Program-made: the position numbers and the translations under genes
Part shown: positions 1 through 64,000 of the stretch, in pieces
Layout of the letters: every line of letters starts with the position of its first letter
Position numbering within the stretch: the first letter of the stretch is position 1
Assembly: GCF_024223415.1 (NCBI RefSeq)
Contig: NZ_CP100500.1
Reading direction: 5' to 3' (one strand)
Source of the DNA: Escherichia coli
GTDB lineage: Bacteria; Pseudomonadota; Gammaproteobacteria; Enterobacterales; Enterobacteriaceae
DNA: 64,000 nt
The notes under the pieces: model-generated
Seen by the model: only the letters and a program-made list of their open reading frames with translations
Databases searched by the model: none
Told to the model about the DNA's origin: nothing

Positions 1-94
1 GTAATGCCGGAGCAAGACGTTTAGCGACAAAATCCGCCGCATGTTGTTCGATGACTGGCGCGCCTTTCTCCAGACAATACTGACGCTCTTTCAT
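1..94 (-). CDS. Partial CDS (N-terminus only, runs off window start) of the gene downstream of glsB; possibly YneG-like
   Basis: ATG at about 94 on minus strand opens a frame (MKERQYCLEKGAPVIEQHAADFVAKRLAPAL...) that continues to position 1; same orientation as glsB/sad; no strong SD. Confidence 0.3.
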   Translation of the reverse strand, partial: MKERQYCLEKGAPVIEQHAADFVAKRLAPAL

Positions 95-162
95 GCCCAA
101 ACGAAAGCGAGATCGAAATTTTGAACGGGATAAACGCGCGAAGAGTGGATCGAGAGACTGCA

Positions 163-1089
163 TTAATAAACCGAACGCCCTAACTGTTTCGTCAATTGTT
201 CAAGGACGGCAATGCCCGCAAGCGAGTTACCTGCATCATCCAGTTCCGGACTCCAGACTGCGATGGCCATTTCATGCGGAACAATCGCCACAATACCGCC
301 CCCAACGCCAGATTTCGCCGGTAGTCCCACCCGCCAGGCAAACTCCCCCGCGTTCTGGTACATACCACTGGTCGCCATCAGCGCGTTAATTTGCCGCGCC
401 TGCATTGGCGTCACCACTGGTTCATCAATATGAATAGCTTTCCCCTGATTAGCCAGAAAGACAAACGTCCGGGCCAGCTCTACACAGCTCATTTTCAGAG
501 CGCAGTAATGAAAGTAGTTTTGCAGAACGGTTGTCACGTCATGATGGAAATTGCCAAACGACTTCATCAGCCAGGCGATAGCCGCATTTCGCGCGGAATG
601 TTCAAATTCGGAACGCGCTACCACCGTATCGTAGGAAATATCAGACACACCGCTTAAGCCGCGCACGACTTCCAGCATACGTTGCCGTGGTGCGCTTAAT
701 CGCCCTTGCAACATATCGCAGACCACCAGCGCACCGGCATTAATAAACGGATTACGCGGAATACCCTGCTCCATTTCCAGTTGCACTAAAGAATTGAACG
801 GTGATCCAGACGGATCTTTGCCGACGCGTTGCCAGATTTCCTCTTCGGAGTAATGACGCATGGCGACAACGAGACTCAGCACTTTAGAAATAGACTGAAT
901 GGAAAAACGTTCTTGCGCGTCTCCGGCCTGAAAAAGCTGTCCGTCAACGGTACAGATAGCAATGCCCAATCGGGAACCGTCTACCGTAGCCAGCGCTGGG
1001 ATATAATCCGCGACTTTACCCTGACCAATGAGCGGCCGGACTTGCCGCAAGATGTTTTCTAAAATTGCATTATCCATGGCGACTGCCAC
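163..1089 (-). CDS. glsB: Glutaminase 2 (GlsB/YneH), 308 aa
   Basis: Full-length ORF; sequence recognised as E. coli glutaminase 2; serine-dependent beta-lactamase-like fold motifs. Confidence 0.9.
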
Positions 1090-1152
1090 TTTCTACTCCT
1101 GGACCGCAGGTCTGAAAAGACCTGCGAGTATATCAGAGCTGAATATGTCGCG

Positions 1153-2541
1153 TCAGATCCGGTCTTTCCACACCGTCTGGATATTACAGAATTCGTGTAA
1201 GCCGAAATGGGAAAGCTCACGACCAAAGCCACTCTTTTTCACGCCACCAAAGGCCACTCGCGCGTCGCTGGCACAATAACCATTGATAAACACCCCACCG
1301 CATTCCAGACGTGCCGCCATCTGTCTGGCCTGTGTTTCGTCGGTGGTAAAAATGGTCGCTGAAAGGCCGAACTCACTATCATTAGCCAGTTCCAGCGCAT
1401 GTTCTGCATCTTTCGCAATGGTGATTGCCGCAACGGGGCCAAACATTTCTTCCCGAAACGCGGTCATTTCTGGGGTAACATTCGCCAGAACCGTTGGCGG
1501 ATAGTAGTTACCTGCCCCAGCCATCTTTTCCCCGCCCAGTAACAAACGCGCACCTTGCGCCAGGGTTTTCTCCACCTGATGATGCAGCTCATCACGTAAA
1601 TCGAAACGAGCCATTGGTCCGAGAGCGTTATCTTCGTCACGGGGATCGCCCATTTTCAAGGCTGCCGCAGCTGCCACAAAACGTTCGGTAAATGCCGAAG
1701 CAATTCCCTCTTCGATAATAAAGCGTTTTGCCGCTGCACAAACCTGTCCGGTATTCTGATAACGTCCGGCTACCGCCGCTTTAACCGCCAGTTCCAGATC
1801 GGCATCGTTAAGCACAATAAATGGATCCGAACCGCCCAGTTCCAGTACGCATTTTTTCAGTGCCGCTCCAGCCTGTGCACCAATAGCCGCTCCCGCACGA
1901 ACACTTCCGGTCACCGTGACAGCAGCAATGCGCGAGTCTTTAATCATCTGACTGACACCGTCGTTGTGGGCATTCAGCCAGCCATATACGCCTTGTGGGA
2001 TTCCCGCATCTTTAAACACCTGGGCAATGAGCTGAGCACAGCCCATCACATTCGGCGCATGTTTAAGTAAGTAACCGTTACCAGCAAGAATGATGGGAAC
2101 AGCGCCACGCATCACCTGCCATAACGGAAAATTCCACGGCATAATCGCCAGAATCGTCCCCAACGGTCGATACTCAATAACTGCCTGCTGATTTTCCACC
2201 AGCGTAGGTTCCGCCTTCAGCATTGCCGGACCATGTTCTGCATACCAGTCACACAAATTCGCCGATTTCGCCACTTCAGCGCGCGCCTGGTTGATTGGTT
2301 TGCCCATTTCGCGGGTGATCATTTGCGCCATTTCTTCGCTACGGGCGCGCAGAGCCTTACCGATATCACGCAGTTTTTCAGCACGATAATCTATATTTGT
2401 CTCGCGCCAGTCACGAAAGCCTGCTGCCGCCAGCTGAAGTGTGTTTTCGATATCATCAGCGCCAGCCCACGGCAGCACAGAAAGTTGTTCACCCGTGGCA
2501 GGATTTATCGAAATTGCATGAGTTGCCGGAGTAATGGTCAT
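1153..2541 (-). CDS. sad: NAD-dependent succinate-semialdehyde dehydrogenase Sad (YneI), 462 aa
   Basis: Aldehyde dehydrogenase family ORF; start moved to internal ATG at 2541 ([10 protein letters not shown]...) which has a strong AGGAGA SD; track ORF start at 2565 lacks SD. Confidence 0.9.
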
Positions 2542-2641
2542 CGGGGTATCTCCTTTATGAGTCATGGTATGAAGATACGCAGATTTACTCTTGCTTTAAA
2601 ATGAATAATATTAAGCCACTTATTCACGAATCGAGAATATT

Positions 2642-3523
2642 ATGGATCTGACCCAACTGGAGATGTTCAACGCGGTTGCCGAAGCTGGCAGCATTACGCA
2701 GGCTGCAGCAATAGTGCATCGCGTGCCGTCGAATCTCACTACCCGTCTACGCCAGCTGGAAACAGAACTGGGGGTAGATCTGTTTATTCGCGAGAATCAG
2801 CGTTTACGTCTATCTCCTGCCGGGCATAACTTTTTACGCTATAGCCAACAAATTCTCGCGTTAGTGGATGAAGCGCGGAGCGTTGTCGCTGGCGATGAGC
2901 CGCAAGGTTTATTTTCTCTGGGTTCGCTGGAAAGCACCGCAGCAGTTCGCATTCCGGCCACGCTGGCGGAATTCAACCGTCGTTATCCCAAAATTCAGTT
3001 TTCACTTTCCACCGGCCCTTCCGGCACTATGCTGGAAGGTGTGCTGGAGGGAAAACTTAATGCGGCGTTTATTGATGGACCCATTAACCATACTGCCATT
3101 GACGGGATACCGGTATACCGCGAGGAGCTGATGATCGTCACGCCACAAGGTCATGCGCCAGTAATCCGTGCCAGTCAGGTTAATGGCAGTAACATTTATG
3201 CCTTCCGTGCCAATTGTTCGTATCGTCGCCACTTCGAGAGCTGGTTTCATGCTGACGGTGCCGCTCCGGGAACTATCCATGAGATGGAGTCTTATCACGG
3301 AATGTTGGCCTGTGTAGTCGCAGGAGCAGGCATTGCGCTTATTCCGCGCTCTATGCTGGAAAGTATGCCGGGGCATCACCAGGTTGAAGCGTGGCCGTTA
3401 GCTGAGCAATGGCGTTGGTTAACAACCTGGCTGGTCTGGCGTCGTGGTGCGAAAACGCGTCCGCTCGAGGCATTTATTCAACTGCTGGATGTGCCTGACT
3501 CGACAAAACAGGGTTACCAATGA
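2642..3523 (+). CDS. yneJ: LysR-family transcriptional regulator YneJ, 293 aa
   Basis: N-terminal HTH (LysR type) plus substrate-binding domain; divergent from sad as is typical for LysR regulators. Confidence 0.85.
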
Positions 3524-3600
3524 GCTATTTTTGATAGTTCTTGCGGCTAATATGCTCTATATAGTGATGTTCCGATGACTTATGACTATATGGGGCAAAT

Positions 3601-4716
3601 ATGGTTACGCCAGTAAGCATCAGCAATTACATATCTCTTCCTGATGATTTTCCCGTTCGTAATATTGCACCGAAGATAAAAGAAGTTTTAAAGGATTTTA
3701 TTGATGCACTTAGTACAATAATATGTAATGAAGAGTGGCGCACGTCTTTAAACATCAACTCAGCCACAAAAAAGATATTTAATAATCTTGACAACTTATC
3801 ATATATTCAGAGGACTTCTTTTCGGGGTAACGACACGCTATACAATGAAAAGGTTCAGTTTAAACTCACTTATCCCGCCAGGAATGGAAGACACAAAGAA
3901 AATATTGAATTTCAGGTAGTAATAAATTTAAGCCCTATTTATTTAGATAATTTCCGCCATGATGGAGAAATTAATATTTTTTGCGCTCCCAACCCAAAGC
4001 CTGTTACTATGGGGCGCGTATTTCAGACCGGCGTCGAGCGTGTGCTCTTTCTGTTTCTGAATGATTTTATTGAACAATTCCCAATGATCAACCCTGGCGT
4101 TCCCATCAAAAGAGCGCATACACCACATATTGAACCCCTGCCTCCGGATCACCATACCGCTGCAGATTACTTACGCCAGTTTGATTTGCTTGTCCTGAAT
4201 TTTATCTCTCGCGGTAATTTTGTCATACTCCCCCGATTATGGAATAACTCTGAGGTTCACAGATGGTTCGTCAATAAAGATCCTAACTTGATCACCGCCA
4301 TTCTCGACATAACGGACAGCGAATTAAAAGAGGATTTATTGCAAAGCCTGATGGATTCATTAGGTTCTAACAAACATGTACTACCCGAAGTCTGCATCTG
4401 TTTTTTATCCCTTTTAGCAGAACAAGAATCTCCTCATTTTCAGGACTTGTTTTTATTTTTCGCCAATATGTTGTTACACTATCACCAATTTATGAATCCC
4501 AATGAAAGTGATTTGAATGACGTGTTGATGCCAGCATCATTAAGTGATGATAAAATTATCAAACATATGGCGCGCAAGACCCTCAAACTTTTTGTAAAAA
4601 ATGAAACACCGCCAAAAGTTACTCATGAAGACCTGGTGAAAAACAGGCCTCGCTCCCCTGTCAGACCACCTATACCCGCAACCTCCAAAACGCCAGACAT
4701 TCCTGATCGTCATTAA
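3601..4716 (+). CDS. yneK: Uncharacterised protein YneK, 371 aa
   Basis: Long ORF with AT-rich codon usage, atypical for the flanking core genes; matches the position and length of K-12 yneK. Confidence 0.7.
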   Translation: MVTPVSISNYISLPDDFPVRNIAPKIKEVLKDFIDALSTIICNEEWRTSLNINSATKKIFNNLDNLSYIQRTSFRGNDTLYNEKVQFKLTYPARNGRHKENIEFQVVINLSPIYLDNFRHDGEINIFCAPNPKPVTMGRVFQTGVERVLFLFLNDFIEQFPMINPGVPIKRAHTPHIEPLPPDHHTAADYLRQFDLLVLNFISRGNFVILPRLWNNSEVHRWFVNKDPNLITAILDITDSELKEDLLQSLMDSLGSNKHVLPEVCICFLSLLAEQESPHFQDLFLFFANMLLHYHQFMNPNESDLNDVLMPASLSDDKIIKHMARKTLKLFVKNETPPKVTHEDLVKNRPRSPVRPPIPATSKTPDIPDRH

Positions 4717-4866
4717 ACCGTGATGTTTACCGTCTCTCTGACGCGTGAAAGAATCAGCGTCAGAGAAACGGAAAACGCGATCCAGATCACAAATGCATTG
4801 TATTCACATCATTAACCGTTTTAAGATCATTTCATCACTTTTTCGCAACTCACCCGATAATCTGTT

Positions 4867-6057
4867 ATGACAACAAACACTGTTTCCCGCAAAGTGGCAT
4901 GGCTACGGGTCGTTACGCTGGCAGTCGCCGCCTTCATCTTCAACACCACCGAATTTGTCCCTGTTGGCCTGCTCTCTGACATTGCGCAAAGTTTTCACAT
5001 GCAAACCGCTCAGGTCGGCATTATGTTGACCATTTACGCATGGGTAGTAGCGCTAATGTCATTGCCTTTTATGCTAATGACCAGCCAGGTTGAACGGCGC
5101 AAATTACTGATCTGCCTGTTTGTGGTGTTTATTGCCAGCCACGTACTGTCGTTTTTATCGTGGAGCTTTACCGTTCTGGTGATCAGTCGCATTGGTGTGG
5201 CTTTTGCACATGCGATTTTCTGGTCGATTACGGCGTCCCTGGCGATCCGTATGGCTCCGGCCGGGAAGCGAGCACAGGCATTGAGTTTAATTGCCACAGG
5301 TACAGCACTGGCAATGGTATTAGGATTACCTCTCGGGCGCATTGTGGGGCAGTATTTCGGTTGGCGAATGACCTTCTTCGCGATTGGTATCGGGGCGCTT
5401 GTTACCCTTTTGTGCCTGATTAAGTTACTTCCCTTACTGCCCAGTGAGCATTCCGGTTCATTGAAAAGCCTCCCGCTATTGTTCCGCCGCCCGGCATTGA
5501 TGAGCATTTATTTGTTAACTGTGGTGGTTGTCACCGCCCATTACACGGCATACAGCTATATTGAGCCTTTTGTGCAAAACATTGCGGGATTCAGCGCCAA
5601 CTTTGCCACGGCATTACTGTTATTACTCGGTGGTGCGGGCATTATTGGCAGCGTGATTTTCGGGAAACTGGGTAATCAGTATGCGTCTGCGTTGGTGAGT
5701 ACGGCGATTGCGCTGTTGCTGGTGTGTCTGGCACTGCTGCTACCTGCGGCGAACAGTGAAATACACCTCGGGGTGCTGAGTATTTTCTGGGGGATCGCGA
5801 TGATGATCATCGGGCTTGGTATGCAGGTTAAAGTGCTGGCGCTGGCACCAGATGCCACCGACGTCGCGATGGCGCTATTCTCCGGGATATTTAATATTGG
5901 AATCGGGGCGGGTGCGTTGGTAGGTAATCAGGTGAGTCTGCACTGGTCAATGTCGATGATTGGTTATGTGGGCGCGGTGCCTGCTTTTGCCGCGTTAATA
6001 TGGTCAATCATTATATTTCGCCGCTGGCCAGTGACACTCGAAGAACAGACGCAATAG
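4867..6057 (+). CDS. ydeA: MFS sugar efflux transporter YdeA (arabinose exporter), 396 aa
   Basis: 12-TM hydrophobic profile; recognised as YdeA. Confidence 0.85.
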
Positions 6058-6061
6058 TTGA

Positions 6062-6084
6062 AAGGCCCATTCGGGCCTTTTTTA
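6062..6084 (+). terminator. Rho-independent terminator hairpin between convergent ydeA and marC (probably bidirectional)
   Basis: AGGCCC-attc-GGGCCT stem followed by TTTTTT; A-run on the other side. Confidence 0.6.
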
Positions 6085-6747
6085 ATGGTACGTTTTAATG
6101 ATTTCCAGGATGCCGTTAATAATAAACTGCACACCCATACATACCAGCAGGAACCCCATCAGGCGGGAGATCGCTTCAATGCCACCCTTGCCCACCAGCC
6201 GCATAATTGCGCCGGAGCTGCGTAGGCTTCCCCACAAAATAACCGCCACCAGGAAAAAGATCAGCGGCGGCGCAACCATCAGTACCCAATCAGCGAAGGT
6301 TGAACTCTGACGCACTGTGGACGCCGAGCTAATAATCATCGCAATGGTTCCCGGACCGGCGGTACTTGGCATTGCCAGTGGTACAAAAGCAATATTGGCG
6401 CTGGGTTCATCTTCCAGCTCTTCCGACTTGCTTTTCGCTTCCGGTGAATCAATCGCTTTCTGTTGCGGAAAGAGCATCCGAAAACCGATAAACGCGACGA
6501 TTAAGCCGCCTGCAATTCGCAGACCGGGAATCGAAATGCCAAATGTATCCATCACCAGTTGCCCGGCGTAATACGCCACCATCATGATGGCAAAGACGAA
6601 CACCGAGGCCATCAACGACTGACGATTACGTTCGGCACTGTTCATGTTGCCTGCCAGGCCAAGAAATAACGCGACAGTTGTTAATGGGTTAGCTAACGGC
6701 AGTAACACCACCAGCCCCAGGCCAATTGCTTTAAACAAATCTAACAT
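6082..6747 (-). CDS. marC: MarC-family inner membrane protein, 221 aa
   Basis: Multi-TM ORF divergent from marRAB. Confidence 0.85.
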
Positions 6748-6861
6748 TGGTGGTTGTTATCCTGTGTATCTGGGTTATCAGCGAAAAGTATAAGGGGTAA
6801 ACAAGGATAAAGTGTCACTCTTTAGCTAACCCTGCATCGCATTGGCCAAAACTTGAACCGA

Positions 6862-6958
6862 TTTAGCAAAACGTGGCATCGGTCAATTCATTCATTTGAC
6901 TTATACTTGCCTGGGCAATATTATCCCCTGCAACTAATTACTTGCCAGGGCAACTAAT
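6862..6958 (+). promoter_or_regulatory. marO: marO operator/promoter: marbox (about 6862-6881), -35 TTGACT (6896-6901), -10 TATTAT (6919-6924), two MarR sites TTGCC-N-GGCAA (about 6904-6922 and 6938-6956)
   Basis: Two near-identical palindromes tacTTGCCtgGGCAAta and tacTTGCCagGGCAAct read directly; 17-bp spaced -35/-10; ATTTAGCAAAACGTGGCATC marbox upstream. Confidence 0.75.
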
Positions 6959-7393
6959 GTGAAAAGTACCAGCGATCTGTTCAATGAAATTATTCCATTG
7001 GGTCGCTTAATCCATATGGTTAATCAGAAGAAAGATCGTCTGCTTAACGAGTATCTGTCTCCGCTGGATATTACTGCGGCACAGTTTAAGGTGCTCTGCT
7101 CTATCCGCTGCGCGGCGTGTATTACTCCGGTTGAACTGAAAAAAGTGTTGTCGGTCGACCTGGGAGCACTGACCCGTATGCTGGATCGCTTGGTCTGTAA
7201 AGGCTGGGTTGAAAGGTTGCCGAACCCGAATGATAAGCGCGGCGTACTGGTAAAACTTACCACCAGCGGCGCGGCAATATGCGAACAATGCCATCAATTA
7301 GTTGGCCAGGACCTGCATCAAGAATTAACAAAAAACCTGACGGCGGACGAAGTGGCAACACTTGAGCATTTGCTTAAGAAAGTCCTGCCGTAA
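6959..7393 (+). CDS. marR: Multiple antibiotic resistance repressor MarR (MarR-family wHTH), 144 aa, GTG start
   Basis: ORF directly downstream of marO; recognised sequence. Confidence 0.9.
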
Positions 7394-7412
7394 ACAAAAA
7401 AGAGGTATGACG

Positions 7413-7796
7413 ATGTCCAGACGCAATACTGACGCTATTACCATTCATAGCATTTTGGACTGGATCGAGGACAACCTGGAATCGCCACTGTCACTGGAGA
7501 AAGTGTCAGAGCGTTCAGGTTACTCTAAATGGCACCTGCAACGGATGTTTAAAAAAGAAACCGGTCATTCATTAGGCCAATACATCCGCAGCCGTAAGAT
7601 GACGGAAATCGCGCAAAAGCTGAAGGAAAGTAACGAGCCGATACTCTATCTGGCAGAACGATATGGCTTCGAGTCGCAACAAACTCTGACCCGAACCTTC
7701 AAAAATTACTTTGATGTTCCGCCGCATAAATACCGGATGACCAATATGCAGGGCGAATCGCGCTTTTTACATCCATTAAATCATTACAACAGCTAG
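7413..7796 (+). CDS. marA: AraC/XylS-family activator MarA, 127 aa
   Basis: Internal ATG ([21 protein letters not shown]...) with AAGAGG SD; track ORF begins upstream inside marR. Confidence 0.9.
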
Positions 7797-7827
7797 TTGA
7801 AAACGTGACAACGTCACTGAGGCAATT

Positions 7828-8046
7828 ATGAAACCGCTTTTATCCGCAATAGCAGCTGCGCTTATTCTCTTTTCCGCGCAGGGCGTTGCGGAACAAACCC
7901 AGCAACCGCTCGTTACTTCCTGTGGCGATGTGGTGGTTGTTCCCCCATCGCAGGAACAACCACCGTTCGATTTAAATCACATGGGTACAGGCAGTGACAA
8001 ATCGGATGCGCTGGGCGTGCCCTATTATAACCAACAAGCCATGTAG
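7828..8046 (+). CDS. marB: MarB, small periplasmic protein, 72 aa
   Basis: Signal-peptide-like N-terminus; last gene of marRAB. Confidence 0.85.
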   Translation: MKPLLSAIAAALILFSAQGVAEQTQQPLVTSCGDVVVVPPSQEQPPFDLNHMGTGSDKSDALGVPYYNQQAM

Positions 8047-8054
8047 TATATTCA

Positions 8055-8078
8055 GGCCCCGGCATATCGGGGCTTGTT
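8055..8078. terminator. Hairpin terminator between marB and eamA
   Basis: GCCCCG-gcatat-CGGGGC stem followed by TTGTT. Confidence 0.5.
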
Positions 8079-8976
8079 AACCTCTTACCTTCACCGCTTT
8101 ACGCCACTGCAAACCAAATACATTGATATACAGTCCGGCCATAATGAGCACAGCCCCTAAGAATTGCAGACCTGTTAAGCGTTCATCCAGCAGTAACGCT
8201 GCACTTGCCAGACCGACTACCGGCACCAGTAATGATAATGGTGCGACACGCCATGTTTCATAGCGTCCAAGCAGCGTACCCCAAATCCCGTAGCCAACTA
8301 TCGTCGCTACAAATGCCAGATACATCAACGCCAGAATGGTGGTCATGTCGATAGTGACCAGACTGTGAATCATTTTTCCGGAGCCATCGAGAATGAGCGA
8401 GGCGACAAAAAACGGAATTATCGGGATTAATGCGCTCCAGACGACCAGAGACATTACCGCCGGACGGGATGAATGAGACATGATCTTTTTGTTGAAGATA
8501 TTGCCACTCGCCCAACTAAATGCCGCTGCCAGAGTCAAAATAAAACCGAGCATCGCCACATGCTGACCGTTAAAGCTATCTTCGATTAACACCAGTACGC
8601 CAAAAATCGCTAACGCAATCCCCGCCAGTTGCTTACCGTGCAGCCGTTCGCCAAAAGTAAAAGCACCGAGCACGATAGTAAAAAACGCCTGAGCCTGTAA
8701 GACCAGCGAGGCCAGTCCAGCCGGCATACCGAAGTTAATGGCGCAGAAGAGAAAGGCAAACTGTGCAAAACTGATGGTTAAACCATACCCCAGCAGTAAA
8801 TTCAGCGGTACTTTTGGTCGTGCCACGAAAAAGATTGCCGGGAAGGCGACCAGCATAAAGCGCAAACCGGCCAGCATCAGCGGTGGCATGTTATGAAGCC
8901 CCACTTTGATGACCACAAAATTTAGCCCCCATACGACCACTACCAGTAGCGCCAACACCCCATCTTTTCGCGACAT
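8077..8976 (-). CDS. eamA: Cysteine/O-acetylserine exporter EamA (YdeD), DMT superfamily, 299 aa
   Basis: Start set at ATG 8976 (MSRKDGVLALLVVVVWG...) preceded by GAGGCGG; 10-TM profile. Confidence 0.85.
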   Translation of the reverse strand: MSRKDGVLALLVVVVWGLNFVVIKVGLHNMPPLMLAGLRFMLVAFPAIFFVARPKVPLNLLLGYGLTISFAQFAFLFCAINFGMPAGLASLVLQAQAFFTIVLGAFTFGERLHGKQLAGIALAIFGVLVLIEDSFNGQHVAMLGFILTLAAAFSWASGNIFNKKIMSHSSRPAVMSLVVWSALIPIIPFFVASLILDGSGKMIHSLVTIDMTTILALMYLAFVATIVGYGIWGTLLGRYETWRVAPLSLLVPVVGLASAALLLDERLTGLQFLGAVLIMAGLYINVFGLQWRKAVKVRG

Positions 8977-9170
8977 TCTACCGCCTCTGAATTTCATCTT
9001 TTGTAAGCAATCAACTTAGCTGAATTTACTTTTCTTTAACAGTTAATTCGTTAGTCGCCGGTTACGACGGCATTAATGCGCAAATAAGTCGCTATACTTC
9101 GGATTTTTGCCATGCTATTTCTTTACATCTCTAAAACAAAACATAACGAAACGCACTGCCGGACAGACAA

Positions 9171-10358
9171 ATGAACTTATCCCTACGACGCTCTACCAGC
9201 GCCCTTCTTGCCTCGTCGTTGTTATTAACCATCGGACGCGGCGCTACGCTGCCATTTATGACCATTTACTTAAGTCGTCAGTACAGCCTGAGTGTCGATC
9301 TCATTGGTTATGCGATGACAATTGCGCTCACTATTGGCGTCGTTTTTAGCCTCGGTTTTGGTATCCTGGCGGATAAGTTCGACAAGAAACGCTATATGTT
9401 ACTGGCAATTACGGCCTTCGCCAGCGGTTTTATTGCTATTCCCCTGGTTGACAGCGTCACGCTGGTGGTACTTTTTTTCGCACTCATCAACTGCGCCTAT
9501 TCCGTTTTTGCCACAGTGTTGAAAGCCTGGTTTGCCGACAATCTTTCATCCACCAGCAAAACGAAGATCTTCTCGATCAACTACACCATGCTCAATATTG
9601 GCTGGACCGTCGGCCCGCCACTCGGCACGCTGTTGGTCATGCAGAGCATCAATCTGCCCTTTTGGCTGGCCGCTATCTGCTCTGCGTTTCCCATGTTTTT
9701 CATTCAAATTTGGGTAAAGCGCAGCGAGAAAATCATCGCCACGGAAACAGGCAGTGTCTGGTCGCCGAAAGTTTTATTACAAGATAAGGCACTGTTGTGG
9801 TTTACCTGCTCTGGCTTTCTGGCTTCTTTTGTTAGTGGCGCATTTGCTTCATGCATTTCACAATATGTGATGGTGATTGCTGATGGTGATTTTGCCGAAA
9901 AGGTGGTCGCGGTTGTTCTTCCGGTGAATGCCGCCATGGTAGTTACGTTGCAATATTCCGTGGGCCGCCGACTTAACCCGGCTAACATCCGCGCGCTGAT
10001 GACAGCAGGCACCCTCTGTTTCGTCATCGGTCTGGTCGGTTTTATTTTTTCCGGAAACAGCCTGCTATTGTGGGGTATGTCAGCTGCGGTATTTACTGTC
10101 GGTGAAATAATTTATGCGCCGGGCGAGTATATGTTGATTGACCATATTGCGCCGCCAGGAATGAAAGCCAGCTATTTTTCCGCCCAGTCTTTAGGCTGGC
10201 TTGGTGCCGCAATTAACCCATTAGTGAGTGGCCTAGTGCTAACCAACCTGCCGCCTTCCTCGCTGTTTATCATCTTAGCGTTGGTGATCATTGCTGCGTG
10301 GGTGCTGATGTTAAAAGGGATTCGTGCAAAACCGTGGGGGCAGCCCGCGCTTTGTTGA
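9171..10358 (+). CDS. ydeE: MFS transporter YdeE (dipeptide exporter), 395 aa
   Basis: 12-TM MFS profile; recognised sequence. Confidence 0.85.
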   Translation: MNLSLRRSTSALLASSLLLTIGRGATLPFMTIYLSRQYSLSVDLIGYAMTIALTIGVVFSLGFGILADKFDKKRYMLLAITAFASGFIAIPLVDSVTLVVLFFALINCAYSVFATVLKAWFADNLSSTSKTKIFSINYTMLNIGWTVGPPLGTLLVMQSINLPFWLAAICSAFPMFFIQIWVKRSEKIIATETGSVWSPKVLLQDKALLWFTCSGFLASFVSGAFASCISQYVMVIADGDFAEKVVAVVLPVNAAMVVTLQYSVGRRLNPANIRALMTAGTLCFVIGLVGFIFSGNSLLLWGMSAAVFTVGEIIYAPGEYMLIDHIAPPGMKASYFSAQSLGWLGAAINPLVSGLVLTNLPPSSLFIILALVIIAAWVLMLKGIRAKPWGQPALC

Positions 10359-10484
10359 TTTAAGTCGAACACAATAAAAATTTAATTCAGCCTTCGTTTA
10401 GGTTACCTCTGCTAATATCTTTCTCATTGAGATGAAAATTAAGGTAAGCGAGGAAACACACCACACCATAAACGGAGGCAAATA

Positions 10485-10580
10485 ATGCTGGGTAATATGA
10501 ATGTTTTTATGGCCGTACTGGGAATAATTTTATTTTCTGGTTTTCTGGCCGCGTATTTCAGCCACAAATGGGATGACTAA
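10485..10580 (+). CDS. mgtS: Small membrane protein MgtS (YneM), 31 aa
   Basis: ATG preceded by GGAGG SD; translation MLGNMNVFMAVLGIILFSGFLAAYFSHKWDD; below the 60-aa track cutoff. Confidence 0.8.
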   Translation: MLGNMNVFMAVLGIILFSGFLAAYFSHKWDD

Positions 10581-10605
10581 TGAACGGAGATAATCCCTCA
10601 CCTAA

Positions 10606-10647
10606 CCGGCCCCTTGTTACAGTTGTGTACAAGGGGCCTGATTTTTA
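10606..10647 (+). terminator. Rho-independent terminator of mgtS
   Basis: GGCCCCTTGT...ACAAGGGGCC stem followed by TGATTTTTA. Confidence 0.5.
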
Positions 10648-10656
10648 TGACGGCGA

Positions 10657-10756
10657 AAAAAAACCGCCAGTAAACCGGCGGTGAATGCTTGCATGGATAG
10701 ATTTGTGTTTTGCTTTTACGCTAACAGGCATTTTCCTGCACTGATAACGGATCGTT
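10657..10756 (-). ncRNA. mgrR: PhoP-dependent Hfq-binding sRNA MgrR (approximate ends)
   Basis: Bounded by a minus-strand terminator (ACCGCC-loop-GGCGGT plus 8 T at about 10656-10682) and a PhoP box at 10788-10804; known genomic context between mgtS and dgcZ. Confidence 0.55.
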
Positions 10757-10787
10757 GACACAGTAGCATCAGTTTTCTCAATGAATG

Positions 10788-10804
10788 TTAAACGGAGCTT
10801 AAAC
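10788..10804 (-). promoter_or_regulatory. PhoP box (direct repeat GTTTAA-N5-GTTTAA) of the mgrR promoter
   Basis: Minus strand reads GTTTAAgctccGTTTAA, matching the PhoP consensus (T/G)GTTTA-N5-(T/G)GTTTA; lies just 3' of the dgcZ stop. Confidence 0.6.
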
Positions 10805-10812
10805 TCGGTTAA

Positions 10813-11715
10813 TCACATTTTGTTCGTCAATAAACATGCAGCGATTTCTTCCGGTTTGCTTACCCTCATACATTGCCCGGTTTGCTTACCCTCATACATT
10901 GCCCGGTCTGCTCTTCCAATGACCACATCCAGAGGCTCTTCAGGAAATGCGCGACTGACACCTGCTGTCACGGTAATGTTGATATGCCCTTCAGAATGTG
11001 TGATGGCATGGTTATCGACTAACTGGCAAATTCTGACACCTGCACGACATGCTTCTTCATCATTAGCCGCTTTGACAATAATGATAAATTCTTCGCCCCC
11101 GTAGCGATAAACCGTTTCGTAATCACGCGTCCAACTGGCTAAGTAAGTTGCCAGGGTGCGTAATACTACATCGCCGATTAAATGCCCGTAGGTATCATTA
11201 ACCAATTTAAATCGGTCAATATCCAACAACATTAAATAAAGATTCAGAGGCTCAGCGTTGCGTAACTGATGATCAAAGGATTCATCAAGAACCCGACGCC
11301 CCGGCAATCCCGTCAAAACATCCATATTGCTACGGATCGTCAGTAAATAAATTTTGTAATCGGTTAATGCCGCAGTAAAAGAAAGTAACCCTTCCTGAAA
11401 GGCGTCGAAATGCGCGCCCTGCCAGTGATTTTCAACAATAGCCAGCATTAATTCCCGACCACAGTTATGCATATGTTGATGGGCAGAATCCATTAGCCGA
11501 ACGTAAGGTAATTCATCGTTATCGAGTGGCCCCAGATGATCAATCCACCGACCAAACTGGCACAGTCCATAAGAATGGTTATCCGTTATTTCTGGCTTAC
11601 TGGCATCTCTCGCGACCACGCTGTGAAACATACTCACCAGCCACTGGTAGTGGGCATCGATAGCCTTATTGAGATTTAACAAGATGGCATCAATTTCCGT
11701 TGTCTTCTTGATCAT
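10813..11715 (-). CDS. dgcZ: Diguanylate cyclase DgcZ (YdeH; CZB zinc-sensor plus GGDEF), with frameshifted C-terminus
   Basis: Recognised CZB and GGDEF sequence; start taken at MIKKTTEIDAI; last 20 residues (QCMRVSKPEEIAACLLTNKM) replace the expected GRNRCMFIDEQNVINRV because of a 26-bp tandem duplication. Confidence 0.85.
   Translation of the reverse strand: MIKKTTEIDAILLNLNKAIDAHYQWLVSMFHSVVARDASKPEITDNHSYGLCQFGRWIDHLGPLDNDELPYVRLMDSAHQHMHNCGRELMLAIVENHWQGAHFDAFQEGLLSFTAALTDYKIYLLTIRSNMDVLTGLPGRRVLDESFDHQLRNAEPLNLYLMLLDIDRFKLVNDTYGHLIGDVVLRTLATYLASWTRDYETVYRYGGEEFIIIVKAANDEEACRAGVRICQLVDNHAITHSEGHINITVTAGVSRAFPEEPLDVVIGRADRAMYEGKQTGQCMRVSKPEEIAACLLTNKM
10855..10906. repeat. Perfect 26-bp tandem duplication (2 copies of tttgcttaccctcatacattgcccgg) inside the 3' end of dgcZ
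   Basis: Read directly; unit length not divisible by 3; removing one copy restores the GGDEF C-terminal GRNR motif. Confidence 0.85.
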
Positions 11716-11969
11716 TGCCACTCCTTTTTCACAGTTCCTTGTGCGCGCTATTCTAACGAGAGAAAAGCAAAATTACGTCAATATTTTCATAGAAATCCGA
11801 AGTTATGATTCATCTCTGAGATAACATTGTGATTTAAAACAAAATCAGCGGATAAAAAAGTGTTTAATTCTGTAAATTACCTCTGCATTATCGTAAATAA
11901 AAGGATGACAAAAAGCATAACCCAATACCCTAATGGCCCAGTAGTTCAGGCCATCGGGCTAATTTATTT

Positions 11970-12362
11970 TTATTTCTGCAAATGAGTGACCCGAACGACG
12001 GCCGGCGCGCTTTTCTTATCCAGACTGCCGCTAATGTTGATCATCTGGTCCGGCTGAACTTCTCGTCCATCAAAAACGGCCGCAGGAATAACAACATTAA
12101 TTTCACCGCTCTTATCGCGAAAAACGTAACGGTCCTCTCCTTTGTGAGAAATCAAATTACCGCGTAGTGAAACCGAAGCGCCATCGTGCATGGTTTTTGC
12201 GAAATCAACGGTCATTTTTTTTGCATCATCGGTTCCGCGATAGCCATCTTCTATTGCATGAGGCGGCGGTGGCGCTGCATCCTGTTTTAAACCGCCCTGG
12301 TCATCTGCCAACGCATAAGGCATGACAAGAAAACTTGCTAATACAATGGCCTGAAATTTCAT
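11970..12362 (-). CDS. ydeI: Periplasmic OB-fold (BOF/YgiW family) protein YdeI, 130 aa
   Basis: Signal peptide then OB-fold-like sequence; recognised. Confidence 0.85.
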
Positions 12363-12637
12363 ACTGACTCCTTAATTGCGTTTGGTTTGACTTATTAAGT
12401 CTGGTTGCTATTTTTATAATTGCCAAATAAGAATACTGCCAATTGTTATAAGGCATTTAAAATCAGCCAACTAGCTGTCAAATATTCAGAGAATTTAACT
12501 CACTAAAGTTAAGAAGATTGAAGAGTCTTAAACATATTTTCAGAATAATCGGATTTATATGTTTGAAAATTATTATATTGGACGAGCATACAGAAAAAGC
12601 AAATCACCTTTACATATAATAGCGTGGACAAAAAACA

Positions 12638-13156
12638 GTGAACATTAATAAAGATAAAATTGTACAACTCGCAGATACCGACACTATTGAAAACCTGACA
12701 TCCGCGTTGAGTCAAAGACTTATCGCGGATCAATTACGCTTAACTACCGCCGAATCATGCACCGGCGGTAAGTTGGCTAGCGCCCTGTGTGCAGCTGAAG
12801 ATACACCCAAATTTTACGGTGCAGGCTTTGTTACTTTCACCGATCAGGCAAAGATGAAAATCCTCAGCGTAAGCCAGCAATCTCTTGAACGATATTCTGC
12901 GGTGAGTGAGAAAGTGGCAGCAGAAATGGCAACCGGTGCCATAGAGCGTGCGGATGCTGATGTCAGTATTGCCATTACCGGCTACGGCGGACCGGAGGGC
13001 GGTGAAGATGGTACGCCAGCAGGCACCGTCTGGTTCGCGTGGCATATTAAAGGCCAGAACTACACTGCGGTTATGCATTTTGCTGGCGACTGCGAAACGG
13101 TATTAGCTTTAGCGGTGAGGTTTGCCCTCGCCCAGCTGCTGCAATTACTGCTATAA
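12638..13156 (+). CDS. ydeJ: CinA C-terminal domain protein YdeJ (PncC-like NMN deamidase fold), 172 aa
   Basis: CinA_C-like sequence; recognised. Confidence 0.8.
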   Translation: MNINKDKIVQLADTDTIENLTSALSQRLIADQLRLTTAESCTGGKLASALCAAEDTPKFYGAGFVTFTDQAKMKILSVSQQSLERYSAVSEKVAAEMATGAIERADADVSIAITGYGGPEGGEDGTPAGTVWFAWHIKGQNYTAVMHFAGDCETVLALAVRFALAQLLQLLL

Positions 13157-13200
13157 CCAGGCTGTCCTGGCGATATCTCCAGGACAGCCATTGGTGGTGT

Positions 13201-15246
13201 TTATATGTTCAAGCCACGATGTTGCAGCATCGGCATAATCTGAGGTGCCTTACCGCGCCATTGTCGATACAGGCGTTCCAGATCTTCGCTGTTACCTCTG
13301 GAAAGGATCGCCTCGCGAAAACGCAGCCCATTTTCACGCGTTAATCCGCCCTGCTCAACAAACCACTGATAACCATCATCGGCCAACATTTGCGTCCACA
13401 GATAAGCGTAATAACCTGCGGCATATCCGCCACCAAAAATATGGGCGAAATAACTGCTGCGATAGCGTGGCGGTATAGCAGGAAGATCCATATTTTCCGC
13501 CACCAGCGCCCGCAATTCGAAATCATCGACATCCTGCATTGCTTCGTTTTCTTCCAGGCAATGCCAGCGCATATCGAGAAGTGCGGCGCTAAGCAGTTCG
13601 CTCATCTCATACCCTTTGTTGAACAGGCTGGCATTACGCATTTTCTGTTGCAGTTCGTCAGGCATTGCTGCCCCGCTCTGATAATGCCGGGCGTAGCGAG
13701 CGAATACCTGCGGATGCGTTGCCCAGTGTTCGTTGATTTGCGACGGAAATTCGACAAAATCACGCGGCGTGTTGGTGCCGGAGAGCGTGGCATAACGCTG
13801 GCGGGCAAAAAGGCCGTGCAGCGTATGACCAAATTCATGGAATAAGGTTATGACATCATCCCAGAGTAACAACGCAGGCTCACCGGCAGCGGGTTTCTGA
13901 TAATTGCAGACGTTATAAATTACCGGATGCGTTTCATTAAGCGTTGATTGCTCAACAAAATTGCCCATCCATGCACCGCCGCTTTTTGAATCACGGGCGA
14001 AGAAATCACCGTAAAATAACGCCAGTCCCACGCCATTATGATCAAAAATCTCCCACACACGAACGTCAGGATGGTAGACAGGAATATCAAAACGTTCGAC
14101 AAACTTAATACCGAAGAGCTGATTCGCGGTCCAGAATACACCTTCATTCAACACCGTGTTTAATTCAAAATATGGCTTGAGCTGCGCCTCATCAAGATCA
14201 AATTTCTCTCGCCGGACCTGTTCGGCATAAAATGCCCAGTCCCACGGCTGCGCGCTAAACCCGCCCTGCTGCTTATCGATAACCGCCTGTATGGAGGCTA
14301 ATTCATCGCTCGCACGTTGACGCGCCGCTGGAACAATTTCCCGCATAAAGTTAAGTGCTGCTTCAGGTGTTTTTGCCATCTGATCGGCGATTTTCCATGC
14401 GGCATAATGAGGAAAACCAAGTAGTGTTGCCTGTTGTGCACGGATCTCCACAAGACGTTGAATGATAGCGCGGGTATCATTGGCATCATTTTTTTCCGCT
14501 CGCGTCCAGCCCGCAATAAACAGTTTTTCACGCGTCGCACGATCGCGCATTTCGGCAAGCGCCGGTTGTTGGGTGGTATTCAGCAGCGGAATCAGCCATT
14601 TGTTATCCAAACCTTTCTCGCGAGCCGCCTCTGCCGCCAGCGCAATCTCTTGCTCACTCATTCCCGCCAGCTGCGCGATATCGTTCACAACCAGACCGCC
14701 GGATTTATTTGCTGCCAGTAACCGCTGGTTAAACTGACTGGTCAGTGTCGCAGCTTCTGTATTCAGTACTTTTAATTTTGCTTTATCAGCTTGTGCAAGT
14801 TTGGCTCCGGCTAGGACAAAACGTTGATGAATCACCTCCACCAGGCGGATGGATTCACTATCAAGCCCCAGAGATTCACGGCGTTGCCAGACAGCATCTA
14901 CCCGCGCGAATAATTCACTGTTCAGATAGATATCATTAGCCAGTTCCGCCAGTTCAGCGGAAAACTGTTCATCAAGACGCTGTAATTCATCATTGGTATG
15001 CGCCGCAGTCATCGCAAAAAAGACGCTGGTAACGCGGGTAAGTAATTCTCCGCTTTGTTCCAGTGCCAGAATAGTATTGTTGAAATCAGGTGTTTGCGGG
15101 TTAAGCGCGATGGCAGCAATTTCTGCCCGCTTTTGCTGTATTCCCTCATCGAATGCCGGGCGATAGTGATGATTGGCAATTTGATCAAAATGAGGAGCCA
15201 GATACGGCAGTGTGCTTTGCACAAGGAAAGGATTCATTGTTGTCAT
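13201..15246 (-). CDS. dcp: Dipeptidyl carboxypeptidase II Dcp (M3 metallopeptidase, HEFGH motif), 681 aa
   Basis: HEFGHTLH zinc motif present; start set at MTTMNPFLVQ (ATG 15246). Confidence 0.9.
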   Translation of the reverse strand: MTTMNPFLVQSTLPYLAPHFDQIANHHYRPAFDEGIQQKRAEIAAIALNPQTPDFNNTILALEQSGELLTRVTSVFFAMTAAHTNDELQRLDEQFSAELAELANDIYLNSELFARVDAVWQRRESLGLDSESIRLVEVIHQRFVLAGAKLAQADKAKLKVLNTEAATLTSQFNQRLLAANKSGGLVVNDIAQLAGMSEQEIALAAEAAREKGLDNKWLIPLLNTTQQPALAEMRDRATREKLFIAGWTRAEKNDANDTRAIIQRLVEIRAQQATLLGFPHYAAWKIADQMAKTPEAALNFMREIVPAARQRASDELASIQAVIDKQQGGFSAQPWDWAFYAEQVRREKFDLDEAQLKPYFELNTVLNEGVFWTANQLFGIKFVERFDIPVYHPDVRVWEIFDHNGVGLALFYGDFFARDSKSGGAWMGNFVEQSTLNETHPVIYNVCNYQKPAAGEPALLLWDDVITLFHEFGHTLHGLFARQRYATLSGTNTPRDFVEFPSQINEHWATHPQVFARYARHYQSGAAMPDELQQKMRNASLFNKGYEMSELLSAALLDMRWHCLEENEAMQDVDDFELRALVAENMDLPAIPPRYRSSYFAHIFGGGYAAGYYAYLWTQMLADDGYQWFVEQGGLTRENGLRFREAILSRGNSEDLERLYRQWRGKAPQIMPMLQHRGLNI

Positions 15247-15382
15247 TTTCTTCTCCTGAACGCGAGGTGTTCCATAGCGTAGGCTTACTGATAACGGAGT
15301 GCAATCTTGCAAACCAGTATTACCCGCTCTTAAGCATCCCGTGCTATGTTATTGACACACAAAAGCGTTGAGGAACAGTGAG

Positions 15383-16129
15383 ATGATCGTTTTAGTAACT
15401 GGAGCAACGGCAGGTTTTGGTGAATGCATTACTCGTCGTTTTATTCAACAAGGGCATAAAGTTATCGCCACTGGCCGTCGCCAGGAACGGTTGCAGGAGT
15501 TAAAAGACGAACTGGGAGATAATCTGTATATCGCCCAACTGGACGTTCGCAACCGTGCCGCTATTGAAGAGATGCTGGCATCGCTCCCTGCCGAGTGGAG
15601 CAATATTGATATCCTGGTAAATAATGCCGGCCTGGCGTTGGGCATGGAGCCTGCGCATAAAGCCAGCGTTGAAGACTGGGAAACGATGATTGATACCAAC
15701 AATAAAGGCCTGGTATATATGACGCGCGCCGTCTTACCGGGTATGGTTGAACGTAATCATGGTCATATTATTAACATTGGCTCAACGGCAGGCAGCTGGC
15801 CGTATGCCGGTGGTAACGTTTACGGTGCGACGAAAGCCTTTGTTCGTCAGTTTAGCCTGAATCTGCGTACGGACCTGCATGGTACGGCGGTGCGCGTCAC
15901 CGACATCGAACCGGGTCTGGTGGGTGGCACCGAGTTTTCCAATGTCCGCTTTAAAGGCGATGACGGTAAAGCGGAAAAAACCTATCAAAATACCGTTGCA
16001 TTAACGCCAGAAGATGTCAGCGAAGCCGTCTGGTGGGTGTCAACGCTGCCTGCTCACGTCAATATCAATACCCTGGAAATGATGCCGGTTACCCAAAGCT
16101 ATGCCGGGCTGAATGTCCACCGTCAGTAA
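15383..16129 (+). CDS. ydfG: NADP-dependent 3-hydroxy acid dehydrogenase YdfG (SDR family), 248 aa
   Basis: TGATAGFG Rossmann motif and YxxxK active site; start at MIVLVTGA. Confidence 0.9.
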   Translation: MIVLVTGATAGFGECITRRFIQQGHKVIATGRRQERLQELKDELGDNLYIAQLDVRNRAAIEEMLASLPAEWSNIDILVNNAGLALGMEPAHKASVEDWETMIDTNNKGLVYMTRAVLPGMVERNHGHIINIGSTAGSWPYAGGNVYGATKAFVRQFSLNLRTDLHGTAVRVTDIEPGLVGGTEFSNVRFKGDDGKAEKTYQNTVALTPEDVSEAVWWVSTLPAHVNINTLEMMPVTQSYAGLNVHRQ

Positions 16130-16217
16130 TTTTTATACCCGGCGTAACTGCCGGGTTATTGCTTGTCATAAAAAAGTGGTAGACTCATGCAGTTAACTCA
16201 CTCACAAGCAAGAACGA

Positions 16218-16904
16218 ATGACCGTCGAAACGCAACTTAATCCCACACAGCCTGTCAATCAGCAGATTTATCGTATCCTTCGTCGCGACATTGTCCATTG
16301 CCTGATTGCCCCAGGCACACCGTTGTCGGAAAAAGAAGTTTCTGTTCGTTTCAATGTGTCTCGCCAGCCGGTTCGTGAAGCCTTTATTAAACTGGCGGAA
16401 AACGGCCTGATTCAAATTCGTCCGCAGCGTGGCAGCTACGTCAACAAAATTTCCATGTCCCAGGTGCGCAACGGCAGTTTTATCCGTCAGGCCATTGAGT
16501 GCGCGGTGGCGCGTCGGGCGGCGAGCATGATTACCGAAAGCCAGTGCTACCAACTGGAACAAAATCTTCACCAGCAACGCATTGCCATTGAGCGCAAGCA
16601 ACTGGATGATTTTTTTGAACTTGATGACAACTTCCATCAACTCCTGACGCAGATTGCCGACTGTCAACTGGCGTGGGATACCATTGAGAACCTGAAAGCG
16701 ACCGTTGATCGCGTGCGCTATATGAGTTTCGACCACGTTTCTCCACCAGAAATGCTGTTACGCCAGCATCTTGATATTTTCTCTGCCCTGCAAAAACGTG
16801 ATGGCGATGCGGTAGAACGTGCAATGACGCAACATTTGCAGGAAATCAGCGAATCCGTGCGCCAGATCCGCCAGGAAAACAGCGACTGGTTTAGCGAAGA
16901 GTAA
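16218..16904 (+). CDS. ydfH: GntR/FadR-family transcriptional regulator YdfH, 228 aa
   Basis: N-terminal GntR HTH plus FCD domain. Confidence 0.85.
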
Positions 16905-16912
16905 TTCATTTA

Positions 16913-16940
16913 CTCTCATCCCATTCGGGATGAGAGTCTT
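16913..16940 (+). terminator. Terminator hairpin after ydfH
   Basis: CTCTCATCCC-attc-GGGATGAGAG stem followed by TCTTTT. Confidence 0.5.
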
Positions 16941-17080
16941 TTCCCCCGCCTTATGGCTCATGCATGCATCAAAAAAGATGTGAGATTGATCAAAAACAAA
17001 AAATATTTCACTCGACAGGAGTATTTATATTGCGCCCGTTACGTGGGCTTCGACTGTAAATCAGAAAGGAGAAAACACCT

Positions 17081-17284
17081 ATGACGACCTACGATCGTAA
17101 CCGTAACGCAATCACCACTGGCAGCCGTGTTATGGTTAGCGGCACCGGTCACACTGGCAAGATCCTGTCGATTGATACTGAAGGTCTGACCGCTGAGCAA
17201 ATCCGCCGCGGAAAAACCGTAGTTGTTGAAGGTTGTGAAGAGAAACTGGCACCTCTGGACCTGATTCGTCTCGGCATGAACTAA
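17081..17284 (+). CDS. ydfZ: YdfZ (KOW-like small protein, FNR regulon), 67 aa
   Basis: Strong AGGAGA SD; recognised sequence. Confidence 0.85.
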
Positions 17285-17293
17285 GCGTGTGAA

Positions 17294-17321
17294 TGCCGCC
17301 GATGGCGGCATTGCTTTTTTT
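17294..17321 (+). terminator. Rho-independent terminator of ydfZ
   Basis: TGCCGCC-gat-GGCGGCA stem followed by TTGCTTTTTTT. Confidence 0.55.
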
Positions 17322-18780
17322 ACTTCACGGAATATTTCGCCACGGTCGCTTTCGCGCCATGCGCTAATAAAGACAAGTACGCTTCCGTCACTTTTGCAGT
17401 AAACAAGCTATTGTCTGGCAAATCATCACCAAAGATTGCCTTAATCGCCAGCAATGACTGGACGCGCGCTTTCCCTTCGGCACTACTTTGTACAGCCTTC
17501 TGAATAACAGGTAACAGTGGGTCACTGATTTCTATCGGATTTCCCTGTTCATCAACACCACCGACATAACGCATCCAACCCGCGACGCCCAGCGCCAGCA
17601 GATCGAACTTGCTGTCATGCGCCAGATGCCAGCGAACAGAATCCAACATCCGCTGTGGCAATTTCTGGCTGCCATCCATCGCAATCTGCCAGGTTCGATG
17701 ACGTAACGCCGGGTTGCTATAGCGTTCAATTAATCGGTTAGCGTAATCTTGCAAATCAACGCCCTGCACTTTCAGCGTCGGCGCTTGTTCCTGCAACATC
17801 AAGCCATACGCCGCATAACGATAATGTTCATCTTCCATACAGTCATTAATGTGCTGATATCCGGCAAGATAACCCAAATACGCCAGGAATGAATGACTGC
17901 CGTTGAGCATGCGCAACTTCATCTCTTCATAAGGCAGCACATCACTAACCAGTTCGGCTCCCGCTTTTTCCCATTCCGGACGTCCGGCAACAAAGTTATC
18001 TTCGATTACCCACTGGCGGAAAGGTTCACAGGCAACGCCCGCAGGATCGCGCACACCGGTAAGTTGTTCGATTTTCGCCAGCGTATCCTCTGTCACTGCG
18101 GGCACAATACGGTCCACCATTGTTGATGGGAAAGTCACGTTATCTTCGATCCATTGTGCCAGTTTTACATCAACGGCTTGCGCGTAGGAAGTGACAACGT
18201 CACGCATAACATGACCGTTTTCTGGCATGTTGTCACATGACATGACGGTAAATGCGGGAAGTCCTGCCGCTTTACGGCGAGCCAGCGCCTCAACAATCAC
18301 CCCTGTTGCTGTTTTCGGCTGGTGGGGATTTTGCACGTCGGCAACGACCATCGGGTGATCGAGCATTAACTGTCCGGTCGCCGGAGAGTGGAAATACCCT
18401 TTTTCGGTGATTGTCAGAGAGACAATCGCGATTTGTGGTTCACACATCGCAGCCAACACGGTTTCTAAGCCATCCATCTGTACGTGCAAGGCTTTTTTAA
18501 CGACGCCAACGACGCGAGCCGTCCACGCATCGGCCGACATTTCCGCAACGGTATAAAGATTATCTTGCTGTTGTAAATCGGCAATTTGCTGTTCGCCACC
18601 GATTAAGTTGACCTCATAATATCCCCAGTCACTGAAATGTTCTGTAGCAAGAATATCGGCATACACGCCCTGATGCGCACGGTGAAATGCACCAAAGCCT
18701 AAATGAACAATCCTTGGGGCCAGGTTATTACGATTATAAACAGGGAGTGTCGCTTTTGCTGATAACAAATTATTTCCCAT
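17320..18780 (-). CDS. ydfI: Mannitol dehydrogenase-family oxidoreductase YdfI, 486 aa
   Basis: Long-chain mannitol/mannonate dehydrogenase family sequence. Confidence 0.85.
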
Positions 18781-18868
18781 AACAATTCCTTAAATATAAA
18801 TATGGCAAGCTACATGTTTTGTTATATGAAGAAAAATCCCCTCTCCGGTAAGAGAAGGGATTGAGGAT

Positions 18869-20152
18869 TTACAGACTTCTGGAAGGTTGCGCAGCTCTTA
18901 CAACACGCGGTTGATCTTCCGCAGCGTCTTCCAGCGCACTTAAATCACGGTCTTTCACTTCTGGCATTTTCAGCGCAGAGATTAAACCAATCACTGAATA
19001 TGCCATGATCATAATGGCGATCGGATACCAGGATTCCGTCATGGTGCAGAAAATACCCGCCAGGATAGGACCAAAACCGGAAGCGATAAGACCACCAATT
19101 TCTTTAGAAATAGCCATCCGGGTAAAACGGTTTTTACAACCGAACATTTCTGCCATGGTAATGTTTTCCAGAGCAAATAATCCCAGCACCGCACAGTTAT
19201 GAATCACAATCAGTGCAACCATAATGGTGCTCGGGGCATAGCTTTTATCTACGATGATAGAAAGCATTGGCCATGCCAGCACAATCGCAGAGGTATTCAT
19301 AATAATATACGGGATCCGGCGACCAATTTTATCGGATAACCAACCAAGGAACGGAATGGTCATAAAGCCGAGAATCGAACTGATCATCAATGCATCTGTT
19401 GGAATTGCTTTGTTAAACAATAACGTCTGTACTAAATAGCCTGCAAGGAAAGTCTGAATTAACCCGGAGTTACCTGCCTGACCAAAACGCAGTCCTGTTG
19501 CCAGCCAGAAGGATTTGCTCTGGAACATGCTACCAGCAGGTGCAGGTTTTGCTGTCGGTTGGTTGCTGTCGTTAACCTTCTCAAAGACCGGGCTTTCTTT
19601 CAGATTCATACGCAACCAGATAGCAAAGACCATCACGACAACGCTCGCCAGGAACGGTATACGCCATCCCCACGCCAGCAGTTCCTCTTTACTGAGAATG
19701 AAGAACATAAAGGCCCAGATTGCCGTTGCGCTCAAGGTTCCGCAGTTAGTTCCCATAGCTACAAATGAGGAGATAATTCCGCGCTTACCTTTTGGCGCAT
19801 ATTCCGCCAGCATCGTACCGGCACCGGAAATTTCCGCACCTGCACCCAACCCCTGAATAATACGCAGCGTCACCAGCAAGATGGGTGCAAAAACACCAAT
19901 CTGTGCATAGGTCGGTAACACACCAATTAAGGTGGTACAGATCCCCATCATGGTGATGGTAATAAAGAGCACTTTTTTACGCCCTATTCTGTCGCCCATT
20001 TTGCCGAAAATAAATGCTCCGACAATACGCGCCACATAACCTGCACCGTAGGTTCCCATTGCCAGAATTAACGCCATTGCCGTTGATGATTCAGGAAAAA
20101 ATATTTCATGAAACACTAACGCTGCGCCGAGCGAATATAACTGGAAATCCAT
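18869..20152 (-). pseudogene. ydfJ: MFS (metabolite:H+ symporter family) transporter YdfJ, 5'-truncated at the prophage junction
   Basis: ORF begins MDFQLYSLGAAL, i.e. inside the conserved TM1 W-(F/Y)-D-F motif of MHS transporters; about 25-30 N-terminal residues missing; sequence character changes at about 20153. Confidence 0.7.
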
Positions 20153-20753
20153 AATTCACAGGTGTTTTTTCCCATCCTGTGGTTTCCTTGGCGTTTTCTA
20201 GGTTTTTTCAGATAGTTGCATTTTTTTAAAAGCATCCTAAGTTCGATCTCAGTGTCTATCTGGGGCCTATTTCTGTCCCATATATGCCCCAAAAAACTCC
20301 CCAACAGATAAGTAGTTTTTTCATGGATTTACGCGTAAAATCAATAACGGCTGGAAATCATTCAATACTCGCACTATCGAAAAATTTACCAGCCAACCGC
20401 AGCACGTTCTTGCATAAGGTGTGTCTGCGGTTTTTCAACTATTCAGATACATCACTCCCATCACATTCATTCCTCCACATCAAAGGCATATAGGCTATAT
20501 CACCTTGATATTTTTCTTCTTCAGATAAAAACTGTTATCTATGTATACTTTTAAACCCAATCCGTGTAGAGTCTCTGCATAAGATAGTTTGCAGTTGCCA
20601 CTTCAGATTGCGCCATAAACCGCCTGATTTTTGCCGCCACCTGTTAGCATTCCTGTATACCTGAAACGACAATGTTTATCTACGAACTTTAAGAACACCC
20701 AAGATAAAATTGTCAACTATATCATATATAACACATTACTAATTCGAGGCTAT

Positions 20754-20867
20754 ATGAACAGCATACTGATAATCACTTCTCTCCTTATCATATTCAGCAT
20801 TTTTAGTCATGCCCTAATAAAATTAGGGATTGGCATATCCAATAACCCAGACAAAACCGATGTATAA
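20754..20867 (+). CDS. Hypothetical small hydrophobic protein, 37 aa (single TM)
   Basis: ATG with GAGG SD; [37 protein letters not shown]; AT-rich prophage-end region. Confidence 0.3.
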
Positions 20868-20935
20868 GTCAACATATCCTGAATCAGACATACAATATCG
20901 CAATGAAAATCAATAATATTTTAAGGAATATCTTC

Positions 20936-21169
20936 ATGAAATCAAAAGACACCCTAAAGTGGTTCCCTGCGCAGCTTCCTGAAGTAAGAATTATCCTAGG
21001 GGATGCTGTAGTGGAAGTAGCAAAACAGGGAAGACCTATCAATACCAGAACATTGCTTGATTACATTGAAGGAAACATAAAGAAAAAATCATGGCTGGAT
21101 AACAAAGAATTATTACAAACAGCGATATCAGTTCTTAAAGACAACCAAAATTTAAATGGTAAAATGTAA
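20936..21169 (+). CDS. ydfK: Prophage protein YdfK (YnaE paralogue), 77 aa
   Basis: Start at MKSKDTLKWFPAQ with AAGGAA SD. Confidence 0.8.
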   Translation: MKSKDTLKWFPAQLPEVRIILGDAVVEVAKQGRPINTRTLLDYIEGNIKKKSWLDNKELLQTAISVLKDNQNLNGKM

Positions 21170-21485
21170 TATAATAAACTTACTTTTTTATCATTTTTCC
21201 ACTTTAACAACATTTTGCTCCACTTTTCCACGACCAAACAACTTGAAATCTGGTTAAAATAACACGCAACACTATTCTTCTTCCTTGAGTCCGCCCGGAA
21301 CTCGAAAAACAAACCGAGTTAAAGCCATTTTTCACAAAATCGATTTTGGGTCTCACCAAAGTTACGGGGTTGCATACGCATTCGTTTATTTTCGAACGTG
21401 TACATACAAATATGCACAAAAATAATCAAAATTATTTTCTGAGATGCATTATGATATGAACACCAATTTCGTATAGAGTCTCACT

Positions 21486-22076
21486 ATGTCTCGAATTTTT
21501 GCTTACTGTCGGATATCAACGCTGGATCAGACCACCGAAAATCAACGCCGGGAAATCGAAAGTGCAGGTTTTAAAATCAAACCTCAGCAAATAATCGAAG
21601 AACACATTAGCGGCTCAGCAGCAACCAGTGAGCGTCCTGGTTTTAACCGGTTGCTTGCTCGCCTGAAATGTGGTGATCAATTGATTGTGACAAAACTGGA
21701 TCGCCTTGGTTGTAATGCAATGGATATCAGGAAAACAGTGGAACAACTGACCGAAACAGGTATCAGAGTGCATTGCTTAGCATTGGGGGGCATTGACCTG
21801 ACCAGTCCAACAGGAAAAATGATGATGCACGTAATTTCAGCAGTCGCTGAATTTGAACGAGACCTTTTACTTGAACGAACTCATTCCGGGATAGTAAGAG
21901 CCCGCGGCGCAGGGAAACGTTTTGGTCGACCACCTGTGTTAAATGAAGAACAGAAACAGGTGGTATTCGAACGAATTAAGTCAGGTGTAAGTATAAGTGC
22001 CATTGCCCGGGAATTCAAAACCTCGCGGCAAACCATTTTAAGAGCCAAAGCAAAACTTCAGACACCTGACATATAA
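21486..22076 (+). CDS. pinQ: Serine-recombinase DNA invertase PinQ, 196 aa
   Basis: Resolvase/invertase N-terminal catalytic domain (YCRISTLDQ with active-site Ser) and C-terminal HTH. Confidence 0.9.
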
Positions 22077-22173
22077 AAAATAATCTCGGTGTGAGATGCT
22101 TTACGTCTTCCAAGCCCCCTTCCTTGCCGTAAATGGAAAGATACATCTAATTATAGAATTTATATGTTTTACC

Positions 22174-22749
22174 CTACGGCAGTGCTGGCCATTCAATATC
22201 CTGTGCAGTTGACGTATCAACACGGTTCAGCAACACCCGATACTTTTTCCAGGCTTCCAGCAATGAGGTTTCTTCCTCCGTTGCGATTTCCAGATCTACA
22301 GCATCCTGAAGTGGCGCAATATGCTCACTGGCTACCTGCATCAGGCTGTTTTTTGTTTCTTCCGCCTCCCGGATCCGGAACAGTTTTTCTGCTTCTGCAT
22401 CTTTCACCCAGGCTGTGCCGTTCCACTTCTGAAACTCCCCTTCCGGCGATAACCAGGTAACATTTTCCGGTAACGGACCGAGTTCAGAAATAAATAACGC
22501 GTCCCCTGACGCTACGTCATAAACCGTTTTACCCCGATGGTCTTCATCGAGATGCCACGATGCCTTATCACTGTTGAAAACAGCCACAAAGCCAGCAGGA
22601 ATATCTGGTGGTGCAATATCGGTACTGTTTGCTGGCAGACCTGTATGAGGCGGAATATATGCGTCACCTTCACCAATAAATTCATTAGTTCCGGCCAGCA
22701 GATTATAAATTTTTATGGTCCGTGGTTGTTCACTCATTCTGAATGCCAT
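22174..22749 (-). CDS. tfaQ: Tail fibre assembly protein (TfaQ/TfaR-like), 191 aa
   Basis: Recognised Tfa sequence; start overlaps the stop of the upstream fibre gene. Confidence 0.9.
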
Positions 22750-25247
22750 TATGCAAGCCTCACAATATAGTTAAATGCGATGTTTTTGACGGTGTTTTCC
22801 GCGTTACCAGCAGCGTTAACGGTGATGGTGTGTCCATGTGAGCCAATCGCAACGGAGTGCGTATGAGCACCAATACCGACAGTATGTGCGTGTGCACCTG
22901 CAGATGCTGCGGTGCCGGACAGTGAGTGGCTATGATTACCATCTGTACTGGTATTAGCTAACGCCCCCGTAGACATACCTACTGAGCCTTGTACACCCCA
23001 AGTATTTTGACCTGAGCTTGTATAACCATATTGATAAGTATCTTTAAAAACACTGGGGTTAAATCGACGGCCATCTCTATGGCTGTGATTACCAGCTGCA
23101 TTCGTGCTGCCACTTAAACTATGGGTATGCGCACCAGTGTTATTCGTAGATTTAGTGCCGTAATCAAACGACGATGTGGTTTTCGTCCCCAAATCCGTAC
23201 TGGATGCGCTGGCGCTGTGGGTATGCGATTTAATGCCGTCCTGTTCCTGAGACAATACGGCCCGACCACTGGCAGGTTTGCCCTTAATCGTCCAGCCACG
23301 CATATCAGGGATCACGCCTGACGGATAAGCCGCTGCAAGTTTCGGGTATGCAGATTTGTCAAAAGCCTGCCCCTGCATCAGGGCATAGCCAGACGGAACG
23401 GTATCTGATGGCCACGGGATTGGTGCGCCAGGCGGATAAAACTGCTCTGATGGCGTATAGAGTGAATAAACTGTACCGTCCGTTAACCCTTCCGGCTTAT
23501 TAGCAGAATATGCTGGTGACGTATGAATCGTCACGCTGGCATTACTGGTATAATCCCATTGAATATTTACACCAGTCGCATAATTTCCGATTGCAACGTA
23601 AATATCGTAAGTATCACCAGATGTATTAACCCAGGCAAAATTTGTAAACCCTGTCAATGTGCGCTGCCATAAAGCACCAGTAATCCCCTTCGGATTACCA
23701 TTACCTGCACGTAAAACAAGTTCAGATATACCTGCCTGTTGAGGTGACCCCACGTTAAATCCAGCGCCACCAATCAACGTAATTGAAACAACAGAACTCG
23801 CCTGTGGCATGGTTACCGTTGCTAATTTGAACCAACCAGCACCACCGCTGAATGACATTGTTGTTGAGTTAAGCGTACCAATATCTTTCGACGTCAGTGT
23901 TATATCCGCTGAAAGCGCCTTACCATTCACCTTACGGGCAGAAGGTACCCGACCATTCGCATTGTCATTAGCTGCTTTCACTGCTTTCGGTGTCGCAGCA
24001 AGCGTTTCAGATGTGCTGTTGGTTGCACTACTGAGCTGGACAATTCCTTTTTGTGCTGTCGTAGCGTCCTGTGCGGTGTATTTCCCGTTAGCCAGGTCAT
24101 ACGCGGCCTTAACGGCTTTTGGCGTTGCCGCCTGTGACTCGGAAGTGCTGTTAGTCGCACTGCTGAGCTGAACTATCCCTTTCTGTCCTGTCGTTGCATC
24201 CTGTGCGGTGTATTTCCCGTTAGCCAGGTCATACGCGGCCTTAACGGCTTTTGGCGTTGCCGCCTGTGACTCGGAAGTGCTGTTGGTCGCACTGCTGAGC
24301 TGTACTACCCCCTTTTTCGTCGTGCTCGCATCCTCAAGCGCCACGGCGGATGCAATATCCTCTGCACGTTTTGCCGCTGTCTCAGCGCGCGTTGCTGCGG
24401 ATTCTGCCGTACTTTTGCTCTGTGCTGCCGCTGCCGCACTGCCAGCAGCCTCTGTCGCCTTCGTGGATGCCGTCGTGGCGCTGCCCCTCGCTGCTGACGC
24501 CTGTCTGGTCGCCTCATCTTTTGAAGCCGACGCATCCCTGGCTGAGGAGGCAGCTTCTGACGCTTTCGTGGTCGCGGTGGATGCAGAAGTGGCGGCTGAT
24601 TGTTGTGACGCTGCCGCATTCGTTTCTGACGTTTTTGCCGCACCGGCACTGGTGGCCGCCGCGCTTTTTGAGGACTCTGCAGCGGCAGCACTTTTTAATG
24701 CTTCAGTGGCCTTTGCTGATGCCATTCCTGCGCTGGAAGACGCTGACTGAGCCGACGACGCGGCCTGTCCGGCTGACGAGCTGGCTGCGCGTGCTGAGTC
24801 TGCAGCATCAGTCGTATGGGTTGCCGCCTCACGGGCAGATGTGCCGGCATCGCTGGCTGACTTCTTTGCGGCTGCCGTGTTCTGTGCCACTGCGGACGCG
24901 TTACGCGCCACCTCTTCCACCATCAGCTCAAAACGGCGCAGTGCCTCCGGACGGGCATCATCCTCCGTCATGGCACCGAGAAAATCATTCAGCGTACCGG
25001 GTTGAGAATCTTCATACACGGTGATGGTCCCGGCATGTGACGGCGGGAATCCTTCCACCAACAGAATAACGCTGTACTGACCGTACTCAACGTCCATGCT
25101 GTAACGCCCGGCTTCATCCGGATTTTCTGAGGCCAGCGTGTTCACCACCACCGTGGTGCTGTTACGTTTTGCTTTCAGCTGGATTGTGCAGTTCTGTACC
25201 GGTTTTCCTGTGCCGTCTTTCAGTACACCTGAAATCTTTACTGCCAT
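22749..25247 (-). CDS. stf: Side tail fibre protein (Stf), about 832 aa, with three 44-aa tandem repeats
   Basis: Lambda Stf-like N-terminus ([17 protein letters not shown]); Ala/Ser-rich coiled region; C-terminal His/Gly-rich fibre tip. Confidence 0.9.
23945..24335. repeat. Three tandem copies of a 132-bp unit inside stf
   Basis: Near-identical DNA repeats with period 132 bp, encoding repeated [16 protein letters not shown](S/T)[26 protein letters not shown]. Confidence 0.8.
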
Positions 25248-25311
25248 ATTCACCCCACAAAAAAGCCCGCCTGAACCGGCGGGCTGTCATAACACTGTGT
25301 TACCTGGCTAA

Positions 25312-25911
25312 TCAGAACTTATAACCGACACCCATGATGAAACCGTCAGTGCGCCAGTCGCCACTGCCGGAGCCTTCATAAGCAATATCAATGGCCACGG
25401 ATTCGGTCGGGTTAAACTGCACGCCAGCTCCCCACGCCAGAGACGTGTTGCTGTGGCGACCGTCATCACTTCCGGTCAGCACGTCGTGCGTTTTCCCCTT
25501 GTTGTCAGTTACGCGGAGATAATCCCCGGAGAAAGTCGACACACGGCTGTAAGCCACACCCGCCATCGCATACGCGCTGAACCATTCATTCACGCGCACA
25601 GACGGCCCCGCCATCACGCTGAACCAGCGGTTACGAACGGAATCTTCATGCCAGCGGGTATCGCTGTAACGGGTCAGCTGGCGATTCTTGTCTCCTGCAT
25701 AGCTGAATGACGTCACCAGCCCCAGTATGTCCGTAAACTCATAACGGTATTTCACGTTAATCCCGTTCAGATCATCGCTGCCGGGAACGTTCGTCGAGGC
25801 ATGAAGATACCCCGCGCTCAGCGTGGACTGATGTTCAGACGCCCATGCAGGCGCACCGGATACGGCCAGACAAATGGCTGCGGACAAAATGGCTGCACAA
25901 ACTTTACGCAT
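25312..25911 (-). CDS. lom: Lom/Ail-family outer-membrane beta-barrel protein, 199 aa
   Basis: Signal peptide, alternating beta-strand pattern, C-terminal aromatic residue; lambda lom position after J. Confidence 0.9.
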   Translation of the reverse strand: MRKVCAAILSAAICLAVSGAPAWASEHQSTLSAGYLHASTNVPGSDDLNGINVKYRYEFTDILGLVTSFSYAGDKNRQLTRYSDTRWHEDSVRNRWFSVMAGPSVRVNEWFSAYAMAGVAYSRVSTFSGDYLRVTDNKGKTHDVLTGSDDGRHSNTSLAWGAGVQFNPTESVAIDIAYEGSGSGDWRTDGFIMGVGYKF

Positions 25912-25981
25912 AATTACCTCTCGCTTTTCTGCAATAAAAAAGGCGTCATTCCTGACGCCATTTATTGGGGTTATAAATATT

Positions 25982-28900
25982 TCAACGAATACTGATGCCG
26001 GAAGCCGCTTTTTTGGTCACAATCACCGTACAGTCGGTGATATTGCCTGCCCCCTGATTGCCTTTCTGGAAAATCTTAAACTCCAGAGTGACGCTACCAC
26101 CACCACTAGGCATATCAATAACTGCACTGTAACTACCGGGAATGGCCCCTTTAGTTTCTCTGGATGCGATTAATACGCCGTTTTTGCGAACTTCAAAACC
26201 ATAACCCGTGTATCGCGTGCCTCCTGGGTTATTTCCGCTCCCCGGATCGTCATACGCTATACCGTTAAAAATAATGGGCGGAATAATAATCTGGCGGTCA
26301 AAGTTATGATCATCGCTGATGGTGACTGTAACCGTACCGTTTGGTGTTTCCGTGTTACCCCACGTACCGACTTTTTTCGGGAAGGCTTTTGATACAGCTT
26401 TAACGAAATCTCCTCTGACCTGGGTCGCCTCCAGCATGCCCTTAATCGTACAGTTCTGGTTAATCGTGACATTGTTGAGCGTTCCTGAGTTCGCATTCAC
26501 ACTACCACTGATATCCGCATTTTTAGCGGTCAGCTTTCCGTCTGATGTCAGGGAAAATACCGGAGGACTGCCACCGCTGGTAATGGTGGGGGCTGTCAGG
26601 CGCTTCAGGAACACGTCGTTCATGAATATCTGGTTGCCCTGCGCCACAAACATCGGCGTTTCATTCCCGTTTGCCGGGTCAATAAACGCGATACGATTGG
26701 CGGCAACCAGAAACTGGCTCAGCTTGCCTTCCTCCGTGTCCTCCATGCTGAGGCCAATACCCGCGACATAATGTTTGCCGTCTTTGGTCTGCTCAATTTT
26801 GACGCCCCACATGGCATTCCATTTATCACTGGCGTCTTTCCACTCTTTCGAAAACTCCTCCAGTCTGCTGGCGTTATCCTCCGTCAGGTCGACTTTTTCC
26901 AGCAGCTCCTGGCCGAGATGGGATTCGGTTATCTTGCCTTTGAAAAAATCCAGGTAACCTTCCGCATCATCGCTCGCCCGACCGACGGCCTCCACGAATG
27001 CCGATTTGCCAACGGTGTTCACACTGCGGATATAAAAGTAATAATCATGGCCCGGTTTGATATTGATACTGGCGGCTATCCAGTACAGCCCCGTGCCAAG
27101 GTAGCGGGCTGTGGTTTCAACCTGCCTGATATCGGTAATCCGCGTTTCCGAGAACCAGAACTCAAACTGTACCGTCGGATCATAAACCGCAAGATGCGGC
27201 GTGGCAGTTATCTGAAAATAGCCCGGCGTCAGCTCAATCCGCGACGGCGCTGCCGGGGCGGCAATCCGGAACGATACCGACGCCGGATCGCCCTGCTGTC
27301 CCCGGGCATTTACCGCCCGGACCGTCAGCGTGTAACGCCCCAGCGCCAGTTGCCTGAAGCGGTAAGTGGTTTCCGTCGTCCGGGCCGTGCTGACCAGCCG
27401 CTCACTGCCGTCATCCGCGGCCACGGTCAGGCGAAGCAGGAAGCTCACGCCCTTCACCACCTTCGGCGTGTCCCAGCGCGCCAGCACCTGATATTCCCCG
27501 CTGTCTGCGGTGACTTCTGCGGTCAGGTGCTGTACTGCTGGCGGCGTGACACCATTCACCGTTCCGCTCTGGTCGCCGTCAAAGTGCGCCCCGTTATCCA
27601 CGATGGCCTCTTTTTCCGGTACATGCTGCACGGCAGTGATGGCATACGTGCCGTCGTCGTTCTCACGGATACTCACGCAGCGGAACAGGCGCTGGCGCAG
27701 CGTCGGCAGCTTCAGCCCCCACACGCTGTACTCGGCAACGCCGTCAGGAACCCGGCTCACTTTCACCTTCACGCCGTCGGTGACGGACTGAACCTCCACG
27801 CTGACCGGATTGCCACTTCCGTCAACCAGACTTATCAGCGTGGTACCGGAGGATGGCAGCGTGATTTCACGGTCGAGCGTCAGCGTCCGGGTCTGGCTGT
27901 TCACCGCCAGCACACGACCACCGGTGCTGATACCGGCATAGTCATCATCACAGATTTCAATGACATCGCCCGGTACATGGCGAAGCCCTTCAGCACCCAC
28001 GCTGAAGTCCACGGTCTGCGTCTCCAGCAGCTCCGTTTTAATCAGCCACAGCCCGGCGCGGTGTGCCTGCCCCCGGCTGGTACAGCCAAAGGCATCCATC
28101 TTCGTGACGTTACGACCGTAACGGGCAATGGCCTGCGTGTCCTCCACAAGCTCTGTCGCCGTCTCCTGGCCGTTATTCGGGTCACTCCAGTTCACCTCAA
28201 CGGCATTATGGCGGTCCTTCAGGGCGCTGAAGCTGTAGCGGAACGGCGCGCCATCATCCGGCATCACCACATTACTGCGGTTATAGGTCCACACCTTATC
28301 CGACGGTCGGTCCTGCACGAACGTCAGCGTCTGCCCGTTCCATACCGGCATACAGCGCATCGCCGAGCAGAAATCACTGAGCACATCCCACGCCTTACGC
28401 TGCCTGGTCAGCCAGGCATTACAGGTGATGCGCGGCTCCGTGCCACCAAAGCCGTCCGGCACTGACTGGTCGCAGTACTGGCCGATGACATACAGCGCCC
28501 ATTTATCCACATCCGCCGCACCAAGACGTTTCCCCATGCCGTAGCGCGGATGGGTCAGCATATCCCACAGACACCAGGCCGGGTTGTTGCTGTATGCCGG
28601 TTTAAACGTTCCGTCCCAGATACCGCTGTATTGCCGCGTCTGCGGGTTATAATTCGACGGCACCTGCAGAATACGCCCGCGAAGATGATAATTACGGCTC
28701 ACCTGCTGGCTGCCGAACTGCTCCGAATCCACCTGCACACCGACCAGTGCCGTGTTCGGGTAGCACTGTTTCACATCGATGATTTCGGTGTATGACGACC
28801 AGAGCGTTTTGTTCTGCAGCTGGTCTGTGGTGCTGTCCGGCGTCATCCTGCGCATCCGGATACTGAACGGGCGCGGCGGCAGGTTACCCACCACCACCGG

Positions 28901-29395
28901 GGCCAGATACTGCGAGGTGGTTTTGCCCTTAATGGTGATGTCTTTTTCCGTTAACCAGCGACCGTTACGCTGTATCTGAACCAGCAGGCGGACTTCCGAC
29001 GGATTCCGGTCCCCCTTTGAGGTGGTTTCCACCAGTGCCTGCACACCGAAGGTCAGGCGCAGACGGTCGATGTTTGCCGACGTGATGGTCCGGGTAATCG
29101 GCGTGTCGTACTTCACTTCCGTACCCAGCACCGTCTCGGAGCCGGAGGATTCAAATCCCTCCGGCGGTGTCTGCTCCTGCTCACCTGCCCGGAAAACCAC
29201 CGTGACACCGGAGATATTGGTATTCCCCTCACTGTCCAGCACCGGCGTACTGTTCAGCAGCACACTTTTTAATCCGTCCACCGGACCTTCAACCGGCCCT
29301 TCACTGATGGCGTCTATCACGCTCAGCATCTGGGATGATTTCAGGTTGTCCTTCGCTTCGCGCGGGGTATGCCCCTTACTGCTGCCTTTACCCAT
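25982..29395 (-). CDS. J: Tail tip host-specificity protein J, 1137 aa
   Basis: N-terminus [20 protein letters not shown] as in lambda gpJ; length and position. Confidence 0.95.
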
Positions 29396-29455
29396 TCCTC
29401 ACGCTCCAGAAACGACAAAACCGCCCTGAGGCGGTTTCACATAAAACGTTTTTCA

Positions 29456-30103
29456 TCAACGACCAATCACCACAACCTGACCACCGTCCCCCTCGTCTGC
29501 CGTGCTGATCTCCTGAGAAGCCACCCGCGACCCCACGCGCATTTCACCGTACAGAACCGGCAGAACATTGCCCTGAGCAACCATGTTATCCAGTGAGGAG
29601 AAATAGGTGTTCTGTTTGCCGTTATCTGTACTGGCTGCCGTGGGCGTCCTGGCTTTCGGTGCCAGCATCTGCGCCACACCGCCCAGGATCATACTGGCCC
29701 CTGCCGCATACATGCCCGATACAGCCGCGGCACCCAGCCAGCCCACAGGGTTCCACCATGCCACCGCAATCAACGCCGCCCCCAGCACCACCTGAAATAC
29801 ACCGCCACTTTTAGCCCCCGCCAGACGCGGCACGATATGGATCACGGCACCATTTGCCAGCGGCTCATTAAGACGGGCAGATAATTCGGTTTCACCTGCA
29901 TCACGCCCGGCAATGCGCACCTGATACCAGCCATCATTCAGTTTCTGACGAAACGCCGGGACCTGTGTGGACAGCGCCCGGATGGCTTCAGCCCCCGTTT
30001 TCACACGAAGGTCGATGCGGCGGCCAAATCGTTGTAAATCCCCGTAAAGGCAGATGCGTGCCATGCCCGGTGACGCCAGAGGGAGTGTGTGCGTCGCTGC
30101 CAT
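29456..30103 (-). CDS. I: Tail assembly protein I, 215 aa
   Basis: MAATHTLPLASPGMARICLYGDLQRFG as in lambda gpI. Confidence 0.9.
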   Translation of the reverse strand: MAATHTLPLASPGMARICLYGDLQRFGRRIDLRVKTGAEAIRALSTQVPAFRQKLNDGWYQVRIAGRDAGETELSARLNEPLANGAVIHIVPRLAGAKSGGVFQVVLGAALIAVAWWNPVGWLGAAAVSGMYAAGASMILGGVAQMLAPKARTPTAASTDNGKQNTYFSSLDNMVAQGNVLPVLYGEMRVGSRVASQEISTADEGDGGQVVVIGR

Positions 30104-30744
30104 TTGTCGGTATACCTCTCTCGTTTACTCAGTTGTTCAGGAATATGGTGCAGCAGCTCGCCGTCACCACAGTAAATAGCGGCATGATTCGGCACCGATG
30201 AACCAAAACAGCACAGCAGCACATCGCCCGGCTGCGCCGCTGACAACGGCACCTGATATAGCCCCGTTGCCTCCAGATTATCCAGATAGAGATTCTGACC
30301 GTGACGCCACCAGTCATCCTCACGATGAAAATCCGGCATCTCAATCCCCGCCAGATGGTAAGCATCCCGGAACAGCGTGTAACAGTCCGTCACCCCGTGC
30401 TCAAAGCGCCGCCCGGTGAGATGCGGCACACAGCGGAATTTATGAATCTCACCCCGGCAGACCAGCCACCACGGCAAATCACTCTGCACCTGCAGCCGCC
30501 GGTCGGCCTCACTCAGCCAGGGCAGACCACCGGGGTGGCTGTGGACCAGCGCCACAATCTCACCCTGCATCTCTGCCCGCAGCCAGTCCTCCGGCGACAT
30601 CCGGAAATACGCCTCCGGCTCACCGGAGATATTCACGCAGGGAAAATATCTTTCCCCCTCCGGTGTTCTCACCACGAAGCCGCACGACTCCGCTGGCGCA
30701 CATCGCCGGGCGTGCGCCAGAATCGCTGATTCTGTCTGTGTCAT
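30001..30744 (-). CDS. K: Tail assembly protein K (MPN/JAB plus NlpC/P60 domains), 247 aa
   Basis: Start at MTQTESAILAHARRCAPAESCGF; HSHPGG JAMM-like motif. Confidence 0.9.
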   Translation of the reverse strand: MTQTESAILAHARRCAPAESCGFVVRTPEGERYFPCVNISGEPEAYFRMSPEDWLRAEMQGEIVALVHSHPGGLPWLSEADRRLQVQSDLPWWLVCRGEIHKFRCVPHLTGRRFEHGVTDCYTLFRDAYHLAGIEMPDFHREDDWWRHGQNLYLDNLEATGLYQVPLSAAQPGDVLLCCFGSSVPNHAAIYCGDGELLHHIPEQLSKRERYTDKWQRRTHSLWRHRAWHASAFTGIYNDLAAASTFV

Positions 30745-30748
30745 GGGA

Positions 30749-31447
30749 TTACTGCGAAAGTTTGTTAATGGAAAGGAAGCCGCCAAAGTTGCCGACGTTA
30801 TTGCGAAACTTACAACCACTCAGGCATTTGCTGCATTTATCCTTCGTGATATCGGACGTCGGCTGGTCATATTCATCAGCGACAGCCGGACCGCTATAAC
30901 CGCACTCATCACCGCGATAGGTCCAGGTGCAGGTGTTGGCCAGCATGATGCGCCCCGGAAAAACAGCACCATCCGTTTCCGTCGGTGTGGAGAGCACAAA
31001 GGAGGCACTGACCGCACTCAGTTCGCTGCACTGCTCGATGCGCCAGCGGCTGATCACCTCCTGCTCCGGATCGGCGTCACTGTTTCCGTTGACGAAGTTC
31101 ACCGCATCCAGAAAACGGGCGTAAACCTTACGCCGGACCACCGTTCCTCCGACCAGACTCTGCAGGTCTTCCGCCATCCCGGTGACCATGCCGTGCAGGT
31201 TAGAAACCGTCAGTGTCGGACGGGCAGCACTGCCTTTGCCGTTCAGTTCAAATCCCGTCCCCTGAATGGGATACGCCTGATACTGTCGCCTCTGCCAGGT
31301 GACCGGCTCACCTTTATCGTTCTGCTCATTACAGAAAAAATAACGTTCTCCACCGACCACTGTCAGATCGATTTCCCAGAGCACCACCTGGGCTGACTGA
31401 GTGAGGCGTGTCGTCTCATGATGTGTTTCCTGTGGAATATCCTGCAT
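30749..31447 (-). CDS. L: Minor tail protein L, 232 aa
   Basis: Lambda gpL-like sequence and length. Confidence 0.9.
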   Translation of the reverse strand: MQDIPQETHHETTRLTQSAQVVLWEIDLTVVGGERYFFCNEQNDKGEPVTWQRRQYQAYPIQGTGFELNGKGSAARPTLTVSNLHGMVTGMAEDLQSLVGGTVVRRKVYARFLDAVNFVNGNSDADPEQEVISRWRIEQCSELSAVSASFVLSTPTETDGAVFPGRIMLANTCTWTYRGDECGYSGPAVADEYDQPTSDITKDKCSKCLSGCKFRNNVGNFGGFLSINKLSQ

Positions 31448-31456
31448 CAGAGACTC

Positions 31457-31786
31457 CTATGCCACGACCTGTTCAAAATCTGCCGTTATGGTTACCCACA
31501 ACGCCCCCACGCTTGCCGACCATTTACGACAAACCACCCTGATCGGCTTCCAGTCATAAGGTGGCGTCCACTGAAATGCGCGGACGCCACCGTGCCGTTC
31601 CAGAAAGGCTTTTAAAGATGGGTGTTCACATTTACGAACACGTATCGTCACGCTGTAAATCGACAACTGGTTATTCAGTCCCGCCGCACGACGCTGTTCA
31701 TAACCATCGCCCAGCTTCACTGTCACCACTTTCGGCTCTGATACCACATTCATATCCGGGCGCACTTTCCAGTGAAACGTCTCCAT
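31457..31786 (-). CDS. M: Minor tail protein M, 109 aa
   Basis: Lambda gpM-like sequence and length. Confidence 0.9.
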   Translation of the reverse strand: METFHWKVRPDMNVVSEPKVVTVKLGDGYEQRRAAGLNNQLSIYSVTIRVRKCEHPSLKAFLERHGGVRAFQWTPPYDWKPIRVVCRKWSASVGALWVTITADFEQVVA

Positions 31787-34700
31787 TACCGATATGCTCC
31801 ACTTAACCGACCACCATCACGGGCCTGCTGTTGCATAAAGTCCGCTGCCGCTTTTTTCCCAAGGTCATAAACCACCTTCAGGGCAGCCGGACCTATCTGC
31901 CCGTTCGTGCCATCGTTATTGATCTCGATGTTGTACTGCGGGGCAAACATCGCCATACCTGAACCACCAATATCCGCCACAACCCCCAGCTTACCGTCAG
32001 CACCACGACGCAGTGGCAGAATGGCTTCAGGTCCAGCTTCCCCCATCACACCCGCGCCTTTTGCAAAAGCAAAAAACGTCGGACGGTTAACCACCGTGCC
32101 ACTGTAACGACTCAAATCAGCAGACTGATAAATCCCCCCATTGGCATTCAGGGAAAGGCTGCTGAGATCAAATCCCAGTACACTGCCAATCCCTTTTATC
32201 GATTTCATCATGGTTGCCTGCGCCAGGATTTTCGCCATATCTGACAGCACCGAAGAGGTGAAGGATTTGAAGTTGAGTTTGCCGGTAGTGACAAAAGTTG
32301 CCAGGCCATTTCCCATGTTGCTGAAGGCTGATGAGAACACCTGTTCTGCTGTTCCTGCCGTATTGTCTGCATCCACGGTAAAATCCTGAAATGCACGCAG
32401 GACTCCGTTTTTCCAGTTACCCTGCACAACTTCAAGCTGTTGCCAGTAACGGCGATTCTCATTCAGTTGTCGGTTCAGGCTCTCCGTCAGCGCCTGCTCG
32501 GCCTTTCTGTAGTCATCCGTGTTATATGTCCCTTTCTGCTCACTATCCCGCCTCAACTGCTCCAGCTGTTGCTGGTATTTCTGGCGAAGACTCAGTTGTA
32601 CCTGATATCGCTGCCGCTGCTGATCACCCATACCCACCGTGGCGATATCCAGGTCATGTTGCTGACGCTGAGCGCGCTCTTCTTCAGCCAGTTGACTGGT
32701 CAGCTGAATTGTTTTTTTCTTCAGATCGTTGAGTGCCGTTTGTTTCTGAAGCTCCTGCTGTTTTACATCCAGCAGCGTCAGTGCCTGAATCAGTTCATCT
32801 TTACGGGCCAGCACACTCTTTTCATCTGCCGTCAGTTTTTTCCCGTCCAGGTCGCTGATGCGCTGCTGCAGAGCCAGAAGCTGTTTATGCGCTTCTGTCA
32901 TCCTGTCAGTGGCAATGCCTGCTGACTGTCTGGCAGCAGCAATCTGCCCTTCCACCTGTGCCTGTTGCTGGCTGTACTGCAGCAATAACCGGGTGGCCTC
33001 ATCATTACGGGTTTCGCGTGTTTTTTTCTTACCGGATGCCAGGGCTTTCTCGTAACGTTCATTTTCACGTTGTATCGCCGCATCCCTGACAGCCTGATCG
33101 GCGTACTGCATGGCATTAATACGCGCAATTTCACGCTGATGTCGTGCTGCTTCCGTTTCATTCATCCGGTTCAGTGCAGCATTTTCAGCATTACGGCGTT
33201 TCTGTTGCTCCTGATAATTCCGCTCTGCCTGCTCTTTTGCATCCTGCAAATCCTTCTGGCGTTTTTTCTCCTGAAGCTCGTTAAGACGCTGCTGATCGTA
33301 TTCAACCTGAGAAGATGATGCCGTCCAGGGGAGTCTTTTCGCCCGCGATACTTTCTCCTGCAAAGTGGCAATCTGCGCATCCAGCGAATCTTCACGACCA
33401 ATATTCATGGCCGCATCCCAGAACTGCTTCCACCAGTCAGACAAGGTTTGCAGCGTACTACCCAGCGCATTGAGGTTATTATCAATATCCGCAGTACGCC
33501 GACCGGTTTCCTCTGCCAGTGCAGACATGGCTATCCGTGCCGCATCACTGGAGCGCCCCTGCTCTCCAAGGACGCGTATCTGCTCAAGCTGAGTGGCAGT
33601 AAGAAAATGCAGCTCATTGTCCAGAGCCTTCGCGGCATTTACAGGATCATCCTTCAGCCGCTTAAACTGATTTATGGTATCGCTGATCGACTGGCCAACC
33701 GATCGCTCCATCTGTGCGGCAGCTCTCGCCACCATACCGATATCGTTTCCACGAAATGCACCACTCCCCACCACCTGAGCCAGCGCACCGGCTGCAGCAT
33801 GTTGCGTGATACCATTCCCGGAAATAGCACGACTGAGCGTCCACAGCTGCCCGGCAGTGACTCCGGCATAATGCCCCGTCAGCGACAGCTGGCGGTTAAA
33901 TTCTTCCCCCTCCTTCTGACCGTCATACCAGGCTTTACCCAGACCATAGACGGCCGCGGTAATACCGCCAATAACCCCGCCCAGCATCATGCCTTTCGGT
34001 GACATCAGTGTGTCTATCCATCCGGCACGGTTAGCCAGCGTTATCCCGGATCCCCTCAGCGCCCCTAAATTGCCGCGGGCCAGTTCACCTATCAGAACGC
34101 CTATCTCCTGGCGGGCCGCTGCACTTTTCAGACCCAGCGAATGCGTGGCTTTTCCTGCCCGCTCCATTTTGCGGATATACACTTCTGCAGCACTGCTTAC
34201 CCCCAGCTGGGCAGCCCTGGCACGAAGCAACTCAGAAGAAGAAAGATTCTGGCGGGTTGCCTGCTCTTTAAGCTGACGGATAAACGCCACTTTCTGTCGG
34301 GTAGCCTCTGCCTCAGCCTGCGTAAGAACACGGGTTTTCGCCGTAACCTCAGAAATCAGCGCCAGATAATCCTGCTGACCAATCCCGCCACTGTTTCTGG
34401 CCTGTCGGATCTGCTGCTGAATACGCTGTAACTCCTGCAACCCCGCACTGGCCTGTTTCACACTGTCAATCTGACGATAAAACGCGGCAGCCGCTTTATC
34501 CTGAGCCTCCGCCAGAGCCATGGCCTGCGCCTGTTCCTCGCGCATTTTCTGGCTCAGCGCCTCCATGCGCTGGCGGGTTTTCTCCACCTCGCGGGCCATG
34601 CGTTCATGAGCCTGTGCGTTCTTCTCCACCGTCTGCGCATGGACGGATGCGGCTGTTGCAGCCGAAGAAGCCGCCTGCGTTGTCTGCCGGGCGGCCTGAG

Positions 34701-34851
34701 TCTGACGCTCCATAAAACGCTGCATACGGGCAGAAGACCGTTCTGCATCGCTGGCTGCACCATTCAGAAGGTTTTTGATACGGGGAATTTCATTTTTAAA
34801 TTCTGCCGCATCAATCCCCAAATCAATGACCAGGTTGGCTATCTGGTCCAT
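31786..34851 (-). CDS. H: Tail tape-measure protein H, about 1021 aa
   Basis: Start at MDQIANLVIDLGIDAAEF with GGAGGTG SD; long coiled-coil-rich ORF; conserved C-terminal NNDGTNGQIGPAALK. Confidence 0.9.
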   Translation of the reverse strand: MDQIANLVIDLGIDAAEFKNEIPRIKNLLNGAASDAERSSARMQRFMERQTQAARQTTQAASSAATAASVHAQTVEKNAQAHERMAREVEKTRQRMEALSQKMREEQAQAMALAEAQDKAAAAFYRQIDSVKQASAGLQELQRIQQQIRQARNSGGIGQQDYLALISEVTAKTRVLTQAEAEATRQKVAFIRQLKEQATRQNLSSSELLRARAAQLGVSSAAEVYIRKMERAGKATHSLGLKSAAARQEIGVLIGELARGNLGALRGSGITLANRAGWIDTLMSPKGMMLGGVIGGITAAVYGLGKAWYDGQKEGEEFNRQLSLTGHYAGVTAGQLWTLSRAISGNGITQHAAAGALAQVVGSGAFRGNDIGMVARAAAQMERSVGQSISDTINQFKRLKDDPVNAAKALDNELHFLTATQLEQIRVLGEQGRSSDAARIAMSALAEETGRRTADIDNNLNALGSTLQTLSDWWKQFWDAAMNIGREDSLDAQIATLQEKVSRAKRLPWTASSSQVEYDQQRLNELQEKKRQKDLQDAKEQAERNYQEQQKRRNAENAALNRMNETEAARHQREIARINAMQYADQAVRDAAIQRENERYEKALASGKKKTRETRNDEATRLLLQYSQQQAQVEGQIAAARQSAGIATDRMTEAHKQLLALQQRISDLDGKKLTADEKSVLARKDELIQALTLLDVKQQELQKQTALNDLKKKTIQLTSQLAEEERAQRQQHDLDIATVGMGDQQRQRYQVQLSLRQKYQQQLEQLRRDSEQKGTYNTDDYRKAEQALTESLNRQLNENRRYWQQLEVVQGNWKNGVLRAFQDFTVDADNTAGTAEQVFSSAFSNMGNGLATFVTTGKLNFKSFTSSVLSDMAKILAQATMMKSIKGIGSVLGFDLSSLSLNANGGIYQSADLSRYSGTVVNRPTFFAFAKGAGVMGEAGPEAILPLRRGADGKLGVVADIGGSGMAMFAPQYNIEINNDGTNGQIGPAALKVVYDLGKKAAADFMQQQARDGGRLSGAYR

Positions 34852-35173
34852 AACGCACACCTCCGGAAATACCTTCCCCAAGATGCATCAGTTCTTCGTC
34901 CGTTCGCTCCGGTATCCCGTTCTCTTCCGGTAAAAGGCTGAAATCAGCCACCGCAGCATCACTGCTGCCGGACACCATTCTCACGATCAATGCCTTCAGC
35001 GAGGCAAACTGCGCATCCATCCACACATCACTGAAGCTCTGCATCCGGAAATAATCGCCCCACTCACCAAGCTCAGTGGCCGACATTTCCGACAGCATCC
35101 GCCGCCAGTCTGCCCGCCTGAACTCCCGGGCAAGCCGCATGACAAACTGCATTTCCCGCGTCAGGACTTTTCC
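34823..35173 (-). CDS. T: T segment of the tail assembly chaperone G-T fusion (expressed by -1 frameshift from G)
   Basis: ORF in the -1 frame relative to G, open across the end of G; position identical to lambda G/GT. Confidence 0.65.
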   Translation of the reverse strand, partial: GKVLTREMQFVMRLAREFRRADWRRMLSEMSATELGEWGDYFRMQSFSDVWMDAQFASLKALIVRMVSGSSDAAVADFSLLPEENGIPERTDEELMHLGEGISGGVRYGPDSQPGH

Positions 35174-35589
35174 GGCGTCAGCACCTCATGCTCCAAATCC
35201 CCGACATTCTCAATGGCTCCCATACCGCTCAGCGACAGAACCATCTCCGCCCCCGCTCCCAGGGCATCATACGACCATGTTGTAATAACGGATGCGCAAA
35301 GCGTCTCAACATCCTGAGACTGTTCCGCATTCCACAGTGAGCGGGAAACCAGCCAGGCATTGATATCCATCCCCATCCGTAGAAAAGCAATCTGTCGTTC
35401 AGCCTCCGGCAGTTCTCCCTCTTCGGCATCAAACTTTGCCGTTCGCTGCTGAACAAACGCCAGATATTCAATTCTCTGCAGCCCGGACAGCTCACTGAGC
35501 ACCACGGACTGCTTTTCATAATTAAACGTGCCCTGTTTCAGAAACATCATGTTCTCCACCTGCAAAAAAGCCCCGGATAATCGGGGCAA
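35161..35589 (-). CDS. G: Tail assembly chaperone G, 142 aa
   Basis: Position between V and T/H; size as lambda gpG. Confidence 0.8.
   Translation of the reverse strand: MPRLSGAFLQVENMMFLKQGTFNYEKQSVVLSELSGLQRIEYLAFVQQRTAKFDAEEGELPEAERQIAFLRMGMDINAWLVSRSLWNAEQSQDVETLCASVITTWSYDALGAGAEMVLSLSGMGAIENVGDLEHEVLTPEKS
35167..35173 (-). other. Candidate -1 programmed frameshift site GGAAAAG near the 3' end of G
   Basis: Minus strand reads ccG GAA AAG tcc tga in the G frame; lambda uses G GGA AAG at the equivalent position. Confidence 0.4.
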
Positions 35590-35607
35590 ATGATGAGTAT
35601 CGTCCTG

Positions 35608-36351
35608 TTAACCTGCGGCGCTGACGGCCACCGTAGCCACTGCCACAAAATCGCCGTCAGAAGTCATGCCCACAATGCTGACACTGCCCTGCTTCACGCC
35701 TTTCACCGTGACCACAAGCCCGTTCAGGGTCACCGTGGCAGTCTGTGGATCTGTCGAATGCACACTGATCGCTTTGTCACTGGCTCCGTCAGGTTTTACT
35801 GTAAAGGTCAGCGTGGTGGTTGCTCCCACTTTTACACTGGCAGATGCCGGTGCCACCGTCAGCCCGGTAACGCCCACGATTTCAGTGCCTTCTTCTGCCA
35901 GATACGGACGCCCCACACCGCTGATTTTCACTGTGCGGGTCATCACGTCTTTTGAGGCAATGGTTTTACCCAGTGAACTCAGCCAGCCACGGAAAACATC
36001 AACAGTACCGTTGGGATATTTGATACGAAACGCGCAGACTTCACCGGAGTCGAACAACTGAACCAGTTTTTTCTGCCCGCTGTCACCCGGACGCCAGGCC
36101 AGCGTCGCCGAAGTATCACCGACGGATTTCTGCCCCTGGGTTGTCGTTTTCCAGTCTGCATCTTCATCATCGAGATAAGTGTCATCTTCTGCATCAGCGG
36201 TCATTTCGCCAGGCTGCAGATCCTTCACCATCGCAAGACGCAGCCAGTCAGTGTCCGATAAAGGGTTCGCAAACGCATCGCCCTTGCCGGTGTACATCCA
36301 GAACGTCGTTCCCGCACCTTTCGTTTTTGCCAGTGGATTTGGTGTGGTCAT
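35608..36351 (-). CDS. V: Major tail protein V with C-terminal Ig-like domain, 247 aa
   Basis: Start at MTTPNPLAKTKGAGTT; lambda gpV-like throughout. Confidence 0.9.
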   Translation of the reverse strand: MTTPNPLAKTKGAGTTFWMYTGKGDAFANPLSDTDWLRLAMVKDLQPGEMTADAEDDTYLDDEDADWKTTTQGQKSVGDTSATLAWRPGDSGQKKLVQLFDSGEVCAFRIKYPNGTVDVFRGWLSSLGKTIASKDVMTRTVKISGVGRPYLAEEGTEIVGVTGLTVAPASASVKVGATTTLTFTVKPDGASDKAISVHSTDPQTATVTLNGLVVTVKGVKQGSVSIVGMTSDGDFVAVATVAVSAAG

Positions 36352-36361
36352 TGCCACCTCC

Positions 36362-36763
36362 TTAATTCGTGTACGTGATCTGGTACGTGATTTCCGCCAT
36401 CGCCCAGGTGGCCATCTCATTATCACGTTGATAGTTAAAACCGAGTGGGATCAGGGTGTCGATGAGTCCGGAAAGTGCCGGTACATCATTCAGGGCCGGG
36501 AAAATGGTGCTCTCCATCCACATATCCAGCTCTGAATCCGGTGCCTGTGCCCGGATGAAGACGGCAATATGCAGAACAGCCTGCCAGTCATCTTCATCCG
36601 TCATTTTTCCGGTGTACTGAGCATCACTCAGCCACACCGCCACGGCAGGCAGTTCCTGCGCATCAATAAATGCCGGAAGCCCGTCAAAAAATGTGGCGCT
36701 GTCTCCACACTGTTCCCGAAGGCGTGCCAGTACGGCCTGGCGGATTTGTGTATGTCGGTTCAT
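36362..36763 (-). CDS. U: Tail terminator protein U, about 133 aa
   Basis: Lambda gpU-like (ATFFDG, PAVAV, PDSELD-WMES motifs); start ATG overlaps the Z stop (ATGA). Confidence 0.85.
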   Translation of the reverse strand: MNRHTQIRQAVLARLREQCGDSATFFDGLPAFIDAQELPAVAVWLSDAQYTGKMTDEDDWQAVLHIAVFIRAQAPDSELDMWMESTIFPALNDVPALSGLIDTLIPLGFNYQRDNEMATWAMAEITYQITYTN

Positions 36764-37338
36764 CGGGTCAGCCATAACCTCAGTTGTTGTTTCAGTGCAT
36801 ACCCCAGCTGTTTCGGCATTTCCGCAGCAATGATGCGCTCGCGGGCATCTTCAAATGCCTGTGTCAGCGGTCCGGACAGCGGGATTTTCACCACATCAAT
36901 GGGGTAACGATTTTTGCCATCAATACGCCGCATCACATGCCAGCGACCATTCGCCAGTTGCTGAATAAACGCATCCCGGAAAAGATATTTACCCACCTTC
37001 AGCACGCTGCCACGGTACTGCAGTTTTCCACCACGCCGGGCCAGTCTGACCCGGGCTGTCCCCAGCTTAATGGCGGGCAGATTGCCCCGGTTAACGCGGA
37101 TCCTGGCCGTCATTTTTCCTGACGGACTGGCTTTAAACACCCGGACACGCTGACGTACCAGTTTCAGGGGGATCCCTTTCACCTGGTTATCTCCCGCAAC
37201 GGTATTCCCGGCAACCTGCCGGGTGGCAACCGAGACCGCTTTCTGTGCCACACGGTTTATCGCCCATGCGCTGGCCTGTGGCACCATACGGGTATCAAGG
37301 CTGTTCAGATTGCGGATGGCATTCTCAAGCCCCTTCAT
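36760..37338 (-). CDS. Z: Tail completion protein Z, 192 aa
   Basis: Length and position as lambda gpZ. Confidence 0.85.
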   Translation of the reverse strand: MKGLENAIRNLNSLDTRMVPQASAWAINRVAQKAVSVATRQVAGNTVAGDNQVKGIPLKLVRQRVRVFKASPSGKMTARIRVNRGNLPAIKLGTARVRLARRGGKLQYRGSVLKVGKYLFRDAFIQQLANGRWHVMRRIDGKNRYPIDVVKIPLSGPLTQAFEDARERIIAAEMPKQLGYALKQQLRLWLTR

Positions 37339-37349
37339 CCCACACCTCT

Positions 37350-37625
37350 TTACTCAATAAAGATCATTGGCTTACCGTTAAAGCGTTCATGCCGTGTGAC
37401 CGTCCATTGTTGTCCGTCATAAACAACGCGATCCCCGCGCCGTGGGCGGTATCCCGAAGAAAACACCACCAGAGAGACCGCAGGTCCGGACAGAGCATTC
37501 AGCTCTGCCAGTGTTTCTCCCGGGATCACGGTCATATCGACATCATTAATCGAGGCTGTCTTTCCCATCTTTCTGACCGTGATAGCATCCATACGCGCTG
37601 CCAGCCGGGAAAAGGGATCAGACAT
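37350..37625 (-). CDS. Head-tail attachment protein (gpFII-like), 91 aa
   Basis: C-terminal RRGDRVVYDGQQWTV resembles the lambda FII RRGDTLTIGEENFWV region; position before Z. Confidence 0.65.
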   Translation of the reverse strand: MSDPFSRLAARMDAITVRKMGKTASINDVDMTVIPGETLAELNALSGPAVSLVVFSSGYRPRRGDRVVYDGQQWTVTRHERFNGKPMIFIE

Positions 37626-37941
37626 TGAGTTTTACCGGCACTTCTTCTGCACTGGTTCCGGCATCTGCCCAGACAACCCCGACCAGCGGATCAGAGCCGC
37701 TGTTAGTCAGCTGAACTTTTCCGGACTTCAGATAAACCTTCTTACCCGTTTTCATGTCATCCGTTTTCAGCTTAGGCAGCATAAACACACCTTCGGTCAT
37801 ACCGTCGCCTGTTTCACCCTGTGGAATATCGGTCAGCGCCACCGCAAAAACATCACCCACCTGCACCAGATCTCCGCTGCTGATGGCTGCACTGGCAACA
37901 ATCGCCACCGTTTTTCCTTCTTCTACAAAATTCTTTGCCAT
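37618..37941 (-). CDS. Hypothetical head protein (FI/decoration position), about 107 aa
   Basis: Start at MAKNFVEEGKTVAIV with GGAGA SD; lies between the capsid gene and the FII-like gene. Confidence 0.45.
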   Translation of the reverse strand: MAKNFVEEGKTVAIVASAAISSGDLVQVGDVFAVALTDIPQGETGDGMTEGVFMLPKLKTDDMKTGKKVYLKSGKVQLTNSGSDPLVGVVWADAGTSAEEVPVKLNV

Positions 37942-38027
37942 AACTGTCTCCACACAGCCCCGTTCAGGGGCTGATTTCAGGTACAAAAAAAGCCCTTACG
38001 GGCCATCAGAGTTGTTGTCTGCGATGT

Positions 38028-39986
38028 TTACGCCGTACATTTCACCAGACCGCGGTGATCAACTGGCGCGACACCGGCGTCAATACGCACTTTCGTTGTC
38101 ACGCCATCCACACTGAAGCCCTCCATCTGATCAATATATGGCGTATCCACACCGTTGAGATAAGCCACTTCAATCGTATCGGAGCCTTTTGACGCAGCCA
38201 GGTAGAAGGTGGTCTGGCTGTTATCATCAAGACGAGGCTCTGCAATAACGGTCGCAAAATCTTTCACCGGGTTAATAATACCGGCGTTAATGTCAGCCCC
38301 CTTGACACTTGAGGAGCGAATGACCTGGTTAGCAACAGACTCCATCGCCGTCGGTACCAGTACGAACGCAGGACGAATATTCAGATGACGCTCCCCCTCT
38401 TTCTGAACACGCATCAACTGGCGGGCTTTATCCAGCGATGCCACGTCCATTGCAGCGTCCTCCAGTACGTTTGCATGTTTCGCTTTATCGAACAGACTTA
38501 CATTATCTGTGGAGATTTTCGGGTTAGACGTCAGAATGGCATAAACCAGATCGGCAATAGTGGATTTCGCCGCACGGCCCAGCTTCATCGGGACATCGGT
38601 CAGCATATTCAGATCATCATTGATAATGGCCTGACGGGTGATACTGAACAGCTCGCCATAGGTCGCCAGTGCAATAGTGGCCTGTTTATCTCCGGTGGTG
38701 ACGTATTTATATTCCGCCCCTTCACGCACCTGACGCAGAGCACTGAAGCCCCCTATACCCACGCGATGGGCAATTTTAAAATCAGACAACTGACCTTTCC
38801 GCGTCCACTGTTCATAGGTTTCAGGGGCATCTTCCCAGCCCTGCAGAATGGCTTTGTTCGCAACATCCAGCAGAATATTACCGAAGTCAGACGTACTGTG
38901 TGTGAACGCCGCACCGACCATCTGCATCGGGTTATAACCGGAAACCCCAATACCCCGTTCAGTCAGTGACATACGGGCATATTCACGCAGGGTCATCCCG
39001 TTGTAGACATTATCACGTTCGGTTTTTTCAAATCCGGCACGCGCCATCAGCGCCTGGCGGATCCCGTCCCCCACAAAATTACCGTTACCGGCATAAATAT
39101 GAGCCGGGGTATTTTTATTGGATGGCGTGGACTCGCGCCCCATCTCGTTCAACAGCTTTTCGCGGGCCTGCTCCAGCGAACATTCAGGATCGGCAAGACA
39201 CTGAGCCTGCAGCGTCTGATAACGCCCGCCAAACATGGCAAACAGATCATTAATACCGTTTACACGCGCTTTTTGCTCTGCCAGTACCTGCGCACGGATA
39301 CTGTTTTCATCCACCACGGGTGCTGCTGCCTGCACTGGCGTCCGGGAGGCTGCAGGTTCATTATCCTGTACGCGTGGAGCACTGTTGCGTGGCGGAGTAA
39401 TCATGTTTCGAATGGATTCCGGCATCTTTTTAAATTCCTCTGTACGTTTTGACTGAATACATGCCATTGCCTTAACGGCTGGCGTCACCTGATCAGCAAA
39501 TCCATGTGCCAGACATTCGGCACCGGACATCCAGGTCTCATCCGCCAGCATGGCAGCAATTTCATCGGTGGTTTTCCCGGTTTTCTGTGCATAAGCGGGT
39601 AACAGAACCGCCTCAACCTTATCGAGCAGGTCGGCATAGGTGCGCATGTCCTCCGCATCACCGCCCGTAAAGCCAAATGGTTTATGAATCATCATGAAGG
39701 TGTTTTCCGGCATAATGACCGGTTTTCCCACCATCGCAATGACCGACGCCATTGACGCCGCCACACCGTCGACATAAACGGTAATGGACGCACCATGTGT
39801 TTTCAGCGCATTAAAAATGGCGATGCCTTCAAAGACATCGCCACCCGGTGAATTGATATGGAGATTAATGTGGGTGATATCGCCCAGTGCATTCAGATCA
39901 CTGATAAACTGCTTCGCTGTAACACCCCAGAAACCAATCTCGTCATAAATATAAATATCCGCGTCACTCTGGTGACCAGCCTGCAT
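38028..39986 (-). CDS. Fused prohead protease (ClpP/S49-like) - scaffold - HK97-fold major capsid protein, about 652 aa
   Basis: N-terminal ClpP-like region (IYIYDEIGFWG...INSPGGDVFEG...MMIHKP), central Ala/Gln-rich linker, C-terminal capsid-like region; start chosen at MQAGHQS just inside the portal 3' end. Confidence 0.75.
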   Translation of the reverse strand: MQAGHQSDADIYIYDEIGFWGVTAKQFISDLNALGDITHINLHINSPGGDVFEGIAIFNALKTHGASITVYVDGVAASMASVIAMVGKPVIMPENTFMMIHKPFGFTGGDAEDMRTYADLLDKVEAVLLPAYAQKTGKTTDEIAAMLADETWMSGAECLAHGFADQVTPAVKAMACIQSKRTEEFKKMPESIRNMITPPRNSAPRVQDNEPAASRTPVQAAAPVVDENSIRAQVLAEQKARVNGINDLFAMFGGRYQTLQAQCLADPECSLEQAREKLLNEMGRESTPSNKNTPAHIYAGNGNFVGDGIRQALMARAGFEKTERDNVYNGMTLREYARMSLTERGIGVSGYNPMQMVGAAFTHSTSDFGNILLDVANKAILQGWEDAPETYEQWTRKGQLSDFKIAHRVGIGGFSALRQVREGAEYKYVTTGDKQATIALATYGELFSITRQAIINDDLNMLTDVPMKLGRAAKSTIADLVYAILTSNPKISTDNVSLFDKAKHANVLEDAAMDVASLDKARQLMRVQKEGERHLNIRPAFVLVPTAMESVANQVIRSSSVKGADINAGIINPVKDFATVIAEPRLDDNSQTTFYLAASKGSDTIEVAYLNGVDTPYIDQMEGFSVDGVTTKVRIDAGVAPVDHRGLVKCTA

Positions 39987-39999
39987 CCTGAACCAGGAA

Positions 40000-41508
40000 T
40001 TATTCTTCGGACTGGTCGTCGGTGTGCTGCGGCTCCTGTCGTTTCGTTGCGGCACTGCTGCCTCCTTTATCACTGGCCGGATCGGTATCAAATACCAGAT
40101 CCAGCTTGCGGTTTTCATCAATTTCGGCCTTGCGCCGACGTTTGACATCATCCGGATTACGACCACCTGCACGTACCCAGTCTGATTCTGTCGCCGCTCC
40201 ACCACGAATCTGGATTTTCCAGGCCTCAGCCTCCTTAACAGGGTCAATCCACGGCATCACCGGTCCGGAATACACCGCGGTATACAGTGAAGAACGGTCA
40301 AGATCGCGGGGTAGCCTGATAACACCGGATGCCACAGCCTGTTTCAGCCAGGCACGGTACATCGGGCGGGTGACGGCACCAATAAACCAGTCCTGCAGGA
40401 TCAGGTAGCCATCAGTGGATTCAACCAGCTCCTGACGCTGGGCGCTGTAAGTGCCGTTATAGTTGCGCGCTGTACTGGAAAAACTCAGACGACTGCCAGC
40501 CGCCACTGCACGCAACTGACCATTACGAAAAGTTTCAAGATTAGGATTGGGGCGATCCGACTTCACCATTCCGATTTCTTCGCCGGGTTTCAGATCGTCG
40601 TAAATAATGCCTGGCTGAATGGTAAGCTCGCGTTCCTTATCCTTGCTGCCATTACCATCCGGTTCATAGCTCTGCCCGTCGCCTTTGCGGATGTACATCC
40701 CCAGAGCAGCGGCGATCCTTGCTGCAGTCAGCTCATAATCTTCATAATCTTTCAGGGCACTGAGGCGGATCAGCACACCGGACAACAAAGACGTCCCGCG
40801 CATCTGGTGCAGACGGCGAACAAATTTAAGATGCAGCATTCGCTCTGCATCCACTTCTTTGGTTTCCATCTGCCGTCCGGATACGGGACGGCTTTTATAC
40901 ACCAGATATTTTTCGGGACGCCCCCAGTCATCAACAAACACGCCCTGATTCAGCCTGTTGCTCTCATCACTGGTCATGGGAATAAAGTCCGGCTCGAGCG
41001 CCTCCAGCCAGAAATGAACACCGGCAGAAGGCGTCAGGCTGTTTATGCGCCCGGAAACCATCTGGGCAAACACCTCACCATCGCGCAGCCAGGTACGCAG
41101 CATCAGACGTTCCAGTATCGGACGGGTAAACTGCCCGGTGACTTCCGGGCTGACAGACCATTCACTCCATCGGGTGCGAATCTCCGCTGCCAGATCACGG
41201 GCAATGGCCCCATTGCGTAATACCGGATGTGGCTCGACAATAATCCCGTTTTTCCCCACCACCCGTTCTTCCCGCTTGTCAAATACACCAATAACCAGAT
41301 CGTGGTTGTTATCAAGGTAACGGGCCTGCTCACGTAACGACACGGCCCCGTACTGGCTTAGCTGGTCGGCAGTTCGGTTCTCCCGTCGGGCTTTGTGTGT
41401 CCGCGTCGTTTTTACGGCTTCATAAGCCTGGATCACCGCACGGGAACGCAGCCTTGCCGCTTTCCATCCAGGTGAAAAAACGCCAATCACATCATCAAGA
41501 ATTGCCAT
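40000..41508 (-). CDS. Portal protein (lambda gpB family), about 502 aa
   Basis: Start at MAILDDVIGVFSPGW, coupled to the W-like stop (ATGA overlap); length and position. Confidence 0.9.
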   Translation of the reverse strand: MAILDDVIGVFSPGWKAARLRSRAVIQAYEAVKTTRTHKARRENRTADQLSQYGAVSLREQARYLDNNHDLVIGVFDKREERVVGKNGIIVEPHPVLRNGAIARDLAAEIRTRWSEWSVSPEVTGQFTRPILERLMLRTWLRDGEVFAQMVSGRINSLTPSAGVHFWLEALEPDFIPMTSDESNRLNQGVFVDDWGRPEKYLVYKSRPVSGRQMETKEVDAERMLHLKFVRRLHQMRGTSLLSGVLIRLSALKDYEDYELTAARIAAALGMYIRKGDGQSYEPDGNGSKDKERELTIQPGIIYDDLKPGEEIGMVKSDRPNPNLETFRNGQLRAVAAGSRLSFSSTARNYNGTYSAQRQELVESTDGYLILQDWFIGAVTRPMYRAWLKQAVASGVIRLPRDLDRSSLYTAVYSGPVMPWIDPVKEAEAWKIQIRGGAATESDWVRAGGRNPDDVKRRRKAEIDENRKLDLVFDTDPASDKGGSSAATKRQEPQHTDDQSEE

Positions 41509-41726
41509 CAGAACCTCGCCAGCCGGTACCCGGGATGCCCCCGTCGTCGTGTAATCAGAGCCGCAAGGCGGCGCTCCCACTCCTGCCGTCCCTGCCGGAT
41601 CTCAGATAAGTTTTCCATGGTCATCTGCTGACCATTAAAGGTGACGGATTTTCCGTCCAGCACCGCCATTTCAGCTTCCATATAACGCTGAATCATGGCT
41701 TCGATATCATTCTGGTTCATAACCAT
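41508..41726 (-). CDS. Head-tail joining protein (gpW-like), 72 aa
   Basis: Small ORF between terminase large subunit and portal, as lambda W. Confidence 0.65.
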   Translation of the reverse strand: MVMNQNDIEAMIQRYMEAEMAVLDGKSVTFNGQQMTMENLSEIRQGRQEWERRLAALITRRRGHPGYRLARF

Positions 41727-43816
41727 CCTCCGGAAGTCAGCCAGGGGTTAACATCGTCAGTTACTGTTTTCTTCCGTTTTTGTTTTTTAACAGGCGTGGA
41801 TACCGGTTCCGGTGAGGATGACGGTTCGGTACTGTCCTGGACACACTCCAGCCAGGTTTCCCGGCTCGCCCACTCCGGTGCATCCGGCCAGCGGATCTTT
41901 TCGTATCCATGCAGAATGACCAGAGCCTCGGCATACACCATCAGGTCAAAAGCTTCGTTGGCACCGCGACCCGGCTTACTCCATTTCCCGTCACTGCTCC
42001 GCTCTTCATACGTCAGTTCGTCGTAAAACCAGCTCCCCAGCCAGTCAGGGAAATGCACATAGCCGGGACCTGGCGAGTCACGCCATAACGCGTTATTCAC
42101 CCGGTCTTTCAGTGCATCCGTCTGAAGAAGCCAGAGCGGCACATCACCTGCGGCCTGCGCCCGGCGGCCCGTTCGTCCGGTGTTATCAGGGAATGTACGG
42201 CTGATCAGTTTTGCGCGCCGGATGCTGTCACCCTTAAACAGGTAAATACGTTTACCAAGGCCATCACGACGGCAACGACGCCAGAATTTATAGGCATTAT
42301 CAGTGACCCCGTCTTCACCGCCGGAGTCCACCGCCATTGCCATCAGTCGCATTTGTTGAGAAGGATCGGAGGCCAGCGGCCAGCTTTTATGAAAAACATC
42401 CGTCAGCAGGACATCCCAGTCTTCCGGATAGCTGGCCGGATCAATTCGCTGGCTCTCCCCGTCGCAGTCACTGCGCAATGACTGCGTGATGTTGTAACGA
42501 TCAATAATCCAGCGTTCGCCACGACTGCCATAGCCCGTTACCTGAACCACAAAACGGCGATGACGTCCCGCCTGCACATCCACTGTCGCCACAAGGAAAT
42601 TAACGCCATCCGGCACACTGCGGGAAGGAACTGGCTCTGCCCGCTGCTCAAGCAGTTCACTTTTTCGTTGCTCCATGCTGGCACGAGGAAGATAAGGCAA
42701 TCCCCAGTCGGTGTTGATAACCGCCCTGAGTGTTTCTTCGCTTCCTGTCGCTTCATACTCCTGTTCTGCAGTCAGTAATTTGTAAACCAGTTGCGCCCAG
42801 GTCTGATACGCAGCAGCTGGCCCTTCCATCCAGAAACTGGCGATACGGGAGCGGCGCGGTTCACCGGAAACGTTGCCGTTACGATCAATGACCTGACCTT
42901 CACGCAACCAGACTCCTGCACTATTGAGCTCACGCTTTTTCTCCGCAGTGATAATGCCGCTGCAGTGCGGGCAAAGTAGATACGCCGCCTCACTGGCTTT
43001 AAAGGGATCCGGTTCATTACGGTAGCCGGTCATGGCATCCATGGCTGGCTGAAAATATTCACCGCAGTGCGGACATGACCAGTACCAGCGGCGGCGGTCA
43101 CCACGATTGTAAAGGGAAAGAATACCAGTCGTCGGTGGCGCTTCATGAGGCGACTTACGTCGCCATTTGCTGTCGCAGATGTCACGTCCCGGCGAGCTCT
43201 CCACCAGAGTCATCCCGGCGGACATAAATGTGGTGGTACGTTTTGAGGCCAGGGAGAAACCATCACCCTCGCTGTCGATATTCTCCGGAAAACGGTCGTA
43301 ATCGGTTAAGGCGACAAACCGGTAATCCGACGACGACATAATGTTGACCGAGGGCCAACCAATTTTAAGGAACGAGCCATCCCTGAACGTCTTATCATGG
43401 ACATTATTGTCGTTACGACGTGGACTCATTCTTTTCTTTACCGCCGCACTGCTTCTGAACGTTCTGTCGAGGCGCTTTTTAGAATGCTCGCGGGCCTTAT
43501 CTTCGGTCATCTGCACAACGAGCATGTCCGAAGGATCGCAAACGATGGTATAGACAATCCATCCATCGATCAGACCAATGGTCTTCCCTGTTCGCGCAGG
43601 ACCAACAAAAATCACCGCATCGTATTCACGCGATGCCAGGCAGTTCATGGGCTCAATGATGTAGGGTGTCAGTTCAGGATCCCATGGCACCGAGTTACCA
43701 GCCCCCTTGGGAACACGCATGAATTTTTTAACAGCCTCCGAAATCGGCATGCGACGTGGTGGGGAAAATCCTGCCGATATGTCCCTTCCCAAATTTCGGG
43801 CTGATGAAAAACCCAT
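41717..43816 (-). CDS. Terminase large subunit (lambda gpA family), 699 aa
   Basis: Walker A-like VGPARTGKT; strong AGGAGG SD; followed by W and portal. Confidence 0.9.
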   Translation of the reverse strand: MGFSSARNLGRDISAGFSPPRRMPISEAVKKFMRVPKGAGNSVPWDPELTPYIIEPMNCLASREYDAVIFVGPARTGKTIGLIDGWIVYTIVCDPSDMLVVQMTEDKAREHSKKRLDRTFRSSAAVKKRMSPRRNDNNVHDKTFRDGSFLKIGWPSVNIMSSSDYRFVALTDYDRFPENIDSEGDGFSLASKRTTTFMSAGMTLVESSPGRDICDSKWRRKSPHEAPPTTGILSLYNRGDRRRWYWSCPHCGEYFQPAMDAMTGYRNEPDPFKASEAAYLLCPHCSGIITAEKKRELNSAGVWLREGQVIDRNGNVSGEPRRSRIASFWMEGPAAAYQTWAQLVYKLLTAEQEYEATGSEETLRAVINTDWGLPYLPRASMEQRKSELLEQRAEPVPSRSVPDGVNFLVATVDVQAGRHRRFVVQVTGYGSRGERWIIDRYNITQSLRSDCDGESQRIDPASYPEDWDVLLTDVFHKSWPLASDPSQQMRLMAMAVDSGGEDGVTDNAYKFWRRCRRDGLGKRIYLFKGDSIRRAKLISRTFPDNTGRTGRRAQAAGDVPLWLLQTDALKDRVNNALWRDSPGPGYVHFPDWLGSWFYDELTYEERSSDGKWSKPGRGANEAFDLMVYAEALVILHGYEKIRWPDAPEWASRETWLECVQDSTEPSSSPEPVSTPVKKQKRKKTVTDDVNPWLTSGGWL

Positions 43817-43824
43817 TATTCCTC

Positions 43825-54310: not shown

Positions 54311-54597
54311 ACTACAACATGCTTAGGGCAAGTCACGAAGGAAGTCAGAAAGTAGTCGTAAGAACGGTGATCACTGTCCGCTTTGTGCCAGGAGCAGCCA
54401 TTGCTAAGTCCATCCTGTATTGTGCAGGTCAGCTCGTTTTTAAAGAGTCCGGCCATCATCTTACTGGTACAGACACCATATACTTTGTGACGGTCAGGCT
54501 ACATATGCACAACTCAACTTATTCATCTATTTTTTGCTTTAGCATGTCAGTGTTGCTTTCTCGTCGGCGGGTGAGCGGTGACCTGACCTGTCGATAA
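54292..54597 (+). CDS. Possible YdfV-like ORF, 101 aa (weak)
   Basis: ORF in the position of K-12 ydfV; overlaps the relO region; no clear SD. Confidence 0.3.
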   Translation: MSLQVSHYNMLRASHEGSQKVVVRTVITVRFVPGAAIAKSILYCAGQLVFKESGHHLTGTDTIYFVTVRLHMHNSTYSSIFCFSMSVLLSRRRVSGDLTCR

Positions 54598-54749
54598 AGG
54601 AACGTAGCACGTTTTATGCAACACCCGCATGCGGCAGAAAATTATTGCCGAACGTTTACCCCTGTCAACAAGCTTTACTTTCTGAGGCGCGCCAGCCCGC
54701 GAGGAAAACAATCTGAACATCAAAGAATTAATGACACAAGAAATACGAT

Positions 54750-54776
54750 TAAAGATTTTTTTGTGCATGCCGATAG
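54750..54776 (+). promoter_or_regulatory. FliA (sigma-28) promoter of flxA: TAAAGATT-N11-GCCGATAG
   Basis: Close match to the sigma-28 consensus TAAAGTTT-N11-GCCGATAA, about 25 nt upstream of flxA. Confidence 0.65.
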
Positions 54777-54799
54777 TGCTTTTTTAAAAGGAGAAATCT

Positions 54800-55132
54800 A
54801 TGTCTGTCACAATTCAGGGAAATACCTCAACCGTTATTTCAAACAACTCCGCCCCGGAAGGAACATCAGAAATAGCCAAAATCACAAGACAAATTCAGGT
54901 GCTGACTGAAAAGCTTGGGAAAATCTCATCGGAAGAGGGGATGACGACACAGCAGAAAAAAGAAATGGCTGCATTGGTACAGAAGCAAATTGAAAGCCTC
55001 TGGGCTCAACTGGAGCAGTTGTTAAGGCAGCAGGCAGAGAAAAAGAATGAAGACGCGACAGTTCAGCCTGATAAAAAAGAAGAGAAAAAAGACGATACAA
55101 ATACCGCTGGCACCATTGATATTTACGTCTAA
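54800..55132 (+). CDS. flxA: FlxA (FliA-regulated protein), 110 aa
   Basis: AAGGAGA SD; Gln/Lys-rich sequence. Confidence 0.85.
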   Translation: MSVTIQGNTSTVISNNSAPEGTSEIAKITRQIQVLTEKLGKISSEEGMTTQQKKEMAALVQKQIESLWAQLEQLLRQQAEKKNEDATVQPDKKEEKKDDTNTAGTIDIYV

Positions 55133-55146
55133 GTGACAGCCGTATT

Positions 55147-55169
55147 GTGGCCCTCATCGGGCCACTTTT
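55147..55169 (+). terminator. Rho-independent terminator of flxA
   Basis: GTGGCCC-tcatc-GGGCCAC stem followed by TTTTC. Confidence 0.6.
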
Positions 55170-55221
55170 CGCCATCAGCCTTTTCTTTAAAGACATATTA
55201 TCTTTGTATCATTTCTGATAG

Positions 55222-56984
55222 TTAACATTACAAGATATAAGTAATGGACGCACTCCCAATTAGTCTATTTAAATCGCCACGAGTTTAACTGACAACCCAT
55301 GATCAATTATGAATTGCAACTATTTCTGTAGTCACTTTTGTGGGGACAGTCCACAAAACTGCCAACTTCCGCTTCTTGCTCTTAGCGGACATTAGCATAG
55401 GCTATTTACCATAACGCCTCATTACGCGCACCGCCCAGACTGACTCAGCGCGTTTCTGGCATATCCCCGGTAAAACAAGTAACAACCCCCCCGAAAATGA
55501 ACACCAGAAACGCGACTTAAGAATCTACCCTATGAATGGATATGCACTCAACCGAATCGATCTTGGTTTCAATCTATTTTATCGGGATCAGGCTTCTTTT
55601 TAGGTAACTTCGGGGGCTTAACTTGCTGATGACTTTGCGTTCGGCGCGTAAGCCAGGGATGGTCAGCTTTAGATTTAACATAGTATTTTGAGCGTAAATC
55701 AATACGGGCATTATCCACTCGTTCATGGACACTCTTTTCATCATCCAGTGGTATAGGCTCCGGGCCATCAACATACTTTTCCCAGCCCAGCGCTTTCCCG
55801 TCATACAGAACGTTAATTTCACCGTCAAAGTTCTCACATACAGTAACAACCGAATGCCTAAGTCGATATCCCCGGCCCTCACTGCGTACCTGAAACGCAC
55901 TGCTTTTGTACTGGAAAGTGAGATTTTTAGACAGAACGCGCTTCGCCTGTAGGCTGAAGATATAACCCAGTTCCTCTTCAGAATGGTGCACATCAAGATG
56001 AGCATTATCAGTAGTACGAGGCGACGTAGCGAACCGGTTGTTATAGGCTTCAATAAAGGTCGGCAACCATGCATTTGCTGTTTCAATATCACTGATATTC
56101 TGAAGCCGCATTTCTTTGACCAGCCTGTCCTGTAGTGTCTGATTGGCGCGCTCTACCCGCCCTTTTGCCTGCGGGCTGTTGGCATGGATTGGCTCGATGC
56201 CCAGTGTCTTTATCGCACGAGTGAACTGGGTCAGCTCACCTTCCCGCTCTGGGTTATTTACCCTGAATATACTGTGTCTATCAGAGTAGAGAGCGAGCGG
56301 TACGCCATGATCATTGAGGTAACCCCGGAGGGTTTCCATGTAAGCCCGGGTTGTTTCAGCAGGCACAAAACGCAACGCCATCAACGCACTGGTGGCATCA
56401 TCAATGAAAACGATCAGTGTACATCTGGGGCCTCGATTTTCAAACCAGTCATGAGGTGAGCCATCAATCTGGATCAGTTCACCGTAAGATGGTCGTCGCA
56501 TGCGGCGTTGATATATACGGGCAATTTTACGACGGCGTTCACGCCATAACCCCTCTTCTATCATCCACTTTCTGAGAGTTTCAACGGATAAAGATAAACC
56601 GTGTATCTCGCGCAATTTTTCGCACGCAAACGTAGGTCCAAAATCAGCGTAACGGCCTTTGAGGAGTGAAATTACTGTTGCTCTGAATTCAGTAGAAAAG
56701 AAATTATTAGGACGCTTTCCACGTCGGTGGGAAACCAGACCAGAAGGCCCTTCATTTCTATACCGTTGCACCAGACGTTTAACCTGCCGAATAGAAATGC
56801 CAATGCGTGCCGCAGCTTGTTCCTGAGTAATATGTCGATTAATTGACTCCTGAATAATCTGAAGTCGGTGGAGTTCCTTATGACTCATCGTAACAGCTCT
56901 TTGATCATGAAAAATCCCCCAGAGAATTGTCTGGGGACATTTTAGAATGGTTCAAAGGGGACATTACAGCTTGGTGTTAACAAT
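55222..56984 (-). mobile_element. Insertion sequence-like element carrying one DDE transposase; boundaries not resolved
   Basis: Transposase gene with 5' leader and a 3' non-coding tail; degenerate inverted similarity GTTAACA...CAAG...GTAATG at both ends; interrupts the 3' end of a phage replication-region ORF. Confidence 0.3.
55569..56888 (-). CDS. DDE transposase with N-terminal HTH and rve (integrase core) domain; IS481/ISNCY-like, 439 aa
   Basis: N-terminal HTH (AARIGISIRQVKRLVQRY) followed by D...D...E integrase-core spacing. Confidence 0.85.
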   Translation of the reverse strand: MSHKELHRLQIIQESINRHITQEQAAARIGISIRQVKRLVQRYRNEGPSGLVSHRRGKRPNNFFSTEFRATVISLLKGRYADFGPTFACEKLREIHGLSLSVETLRKWMIEEGLWRERRRKIARIYQRRMRRPSYGELIQIDGSPHDWFENRGPRCTLIVFIDDATSALMALRFVPAETTRAYMETLRGYLNDHGVPLALYSDRHSIFRVNNPEREGELTQFTRAIKTLGIEPIHANSPQAKGRVERANQTLQDRLVKEMRLQNISDIETANAWLPTFIEAYNNRFATSPRTTDNAHLDVHHSEEELGYIFSLQAKRVLSKNLTFQYKSSAFQVRSEGRGYRLRHSVVTVCENFDGEINVLYDGKALGWEKYVDGPEPIPLDDEKSVHERVDNARIDLRSKYYVKSKADHPWLTRRTQSHQQVKPPKLPKKKPDPDKID

Positions 56985-57361
56985 AGCCTGCTTCTCCTTG
57001 CCTTCCGGCACTCGCGACAGATTATGTTTAGACGACTGTCGTAGCGACGTATTTCTCCGTCAGGTAATGACCAGATAAGGTCCGGATCAACCACAGCAGG
57101 TTTCTTCACCTTTGCCCTCGAGAGTTTTTTGCGGGCGTTTTGCCAGTCCTTACGCGCCTGTTCAGACGGGAATAACCCGTAACCAGAGCTGTATACATCG
57201 CCACTGGCAACCAGCTCTCTGGCCAGAACGCTCATCAGATATCTTGTTGCCCCAGTTTTAGCTTCCAGTTGTCGTAACGTCTCGCGCCCACTCTGGCGTA
57301 CGAGTTCCACCACCTGCCCTTTAATTTTTTCCCGCTCTTCTTGTGTAAAAACTTTTGCCAC
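56942..57361 (-). CDS. Hypothetical phage replication-region protein, 139 aa; 3' end apparently fused to IS-derived sequence
   Basis: ORF immediately downstream of the O-like gene; last codons run into the transposase leader. Confidence 0.45.
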   Translation of the reverse strand: MAKVFTQEEREKIKGQVVELVRQSGRETLRQLEAKTGATRYLMSVLARELVASGDVYSSGYGLFPSEQARKDWQNARKKLSRAKVKKPAVVDPDLIWSLPDGEIRRYDSRLNIICRECRKARRSRLLLTPSCNVPFEPF

Positions 57362-57401
57362 AAGTCCTCCTGAACATTACTTTATACCCTAAAATCAACA
57401 C

Positions 57402-58367
57402 TTATCCCCTGAAACCAGGCGGAATTTCTGTATCCGGTTCAGAAATATGATTCACACAACGCTGTACAGGTGAACGTCCCAGGCGGATGACCAGTTCGTC
57501 CCATTTTTCGCGGAGTTTTGACGGGCTCATGATGTTTTTTACCCAGAATTGATCTCGCTGTACCCGACCAAACATTTCGCAAATTTGTCTGTGGCTTCTG
57601 CCATCCAGCATCCGCATTGTGCGCACGTCATTGGCCCAGGCTGTCCAGTTAGGCTCTTTTGGTCGCATGATCTCTCCATCGTCGCTGGCAGCCTGTTCGT
57701 AAAGGTTCACGATCCGCCCCCAAATCCACTGCGCACACGCCAAATCCTCCCTGCTACCCCACTGGCGTTTTTTCGCACTAAACACAACCGCGTCGGGGTT
57801 CCGGGTTAAAAAATCCTGTTCAGCGGTCTGCGGGTCCGGTTGCGAAGCTTCCGGACGAAAAGTGTTTTTATTCTCTGTAGTAATCTCTGTTGTATTCTCT
57901 GTAAGATCATCAGGCCATTTTGACCCGATGACATTGGGTCGTTTTGAACCAATGGAGCGTTTCATTTTGACCTCTTCCATCGTGTCATTTTGACCTGATG
58001 GAGCGGCGCATTTTAAACCGATGGATTCGCTCAATTTGCCACCATCTAAAAGCTCGCTCCCGTAGTTGATCGTGTAGAAATTGGTCATATCGCGCTTTGA
58101 TTTATTGAGCTTTTCACAACGCAAAAGCCCCAGCGTTTTCAGACTTGCAAACGCGCGCTTTAACGTTGACTCTGACCAGAATGGGAACTGTTCCAGCCAT
58201 TGTTCCGTTGTGTTGTAAATCCAGCGAACACCATCACATTCCATGCCGGAATTGGTATCTCTCAACCAGTAATGCAACTGCTGCAACACAATGGCTTCAT
58301 TTAAGCCAATCTTCATCGCAAGCTGTGTGTTTATAACCAGTGGGCGTTCAGCAAAAAGAAGGCTCAT
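57402..58367 (-). CDS. Replication initiation protein (phage O-like / DnaD-like N-terminal domain), about 321 aa
   Basis: Start at MSLLFAERPLVINTQLAMKIGLNEAIVLQQLHYWL; position after the cro/cII-like genes. Confidence 0.6.
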   Translation of the reverse strand: MSLLFAERPLVINTQLAMKIGLNEAIVLQQLHYWLRDTNSGMECDGVRWIYNTTEQWLEQFPFWSESTLKRAFASLKTLGLLRCEKLNKSKRDMTNFYTINYGSELLDGGKLSESIGLKCAAPSGQNDTMEEVKMKRSIGSKRPNVIGSKWPDDLTENTTEITTENKNTFRPEASQPDPQTAEQDFLTRNPDAVVFSAKKRQWGSREDLACAQWIWGRIVNLYEQAASDDGEIMRPKEPNWTAWANDVRTMRMLDGRSHRQICEMFGRVQRDQFWVKNIMSPSKLREKWDELVIRLGRSPVQRCVNHISEPDTEIPPGFRG

Positions 58368-58869
58368 AATTCCATCCAGCTTTTTGTTGGTATTGCTGTC
58401 GATACGCAAGTTTGAAAGCAATTGCTTTTTCTATAAGTTCATCAGTTTCACGATCCACTACGGCAGGATCAGCAAAAAGCAGTCCGGACTCCACCACATC
58501 GCCATATTCTTTGTTTAACCCGGCGATCATGTACGTGATGCTTTTTCCGTCACTAATTTCACGATACAACCTGAAATCATTAATCCGAATAGCCTCCATA
58601 ATTGCAGGCACTAGCGCCGTGAACTTTTCACGCTTATCCCTGGTGTCGATAGCCTTCCAGCGTTCGAATATCTTCACTCGATTAACGCCAAGTGCTCGCT
58701 GATCAACCGCGCCACCTTCATCTGTGACACGCTGAACATCGATGTTCGGGCGCTCTTTCAAAGCCCAGAATGCTTCAGTGATTAATATCGTCGCCTGCTC
58801 CTGTGTCATTCCTGGTCGACATATCCAGGCATCCAGAGCCTCACGAGCCTGTTCAGGAGTGATTTTCAT
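58348..58869 (-). CDS. Hypothetical regulatory protein (cII/YdaT-like position), 173 aa
   Basis: ORF between the cro-like gene and the O-like gene. Confidence 0.45.
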   Translation of the reverse strand: MKITPEQAREALDAWICRPGMTQEQATILITEAFWALKERPNIDVQRVTDEGGAVDQRALGVNRVKIFERWKAIDTRDKREKFTALVPAIMEAIRINDFRLYREISDGKSITYMIAGLNKEYGDVVESGLLFADPAVVDRETDELIEKAIAFKLAYRQQYQQKAGWNYEPSFC

Positions 58870-59080
58870 TGTTCAACCGCCCCGCCCGCTTCGTCTTACG
58901 GTATTCGTCATAAACCTTGGGATCATACAGAAGCTCGCCGCCAGATGCCTCCTGTAGACGCATCGCGCGACCTTCAGGAACCAGCTCTTGCCATTGAGAA
59001 ACAGCAGATGGGTCAACGCCAGCAGCTTTCGCTACTTTGGCTTTCGTACCGTAAAAATTAATTACGTCTGATTTAAACAT
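58853..59080 (-). CDS. dicC: Cro-like repressor DicC, about 75 aa
   Basis: Start at MFKSDVINFYGTKAKVA with GGAGGTG SD; C-terminal half (VPEGRAMRLQEASGGEL...YDEYRKTKRAGRLNNENHS) recognised as DicC. Confidence 0.75.
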   Translation of the reverse strand: MFKSDVINFYGTKAKVAKAAGVDPSAVSQWQELVPEGRAMRLQEASGGELLYDPKVYDEYRKTKRAGRLNNENHS

Positions 59081-59157
59081 CGCACCTCCAATATTGAGTT
59101 TTCTCAATGCTAATCACTCAAGGAATCTCAAGTCAAGGGTTATTAAGATATCTAAAT
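59081..59157. promoter_or_regulatory. Divergent dicC/dicA promoter-operator region
   Basis: Palindrome TTGAGttttCTCAA and repeated TCAAGG motifs between divergent repressor genes. Confidence 0.4.
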
Positions 59158-59565
59158 ATGAACGAGAAAACTTTAGGTCAACGCATTAGAGAAAGACGTA
59201 AGCAGGTAGGCTTAAGTCAAAACGGTTTAAGCAAAGCTGCTGGCGTATCTGGCTCATCAATTTCATTATGGGAAAGTGACCATACAGCCCCGCGCGGGCA
59301 AAATTTGCATCGCCTCGCCGAGGTATTGCAATGTTCACCAACTTGGATACTGTTTGGCGACGAGGACAAAACACCAGCTCCCCCTGTTTCACTCGATAGT
59401 GCCTTAGACTTATCGGAAGATGAGTTAGAGATGCTGCGTTTGTATCGCGCACTTCCTAAATCAGAGCAACAAGCACAACTCAGCGAACTCCGCGCCCGCG
59501 TTGAGAATTTTAATCGCCTGTTCACCGAGCTATTAGAGGCTCGCAAACGCAACAAGCATCAATAA
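59158..59565 (+). CDS. dicA: CI-like XRE-family repressor DicA, 135 aa
   Basis: Start at MNEKTLGQRIRERRKQVGLSQ; HTH_XRE; VLQCSPTWILFGDEDK motif recognised. Confidence 0.8.
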   Translation: MNEKTLGQRIRERRKQVGLSQNGLSKAAGVSGSSISLWESDHTAPRGQNLHRLAEVLQCSPTWILFGDEDKTPAPPVSLDSALDLSEDELEMLRLYRALPKSEQQAQLSELRARVENFNRLFTELLEARKRNKHQ

Positions 59566-59757
59566 TCATCCCTTCACAAAATTTTAAAGCCTTACATTTC
59601 AATGTATTGGCTTTATCTTGCGCCAACACTTGAGTTTTCTCATCAAAAAACCTTGACGAAAAATAATGAGAAAACTAAATTACCTCCATCAAGACACCGC
59701 ACGGTGTTCTCAGCAAACAGTTCCGCTACCCCGGCGTTAAGGGGAAATGAGGTCAGC

Positions 59758-59913
59758 ATGGATACTATCGATCTTGGCAACAGCGAATCTCTGGTATGTG
59801 GCGTGTTCCCCAACCAGGACGGCACGTTCACCGCGATGACGTATACCAAAAGCAAAACGTTTAAAACCGAAAATGGTGCCCGTCGCTGGCTGGAAAGAAA
59901 CTCAGGTGAGTGA
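59758..59913 (+). CDS. ydfA: YdfA, 51 aa
   Basis: MDTIDLGNSESLVCGVFPNQDGTFTAMTYTKSKTFKTENGARRWLERNSGE; not on track. Confidence 0.8.
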   Translation: MDTIDLGNSESLVCGVFPNQDGTFTAMTYTKSKTFKTENGARRWLERNSGE

Positions 59914-59914
59914 T

Positions 59915-60490
59915 ATGGATTTCGACACAATCATGGAAAAGGCTTACGAAGAATACTTCGAAGGCCTTGCCGAAGGCGAAGAAGCTCTCAGCTTCAGTGA
60001 GTTTAAACAGGCACTCAGAATAAGAATGTGCTCTCACAATGACGCGGAGCACAAATATGAGAAGCAAAATCAGACCGCAGAAAATTTTGTTCTGGAACCC
60101 GGAGAAACGCTTTTCAAAATTCCCGTTACGTGCCCCATTTGCGGTTTTACATCAGAAGAACTTGACGACTCCTGTAACAATCAGGAAACAACCAAGTATG
60201 TCGAAGATGATACCGAGTGCGCACGAAGAACGATTATATCCACGAGTCCAAACTCCAGGACCAATAAATCTCACTATGAGAGGGTGATTAATCCACTCCC
60301 CCAAACCAATAAAAAAGATGCCGGAGGACAAAAAACCCAATGGAACAACGGGATATCTGTCAAAAAAAGACGTTCCATTAAAGACAAACAACGCAGCGCC
60401 AACAACTGTAAGCGCTTTATACCAGTAATCAATTTTCATGTTCTTAAGCGGATTTATTGGTGGTTGCGACATTGCTTAATGAATCCTTAA
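59915..60490 (+). CDS. YdfB/YdfC-like protein as a single 192-aa ORF
   Basis: Start ATG overlaps the ydfA stop; N-terminus MDFDTIMEKAYEEYFEGLAEGEEALSFSEFKQAL matches YdfB; contains a CPIC zinc-finger-like motif. Confidence 0.6.
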   Translation: MDFDTIMEKAYEEYFEGLAEGEEALSFSEFKQALRIRMCSHNDAEHKYEKQNQTAENFVLEPGETLFKIPVTCPICGFTSEELDDSCNNQETTKYVEDDTECARRTIISTSPNSRTNKSHYERVINPLPQTNKKDAGGQKTQWNNGISVKKRRSIKDKQRSANNCKRFIPVINFHVLKRIYWWLRHCLMNP

Positions 60491-60749
60491 AACTGTGGTG
60501 ATTTTAAGGATACCACCTCGCCTGACGTGGTTAAAAGCAGGCACACAACACGAAAGCGCACGGCGAAGTTCGTCTCACTGTACGGTGTCGTTAAATTTAA
60601 TTCGACCGTGCGCTTCCGGTTGTGGCAACCCGCAAAATGGCGCGGCGGTAAGTATGGCGGGGTTATTCCTTCCCCGTTGAGGACACCGGGTTGTCAGGTT
60701 GACCATACGCTTAAGTGACAACCCCGCTGCAACGCCCTCTGTTATCAAT

Positions 60750-60807
60750 TTTCTGGTGACGTTTGGCGGTATCAGTTTTACTCCGTGACTGCTCTGCCGC
60801 CCTTTTT
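60750..60807 (+). ncRNA. dicF: DicF small RNA (ftsZ translation inhibitor), with intrinsic terminator
   Basis: TTTCTGGTGACGTTTGGCGGTATCAGTTTTACTCCGTGACTGCTCTGCCGCCCTTTTT read directly; recognised DicF sequence. Confidence 0.7.
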
Positions 60808-60976
60808 AAAGTGAATTTTGTGATGCGGTGAATACGGCTAAGCGCACGCGGAACAGTTAAAACCAAAAACAGTGTTATGGGTGGATTCTCTGTATCCGAC
60901 GTTAATTGTTAACTGGTTAACGTCACCTGGAGGCACCAGGCACTGCATCACAAAATTCATTGTTGAGGACGCGATA

Positions 60977-61165
60977 ATGAAAACGTTATTACCAAACGTT
61001 AATACGTCTGAAGGTTGTTTTGAAATTGGTGTCACTATCAGTAACCCTGTATTTACTGAAGATGCCATTAACAAGAGAAAACAAGAACGGGAGCTATTAA
61101 ATAAAGTATGCATTGTTTCAATGCTGGCTCGTTTACGTCTGATGCCAAAAGGATGTGCACAATGA
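60977..61165 (+). CDS. dicB: Cell-division inhibitor DicB, 62 aa
   Basis: MKTLLPNVNTSEGCFEIGVTISNPVFTEDAINKRKQERELLNKVCIVSMLARLRLMPKGCAQ. Confidence 0.85.
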   Translation: MKTLLPNVNTSEGCFEIGVTISNPVFTEDAINKRKQERELLNKVCIVSMLARLRLMPKGCAQ

Positions 61166-61353
61166 ATTCAGCATTTGCGCTTGTTCTGACAGTTTTTCTT
61201 GTTTCCGGAGTGCCAGTTGATATTGCAGTCAGTGTTCACAGGACAATGCAGGAGTGTATGACTGCAGCAACCGAACAGAAAATTCCCGGTAACTGTTACC
61301 CGGTCGATAAAGTTATTCACCAGGATAATATCGAAATCCCGGCAGGTCTTTAA
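61162..61353 (+). CDS. ydfD: YdfD (small membrane protein), 63 aa
   Basis: Start ATG overlaps the dicB stop; MNSAFALVLTVFLVSGVPVDIAV... Confidence 0.8.
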   Translation: MNSAFALVLTVFLVSGVPVDIAVSVHRTMQECMTAATEQKIPGNCYPVDKVIHQDNIEIPAGL

Positions 61354-61446
61354 AACAGTTCCGTAATAAATATCCGGTTTCATTCTTATATGCCAGCAAT
61401 GGCAGGGATTTGTTCATCCTTAAATCTGTCATGAGGTTAAAACAAA

Positions 61447-63918
61447 ATGAGTAAAGTCTTTATTTGCGCCGCTATTCCTGACGAACTGGCAACAAGGGAA
61501 GAAGGCGCTGTGGCTGTAGCCACAGCCATTGAAGCTGGCGACGAACGCCGTGCTCGAGCAAAATTTCACTGGCAATTCCTGGAACATTATCCGGCTGCTC
61601 AGGACTGCGCTTATAAATTTATTGTCTGCGAGGATAAACCTGGCATACCCCGCCCTGCCCTCGATTCATGGGATGCTGAATATATGCAGGAAAACCGCTG
61701 GGATGAGGAGTCTGCTTCTTTTGTCCCGGTTGAGACTGAATCCGATCCGATGAACGTCACTTTTGACAAGCTGGCCCCTGAAGTACAGAACGCTGTCATG
61801 GTTAAGTTCGACACATGTGAAAACATCACCGTTGATATGGTTATTAGCGCACAGGAATTGTTGCAGGAAGACATGGCAACATTCGACGGACATATCGTTG
61901 AAGCGTTGATGAAAATGCCAGAAGTTAACGCCATGTATCCGGAGCTTAAGTTGCACGCCATTGGGTGGGTTAAGCATAAATGTATTCCTGGTGCTAAATG
62001 GCCCGAAATTCAGGCAGAGATGCGCATCTGGAAAAAACGTCGCGAAGGTGAACGCAAGGAAACCGGAAAATACACGTCTGTTGTTGATCTCGCCCGCGCC
62101 AGAGCCAATCAACAGTACACTGAAAATTCAACAGGAAAAATCAGCCCGGTCATTGCTGCCATTCATCGCGAATACAAGCAGACATGGAAAACACTGGATG
62201 ACGAACTGGCCTACGCTCTCTGGCCTGGTGATGTGGATGCCGGAAACATTGACGGCAGCATCCATCGCTGGGCAAAAAAAGAAGTTATCGACAACGACCG
62301 CGAAGACTGGAAGCGTATCTCGGCATCAATGCGCAAACAGCCTGATGCCCTTCGCTACGACCGCCAAACTATTTTTGGCCTTGTCCGTGAGCGTCCGATC
62401 GACATTCACAAAGATCCCGTAGCACTGAACAAATATACCTGCGAATACCTGACGACAAAGGGCGTGTTTGAGAATGAAGAAACAGACCTGGGCACTGTTG
62501 ATGTTCTCCAGTCATCAGAAACACAAACTGATGCAGTGGAAACTGAGGTATCTGATATCCCAAAAAATGAAACCGCGCCGGAAGCTGAACCATCTGTAGA
62601 GCGTGAGGGGCCGTTCTATTTCCTCTTCGCAGATAAGGACGGAGAAAAATACGGTCGCGCAAACAAACTTTCTGGTCTGGATAAGGCACTGGCTGCTGGC
62701 GCCACTGAAATCACAAAAGAAGAATATTTTGCCCGAAAAAATGGCACATACACGGGCTTACCGCAAAATGTAGATACCGCTGAAGATTCAGAACAACCAG
62801 AGCCGATAAAAGTTACCGCTGACGAAGTAAACAAAATTATGCAGGCAGCCAATATCAGCCAGCCTGACGCCGATAAGTTGCTTGCTGCATCACGTGGTGA
62901 ATTTGTTGAAGGGATTAGTGACCCGAATGATCCGAAATGGGTTAAGGGGATCCAGACCCGCGATTCTGTGAACCAGAACCAGCATGAATCGGAACGGAAC
63001 TACCAAAAAGCGGAACAAAACAGTCCAAATGCGTTACAAAACGAGCCAGAAACGAAACAGCCTGAACCAGTGGCGCACCAGGAAGTGGAAAAAGCCTGCA
63101 CCGCCTGCGGTCAGACCGGCGGCGGCAACTGCCCTGATTGTGGCGCGGTGATGGGCGACGCAACATACCAGGAAACATTCGATGAAGAGTATCAGGTTGA
63201 AGTTCAGGAAGATGATCCGGAGGAAATGGAAGGCGCTGAACATCCACACAAGGAGAACACTGGCGGCAATCAGCATCACAATAGCGATAATGAAACTGGC
63301 GAGACGGCAGATCACCCAATTAAGGTGAACGGTCATCACGAAATCACATCCACCAGCAGGACGTGTGACCATCTAATGATCGACCTTGAAACCATGGGAA
63401 AAAATCCTGATGCCCCGATCATCTCAATAGGTGCAATATTTTTCGATCCGCAAACCGGAGATATGGGACCGGAATTTAGTAAGACTATCGATCTGGAAAC
63501 TGCTGGCGGAGTCATTGATCGGGACACCATTAAATGGTGGCTTAAGCAATCACGCGAAGCGCAATCTGCCATTATGACCGATGAAATCCCGTTAGATGAT
63601 GCACTGTTACAATTGCGGGAATTTATCGACGAAAACTCCGGTGAATTTTTTGTTCAGGTTTGGGGAAATGGAGCCAACTTCGACAACACGATTTTGCGCC
63701 GTTCATACGAACGGCAGGGGATCCCCTGCCCGTGGCGTTACTACAACGATCGCGATGTACGCACAATCGTTGAGCTGGGGAAAGCCATAGACTTCGATGC
63801 CAGAACGGCTATTCCATTCGAAGGTGAGCGCCATAATGCACTTGATGACGCCCGTTACCAGGCAAAATACGTTTCAGTTATCTGGCAAAAACTGATCCCA
63901 AGTCAGGCTGATTCTTAA
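61447..63918 (+). CDS. YdfE-like protein with central zinc ribbon and C-terminal DEDDh 3'-5' exonuclease (DnaQ-like) domain, 823 aa
   Basis: C-terminal motifs MIDLET (Exo I), WGNGANFD (Exo II), [10 protein letters not shown] (Exo III); CTACGQ...CPDCG zinc ribbon. Confidence 0.75.

Positions 63919-64000: not shown

What the first reader, a model, noticed from the sequence alone, without database searches (positions are those of the whole stretch)
54750..55169. Flagellar sigma-28 promoter driving flxA inside the prophage
A near-consensus FliA promoter (TAAAGATT-N11-GCCGATAG) precedes flxA, which ends in a strong terminator, so a prophage-borne gene is wired into the host flagellar class 3 regulon.
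Basis: partly seen in the sequence, partly recalled or inferred. Interest (0 to 1): 0.3.

Follow-up and report, generated by a model that had tools for sequence, protein, structure and literature searches.

The report
Known FliA promoter of prophage flxA
This is the well-studied flxA gene of the E. coli Qin-type prophage, whose flagellar sigma-28 (FliA) promoter was shown experimentally in 1997 and confirmed genome-wide since, so the finding is correct but already known.

Summary
TAAAGATT (54750-54757), an 11-nt spacer and GCCGATAG (54769-54776) lie 22 nt upstream of a 110-codon ORF (54800-55132). That ORF is followed by a GC-rich hairpin and TTTT (55147-55169). The motif is the only match with up to 2 mismatches in the window (0.03 expected). 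It is also the top hit of a position weight matrix (PWM) built from published FliA sites.

From the promoter through the terminator the sequence is identical to E. coli K-12 MG1655 flxA. The gene sits in the same Qin-type prophage context (hokD-relE-relB-ydfV-flxA).

- Ide & Kutsukake 1997 described FliA-dependent expression that is dispensable for motility.
- Fitzgerald 2014 found a FliA ChIP-seq peak on this 28-mer, with RNA at 280 in the motile strain and 2 in a fliA deletion.
- Zhao 2007 and Shimada 2017 give further support.

Two refinements come from this work:
- "Strong terminator" is overstated. The hairpin is -14.5 kcal/mol but only four U follow it.
- The sigma-28 promoter belongs to the whole FlxA-like family. 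In 11 other contexts, down to roughly 30% identity, the best sigma-28 hit of the locus lies 22-31 nt upstream of the gene. Some of these are chromosomal genes of Enterobacter and Pantoea lineages. The phage therefore probably carries a gene that was already wired.

FlxA's function remains unknown.

The parts
54750..54757 (+). Sigma-28 (FliA) -35 element, TAAAGATT (consensus TAAAGTTT, 7 of 8)
   Evidence: Sequence read. Only match with up to 2 mismatches in the window. PWM rank 1. Same 28-mer under the FliA ChIP-seq peak in K-12.
54758..54768 (+). 11-nt spacer, TTTTTGTGCAT
   Evidence: Three of the five variant promoter types among 40 prophage-derived contigs differ only in the spacer. The other two change the first or second base of the -10 octamer to bases also seen at published FliA sites. 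The spacer also differs freely between distant homologues.
54769..54776 (+). Sigma-28 -10 element, GCCGATAG (consensus GCCGATAA, 7 of 8)
   Evidence: The core CCGATA is invariant in all 12 FlxA-family promoters compared.
54783..54786 (+). Expected transcription start, about 7-10 nt after the -10 element. This is inferred, not measured here.
   Evidence: Inferred from the usual geometry of FliA promoters. It would give a 5' UTR of about 15-17 nt. No start-site data were consulted.
54788..54793 (+). Shine-Dalgarno sequence AAGGAG, 6 nt before the ATG
   Evidence: Sequence.
54800..55132 (+). flxA coding sequence, 110 aa plus stop; FlxA-like family protein
   Evidence: ORF. Pfam PF14282, E = 2.3e-14. 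PHROG 11044, unknown function. DNA identical to K-12 flxA (WP_001301033.1). AlphaFold2 model is a helical hairpin (helices 24-42 and 50-86) with disordered ends.
55147..55169 (+). Probable intrinsic terminator: 7-bp stem (6 G-C pairs), 5-nt loop, then UUUU
   Evidence: Fold of -14.5 kcal/mol, z = -4.65. Retained in 35 of 40 prophage contigs. The 65%-identical homologue has GTGGCCCTCACAGGGCCATTTTATTG. Not called by the simple scan, because only 4 T follow the stem.

Best explanation
This is flxA of a Qin-type lambdoid prophage of E. coli. It is a self-contained transcription unit (own promoter, ribosome-binding site, 110-codon gene, hairpin terminator) set against the direction of the phage early-right and late genes.

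RNA polymerase carrying the flagellar sigma factor FliA (sigma-28) recognises TAAAGATT-N11-GCCGATAG and starts transcription a few bases downstream. FliA is held inactive by FlgM until the hook-basal body is complete. FlxA is therefore made as a class 3 (late) product in the repressed lysogen, together with flagellin and the chemotaxis proteins.

What is shown: the sequence features, their identity to K-12, and, from published experiments on that identical sequence, FliA binding and near-total FliA dependence of the mRNA.

What is inferred: the exact start site, termination at the hairpin, and the origin of the wiring. The sigma-28 promoter sits in the same position in FlxA-like genes of other contexts. 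These include chromosomal genes between gltX and yfeR in Enterobacter and Pantoea lineages. The promoter and gene were therefore most likely acquired by the phage as one unit, like a moron, rather than the phage evolving a new connection.

FlxA's biochemical role is unknown. It is a small coiled-coil hairpin with disordered ends. My guess, at low confidence, is an accessory or modulatory protein tied to late flagellar assembly or motility behaviour.
For: Sequence anatomy and significance:
- Features read and ORF.
- Only match with up to 2 mismatches, 0.03 expected.
- PWM rank 1 of 127,946 positions.

Identity and context:
- Promoter, gene and terminator identical to K-12 MG1655.
- Same neighbours hokD-relE-relB-ydfV-flxA-ydfW.

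Published experiments on that sequence:
- FliA ChIP-seq on the same 28-mer; RNA 280 versus 2 in the fliA deletion.
- -28.4-fold in a fliA deletion and +8.2-fold on induction.
- Sigma-28 holoenzyme SELEX peak.
- 35-fold up in strains with motility-activating flhDC-upstream mutations.
- Changes in the same direction as flagellar genes in other transcriptomes.
- Original report cited.

Moron layout:
- The 48.7-kb phage record PhiR42_1 carries an identical flxA in the same slot, opposite in direction to cro-O-Q-lysis-head.
- PhiR42_1 is the only one of 50,697 phage records with a FlxA match. Related phages that share the window's right half were not among the FlxA hits.

Family-wide promoter:
- In 11 other loci (26-86% protein identity) the best sigma-28 PWM hit of the whole locus, both strands, lies 22-31 nt upstream of the FlxA-like start codon.
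- CCGATA is invariant while spacers vary.
- All 40 IMG/VR contigs keep the motif at rank 1.
Against: - Nothing in the window shows that this host has a functional fliA/flhDC system.
- No experiment was done on this strain.
- The U tract of the terminator is short, so some read-through toward the IS element downstream is possible.
- The family-wide promoter sites were picked by the same PWM that scores them, so the information-content figures are partly circular. The rank-1 status and the fixed distance to the start codon are the independent evidence.
- Three distant loci score only 10-15 bits (L009, L011, L016).
- The direction of transfer, chromosome to phage or the reverse, is not resolved.
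Confidence: 0.96

Rival explanations
1. The motif is a chance match. flxA is instead transcribed from a sigma-70 promoter or by read-through from ydfV or from phage promoters.
For: At up to 3 mismatches the pattern is expected 0.58 times per window, so loose matches mean little. Many intragenic FliA-like motifs in E. coli bind FliA without regulating any gene.
Against: - The match has 2 mismatches, where 0.03 are expected.
- It is the top PWM hit in the window.
- No sigma-70-like site on the + strand was found near flxA.
- flxA RNA falls from 280 to 2 without fliA on the identical K-12 sequence.
- The motif is kept at the same distance from the start codon in homologues with unrelated flanks.
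Confidence: 0.01
2. The prophage evolved the sigma-28 promoter itself, as a phage adaptation that couples a phage function to host motility. An example would be protection against flagellum-dependent phages. The chromosomal FlxA-like genes would then be domesticated phage genes.
For: - The closest relatives of Qin FlxA (64-86% identity) sit in mobile contexts: an integrase/IS island (L004-L006), beside a TraI relaxase (L018), and in prophage contigs.
- flxA occurs in only about 22% of complete E. coli genomes.
Against: - More distant family members lie in a conserved chromosomal neighbourhood, gltX - flxA-like - yfeR - yfeH - ypeB-like - ligA. The contigs carry proteins assigned to Enterobacter roggenkampii, Pantoea and Erwinia clusters, and no phage genes are nearby.
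- These copies carry the sigma-28 motif too.
- FlxA gives no hit in the PADLOC defence library.
- Only one of 50,697 phage records encodes it.
Confidence: 0.12
3. flxA is a decaying, functionless passenger. Its FliA-dependent transcription is regulatory noise, like the many non-productive FliA sites in E. coli.
For: - Dispensable for motility, according to the title of Ide & Kutsukake 1997.
- Still listed as uncharacterised in 2024.
- Present in a minority of strains.
Against: - The ORF is intact and at least 99% identical at the DNA level in 1196 of 1203 matching records.
- The protein family keeps its architecture (N-terminal tail, two helices, C-terminal IDIYV/I) down to about 30% identity.
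- Promoter and ribosome-binding site are retained throughout.
- The mRNA level is comparable to chemotaxis genes: 280 versus 251 for the tar operon.
- The protein was quantified by proteomics.
Confidence: 0.1

Closest known systems
flxA (b1566) of the E. coli K-12 Qin cryptic prophage and its promoter flxAp
   Same: Promoter, 5' UTR, coding sequence and terminator hairpin are base-for-base identical. Neighbours hokD-relE-relB-ydfV are the same. The protein is WP_001301033.1.
   Different: - Two substitutions lie upstream of the promoter, at window 54607 and 54725.
- Downstream, this window has an intact 439-aa ISNCY-family transposase where K-12 keeps only its C-terminal remnant, annotated ydfW.
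- This prophage still has head, tail and replication genes that K-12 Qin has lost.
Canonical class 3 flagellar promoters of E. coli (tar, fliC, tsr, flgMN, motAB)
   Same: Two-block TAAAGTTT-N11-GCCGATAA architecture. FliA ChIP-seq occupancy. Near-complete loss of RNA in a fliA deletion.
   Different: - A instead of T at position 6 of the -35 block, as also seen in flgMN and aer.
- G instead of A at the last position of the -10 block.
- The gene product is not needed for motility and lies in a prophage rather than in a flagellar region.
Phage morons, for example lambda bor and lom
   Same: An autonomous unit with its own promoter and terminator, inserted between phage genes. It is expressed from the repressed prophage. 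It is present in some related phages and absent from others.
   Different: The promoter is read by an alternative host sigma factor, so expression is tied to a host developmental programme rather than being constitutive.
Other non-flagellar members of the FliA regulon (ycgR, yhjH/pdeH, ynjH, modA, ykfB of prophage CP4-6)
   Same: FliA-dependent genes outside the flagellar clusters. ykfB is also prophage-borne.
   Different: ycgR and pdeH have known roles in c-di-GMP control of motor speed. FlxA has none assigned.

Membership tests
Sigma-28 (FliA) dependent class 3 promoter | Two blocks resembling TAAAGTTT and GCCGATAA, separated by 11 nt | tested here: met
   14 of 16 bases with an exact 11-nt spacer. 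0.03 matches expected by chance. PWM rank 1 in the window.
Sigma-28 (FliA) dependent class 3 promoter | Placed to drive a downstream gene on the same strand | tested here: met
   The 28-mer motif ends 22 nt before the flxA ATG (the -10 octamer ends 23 nt before it), with AAGGAG in between.
Sigma-28 (FliA) dependent class 3 promoter | Bound by FliA holoenzyme | not testable with these tools
   Published for the identical K-12 sequence: ChIP-seq fold-above-threshold score 16 on this 28-mer and a genomic SELEX peak with sigma-28 holoenzyme.
Sigma-28 (FliA) dependent class 3 promoter | Expression lost without fliA and raised when fliA is induced | not testable with these tools
   Published for K-12: RNA 280 versus 2; -28.4-fold and +8.2-fold. 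Ide & Kutsukake 1997 is cited.
FlxA-like protein family (Pfam PF14282) | Score above the Pfam gathering threshold over most of the model | tested here: met
   53.8 bits against a cut-off of 26.3, covering model positions 2-96 of 101. DNA identical to the founding member, K-12 FlxA.
Intrinsic (Rho-independent) terminator | Stable G+C-rich hairpin just after the stop codon | tested here: met
   7-bp stem with 6 G-C pairs, -14.5 kcal/mol, z = -4.65. It starts 15 nt after the stop codon.
Intrinsic (Rho-independent) terminator | Run of U residues immediately after the stem, usually 5 or more in 8 | tested here: inconclusive
   Only UUUU, then CGCC. The site is not reported by the consensus scan. 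The 65%-identical homologue has UUUUAUU. No 3'-end data were consulted.
Phage moron | Own promoter and terminator, inserted between conserved phage genes, with variable presence among related phages | tested here: met
   Lies between relB/ydfV and the replication module, opposite to the phage transcription direction, in PhiR42_1. Only 1 of 50,697 phage records has it, although related phages share the surrounding genes.
Phage moron | Expressed in the lysogen, independently of phage induction | not testable with these tools
   Published K-12 RNA data come from uninduced cultures.

The most novel reading that the evidence does not exclude
FlxA-like proteins may be an unrecognised, conserved late (class 3) component of the flagellar programme across Enterobacterales, and not only a Qin oddity.

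The supporting points:
- The sigma-28 promoter is kept in the same place in chromosomal copies between gltX and yfeR on contigs assigned to Enterobacter and Pantoea lineages.
- It is also kept in plasmid or island copies and in the prophage copy.
- The protein has a disordered N-terminal tail of about 20 residues and a helical hairpin. That is compatible with a substrate or partner of the flagellar export apparatus, or with a motility modulator.

The mobile copies would then give lysogens an extra dose or a variant of that function.
Probability: 0.2. Interest if true: 0.4.

Novelty: already known. Interest (0 to 1): 0.08.

Why it matters
As stated, the finding adds nothing new. flxA is a textbook-level entry in the E. 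coli FliA regulon, annotated in RefSeq, Pfam and regulon studies.

The modest new point is comparative. The promoter travels with the gene across the whole FlxA-like family, including chromosomal genes of other genera. That strengthens the case that this uncharacterised protein has a conserved role linked to flagella. It also gives a defined set of organisms in which a knockout phenotype could be sought.

Tried and rejected
- **Consensus search at up to 3 mismatches**. Not significant (0.58 expected). Tightened to 2 mismatches and replaced by a PWM.
- **Simple terminator scan**. It does not report the flxA hairpin because of the short T run, so I folded the region directly. One of those folds (L007 1956-1983) used wrong coordinates and is uninformative. 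That hairpin was read instead.
- **Function of FlxA.**
  - A PDB sequence-profile search returned only designed coiled coils and other helical proteins. The best, at E = 8e-6, is a 30-residue composition-type match.
  - The AlphaFold2 model has low confidence overall (pLDDT 63.5).
  - Foldseek against the PDB gave nothing below E = 0.8.
  - PADLOC and NCBIfam gave no hit. PHROGs returned only 'unknown function' families.
  - No functional assignment is possible from these.
- **Viral-contig scan with the 18-sequence alignment.** Repeated with five closer sequences, which found only near-identical prophage copies plus two of the 86% type.
- **Literature searches.**
  - 'FlxA-like' returned nothing.
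  - A six-term search with min_terms 2 was badly designed and returned irrelevant papers.
  - I found no paper giving FlxA a function. The 2024 y-ome survey still lists it as uncharacterised.
- **Not used.** I did not run the genome contigs or metagenome-contig scans. Eleven independent contexts were enough for a finding that is already known.

Full report
**1. The observation**

Reading window 54400-55500 shows these features:
- TAAAGATT at 54750-54757
- the 11-nt spacer TTTTTGTGCAT
- GCCGATAG at 54769-54776
- AAGGAG at 54788-54793
- an ATG at 54800 that opens a 110-codon ORF ending with TAA at 55130-55132

Fifteen bases after the stop codon lies the inverted repeat GTGGCCC-TCATC-GGGCCAC (55147-55165), followed by TTTT (55166-55169) and then CGCC.

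**2. Is it more than chance?**

- Against TAAAGTTT-N11-GCCGATAA the site has two mismatches.
- With up to 2 mismatches it is the only match on either strand of the window. Dinucleotide-preserving shuffles expect 0.03 matches.
- At up to 3 mismatches the expectation rises to 0.58. The significance therefore rests on the closeness of the match.
- As an independent measure I built a position weight matrix (PWM) from 24 FliA ChIP-seq sites of Fitzgerald et al. 2014, leaving flxA out. The flxA site is the best of 127,946 positions, at 21.8 bits, within the range of the training sites (13-29 bits).
- The runner-up, 19.1 bits at 62311..62284 on the minus strand, is antisense inside an exonuclease ORF. 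It is noted only in passing.

**3. What the region is**

- The ORF matches Pfam FlxA (PF14282) at 53.8 bits against a cut-off of 26.3.
- A megablast of 54300-55500 finds the region in 1305 of 5426 complete E. coli genomes, annotated ydfV and flxA.
- The promoter-gene-terminator segment alone is found in 1200 genomes, at 99% identity or more in 1196 records.
- Aligned with K-12 MG1655, window 54598-55200 differs at two bases, both upstream of the promoter.
- The neighbours are those of the Qin prophage: essD, cspB, cspF, ydfT (Q-like antiterminator), ydfU, rem, hokD, relE, relB, ydfV, flxA, ydfW.
- The window's prophage is more complete than K-12 Qin. It has long ORFs for tail, head and terminase between about 22 and 44 kb.
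- Its right half is 98.4% identical, over 70% of its length, to the 48.7-kb phage record PhiR42_1 from ECOR13.
- In that phage an identical flxA occupies the same slot. It points opposite to cro, O, Q, the lysis genes and the head genes.
- flxA is therefore an autonomous unit inside a lambdoid prophage, with the layout of a moron.

**4. What is already known**

The interpretation has been tested on this exact sequence.
- Fitzgerald et al. [quoted passage not shown] Their Table 2 lists the 28-mer TAAAGATTTTTTTGTGCATGCCGATAGT under a FliA ChIP-seq peak (fold-above-threshold score 16). Normalised flxA RNA is 280 in motile MG1655 and 2 in the fliA deletion, flagged significant.
- Zhao et al. 2007 (PMC1935009) report -28.4-fold in a fliA deletion and +8.2-fold five minutes after sigma-F induction.
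- Shimada et al. 2017 (PMC5493296) recover the ydfV/flxA spacer by genomic SELEX with sigma-28 holoenzyme alone.
- flxA rises 35-fold in strains with motility-activating flhDC-upstream mutations (PMC11237407).
- It changes in the same direction as flagellar genes in other transcriptomes.
- The protein has been quantified by proteomics.
- The original paper is Ide & Kutsukake 1997, Gene 199:19-23. Its title states that expression depends on FliA and that the gene is dispensable for motility development. I saw only the citation.
- As of 2024 flxA is still listed among uncharacterised Qin genes.

**5. The terminator**

The hairpin is stable: -14.5 kcal/mol, z = -4.65 against shuffles. It is kept unchanged in 35 of 40 prophage-derived contigs. 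A version with a different loop and a longer U run (GTGGCCCTCACAGGGCCATTTTATTG) follows the 65%-identical homologue in L007.

In the window only four U follow the stem, and the consensus scan did not call it. I regard it as a probable intrinsic terminator of moderate strength. 'Strong' is not demonstrated, and I did not consult 3'-end mapping data.

**6. A comparative refinement**

I asked whether the sigma-28 promoter is peculiar to Qin.
- An exhaustive HMMER search found 48 cluster representatives. Full-length ones align with a shared plan: an S/T/N/G-rich N-terminal tail, two helices, a charged linker and a C-terminal IDIYV/I motif.
- I fetched genomic context for eleven distinct homologues, at 26-86% identity.
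- Five lie in one conserved chromosomal neighbourhood: gltX, FlxA-like, a LysR regulator (yfeR position), an SBF-like transporter (yfeH), a small QSregVF_b protein, then ligA. These proteins belong to 90%-identity clusters whose named members come from Enterobacter roggenkampii, Pantoea, [Erwinia] mediterraneensis and an unnamed Enterobacteriaceae bacterium.
- Others are in an integrase/IS island of Enterobacter sp. HG048 (L004-L006) or beside a TraI relaxase (L018).
- In every one of the eleven loci the top-scoring sigma-28 PWM hit of the entire locus, both strands, lies 22-31 nt upstream of the FlxA-like start codon.
- If the top hit fell at random, the chance of this is of the order of 1e-33. 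This treats the loci as independent, which overstates the case for the closer relatives.
- The core CCGATA is invariant in all twelve promoters, while spacers and flanks diverge.
- Scores are weak (10-15 bits) in four of the distant loci (L009, L011, L014, L016).
- All 40 IMG/VR contigs carrying flxA retain the motif. Three of the five variant promoter types differ from the window only in the spacer. The other two change the first or second base of the -10 octamer to bases also seen at FliA sites in Fitzgerald's table.

The most economical reading is that FliA control is an old property of the FlxA-like family. The phage would then carry a gene that arrived with its promoter, rather than having wired a phage gene into the host regulon. 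The direction of transfer is not proven.

**7. Mechanism**

Shown by sequence together with published experiments on the identical sequence:
- FliA holoenzyme binds this promoter.
- FliA is responsible for essentially all flxA mRNA in growing motile cells.

Following from established knowledge of the flagellar hierarchy (FlhDC, then FliA with FlgM, then class 3 genes):
- FlxA is made only after hook-basal-body completion releases FliA from FlgM, in step with flagellin and the chemotaxis proteins.
- This happens from a repressed prophage.

Inferred:
- A start site near 54783-54786.
- Efficient translation from the AAGGAG site.
- Termination at the hairpin.

**8. Function of FlxA**

Not resolved.
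- The AlphaFold2 model is a helical hairpin (residues 24-42 and 50-86) with disordered ends, at mean pLDDT 63.5.
- Foldseek finds nothing better than E = 0.8.
- A PDB profile search returns only coiled-coil-like matches.
- There are no hits in PADLOC or NCBIfam, and only 'unknown function' families in PHROGs.
- My low-confidence guess is an accessory or modulatory protein of late flagellar assembly or motility. An anti-phage role against flagellotropic phages is possible but unsupported.

**9. Verdict**

Novelty: already known. Interest is low. The only fresh element is the family-wide conservation of the sigma-28 promoter, which is a small step toward assigning FlxA-like proteins a flagellum-linked role.

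Noticed in passing
window 62284-62311, minus strand: Second-best sigma-28 PWM hit in the window (TCCAGTCTTCGCGGTCGTTGTCGATAAC, 19.1 bits). It is antisense inside the exonuclease ORF 61447..63918. It resembles the many intragenic FliA sites that Fitzgerald 2014 reported in K-12.
   Followed up: no
window 54641-54668, minus strand: Near-consensus sigma-70-like promoter, TTGACA-16-AATAAT, 11 of 12. It sits in the ydfV-flxA spacer and points back through ydfV (antisense) toward relB. It could be an upstream relBE promoter, or a sign that ydfV is not a real gene.
   Followed up: no
window 55569-56888, minus strand: Intact 439-aa ISNCY-family transposase (NF033594, 463 bits; RefSeq calls the relative 'IS1202-like ISEsa1 family'). 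The K-12 gene 'ydfW' (49 aa) is the C-terminal remnant of this transposase, 47 of 49 residues identical.
   Followed up: partly
window 54292-54597, plus strand (ydfV): The annotated 101-aa YdfV has no match in Pfam, PHROGs, PADLOC or NCBIfam. Its coding status looks doubtful.
   Followed up: partly
L009, L011, L012, L014, L015 (FlxA-like gene at 162-479, 2590-2934, 256-591, 4001-4342, 4001-4345): Distant FlxA-like genes (26-35% identity) sit in a conserved chromosomal neighbourhood: gltX / FlxA-like / LysR (yfeR) / SBF transporter (yfeH) / QSregVF_b / ligA. Their protein clusters name Enterobacter, Pantoea and Erwinia. Each has a sigma-28-like motif 26-31 nt upstream of the start codon.
   Followed up: yes
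L018 1-6321: A 66%-identical flxA-like gene lies directly downstream of a TraI relaxase and an ScsC-like gene. This copy is therefore on a conjugative plasmid or ICE, and it also has the sigma-28 motif.
   Followed up: partly
L059 573-1270 (E. coli ABW_A32 and several other strains): An IS1 element is inserted between ydfV and flxA, roughly 150 bp upstream of the sigma-28 promoter. The promoter and gene are left intact.
   Followed up: partly
window about 21000-64000: The prophage in this window keeps tail, head, terminase, lysis, Q, replication, immunity and exonuclease genes, unlike the truncated K-12 Qin. Its right half is 98.4% identical, over 70% of 39001-64000, to the phage record PhiR42_1 from ECOR13.
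   Followed up: partly

Follow-up and report, generated by a model that had tools for sequence, protein, structure and literature searches.

In phage lambda, the replication origin lies within the gene of the initiator O, in the stretch encoding an unstructured linker, and consists of four phased palindromic iterons followed by an AT-rich segment. In the Rac prophage (racR-ydaS-ydaT-ydaU-ydaV-ydaW) and around YdaS/YdaT of CP-933P, the genes are ordered as repressor, Cro-like protein, YdaT, initiator, in some cases a loader, and DUF977. YdaT is a documented equivalent of CII (PMC9986795, PMC8630535). Phage LLS carries an O homolog as its sole replication gene, with neither helicase nor loader; it forms plaques, was isolated on E. 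coli K-12 and grows on this host (PMC12315714). Such 'O-only' modules were present in 34 of the 314 lambdoid phages covered by a 2025 survey, which called their replication not understood (PMC12315714).

Here, we analysed the immunity and replication region of an Escherichia coli prophage that is contained in a stretch of 64,000 nucleotides, referred to as the window (Table 1). The prophage belongs to the same family as Qin of K-12 and is located in the same chromosomal neighbourhood (flxA ... rspB) with flanks that are 97-99% identical; the divergent dicA and dicC genes and the operator-promoter architecture at the dicB operon are likewise shared. A first-pass annotation had described dicA and dicC diverging from a 77-bp region, with ORFs of 173, 321 and 139 aa following dicC. 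All ORFs and distances were reproduced to the base and this gene order agrees with the RefSeq CDSs, except that the 139-aa ORF, present as described, lies just outside the range 57402-59565 and is a 3'-truncated DUF977 gene. The 173-aa ORF overlaps dicC by 17 nt and is itself overlapped by the 321-aa ORF by 20 nt. Identical CDSs were found in the RefSeq annotation of genomes with 100% identity, and every ORF of the module has a family match in Pfam, PHROG or NCBIfam. At least 80% of positions 56900-59600 is carried by 620 of 5426 complete E. coli genomes; in the best 25 of these 620 carriers its identity is at least 99.9%. All four ORFs of the module are intact. The family matches and this wide carriage show that the genes are real. 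The complete genomes of the phages mEp460_ev081, HannyBb and PhiR42_1 contain this module as well. The module is ordinary, being shared by hundreds of genomes and by deposited phages, where its annotation is similar. Very probably, the region represents the early-right operon for control and replication in a lambdoid, defective prophage of the Qin family, with an origin in linker-coding DNA and recruitment of DnaB-DnaC from the host.

Table 1. Features of the prophage immunity and replication region (positions in the window; a dot marks features without strand).
Feature	Position	Strand	Evidence or remark
ISNCY (IS1202-like) transposase ORF, 439 aa, bounds the module	55569-56888	-	NCBIfam
DUF977 / Ren-like ORF, 139 aa, 3'-truncated	56942-57361	-	Pfam DUF977, PHROG 142
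O-type replication initiator gene, 321 aa	57402-58367	-	PHROG 391, lambda O C-domain
DnaT-like C-terminal tail VQRCVNHISEPDTEIPPGFRG (aa 301-321)	57405-57467	-	phmmer, BLASTP, hhalign
Lambda-O-type C-terminal helical domain segment (aa 175-297)	57477-57845	-	lambda O match, AF2
AT-rich segment, candidate DNA-unwinding element	57860-57907	.	GC 0.33, 12-mer repeats
Five iterons, spacing 23, 23, 23, 24 bp	57908-58023	.	repeat searches
N-terminal winged-helix domain segment (aa 1-111), presumed iteron-binding	58035-58367	-	
YdaT-family gene, 173 aa, cII position	58348-58869	-	Pfam YdaT_toxin, PHROG 163
dicC-like (Cro-like) regulator gene, 75 aa	58853-59080	-	NCBIfam DicC NF007282, Pfam P22_Cro
Divergent promoter/operator region, exactly 77 bp	59081-59157	.	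GC 0.32
Candidate operator, perfect 14-bp palindrome TTGAGTTTTCTCAA	59094-59107	.	abuts dicC -10
dicA-like (CI-like) repressor gene, 135 aa	59158-59565	+	NCBIfam DicA NF007257, Pfam HTH_3
Two further operator copies	59630-59643, 59666-59679 (inverted)	.	bracket ydfA-dicF-dicB promoter-like site

Both regulators scored above the NCBIfam cut-offs, which bears out their earlier designation as CI-like and Cro-like. The DicA-type protein reached 239 bits (E 7.8e-72) against a cut-off of 101, and the DicC-type protein 165 bits (E 2.8e-49) against a cut-off of 130 as well as a match to Pfam P22_Cro (E 3.4e-16). In Pfam searches the DicA-type repressor showed an N-terminal HTH_3 domain, and an S24 peptidase domain was absent. 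Identity to the K-12 proteins amounted to 57% for DicA, with a divergent HTH region, and to 70% for DicC, whose N-terminal HTH half diverges. The intergenic region contains a sigma-70-like promoter directed towards dicC (-35 TTGACT at 59136-59131, -10 TAGCAT ending at 59107). Three of the four matches to the 14-mer TTGAGTTTTCTCAA in the whole window fall within the control region (59094, 59630 and, inverted, 59666), and the promoter-like site of ydfA-dicF-dicB enclosed by the latter two has a -35 TTGACG starting at 59653 and a -10 TAAATT ending at 59681. By these two predicted operator copies the ydfA-dicF-dicB promoter would be gated. The dicB-operon promoter of K-12 has the same layout with an operator sequence of its own, and TGTTAGTCATAACTAACA is found in K-12 at the place equivalent to the candidate operator (TGTTAG-N6-CTAACA vs TTGAGTTTTCTCAA here). 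With different operators and diverging HTH regions, the operator specificity of K-12 DicA is not shared. Because identity to K-12 is only 57% and 70% and the operator differs, the DicA/DicC pair is predicted to represent heteroimmune alleles with their own operator. The 77-bp region shows a single strong predicted operator, compared with three in P22 or lambda.

A domain search placed the product of the 173-aa ORF, which had been recognized by its cII position, in the YdaT family and hence as a functional analogue of CII. It matched Pfam YdaT_toxin with 26.1 bits (cut-off 21) and PHROG 163, 'CII-like transcriptional activator', with an E value of 2.3e-40. The sole PDB profile matches were 3c4r and the solved YdaT of CP-933P (8bt1), which with an E value of 0.0033 is only a distant relative. 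The AF2 model of the protein reached a pLDDT of only 54.5 and a fold search with it returned noise; at this pLDDT, its secondary-structure pattern fits the published description of YdaT, with a POU-type HTH domain and a long tetramerizing helix (PMC9986795), in that a long loop precedes the helix of aa 57-72 and the C-terminal helix, aa 135-164, is long. Inspection by eye of positions 58850-58900, around the end of the dicC-like gene where a YdaT-type protein would bind an inverted repeat, revealed no convincing YdaT operator of the CP-933P-like TTGATT-N6-AATCAA type; weak candidates are located near 58857-58890, none of which we claim.

The 321-aa protein had been proposed to be an O-like initiator, and this holds for its family and its C-terminal domain, but not for its N-terminal domain. 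It matched PHROG 391, 'replication initiation O-like', with an E value of 4.5e-93, and residues 147-294 aligned with lambda O at 34% identity over 148 aa (BLASTP, E 3e-28), with no BLASTP alignment to lambda O outside this segment. A protein of phage mEp460_ev081 is 99.7% identical to it. As in lambda, the gene lies downstream of the cro-like gene and the gene in the cII position. The N-terminal domain adopts a RepA_N/DnaD-like winged-helix fold and, unlike lambda O, no Pfam match to Phage_rep_O, nor to RepA_N or DnaD, was obtained with the whole protein or its halves up to an E value of 10. Residues 112-174 form a disordered linker. The C-terminal domain was modelled by AF2 with a pLDDT of about 90-97, and a match to a solved structure was not found for it. 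From its N-terminus on, the initiator consists of a winged-helix domain, a disordered linker, a C-terminal domain of the lambda O type and a DnaT-like tail.

A search for iteron-like repeats within the initiator gene, recommended in the first-pass annotation, identified five iterons that are phased and sit exactly in the DNA encoding the disordered linker. Their consensus on the gene strand, CATCrGGTCAAAATGnCnyGATG, is internally palindromic, with five matches within 116 bp and 11 over the remainder of the 64-kb window. The TCAAAAyG core is common to lambda, whereas the iteron sequence differs and lambda has four copies instead of five. The neighbouring AT-rich segment occupies the same place relative to the iterons as the AT-rich region of lambda; it contains the 12-mer repeat ACAGAGAnTAC on the gene strand (TRF, 2.7 copies at 57872-57903), and its DNA is conserved in distant homologs. 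Relatives with a near-identical C-terminal domain and another N-terminal domain have different iterons, TTGACCCGTCAA and GGTCAAATTG; in the relative with TTGACCCGTCAA, the change of iterons tracks the N-terminal domain while the C-terminal domain stays ~96% identical. Repeated SIG(L/S)K motifs in the linker could suggest that the repeats merely encode a repetitive SIGxK-like peptide, or occur by chance, and that the true origin is situated elsewhere. We regard this as extremely improbable, as the 23-bp spacing brings the DNA core into all three frames (read as GLK/GSK, GQN and VKM), the palindromic units are confined to 116 bp of the window and change together with the N-terminal domain, and the layout matches that of the lambda origin. 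We infer that the iterons and the AT-rich segment form a lambda-like candidate origin within the linker-coding DNA. By analogy with lambda, the N-terminal domain would bind the iterons and bend and melt the AT-rich DNA beside them, and the origin would be activated by transcription starting at the dicC promoter.

At its C-terminus the initiator differs from lambda O, which ends in ...TDWIYGVDL, and resembles the primosomal protein DnaT. Using phmmer, the DnaT chains 2ru8, 6aep and 9zbt were retrieved over the last 21 residues only; in BLASTP, 14 of the last 20 residues were identical (70%, VNxxSEPDxxIPPGFRG). When the alignment of the C-terminal domain was compared with DnaT by hhalign, the tail alone was aligned, over 16 columns, and for this reason the idea that the C-terminal domain is a DnaT-like three-helix bundle was dropped. 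In both proteins the tail is flexible and follows a helical domain (PMC5778457 for DnaT). Pfam detected no DnaT DNA-binding domain (PF17948, which was found in DnaT itself), and the DnaT N-terminal domain for oligomerization and PriB binding had no match in the initiator, which is not a member of the DnaT family and, in contrast to DnaT, is provisionally assigned to a sequence-specific origin rather than to abandoned forks. The tail, the DnaD/DnaB-like fold of the N-terminal domain, the label 'DnaD-like helicase loader' of some PHROG matches and the RAST name 'Primosomal protein I' in the mEp460 and Evi records might indicate a primosome accessory factor of the DnaT/DnaD type, hijacking restart that depends on PriA, or a winged-helix regulator. 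Such a function is very unlikely, as only 16-21 residues of the protein resemble DnaT and its gene, found in the O position, has iterons of its own and encodes a C-terminal domain shared with lambda O.

For the O-type initiator favoured here, the tail is not a private feature, since at least five phage initiator architectures that are unrelated to each other carry it: the 321-aa initiator, an HTH_36 type, the Tritos and 75/02 Stx type, LLS O and Rac YdaU. The LLS O protein ends in ...DTKIPEGFRG, but has an HTH_36-like N-terminal domain and a different C-terminal domain, and the immunity proteins of LLS are unrelated to DicA. YdaU combines the same DnaT-like tail with a DUF1376 N-terminal domain and a different C-terminal domain. 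Between unrelated initiators the tail can be 100% identical, which could partly reflect recombination at module boundaries rather than function. A binding partner of the DnaT tail is not named in the literature consulted (PMC5778457, PMC13377028).

Downstream of the initiator, the product of the 139-aa ORF matched Pfam DUF977 over profile positions 1-115 of 134 (E 4.1e-22). It is 98% identical to LygF of mEp460 up to aa 119 and unrelated thereafter, and DNA homology ends at about 57004; an IS fragment lies beside the truncated ORF. The adjoining 439-aa ORF matched NCBIfam transpos_ISNCY_2 (E 5e-139) and is flagged as incomplete by RefSeq. In K-12 (MG1655) only ydfW and ydfX are present between flxA and dicC, in line with the pseudogene fragments noted there before, and the alignment confirmed that the region described here is more complete than K-12 Qin: K-12 lacks 2.8 kb corresponding to positions 55754-58589 of the window, comprising the C-terminal half of the YdaT-family gene, the initiator gene with the candidate origin, the DUF977 gene and most of the IS transposase. 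The ydfX gene of K-12 corresponds to the first 96 codons of the 173-aa YdaT-family gene and ydfW to the 3' end of the ISNCY transposase ORF. Both are deletion stumps.

Unlike lambda, the locus has no P gene, and unlike Rac, where the DnaC-like loader YdaV directly follows YdaU, the gene next to the initiator is DUF977; tblastn revealed no homolog of lambda P or DnaC in the 64-kb window or in mEp460. Among 80 viral loci, the gene after the initiator was a DnaC homolog in 35, no loader was present in 45 and lambda P was never found; the relatives returned by this viral-contig scan were all at least 92% identical, and hence provided no contrast class. In the 35 loci, the DnaC homolog, which is 50% identical to dnaC, starts 7 nt past the initiator stop and is followed by DUF1627 and DUF977, an initiator-loader arrangement like that of the chromosomal dnaT-dnaC operon. 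Relatives without the tail have a lambda P gene next to the initiator. Our first hypothesis, that the tail marks loader-less initiators, was rejected because a DnaC homolog follows in 35 of the 80 loci with the tail, and it was replaced by the rule that, in the loci sampled, the loader is of DnaC type or missing, and never P.

Since a dnaC-like gene is present in these relatives where the locus has none, the copy analysed here could be a deletion derivative. It would then be a decayed remnant of an initiator-DnaC-DUF1627-DUF977 operon that lost its loader and cannot replicate, with ORFs that are not yet degraded. Exactly the DnaC-DUF1627 block of ~1.5 kb is missing, the DUF977 gene is truncated beside an IS fragment, and the prophage is defective, as it carries insertions of IS1 and ISNCY and, within the 64-kb window, lacks genes for head and tail; its replicon could thus be decaying or silent. 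However, the majority of the viral loci lack a loader as well, and the loader-less arrangement occurs in the complete deposited phage genomes of mEp460_ev081, HannyBb, PhiR42_1, Tritos, Evi and LLS, of which LLS forms plaques with its O gene only (PMC12315714). Moreover, the four ORFs are intact, and the stretch is nearly invariant in the best 25 of the 620 carrier genomes. We consider decay of the operon unlikely. Judged from its sequence, the loader-less module is probably still functional despite the defective prophage that surrounds it. The dicC transcript would provide the YdaT-family CII analogue and then the O-type initiator via overlapping, coupled reading frames and, in place of a loader gene, the C-terminal domain and the tail of the initiator would recruit the host DnaB-DnaC complex directly.

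These results show that E. coli strains other than K-12 keep an intact immunity and replication module of the Qin type, which explains the orphan genes ydfX and ydfW of K-12, and they predict that the DicA-type repressor, through which dicF and dicB are controlled, has a new operator specificity. The loader-less initiator is the more useful lead, as the association of the tail with loaders of the DnaC type gives a cheaply testable hypothesis for 'O-only' replication. Tentatively, and with the odds somewhat against it, we propose that the motif D-x-x-[IVT]-P-x-G-F-R-G-COOH serves as a portable adaptor between phage initiators and a DnaC-type loader encoded by the phage or by the host. If this is true, it would account for DnaB loading in 'O-only' lambdoid modules, which have no loader gene, and the chromosomal dnaT-dnaC operon would be a domesticated pair of phage initiator and loader. 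The same lead also bears on the function of the conserved tail of DnaT in replication restart.

Our ORF map of the immunity and replication region agrees to the base with the first-pass annotation, which had placed a DicA-DicC switch, an O-like initiator and a gene in the cII position here. The RefSeq annotation of genomes 100% or 99.9% identical contains the same set of coding sequences.

Features of the DicA/DicC and initiator region (window coordinates; protein domains in amino acids)
Feature	Position	Strand	Remarks
DicA-like gene	59158-59565	+	135 aa, ORF map
DicA/DicC intergenic space	59081-59157		exactly 77 bp
DicC-like gene	58853-59080	-	75 aa, ORF map
173-aa ORF	58348-58869	-	17-nt overlap with dicC
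321-aa ORF (initiator)	57402-58367	-	20-nt overlap with 173-aa ORF
139-aa ORF	56942-57361	-	40 nt downstream of 321-aa ORF; barely beyond the first-pass range
Initiator N-domain	aa 1-111		confident in AF2
Initiator linker	aa 112-174		disordered in AF2
Initiator C-domain	aa 179-297		helical, confident in AF2
Initiator tail	after C-domain		low confidence in AF2

A Pfam search of the 321-aa protein gave no match. Residues 17-321 matched PHROG 391 'replication initiation O-like' (E 4.5e-93). The C-domain is homologous to lambda O, aligning with its C-terminal half over 148 aa at 34% identity (E 3e-28). Both results support reading the protein as an O-like initiator. In the AF2 model (46-sequence alignment, mean pLDDT 77.6) the N-domain is predicted to be a winged helix whose nearest structural neighbours are replication initiators. 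The same module is present in phage mEp460_ev081, with an initiator 99.7% identical, and in HannyBb and PhiR42_1, whose initiators are 100% identical to this one over their final 41 residues.

Iteron-like repeats had been suspected within the O-like gene, and five 23-bp units were found at 57908-58023, inside the linker-coding DNA (58034-57846), with spacings of 23, 23, 23 and 24 bp. Every unit is internally palindromic; the consensus on the gene strand is CATCrGGTCAAAATGnCnyGATG. Searching the window for the core with up to three mismatches yielded five matches in these 116 bp, where about 0.02 are expected at the background rate, versus eleven in the remaining 64 kb. With a spacing that is not divisible by three, the core is read in all three frames (SIGLKC, PSGQND, EEVKMK, SIGSKR, VIGSKW), so the repeat is preserved at the level of DNA, not of peptide. 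Directly downstream in the gene direction the DNA is AT-rich (57860-57907, GC 0.33), and in it a 12-mer is repeated 2.7 times. The lambda ori shows the same order, with four palindromic iterons (TCAAAACG core) and then an AT-rich region, all within O. In 48 viral loci the C-domain and tail are approximately 96% identical to ours, the N-domain is different (HTH_36-type) and the linker DNA carries different iterons, TTGACCCGTCAA. A relative approximately 49% identical overall has iterons with a GGTCAAATTG core at the same place, followed by the same ACAGAGAnTAC repeats. An origin-initiator pair would be expected to have iterons that vary with its DNA-binding domain, and this supports the linker-coding DNA as the candidate origin. 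The ACAGAGAnTAC 12-mers are conserved at the DNA level between initiator genes whose products are only 40-50% identical, and they encode a conserved 'TE.TTEITTE' peptide; in initiators with HTH_36-type N-domains, GATCCrTCAG repeats with Dam sites replace them.

The next gene after the initiator is of the DUF977/Ren-like type. By tblastn, no homolog of lambda P or E. coli DnaC was detected in the window or the mEp460 locus, and neither a helicase nor a loader is annotated anywhere in the complete mEp460_ev081 genome. Helicase loaders were surveyed in 80 viral loci sharing the C-domain and tail. In 35 of them a gene 50% identical to dnaC begins 7 nt past the initiator stop and is followed by DUF1627 and DUF977, while in 45 the initiator is followed directly by DUF977, as in the window; none of the 80 has a lambda P homolog. 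Compared with the dnaC-bearing class, the window lacks a clean block of approximately 1.5 kb.

The initiator's final 21 residues, VQRCVNHISEPDTEIPPGFRG, match the end of E. coli DnaT, where they correspond to a highly flexible 20-residue tail after the three-helix ssDNA-binding domain (PMC5778457). No partner for this tail is assigned in the DnaT literature examined, where the way DnaT recruits DnaB-DnaC is described as unexplained (PMC13377028). RAST calls the 321-aa protein 'Primosomal protein I', which is a misnomer: its likeness to DnaT ends at the tail, where hhalign aligns 16 columns only, and the Pfam DnaT domain is absent. The same tail occurs on unrelated initiators with no loader gene (Tritos, Evi, 606R7, 640R1), on others with DnaC next (Shigella phage 75/02 Stx, phiSTEC1589) and on the initiator of Klebsiella phage BUCT711. 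LLS O, with no loader, ends in ...DTKIPEGFRG, and Rac YdaU ends in ...VNTVSLPDSAIPPGFRG, with the DnaC-like YdaV 6 nt further. Homologs with the lambda-O C-domain but Trp-rich tails, namely lambda (...TDWIYGVDL), P0136 and P0139 (both ...AEAWENTL), have Phage_lambda_P next. From this modest, non-random sample we infer that the tail serves as an adaptor between initiators and DnaC-type loaders of phage or host. That unrelated initiators share it at 100% identity could also result from recombination at a module junction. The host dnaT-dnaC operon of K-12 mirrors the phage arrangement of a tail-bearing initiator and then a DnaC-like loader; 75/02 Stx gp15-gp16 and Rac ydaU-ydaV are phage pairs of this kind. 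Phage DnaC-like proteins of IMG/VR relatives share 50% identity with E. coli DnaC, and in the Tritos and 75/02 initiators the resemblance to the DnaT C-terminal domain extends upstream of the tail.

The 173-aa protein scored above the Pfam YdaT_toxin cut-off and matched PHROG 163 'CII-like transcriptional activator' (E 2.3e-40). Its profile matched only YdaT of CP-933P (8bt1, E 0.0033) and the homolog 3c4r in the PDB; in CP-933P, YdaT is established as the counterpart of CII (PMC9986795, PMC8630535). The AF2 model (pLDDT 54.5) was too poor for confirmation of the fold. The first-pass observation and interpretation hold.

The DicA-like and DicC-like proteins pass the NCBI curated models for DicA and DicC, and the latter also matches Pfam P22_Cro. 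Between the two genes lies a perfect 14-bp palindrome, TTGAGTTTTCTCAA (59094-59107), a candidate operator abutting the -10 of a promoter-like site directed at dicC; two more copies, at 59630-59643 and 59666-59679 (inverted), flank a promoter-like site upstream of ydfA. K-12 shares this architecture but has TGTTAG-N6-CTAACA-type sites, and its DicA and DicC are 57% and 70% identical to ours, differing mostly in the HTH parts. As the architecture is the same and the site differs, the switch is, by its sequence, a heteroimmune DicA/DicC allele with predicted operator occupancy. Since Pfam found no S24 peptidase domain in the DicA-like repressor, RecA-mediated self-cleavage is not expected. A 14-nt perfect inverted repeat (59016-59029 / 59233-59246; ACGCCAGCAGCTTT / AAAGCTGCTGGCGT) is the 'KAAGV' HTH-coding stretch, with identical codons in the dicC-like and dicA-like genes, and could reflect shared ancestry, gene conversion or chance. 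The DicF antisense sRNA (60751-60802, +; Rfam RF00039, 76.7 bits) is encoded downstream of the operator-controlled ydfA promoter; presumably, therefore, DicF and DicB are regulated by this DicA allele as they are by DicA in K-12.

Between flxA and dicC, MG1655 has ydfW (150 nt) and ydfX (291 nt) and nothing else, and by alignment 55754-58589 of the window (approximately 2.8 kb) is missing from K-12, which bears out the claim that K-12 Qin holds only pseudogene fragments there. ydfX corresponds to codons 1-96 of the 173-aa gene, and ydfW to the 3' terminus of an ISNCY (IS1202-like) transposase ORF that occupies 55569-56888 of the window. K-12 is divergent over 58981-59687, comprising the dicC 5' half, control region and dicA. 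The 139-aa ORF is a 3'-truncated DUF977 gene: up to residue 119 it shares 98% identity with the intact mEp460 homolog, beyond which the two are unrelated, and DNA homology stops at approximately 57004, beside an IS fragment. There, within 55569-57004, the ISNCY (IS1202/ISEsa1-like) transposase ORF, 439 aa long and flagged incomplete by RefSeq, abuts and truncates the DUF977 gene; a search for terminal inverted repeats of this element found none. A terminator-like hairpin with a T-run (56916-56937, -), right after the truncated ORF at the edge of the IS fragment, may be the early-right operon terminator or part of the IS end.

Neighbouring genes (flxA, relBE, hokD, rem, ydfU, ydfT, cspB/F and essD; ydfA, DicF RNA, dicB, an exonuclease, xis and int) identify the host element as a Qin-type cryptic prophage adjoining rspAB. 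It is defective: IS1 copies stand in place of the late end, and both head and tail genes are absent. At least 80% of 56900-59600 is present in 620 of 5426 complete E. coli genomes. An intact 823-aa 'exonuclease' gene (61447-63918, +), also found in mEp460_ev081, lies where K-12 ydfE is a pseudogene broken by IS2. At the K-12 ydfB/ydfC position, a 205-aa ORF (59873-60490, +) matches PHROG 35040 (E 5.7e-150, function unknown); K-12 homology ends at 60012 and restarts at 60533, and a ydfB fragment is the only RefSeq annotation. Two full-length cspA-type thermoregulator 5' UTRs (RF01766; 46822-47207 and 49718-50110, -) precede cold-shock genes of the prophage, a cspI remnant and cspB.

Among lambdoid early regions this locus is a typical one, as yet uncharacterised; deposited phages already carry matching labels for such a module, and the 'O-only' replication type to which it belongs is recognised in the literature. 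The DnaT C-terminal motif was noted earlier in the domesticated O-like DopC by Brezellec et al. (PMC5509034), and thus the resemblance of the tail to DnaT is not entirely new. New in the present analysis are an operator distinct from that of K-12, an explanation for the origin of ydfX and ydfW, a mapped candidate origin, and a testable idea for the working of loader-less O-type modules.

What the first reader, a model, noticed from the sequence alone, without database searches (positions are those of the whole stretch)
59758..61353. ydfA-ydfB/C-dicF-dicB-ydfD operon with ydfB and ydfC as one 192-aa ORF
The ORF that starts with the YdfB N-terminus continues uninterrupted for 192 codons and includes a CPIC zinc-finger-like motif, whereas K-12 has separate 42- and 72-aa genes here. 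The structured about 250-nt leader before dicF (about 60500-60750) may be the RNase III/E processing substrate. dicB and ydfD follow with an overlapping stop/start.
Basis: partly seen in the sequence, partly recalled or inferred. Interest (0 to 1): 0.45.

Follow-up and report, generated by a model that had tools for sequence, protein, structure and literature searches.

The report
Two genes overlapping on opposite strands
The long reading frame is real but is not a fused ydfB-ydfC: a swapped-in 517-base prophage cassette puts a small membrane-protein gene on the opposite strand, entirely inside it, and evolution has kept both frames open, a rare well-supported case of two genes sharing the same DNA.

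Summary
The operon call is right. It contains no ydfC. Window 60016-60532 has no homology to the K-12 segment holding the ydfB 3' end and ydfC, and ydfC is absent from the whole window.

The swapped-in 517-bp cassette occurs in 805 of 5426 complete E. coli genomes and in phage HannyBb. On the minus strand (60152-60472) it carries a 106-aa, three-helix membrane protein. That family has invariant DYWYKA and GLGEWxNHP motifs and relatives in Yersinia, Herminiimonas and Reinekea. It is under purifying selection (omega 0.12-0.20). It occupies the slot that sieB holds in Rac, but is not homologous to SieB.

The plus ORF also looks real:
- A short head (PGE..IPxxCPxCGF) evolves mainly by synonymous changes.
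- Its tail, the in-phase antisense read of the membrane gene, has free amino-acid sequence (omega above 1).
- The tail is kept stop-free because the membrane gene avoids TTA/CTA/TCA: 0 of 177 codons in 11 lineages, against 33 of 86 in 5 lineages without the ORF.

Why it stays open is inferred, not shown. My preferred reading is ribosome cover of the early-operon transcript.

The parts
59758..59913 (+). ydfA (DUF1391), 51 aa, first gene of the dicB-type early operon
   Evidence: PF07151 E 8.8e-28. 97% DNA identity to K-12. RefSeq annotation in L001.
59915..60490 (+). 192-codon chimeric ORF (191 aa): YdfB residues 1-34, then the cassette ORF (phrog_35040)
   Evidence: ORF list. 34/34 identity to the YdfB N-terminus only. 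No YdfC similarity. phrog_35040 E 4e-141. Annotated as hypothetical WP_000344958.1 in some RefSeq genomes and as a ydfB pseudogene in others.
59915..60016 (+). YdfB-derived N-terminal part of the ORF, with the ydfB ribosome-binding site and start
   Evidence: Homology to K-12 ends at 60015. tblastn of YdfB residues 1-34 maps to 59915-60016. AF2 predicts helices with pLDDT 80-86.
60016..60532 (.). 517-bp cassette that replaces the ydfB 3' end, ydfC and about 120 bp of K-12
   Evidence: No blastn homology to K-12 L002 3267-3662. Present in 805 of 5426 complete E. coli genomes and in phage HannyBb at 99.6%.
60098..60151 (+). Conserved head of the plus ORF (PGETLFKIPVTCPICGFT), outside the overlap; CPIC is at 60131-60142
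   Evidence: pN/pS is 0.24-0.45 in most comparisons between lineages. Window vs L068, last 11 codons: differences at codon positions 1/2/3 are 0/1/9. Synonymous codon series are visible in alignment A1.
60152..60472 (-). 106-aa three-helix membrane protein gene (DYWYKA / GLGEWxNHP family), wholly inside the plus ORF, codon-for-codon in phase
   Evidence: 60 homologues of about 100-110 aa, including Yersinia 51%, Herminiimonas 43% and Reinekea 41%. Invariant motifs. Omega 0.12-0.20, with changes concentrated at its third codon positions. AF2 pLDDT 82.6, helices at 17-32, 42-62 and 85-105.
60473..60550 (-). Conserved upstream block of the membrane gene: promoter-like TTAACC, 16 nt, TGgTATCCT, followed by a hairpin (60481-60509) before the start codon
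   Evidence: Conserved in six lineages. The hairpin recurs with different inner-stem sequences (window z -4.1). The simple promoter scan did not flag it, so the promoter reading is an inference.
60491..60750 (+). Structured untranslated leader upstream of dicF
   Evidence: 97.7% identical to K-12 from 60533. MFE -114.4 kcal/mol, z -3.08. Processing described in PMC5069750.
60751..60802 (+). DicF sRNA with its terminator hairpin and T-run
   Evidence: RF00039, 76.7 bits, E 3.4e-16, full-length model match.
60977..61165 (+). dicB, cell-division inhibitor, 62 aa
   Evidence: PF05358 E 1.8e-40. RefSeq annotation.
61162..61353 (+). ydfD (DUF1482, annotated as lysis protein), 63 aa; its start overlaps the dicB stop (ATGA)
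   Evidence: PF07358 E 2.2e-25. Sequence.

Best explanation
Shown:
- The 192-codon ORF is an in-frame chimera. The ydfB start and first 34 codons are joined to the plus-strand ORF of a 517-bp prophage cassette that replaced the ydfB tail and ydfC.
- The cassette is a two-gene module coded on both strands.
- The minus strand encodes a 106-aa three-helix inner-membrane protein. It has what looks like its own promoter and sits convergent inside the early (dicB-type) operon. This is the slot that sieB occupies in Rac.
- The plus strand encodes an ORF of about 155 codons in the stand-alone cassette. It has a Shine-Dalgarno sequence and a start codon, a head of roughly 18-35 aa under purifying selection, and a tail of about 115 aa. 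The tail is the codon-for-codon antisense read of the membrane gene.
- The amino-acid sequence of the tail drifts freely, but the frame is held open. The membrane gene never uses TTA, CTA or TCA, the only three codons that read as stops on the other strand.

Inferred:
- In a lysogen the early operon is repressed, and the membrane protein is made as a 'moron', most likely an exclusion or abortive-infection factor.
- After derepression, RNA polymerase must cross this gene head-on to reach dicF, dicB, the exonuclease, xis and int.
- Ribosomes translating the plus ORF keep that A/C-rich stretch covered. This would protect it from Rho-dependent termination and from pairing with the abundant antisense mRNA.
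- That would explain why openness, and not sequence, is selected.
For: Cassette swap:
- blastn against K-12 shows the break in homology.
- YdfC is absent.
- L062 has the cassette followed by an intact ydfC.

Minus gene is real:
- 60 homologues across gamma- and beta-proteobacteria, with invariant motifs.
- Omega 0.12-0.20. Differences at its codon positions 1/2/3 are, for example, 11/7/35.
- Confident three-helix model.
- It has the same position, between a cI-like repressor gene and the early-left genes, in Yersinia, metagenomic and Escherichia prophages. The layout parallels Rac ydaG-ydaF-sieB-kilS-kilR.

Plus ORF is real:
- Head pN/pS is 0.24-0.45, with differences mainly at third positions.
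- A start codon with a Shine-Dalgarno sequence lies 33-40 codons before the overlap in most lineages.
- There are zero in-phase antisense stops in 11 lineages, although those genes use A-ending codons normally elsewhere (A3 0.11-0.37). A-ending counts are CTN 0/106, TCN 0/39 and TTR 0/32. Five lineages without the ORF use them 33/86 (Fisher p 6e-19).
- The per-lineage chance of zero stops is 0.002-0.09.
- Conserved Leu and Ser columns turn over among CTT/CTC/CTG/TTG and TCC/TCT/TCG without ever hitting the stop-like codons.
- Two divergent head types, CPxCGF and GSVTLIGW, carry the same tail.
- Among 44 E. coli-type alleles, the plus ORF is intact in 38 and the minus ORF in 41.

Sequence-independent role of the tail:
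- Plus-frame omega is 1.1-1.7 in the closer comparisons that span different cassette lineages (dS above about 0.25).
- AF2 gives pLDDT of about 40 for residues 84-171.

Relevance of Rho: Rho/NusG termination silences read-through into kilR in Rac (PMC5793797).
Against: - No expression or ribosome data are available here. Translation of either frame is inferred from evolution only.
- The lineages are not fully independent, so the p-values overstate significance.
- In L068 the plus ORF stops right after CPICGFTSE and the membrane gene carries 8 stop-like codons. The tail is therefore dispensable in at least one prophage.
- About 490 nt of untranslated RNA follow the ORF before dicB anyway, which weakens a pure anti-polarity argument.
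- The plus-strand C/G ratio in the overlap is only 1.20, so it is not a striking Rho-loading site.
- Rac tolerates 7 stops antisense to sieB.
- The exclusion function of the membrane protein rests on position alone. PADLOC, Pfam, NCBIfam and the fold search gave nothing.
Confidence: 0.55

Rival explanations
1. True dual coding with a functional tail. The plus ORF makes a protein whose basic, disordered tail does something itself. For example it could neutralise the membrane protein when the prophage is induced (an Esc-like escape factor), or bind nucleic acid. The frame would then be kept open because the full-length protein is needed.
For: - The same stop avoidance and head conservation as above.
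- Two head types share the tail.
- The tail automatically inherits invariant segments, FIPV(I/V) and P(L/F)xQ, from the invariant DYWYKA and GLGEW motifs.
- AF2 gives a weak C-terminal helix at 171-189.
Against: - Plus-frame omega is 1.1-1.7 in the overlap, and the synonymous rate of the minus gene is not depressed (dS 0.4-0.8).
- There is no confident fold.
- L068 lacks the tail.
- There are no characterised homologues. The family has only 30 clusters, all unnamed.
Confidence: 0.25
2. Shadow ORF. Only the minus-strand membrane gene is real. The 192-codon frame is the usual long open frame seen in phase opposite a gene, joined by chance to a truncated ydfB. This is the PGAP reading: a ydfB pseudogene missing its C-terminus.
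For: - PGAP annotates a partial ydfB pseudogene in most genomes.
- Plus-frame omega is above 1 and the tail is predicted disordered.
- In-phase antisense frames are open in 0-38% of neighbouring-gene windows of the same length.
Against: - The avoidance is specific to three codons, 0/177 against 33/86, while other A-ending codons are used normally.
- The distribution is bimodal: 0 stops, or 5-17.
- The head lies outside the minus gene and evolves by synonymous change.
- Conserved starts with Shine-Dalgarno sequences are present.
Confidence: 0.12
3. ydfB and ydfC were ancestrally one gene, intact here, and K-12 split it by a frameshift or nonsense mutation.
For: The ORF begins with the YdfB N-terminus and lies where K-12 has ydfB and ydfC.
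Against: - There is no protein or DNA similarity to ydfC in the ORF or anywhere in the window.
- YdfC is phrog_1744 and the ORF is phrog_35040.
- L062 carries the cassette and an intact ydfC side by side.
Confidence: 0.02

Closest known systems
Qin prophage dicB operon of E. coli K-12 (ydfA-ydfB-ydfC-dicF-dicB-ydfD)
   Same: ydfA, the first 34 codons of ydfB, the dicF leader from 60533, dicF, dicB and ydfD are 97-98% identical and in the same order. DicF processing from the polycistronic transcript is published.
   Different: The ydfB tail, ydfC and about 120 bp are replaced by an unrelated 517-bp cassette with a gene on the opposite strand. The repressor region upstream also differs from K-12 dicA/dicC, with only a 66-bp match at 82%.
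sieB locus of the Rac prophage (ydaG-ydaF-[sieB, opposite strand]-kilS-kilR). sieB of lambda and P22, with the sas antisense RNA cut from the PL transcript, is cited from my own knowledge (Ranade and Poteete 1993).
   Same: A membrane-protein gene lies convergent inside the early-left operon. It comes just after a DUF1391 gene and before an sRNA and an FtsZ inhibitor. The early transcript is necessarily antisense to it.
   Different: There is no sequence relationship to SieB (hhalign probability 0.3%). The protein is 106 aa against 162 aa. Rac sieB has 7 in-phase antisense stops and no ORF across it, whereas here an ORF spans the whole gene.
Antisense embedded overlapping genes reported in E. 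coli O157:H7 (for example ano in ECs2385; Zehentner et al. 2020 preprint)
   Same: A long ORF pair on opposite strands of the same DNA.
   Different: Those cases rest mainly on ribosome profiling and phenotypes, and they are short ORFs inside long conserved genes. Here the evidence is comparative: codon-specific stop avoidance across lineages down to about 40% identity. The conserved gene is the embedded one. I found no mention of this locus.
Lar-like / zinc-ribbon small phage proteins (phrog_6422)
   Same: A CPxCG knuckle preceded by a hydrophobic strand. There is a weak PHROG hit (E 0.38).
   Different: Only one Cys pair is conserved. The second head type replaces CPxC with TLI/TLV. The hit is not significant.

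Membership tests
YdfB (K-12 b1572, phrog_2061) | Full-length similarity to the 42-aa protein, including its C-terminus and stop | tested here: not met
   Residues 1-34 are identical. Residues 35-42 and the stop are replaced, and DNA homology ends at 60015. phrog_2061 matches residues 1-34 only.
YdfC (K-12 b1573, phrog_1744) | Sequence similarity to the 72-aa YdfC | tested here: not met
   BLASTP E 17. No phrog_1744 hit. No tblastn or blastn hit anywhere in the window.
DicF RNA (Rfam RF00039) | Covariance-model score above the gathering threshold, with the terminator hairpin | tested here: met
   76.7 bits against 48, model positions 1-52 of 52, at 60751-60802.
DicB (PF05358), YdfD (DUF1482, PF07358), YdfA (DUF1391, PF07151) | Pfam match above the curated cutoff | tested here: met
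   136.9, 88.7 and 96.2 bits, against cutoffs of 27, 25 and 27.3.
SieB superinfection-exclusion proteins | Homology to SieB | tested here: not met
   hhalign of family alignment A2 against Rac SieB gives probability 0.3%. Pfam scan has no SieB hit at E up to 1.
SieB superinfection-exclusion proteins | Membrane-protein gene placed convergent within the early-left operon next to the repressor region | tested here: met
   Contexts L005-L013 and the Rac map.
SieB superinfection-exclusion proteins | Excludes or aborts superinfecting phage | not testable with these tools
   Needs plaque or efficiency-of-plating assays. PADLOC gave no hit.
Antisense overlapping gene pair | Both frames intact and each under selection | tested here: met
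   Minus frame: omega 0.12-0.20. Plus frame: head pN/pS 0.24-0.45, and codon-specific stop avoidance in the tail. There is no amino-acid-level constraint on the tail.
Antisense overlapping gene pair | Both frames transcribed and translated | not testable with these tools
Zinc-ribbon / Lar-like proteins | Two conserved Cys pairs (four zinc ligands) | tested here: not met
   Only CPxC is conserved. There is no second conserved pair, and five lineages have no Cys pair in the head at all.

The most novel reading that the evidence does not exclude
This is an old, mobile two-strand gene module of temperate phages. A conserved membrane-protein gene lies completely inside an early-operon ORF on the other strand. 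The outer ORF is maintained by selection against only the three codons that would stop it, and not by selection on its protein sequence. If so, translation itself would be the selected function. It could act as a built-in anti-polarity or self-silencing device that lets an N-less prophage read through its own convergent moron. It would also be one of the few antisense gene overlaps in bacteria backed by comparative evidence.
Probability: 0.45. Interest if true: 0.78.

Novelty: new variant of a known kind. Interest (0 to 1): 0.6.

Why it matters
Long antisense gene overlaps in bacteria are disputed. Most candidates rest on ribosome profiling alone and lack evolutionary support.

Here the support is comparative and simple to check. 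One gene avoids exactly the three codons that would close the frame on the other strand, and lineages that lost the second ORF use those codons freely.

The locus is testable with one silent base change, in a phage that can be grown (HannyBb) or in common O26 and other E. coli lysogens.

It also matters for annotation. RefSeq labels this spot either as a broken ydfB or as a hypothetical protein, and none of the four annotated records examined here lists the conserved membrane gene. That gene has no Pfam, NCBIfam, PHROG or PADLOC family.

Finally, it bears on how the DicF/DicB cell-division inhibitors get expressed from prophages that lack lambda-type antitermination.

Tried and rejected
There is nothing to align, because the segment is non-homologous.
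- Family assignment of the membrane protein. Pfam, PHROGs, NCBIfam and PADLOC gave no significant hit. Foldseek against viral structures had a best E of 0.025 with TM 0.43, which is not meaningful. The afdb50 library was unavailable.
- SieB homology: rejected.
- Zinc-ribbon reading of CPIC: rejected as a defining feature. There is no second Cys pair, and a Cys-less head type exists.
- Conserved head as an RNA hairpin or terminator of the minus gene. By eye there is only a 4-bp stem, which is not kept in L005. The terminator scan found nothing there. Its two hits lie elsewhere and match the number expected in shuffles. The three-base pattern of changes fits coding instead.
- General depletion of A-ending codons as the cause of stop avoidance: rejected, because other codon families use A normally.
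- Strong C-over-G bias as evidence of a Rho site: only 1.20, so this is left as weak support.
- Pair counting on the 5' hairpin. The MAFFT alignment put the arms out of register, so I folded each sequence singly instead.
- Literature search for this locus as an overlapping gene pair: nothing found.
Full report
**What is in the sequence**

The stretch 59758-61353 is a Qin/Rac-type early ("dicB") operon on the plus strand.

| Feature | Coordinates | Evidence |
|---|---|---|
| ydfA | 59758-59913 | DUF1391, E 9e-28 |
| ORF, 192 codons with its stop | 59915-60490 | |
| DicF | 60751-60802 | RF00039, 76.7 bits against a gathering score of 48 |
| dicB | 60977-61165 | PF05358 |
| ydfD | 61162-61353 | DUF1482; ATGA overlap with dicB |

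The first 34 residues of the ORF are identical to K-12 YdfB, and CPIC lies at 60131-60142.

**The ydfB/ydfC fusion idea fails**

- blastn against the K-12 Qin region shows homology at 59687-60015 (97%) and 60533-61868 (97.7%). Nothing matches between those points.
- Window 60016-60532 (517 bp) stands where K-12 has 396 bp holding the last 8 codons of ydfB, ydfC and a spacer.
- The ORF has no similarity to YdfC (BLASTP E 17). It belongs to phrog_35040, whereas YdfC is phrog_1744.
- ydfC is absent from the entire 64-kb window.
- In a related prophage (L062) the same cassette sits directly after the operon leader and is followed by an intact ydfC. Cassette and ydfC are independent modules.
- The right-hand junction in the window lies in a short sequence (TAAAAGCAGGCA... 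/ GAAAAGTCAGACCATAACGCGAAAGCG) that flanks ydfC on both sides in L062. This fits loss of ydfC by recombination between these repeats (inference).
- The cassette is common. It occurs in 805 of 5426 complete E. coli genomes, nearly all at 99% identity or more. It is also in the isolated temperate phage HannyBb.

**A gene on the other strand**

Several lines of evidence show it is a real gene.

- It has 60 database relatives of 100-110 aa covering its whole length. They include Yersinia enterocolitica (51%), Herminiimonas (43%) and Reinekea (41%).
- The motifs DYWYKA and GLGEWxNHP are invariant.
- Between E. coli-type alleles its omega is 0.12-0.20, and changes pile up at its third codon positions, for example 11/7/35.
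- AlphaFold gives a confident model (pLDDT 82.6) with three long hydrophobic helices and a beta-hairpin.
- No Pfam, PHROG, NCBIfam or PADLOC family covers it, and the structure search was uninformative.
- None of the four annotated records I inspected lists it, although it exists as a 'hypothetical protein' in NCBI.

**Where it sits**

- In Yersinia, metagenomic and Escherichia prophages the gene always lies between the cI-like repressor gene and the early-left genes. It points against the early-left genes.
- Rac in K-12 has the same layout with a different gene: racR, ydaG, ydaF (DUF1391), then sieB on the opposite strand, then the sRNA kilS and the FtsZ inhibitor kilR.
- The window reads repressor, ydfA (DUF1391), ydfB head, membrane gene on the opposite strand, dicF, dicB.
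- The 106-aa gene is therefore a positional analogue of sieB. It is not a homologue (hhalign probability 0.3%).
- A conserved block upstream of it reads as a promoter: TTAACC, 16 nt, TGgTATCCT. A hairpin follows whose inner stem changes sequence between lineages but keeps pairing.
- The simple promoter scan did not flag this site, so the promoter reading is an inference.

**Is the plus ORF then just a shadow?**

The two frames are exactly in phase. Each plus codon is the reverse complement of a minus codon. In this arrangement stops arise only from TTA, CTA and TCA in the minus gene, and long empty frames are common. I expected an artefact. Four results argue otherwise.

1. *The head is coding.* The 18 codons just before the overlap (PGETLFKIPVTCPICGFT) lie outside the minus gene.
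   - They are conserved as protein, with synonymous series such as ATT/ATC/ATA, CCC/CCA/CCG/CCT, TGC/TGT, GGT/GGA and TTT/TTC.
   - pN/pS is 0.24-0.45 in most comparisons between lineages. Window against L068 differs at codon positions 1/2/3 by 0/1/9 over the last 11 codons.

2. *Starts are conserved.* Most lineages have a start codon with a Shine-Dalgarno sequence 33-40 codons before the overlap. In the window, the ydfB start serves this role.

3. *The frame is kept open by specific codon avoidance.*
   - The frame has no stops in 11 lineages whose membrane proteins are as little as about 40% identical to the window's.
   - Homologues without a head ORF, or with a terminated one, carry 5-17 stops.
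   - The open lineages use A-ending codons normally in other families (A3 0.11-0.37). They use them never in CTN (0/106), TCN (0/39) or TTR (0/32).
   - The closed lineages use them 33/86 (Fisher p 6e-19). That p-value is overstated by shared ancestry.
   - At conserved Leu and Ser columns, codons turn over among the four and three allowed synonyms only.
   - The per-lineage chance of zero stops, from neighbouring genes' codon usage, is 0.002-0.09.

4. *Two head types share the tail.* A second, Cys-less head type (..PGSV....GSVTLIGW.L) is joined to the same antisense tail in five further lineages.

**What the tail is not**

- Within the overlap, the plus-frame omega is 1.1-1.7 in the closer comparisons that span different cassette lineages (dS above about 0.25). 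The synonymous rate of the minus gene is not depressed (dS 0.4-0.8). There is no amino-acid-level selection on the tail.
- AlphaFold predicts it as disordered, with pLDDT of about 40 for residues 84-171. The YdfB-derived part is helical.
- One prophage (L068) ends the ORF right after CPICGFTSE and lets the membrane gene accumulate 8 stop-like codons.
- The plus-ORF family has only 30 clusters, all unnamed and all from such cassettes.
- Among 44 E. coli-type alleles, the plus frame is intact in 38 and the minus frame in 41.

**How it most likely works**

Shown: a two-strand module with a selected membrane protein, a selected head peptide, and a frame held open across the membrane gene.

Inferred: the membrane protein is made in the lysogen from its own promoter, as a moron of the sieB kind. 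On derepression, the early operon is transcribed head-on through it, and ribosomes must keep translating to the far side.

The most economical reason for selecting openness but not sequence is protection of the transcript. The threats would be Rho-dependent termination and pairing with the antisense mRNA. Rho/NusG is known to silence read-through into kilR in Rac, and Rac has 7 stops opposite sieB.

Weak points:
- About 490 untranslated bases follow before dicB.
- The overlap has only a modest C-over-G bias (1.20).
- L068 is an exception.

A functional disordered tail, for example an escape factor against the membrane protein, remains a serious rival. The pure shadow-ORF reading is now unlikely.

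**The leader**

- The 260 nt before dicF are the K-12 ydfC-dicF spacer (97.7% identical from 60533).
- They fold more stably than all shuffles (z -3.08).
- That DicF is cut from the polycistronic RNA is published. RNase E makes the 5' end. The terminator or RNase III makes the 3' end (PMC5069750).
- This part of the finding is correct but already known.

**Verdict**

| Component | Assessment |
|---|---|
| Operon, DicF, dicB, ydfD | Ordinary and already known |
| ydfB-ydfC fusion | Wrong |
| Cassette with a fully embedded antisense gene pair, supported by comparative codon evidence | New; a variant of known kinds (sieB-type morons, antisense overlapping genes); worth an experiment |

Noticed in passing
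window 60473-60550 (minus strand): There is a conserved block upstream of the membrane gene: TTAACC/TTATCC, 16-17 nt, TG.TATCCT, then a hairpin. The hairpin's inner stem changes (AAAAU/GUUUU, AAAGC/GCUUU, AAGG/CCUU) but keeps pairing. The block also holds interleaved inverted repeats, CCAC..GTGG and GCCTG..CAGGC, which could be an operator or a pseudoknot on the plus RNA.
   Followed up: partly
window 60800-61009: A sub-threshold Rfam match to STnc100 (34.6 bits against a gathering score of 47, E 7.5e-5) covers the dicF-dicB spacer and the dicB start.
   Followed up: no
L062 (reverse complement) 2893-3630: In this prophage the cassette replaces ydfA-ydfB. The plus frame stays open for 279 codons, through the cassette and on into ydfC in frame.
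   Followed up: partly
window 60533-60560; L002 3650-3690; L062 (reverse complement) 3375-3400 and 3745-3775: A short similar motif, AAAAG(T)CAG(G/A)C..AAC.CGAA, flanks ydfC on both sides in L062-type prophages. It is the junction where the window lacks ydfC, which suggests deletion by recombination between the repeats.
   Followed up: partly
L001 3216-3317; L003 1400-1975; L093 3358-3975: Public annotation is inconsistent. The same DNA is called a partial ydfB pseudogene, a 191-aa hypothetical protein or a 205-aa hypothetical protein. The conserved membrane gene is not annotated in any of the four records inspected.
   Followed up: yes
L013 (about 4325-4345) and L051/L061: Natural knock-outs of the plus ORF exist. 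One is a GGT to TGA change in the head (L013). Another is a TGC to TGA change in the tail, shared by L051 and L061, which is also an Ala to Ser change in the membrane protein. These could serve as natural experiments.
   Followed up: partly
L092 2672-3160 (Rac, K-12): Rac sieB overlaps the end of ydaF by 4 bases and has 7 in-phase antisense stops. The early-left transcript therefore crosses about 490 untranslated bases before kilS and kilR. This may be where Rho silences kilR.
   Followed up: no
window 59107-59565 and 58348-59107: The repressor region differs from K-12 dicA/dicC, with only a 66-bp match at 82%. It resembles Rac-type modules (HTH repressor, Cro/CI-like, YdaT-like), so this prophage is a Qin/Rac mosaic.
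   Followed up: no
window 61447-63918: An 823-aa ORF annotated 'exonuclease' follows ydfD. It has a long acidic, low-complexity middle and a Cys-rich [16 protein letters not shown] segment. It was not examined.
   Followed up: no
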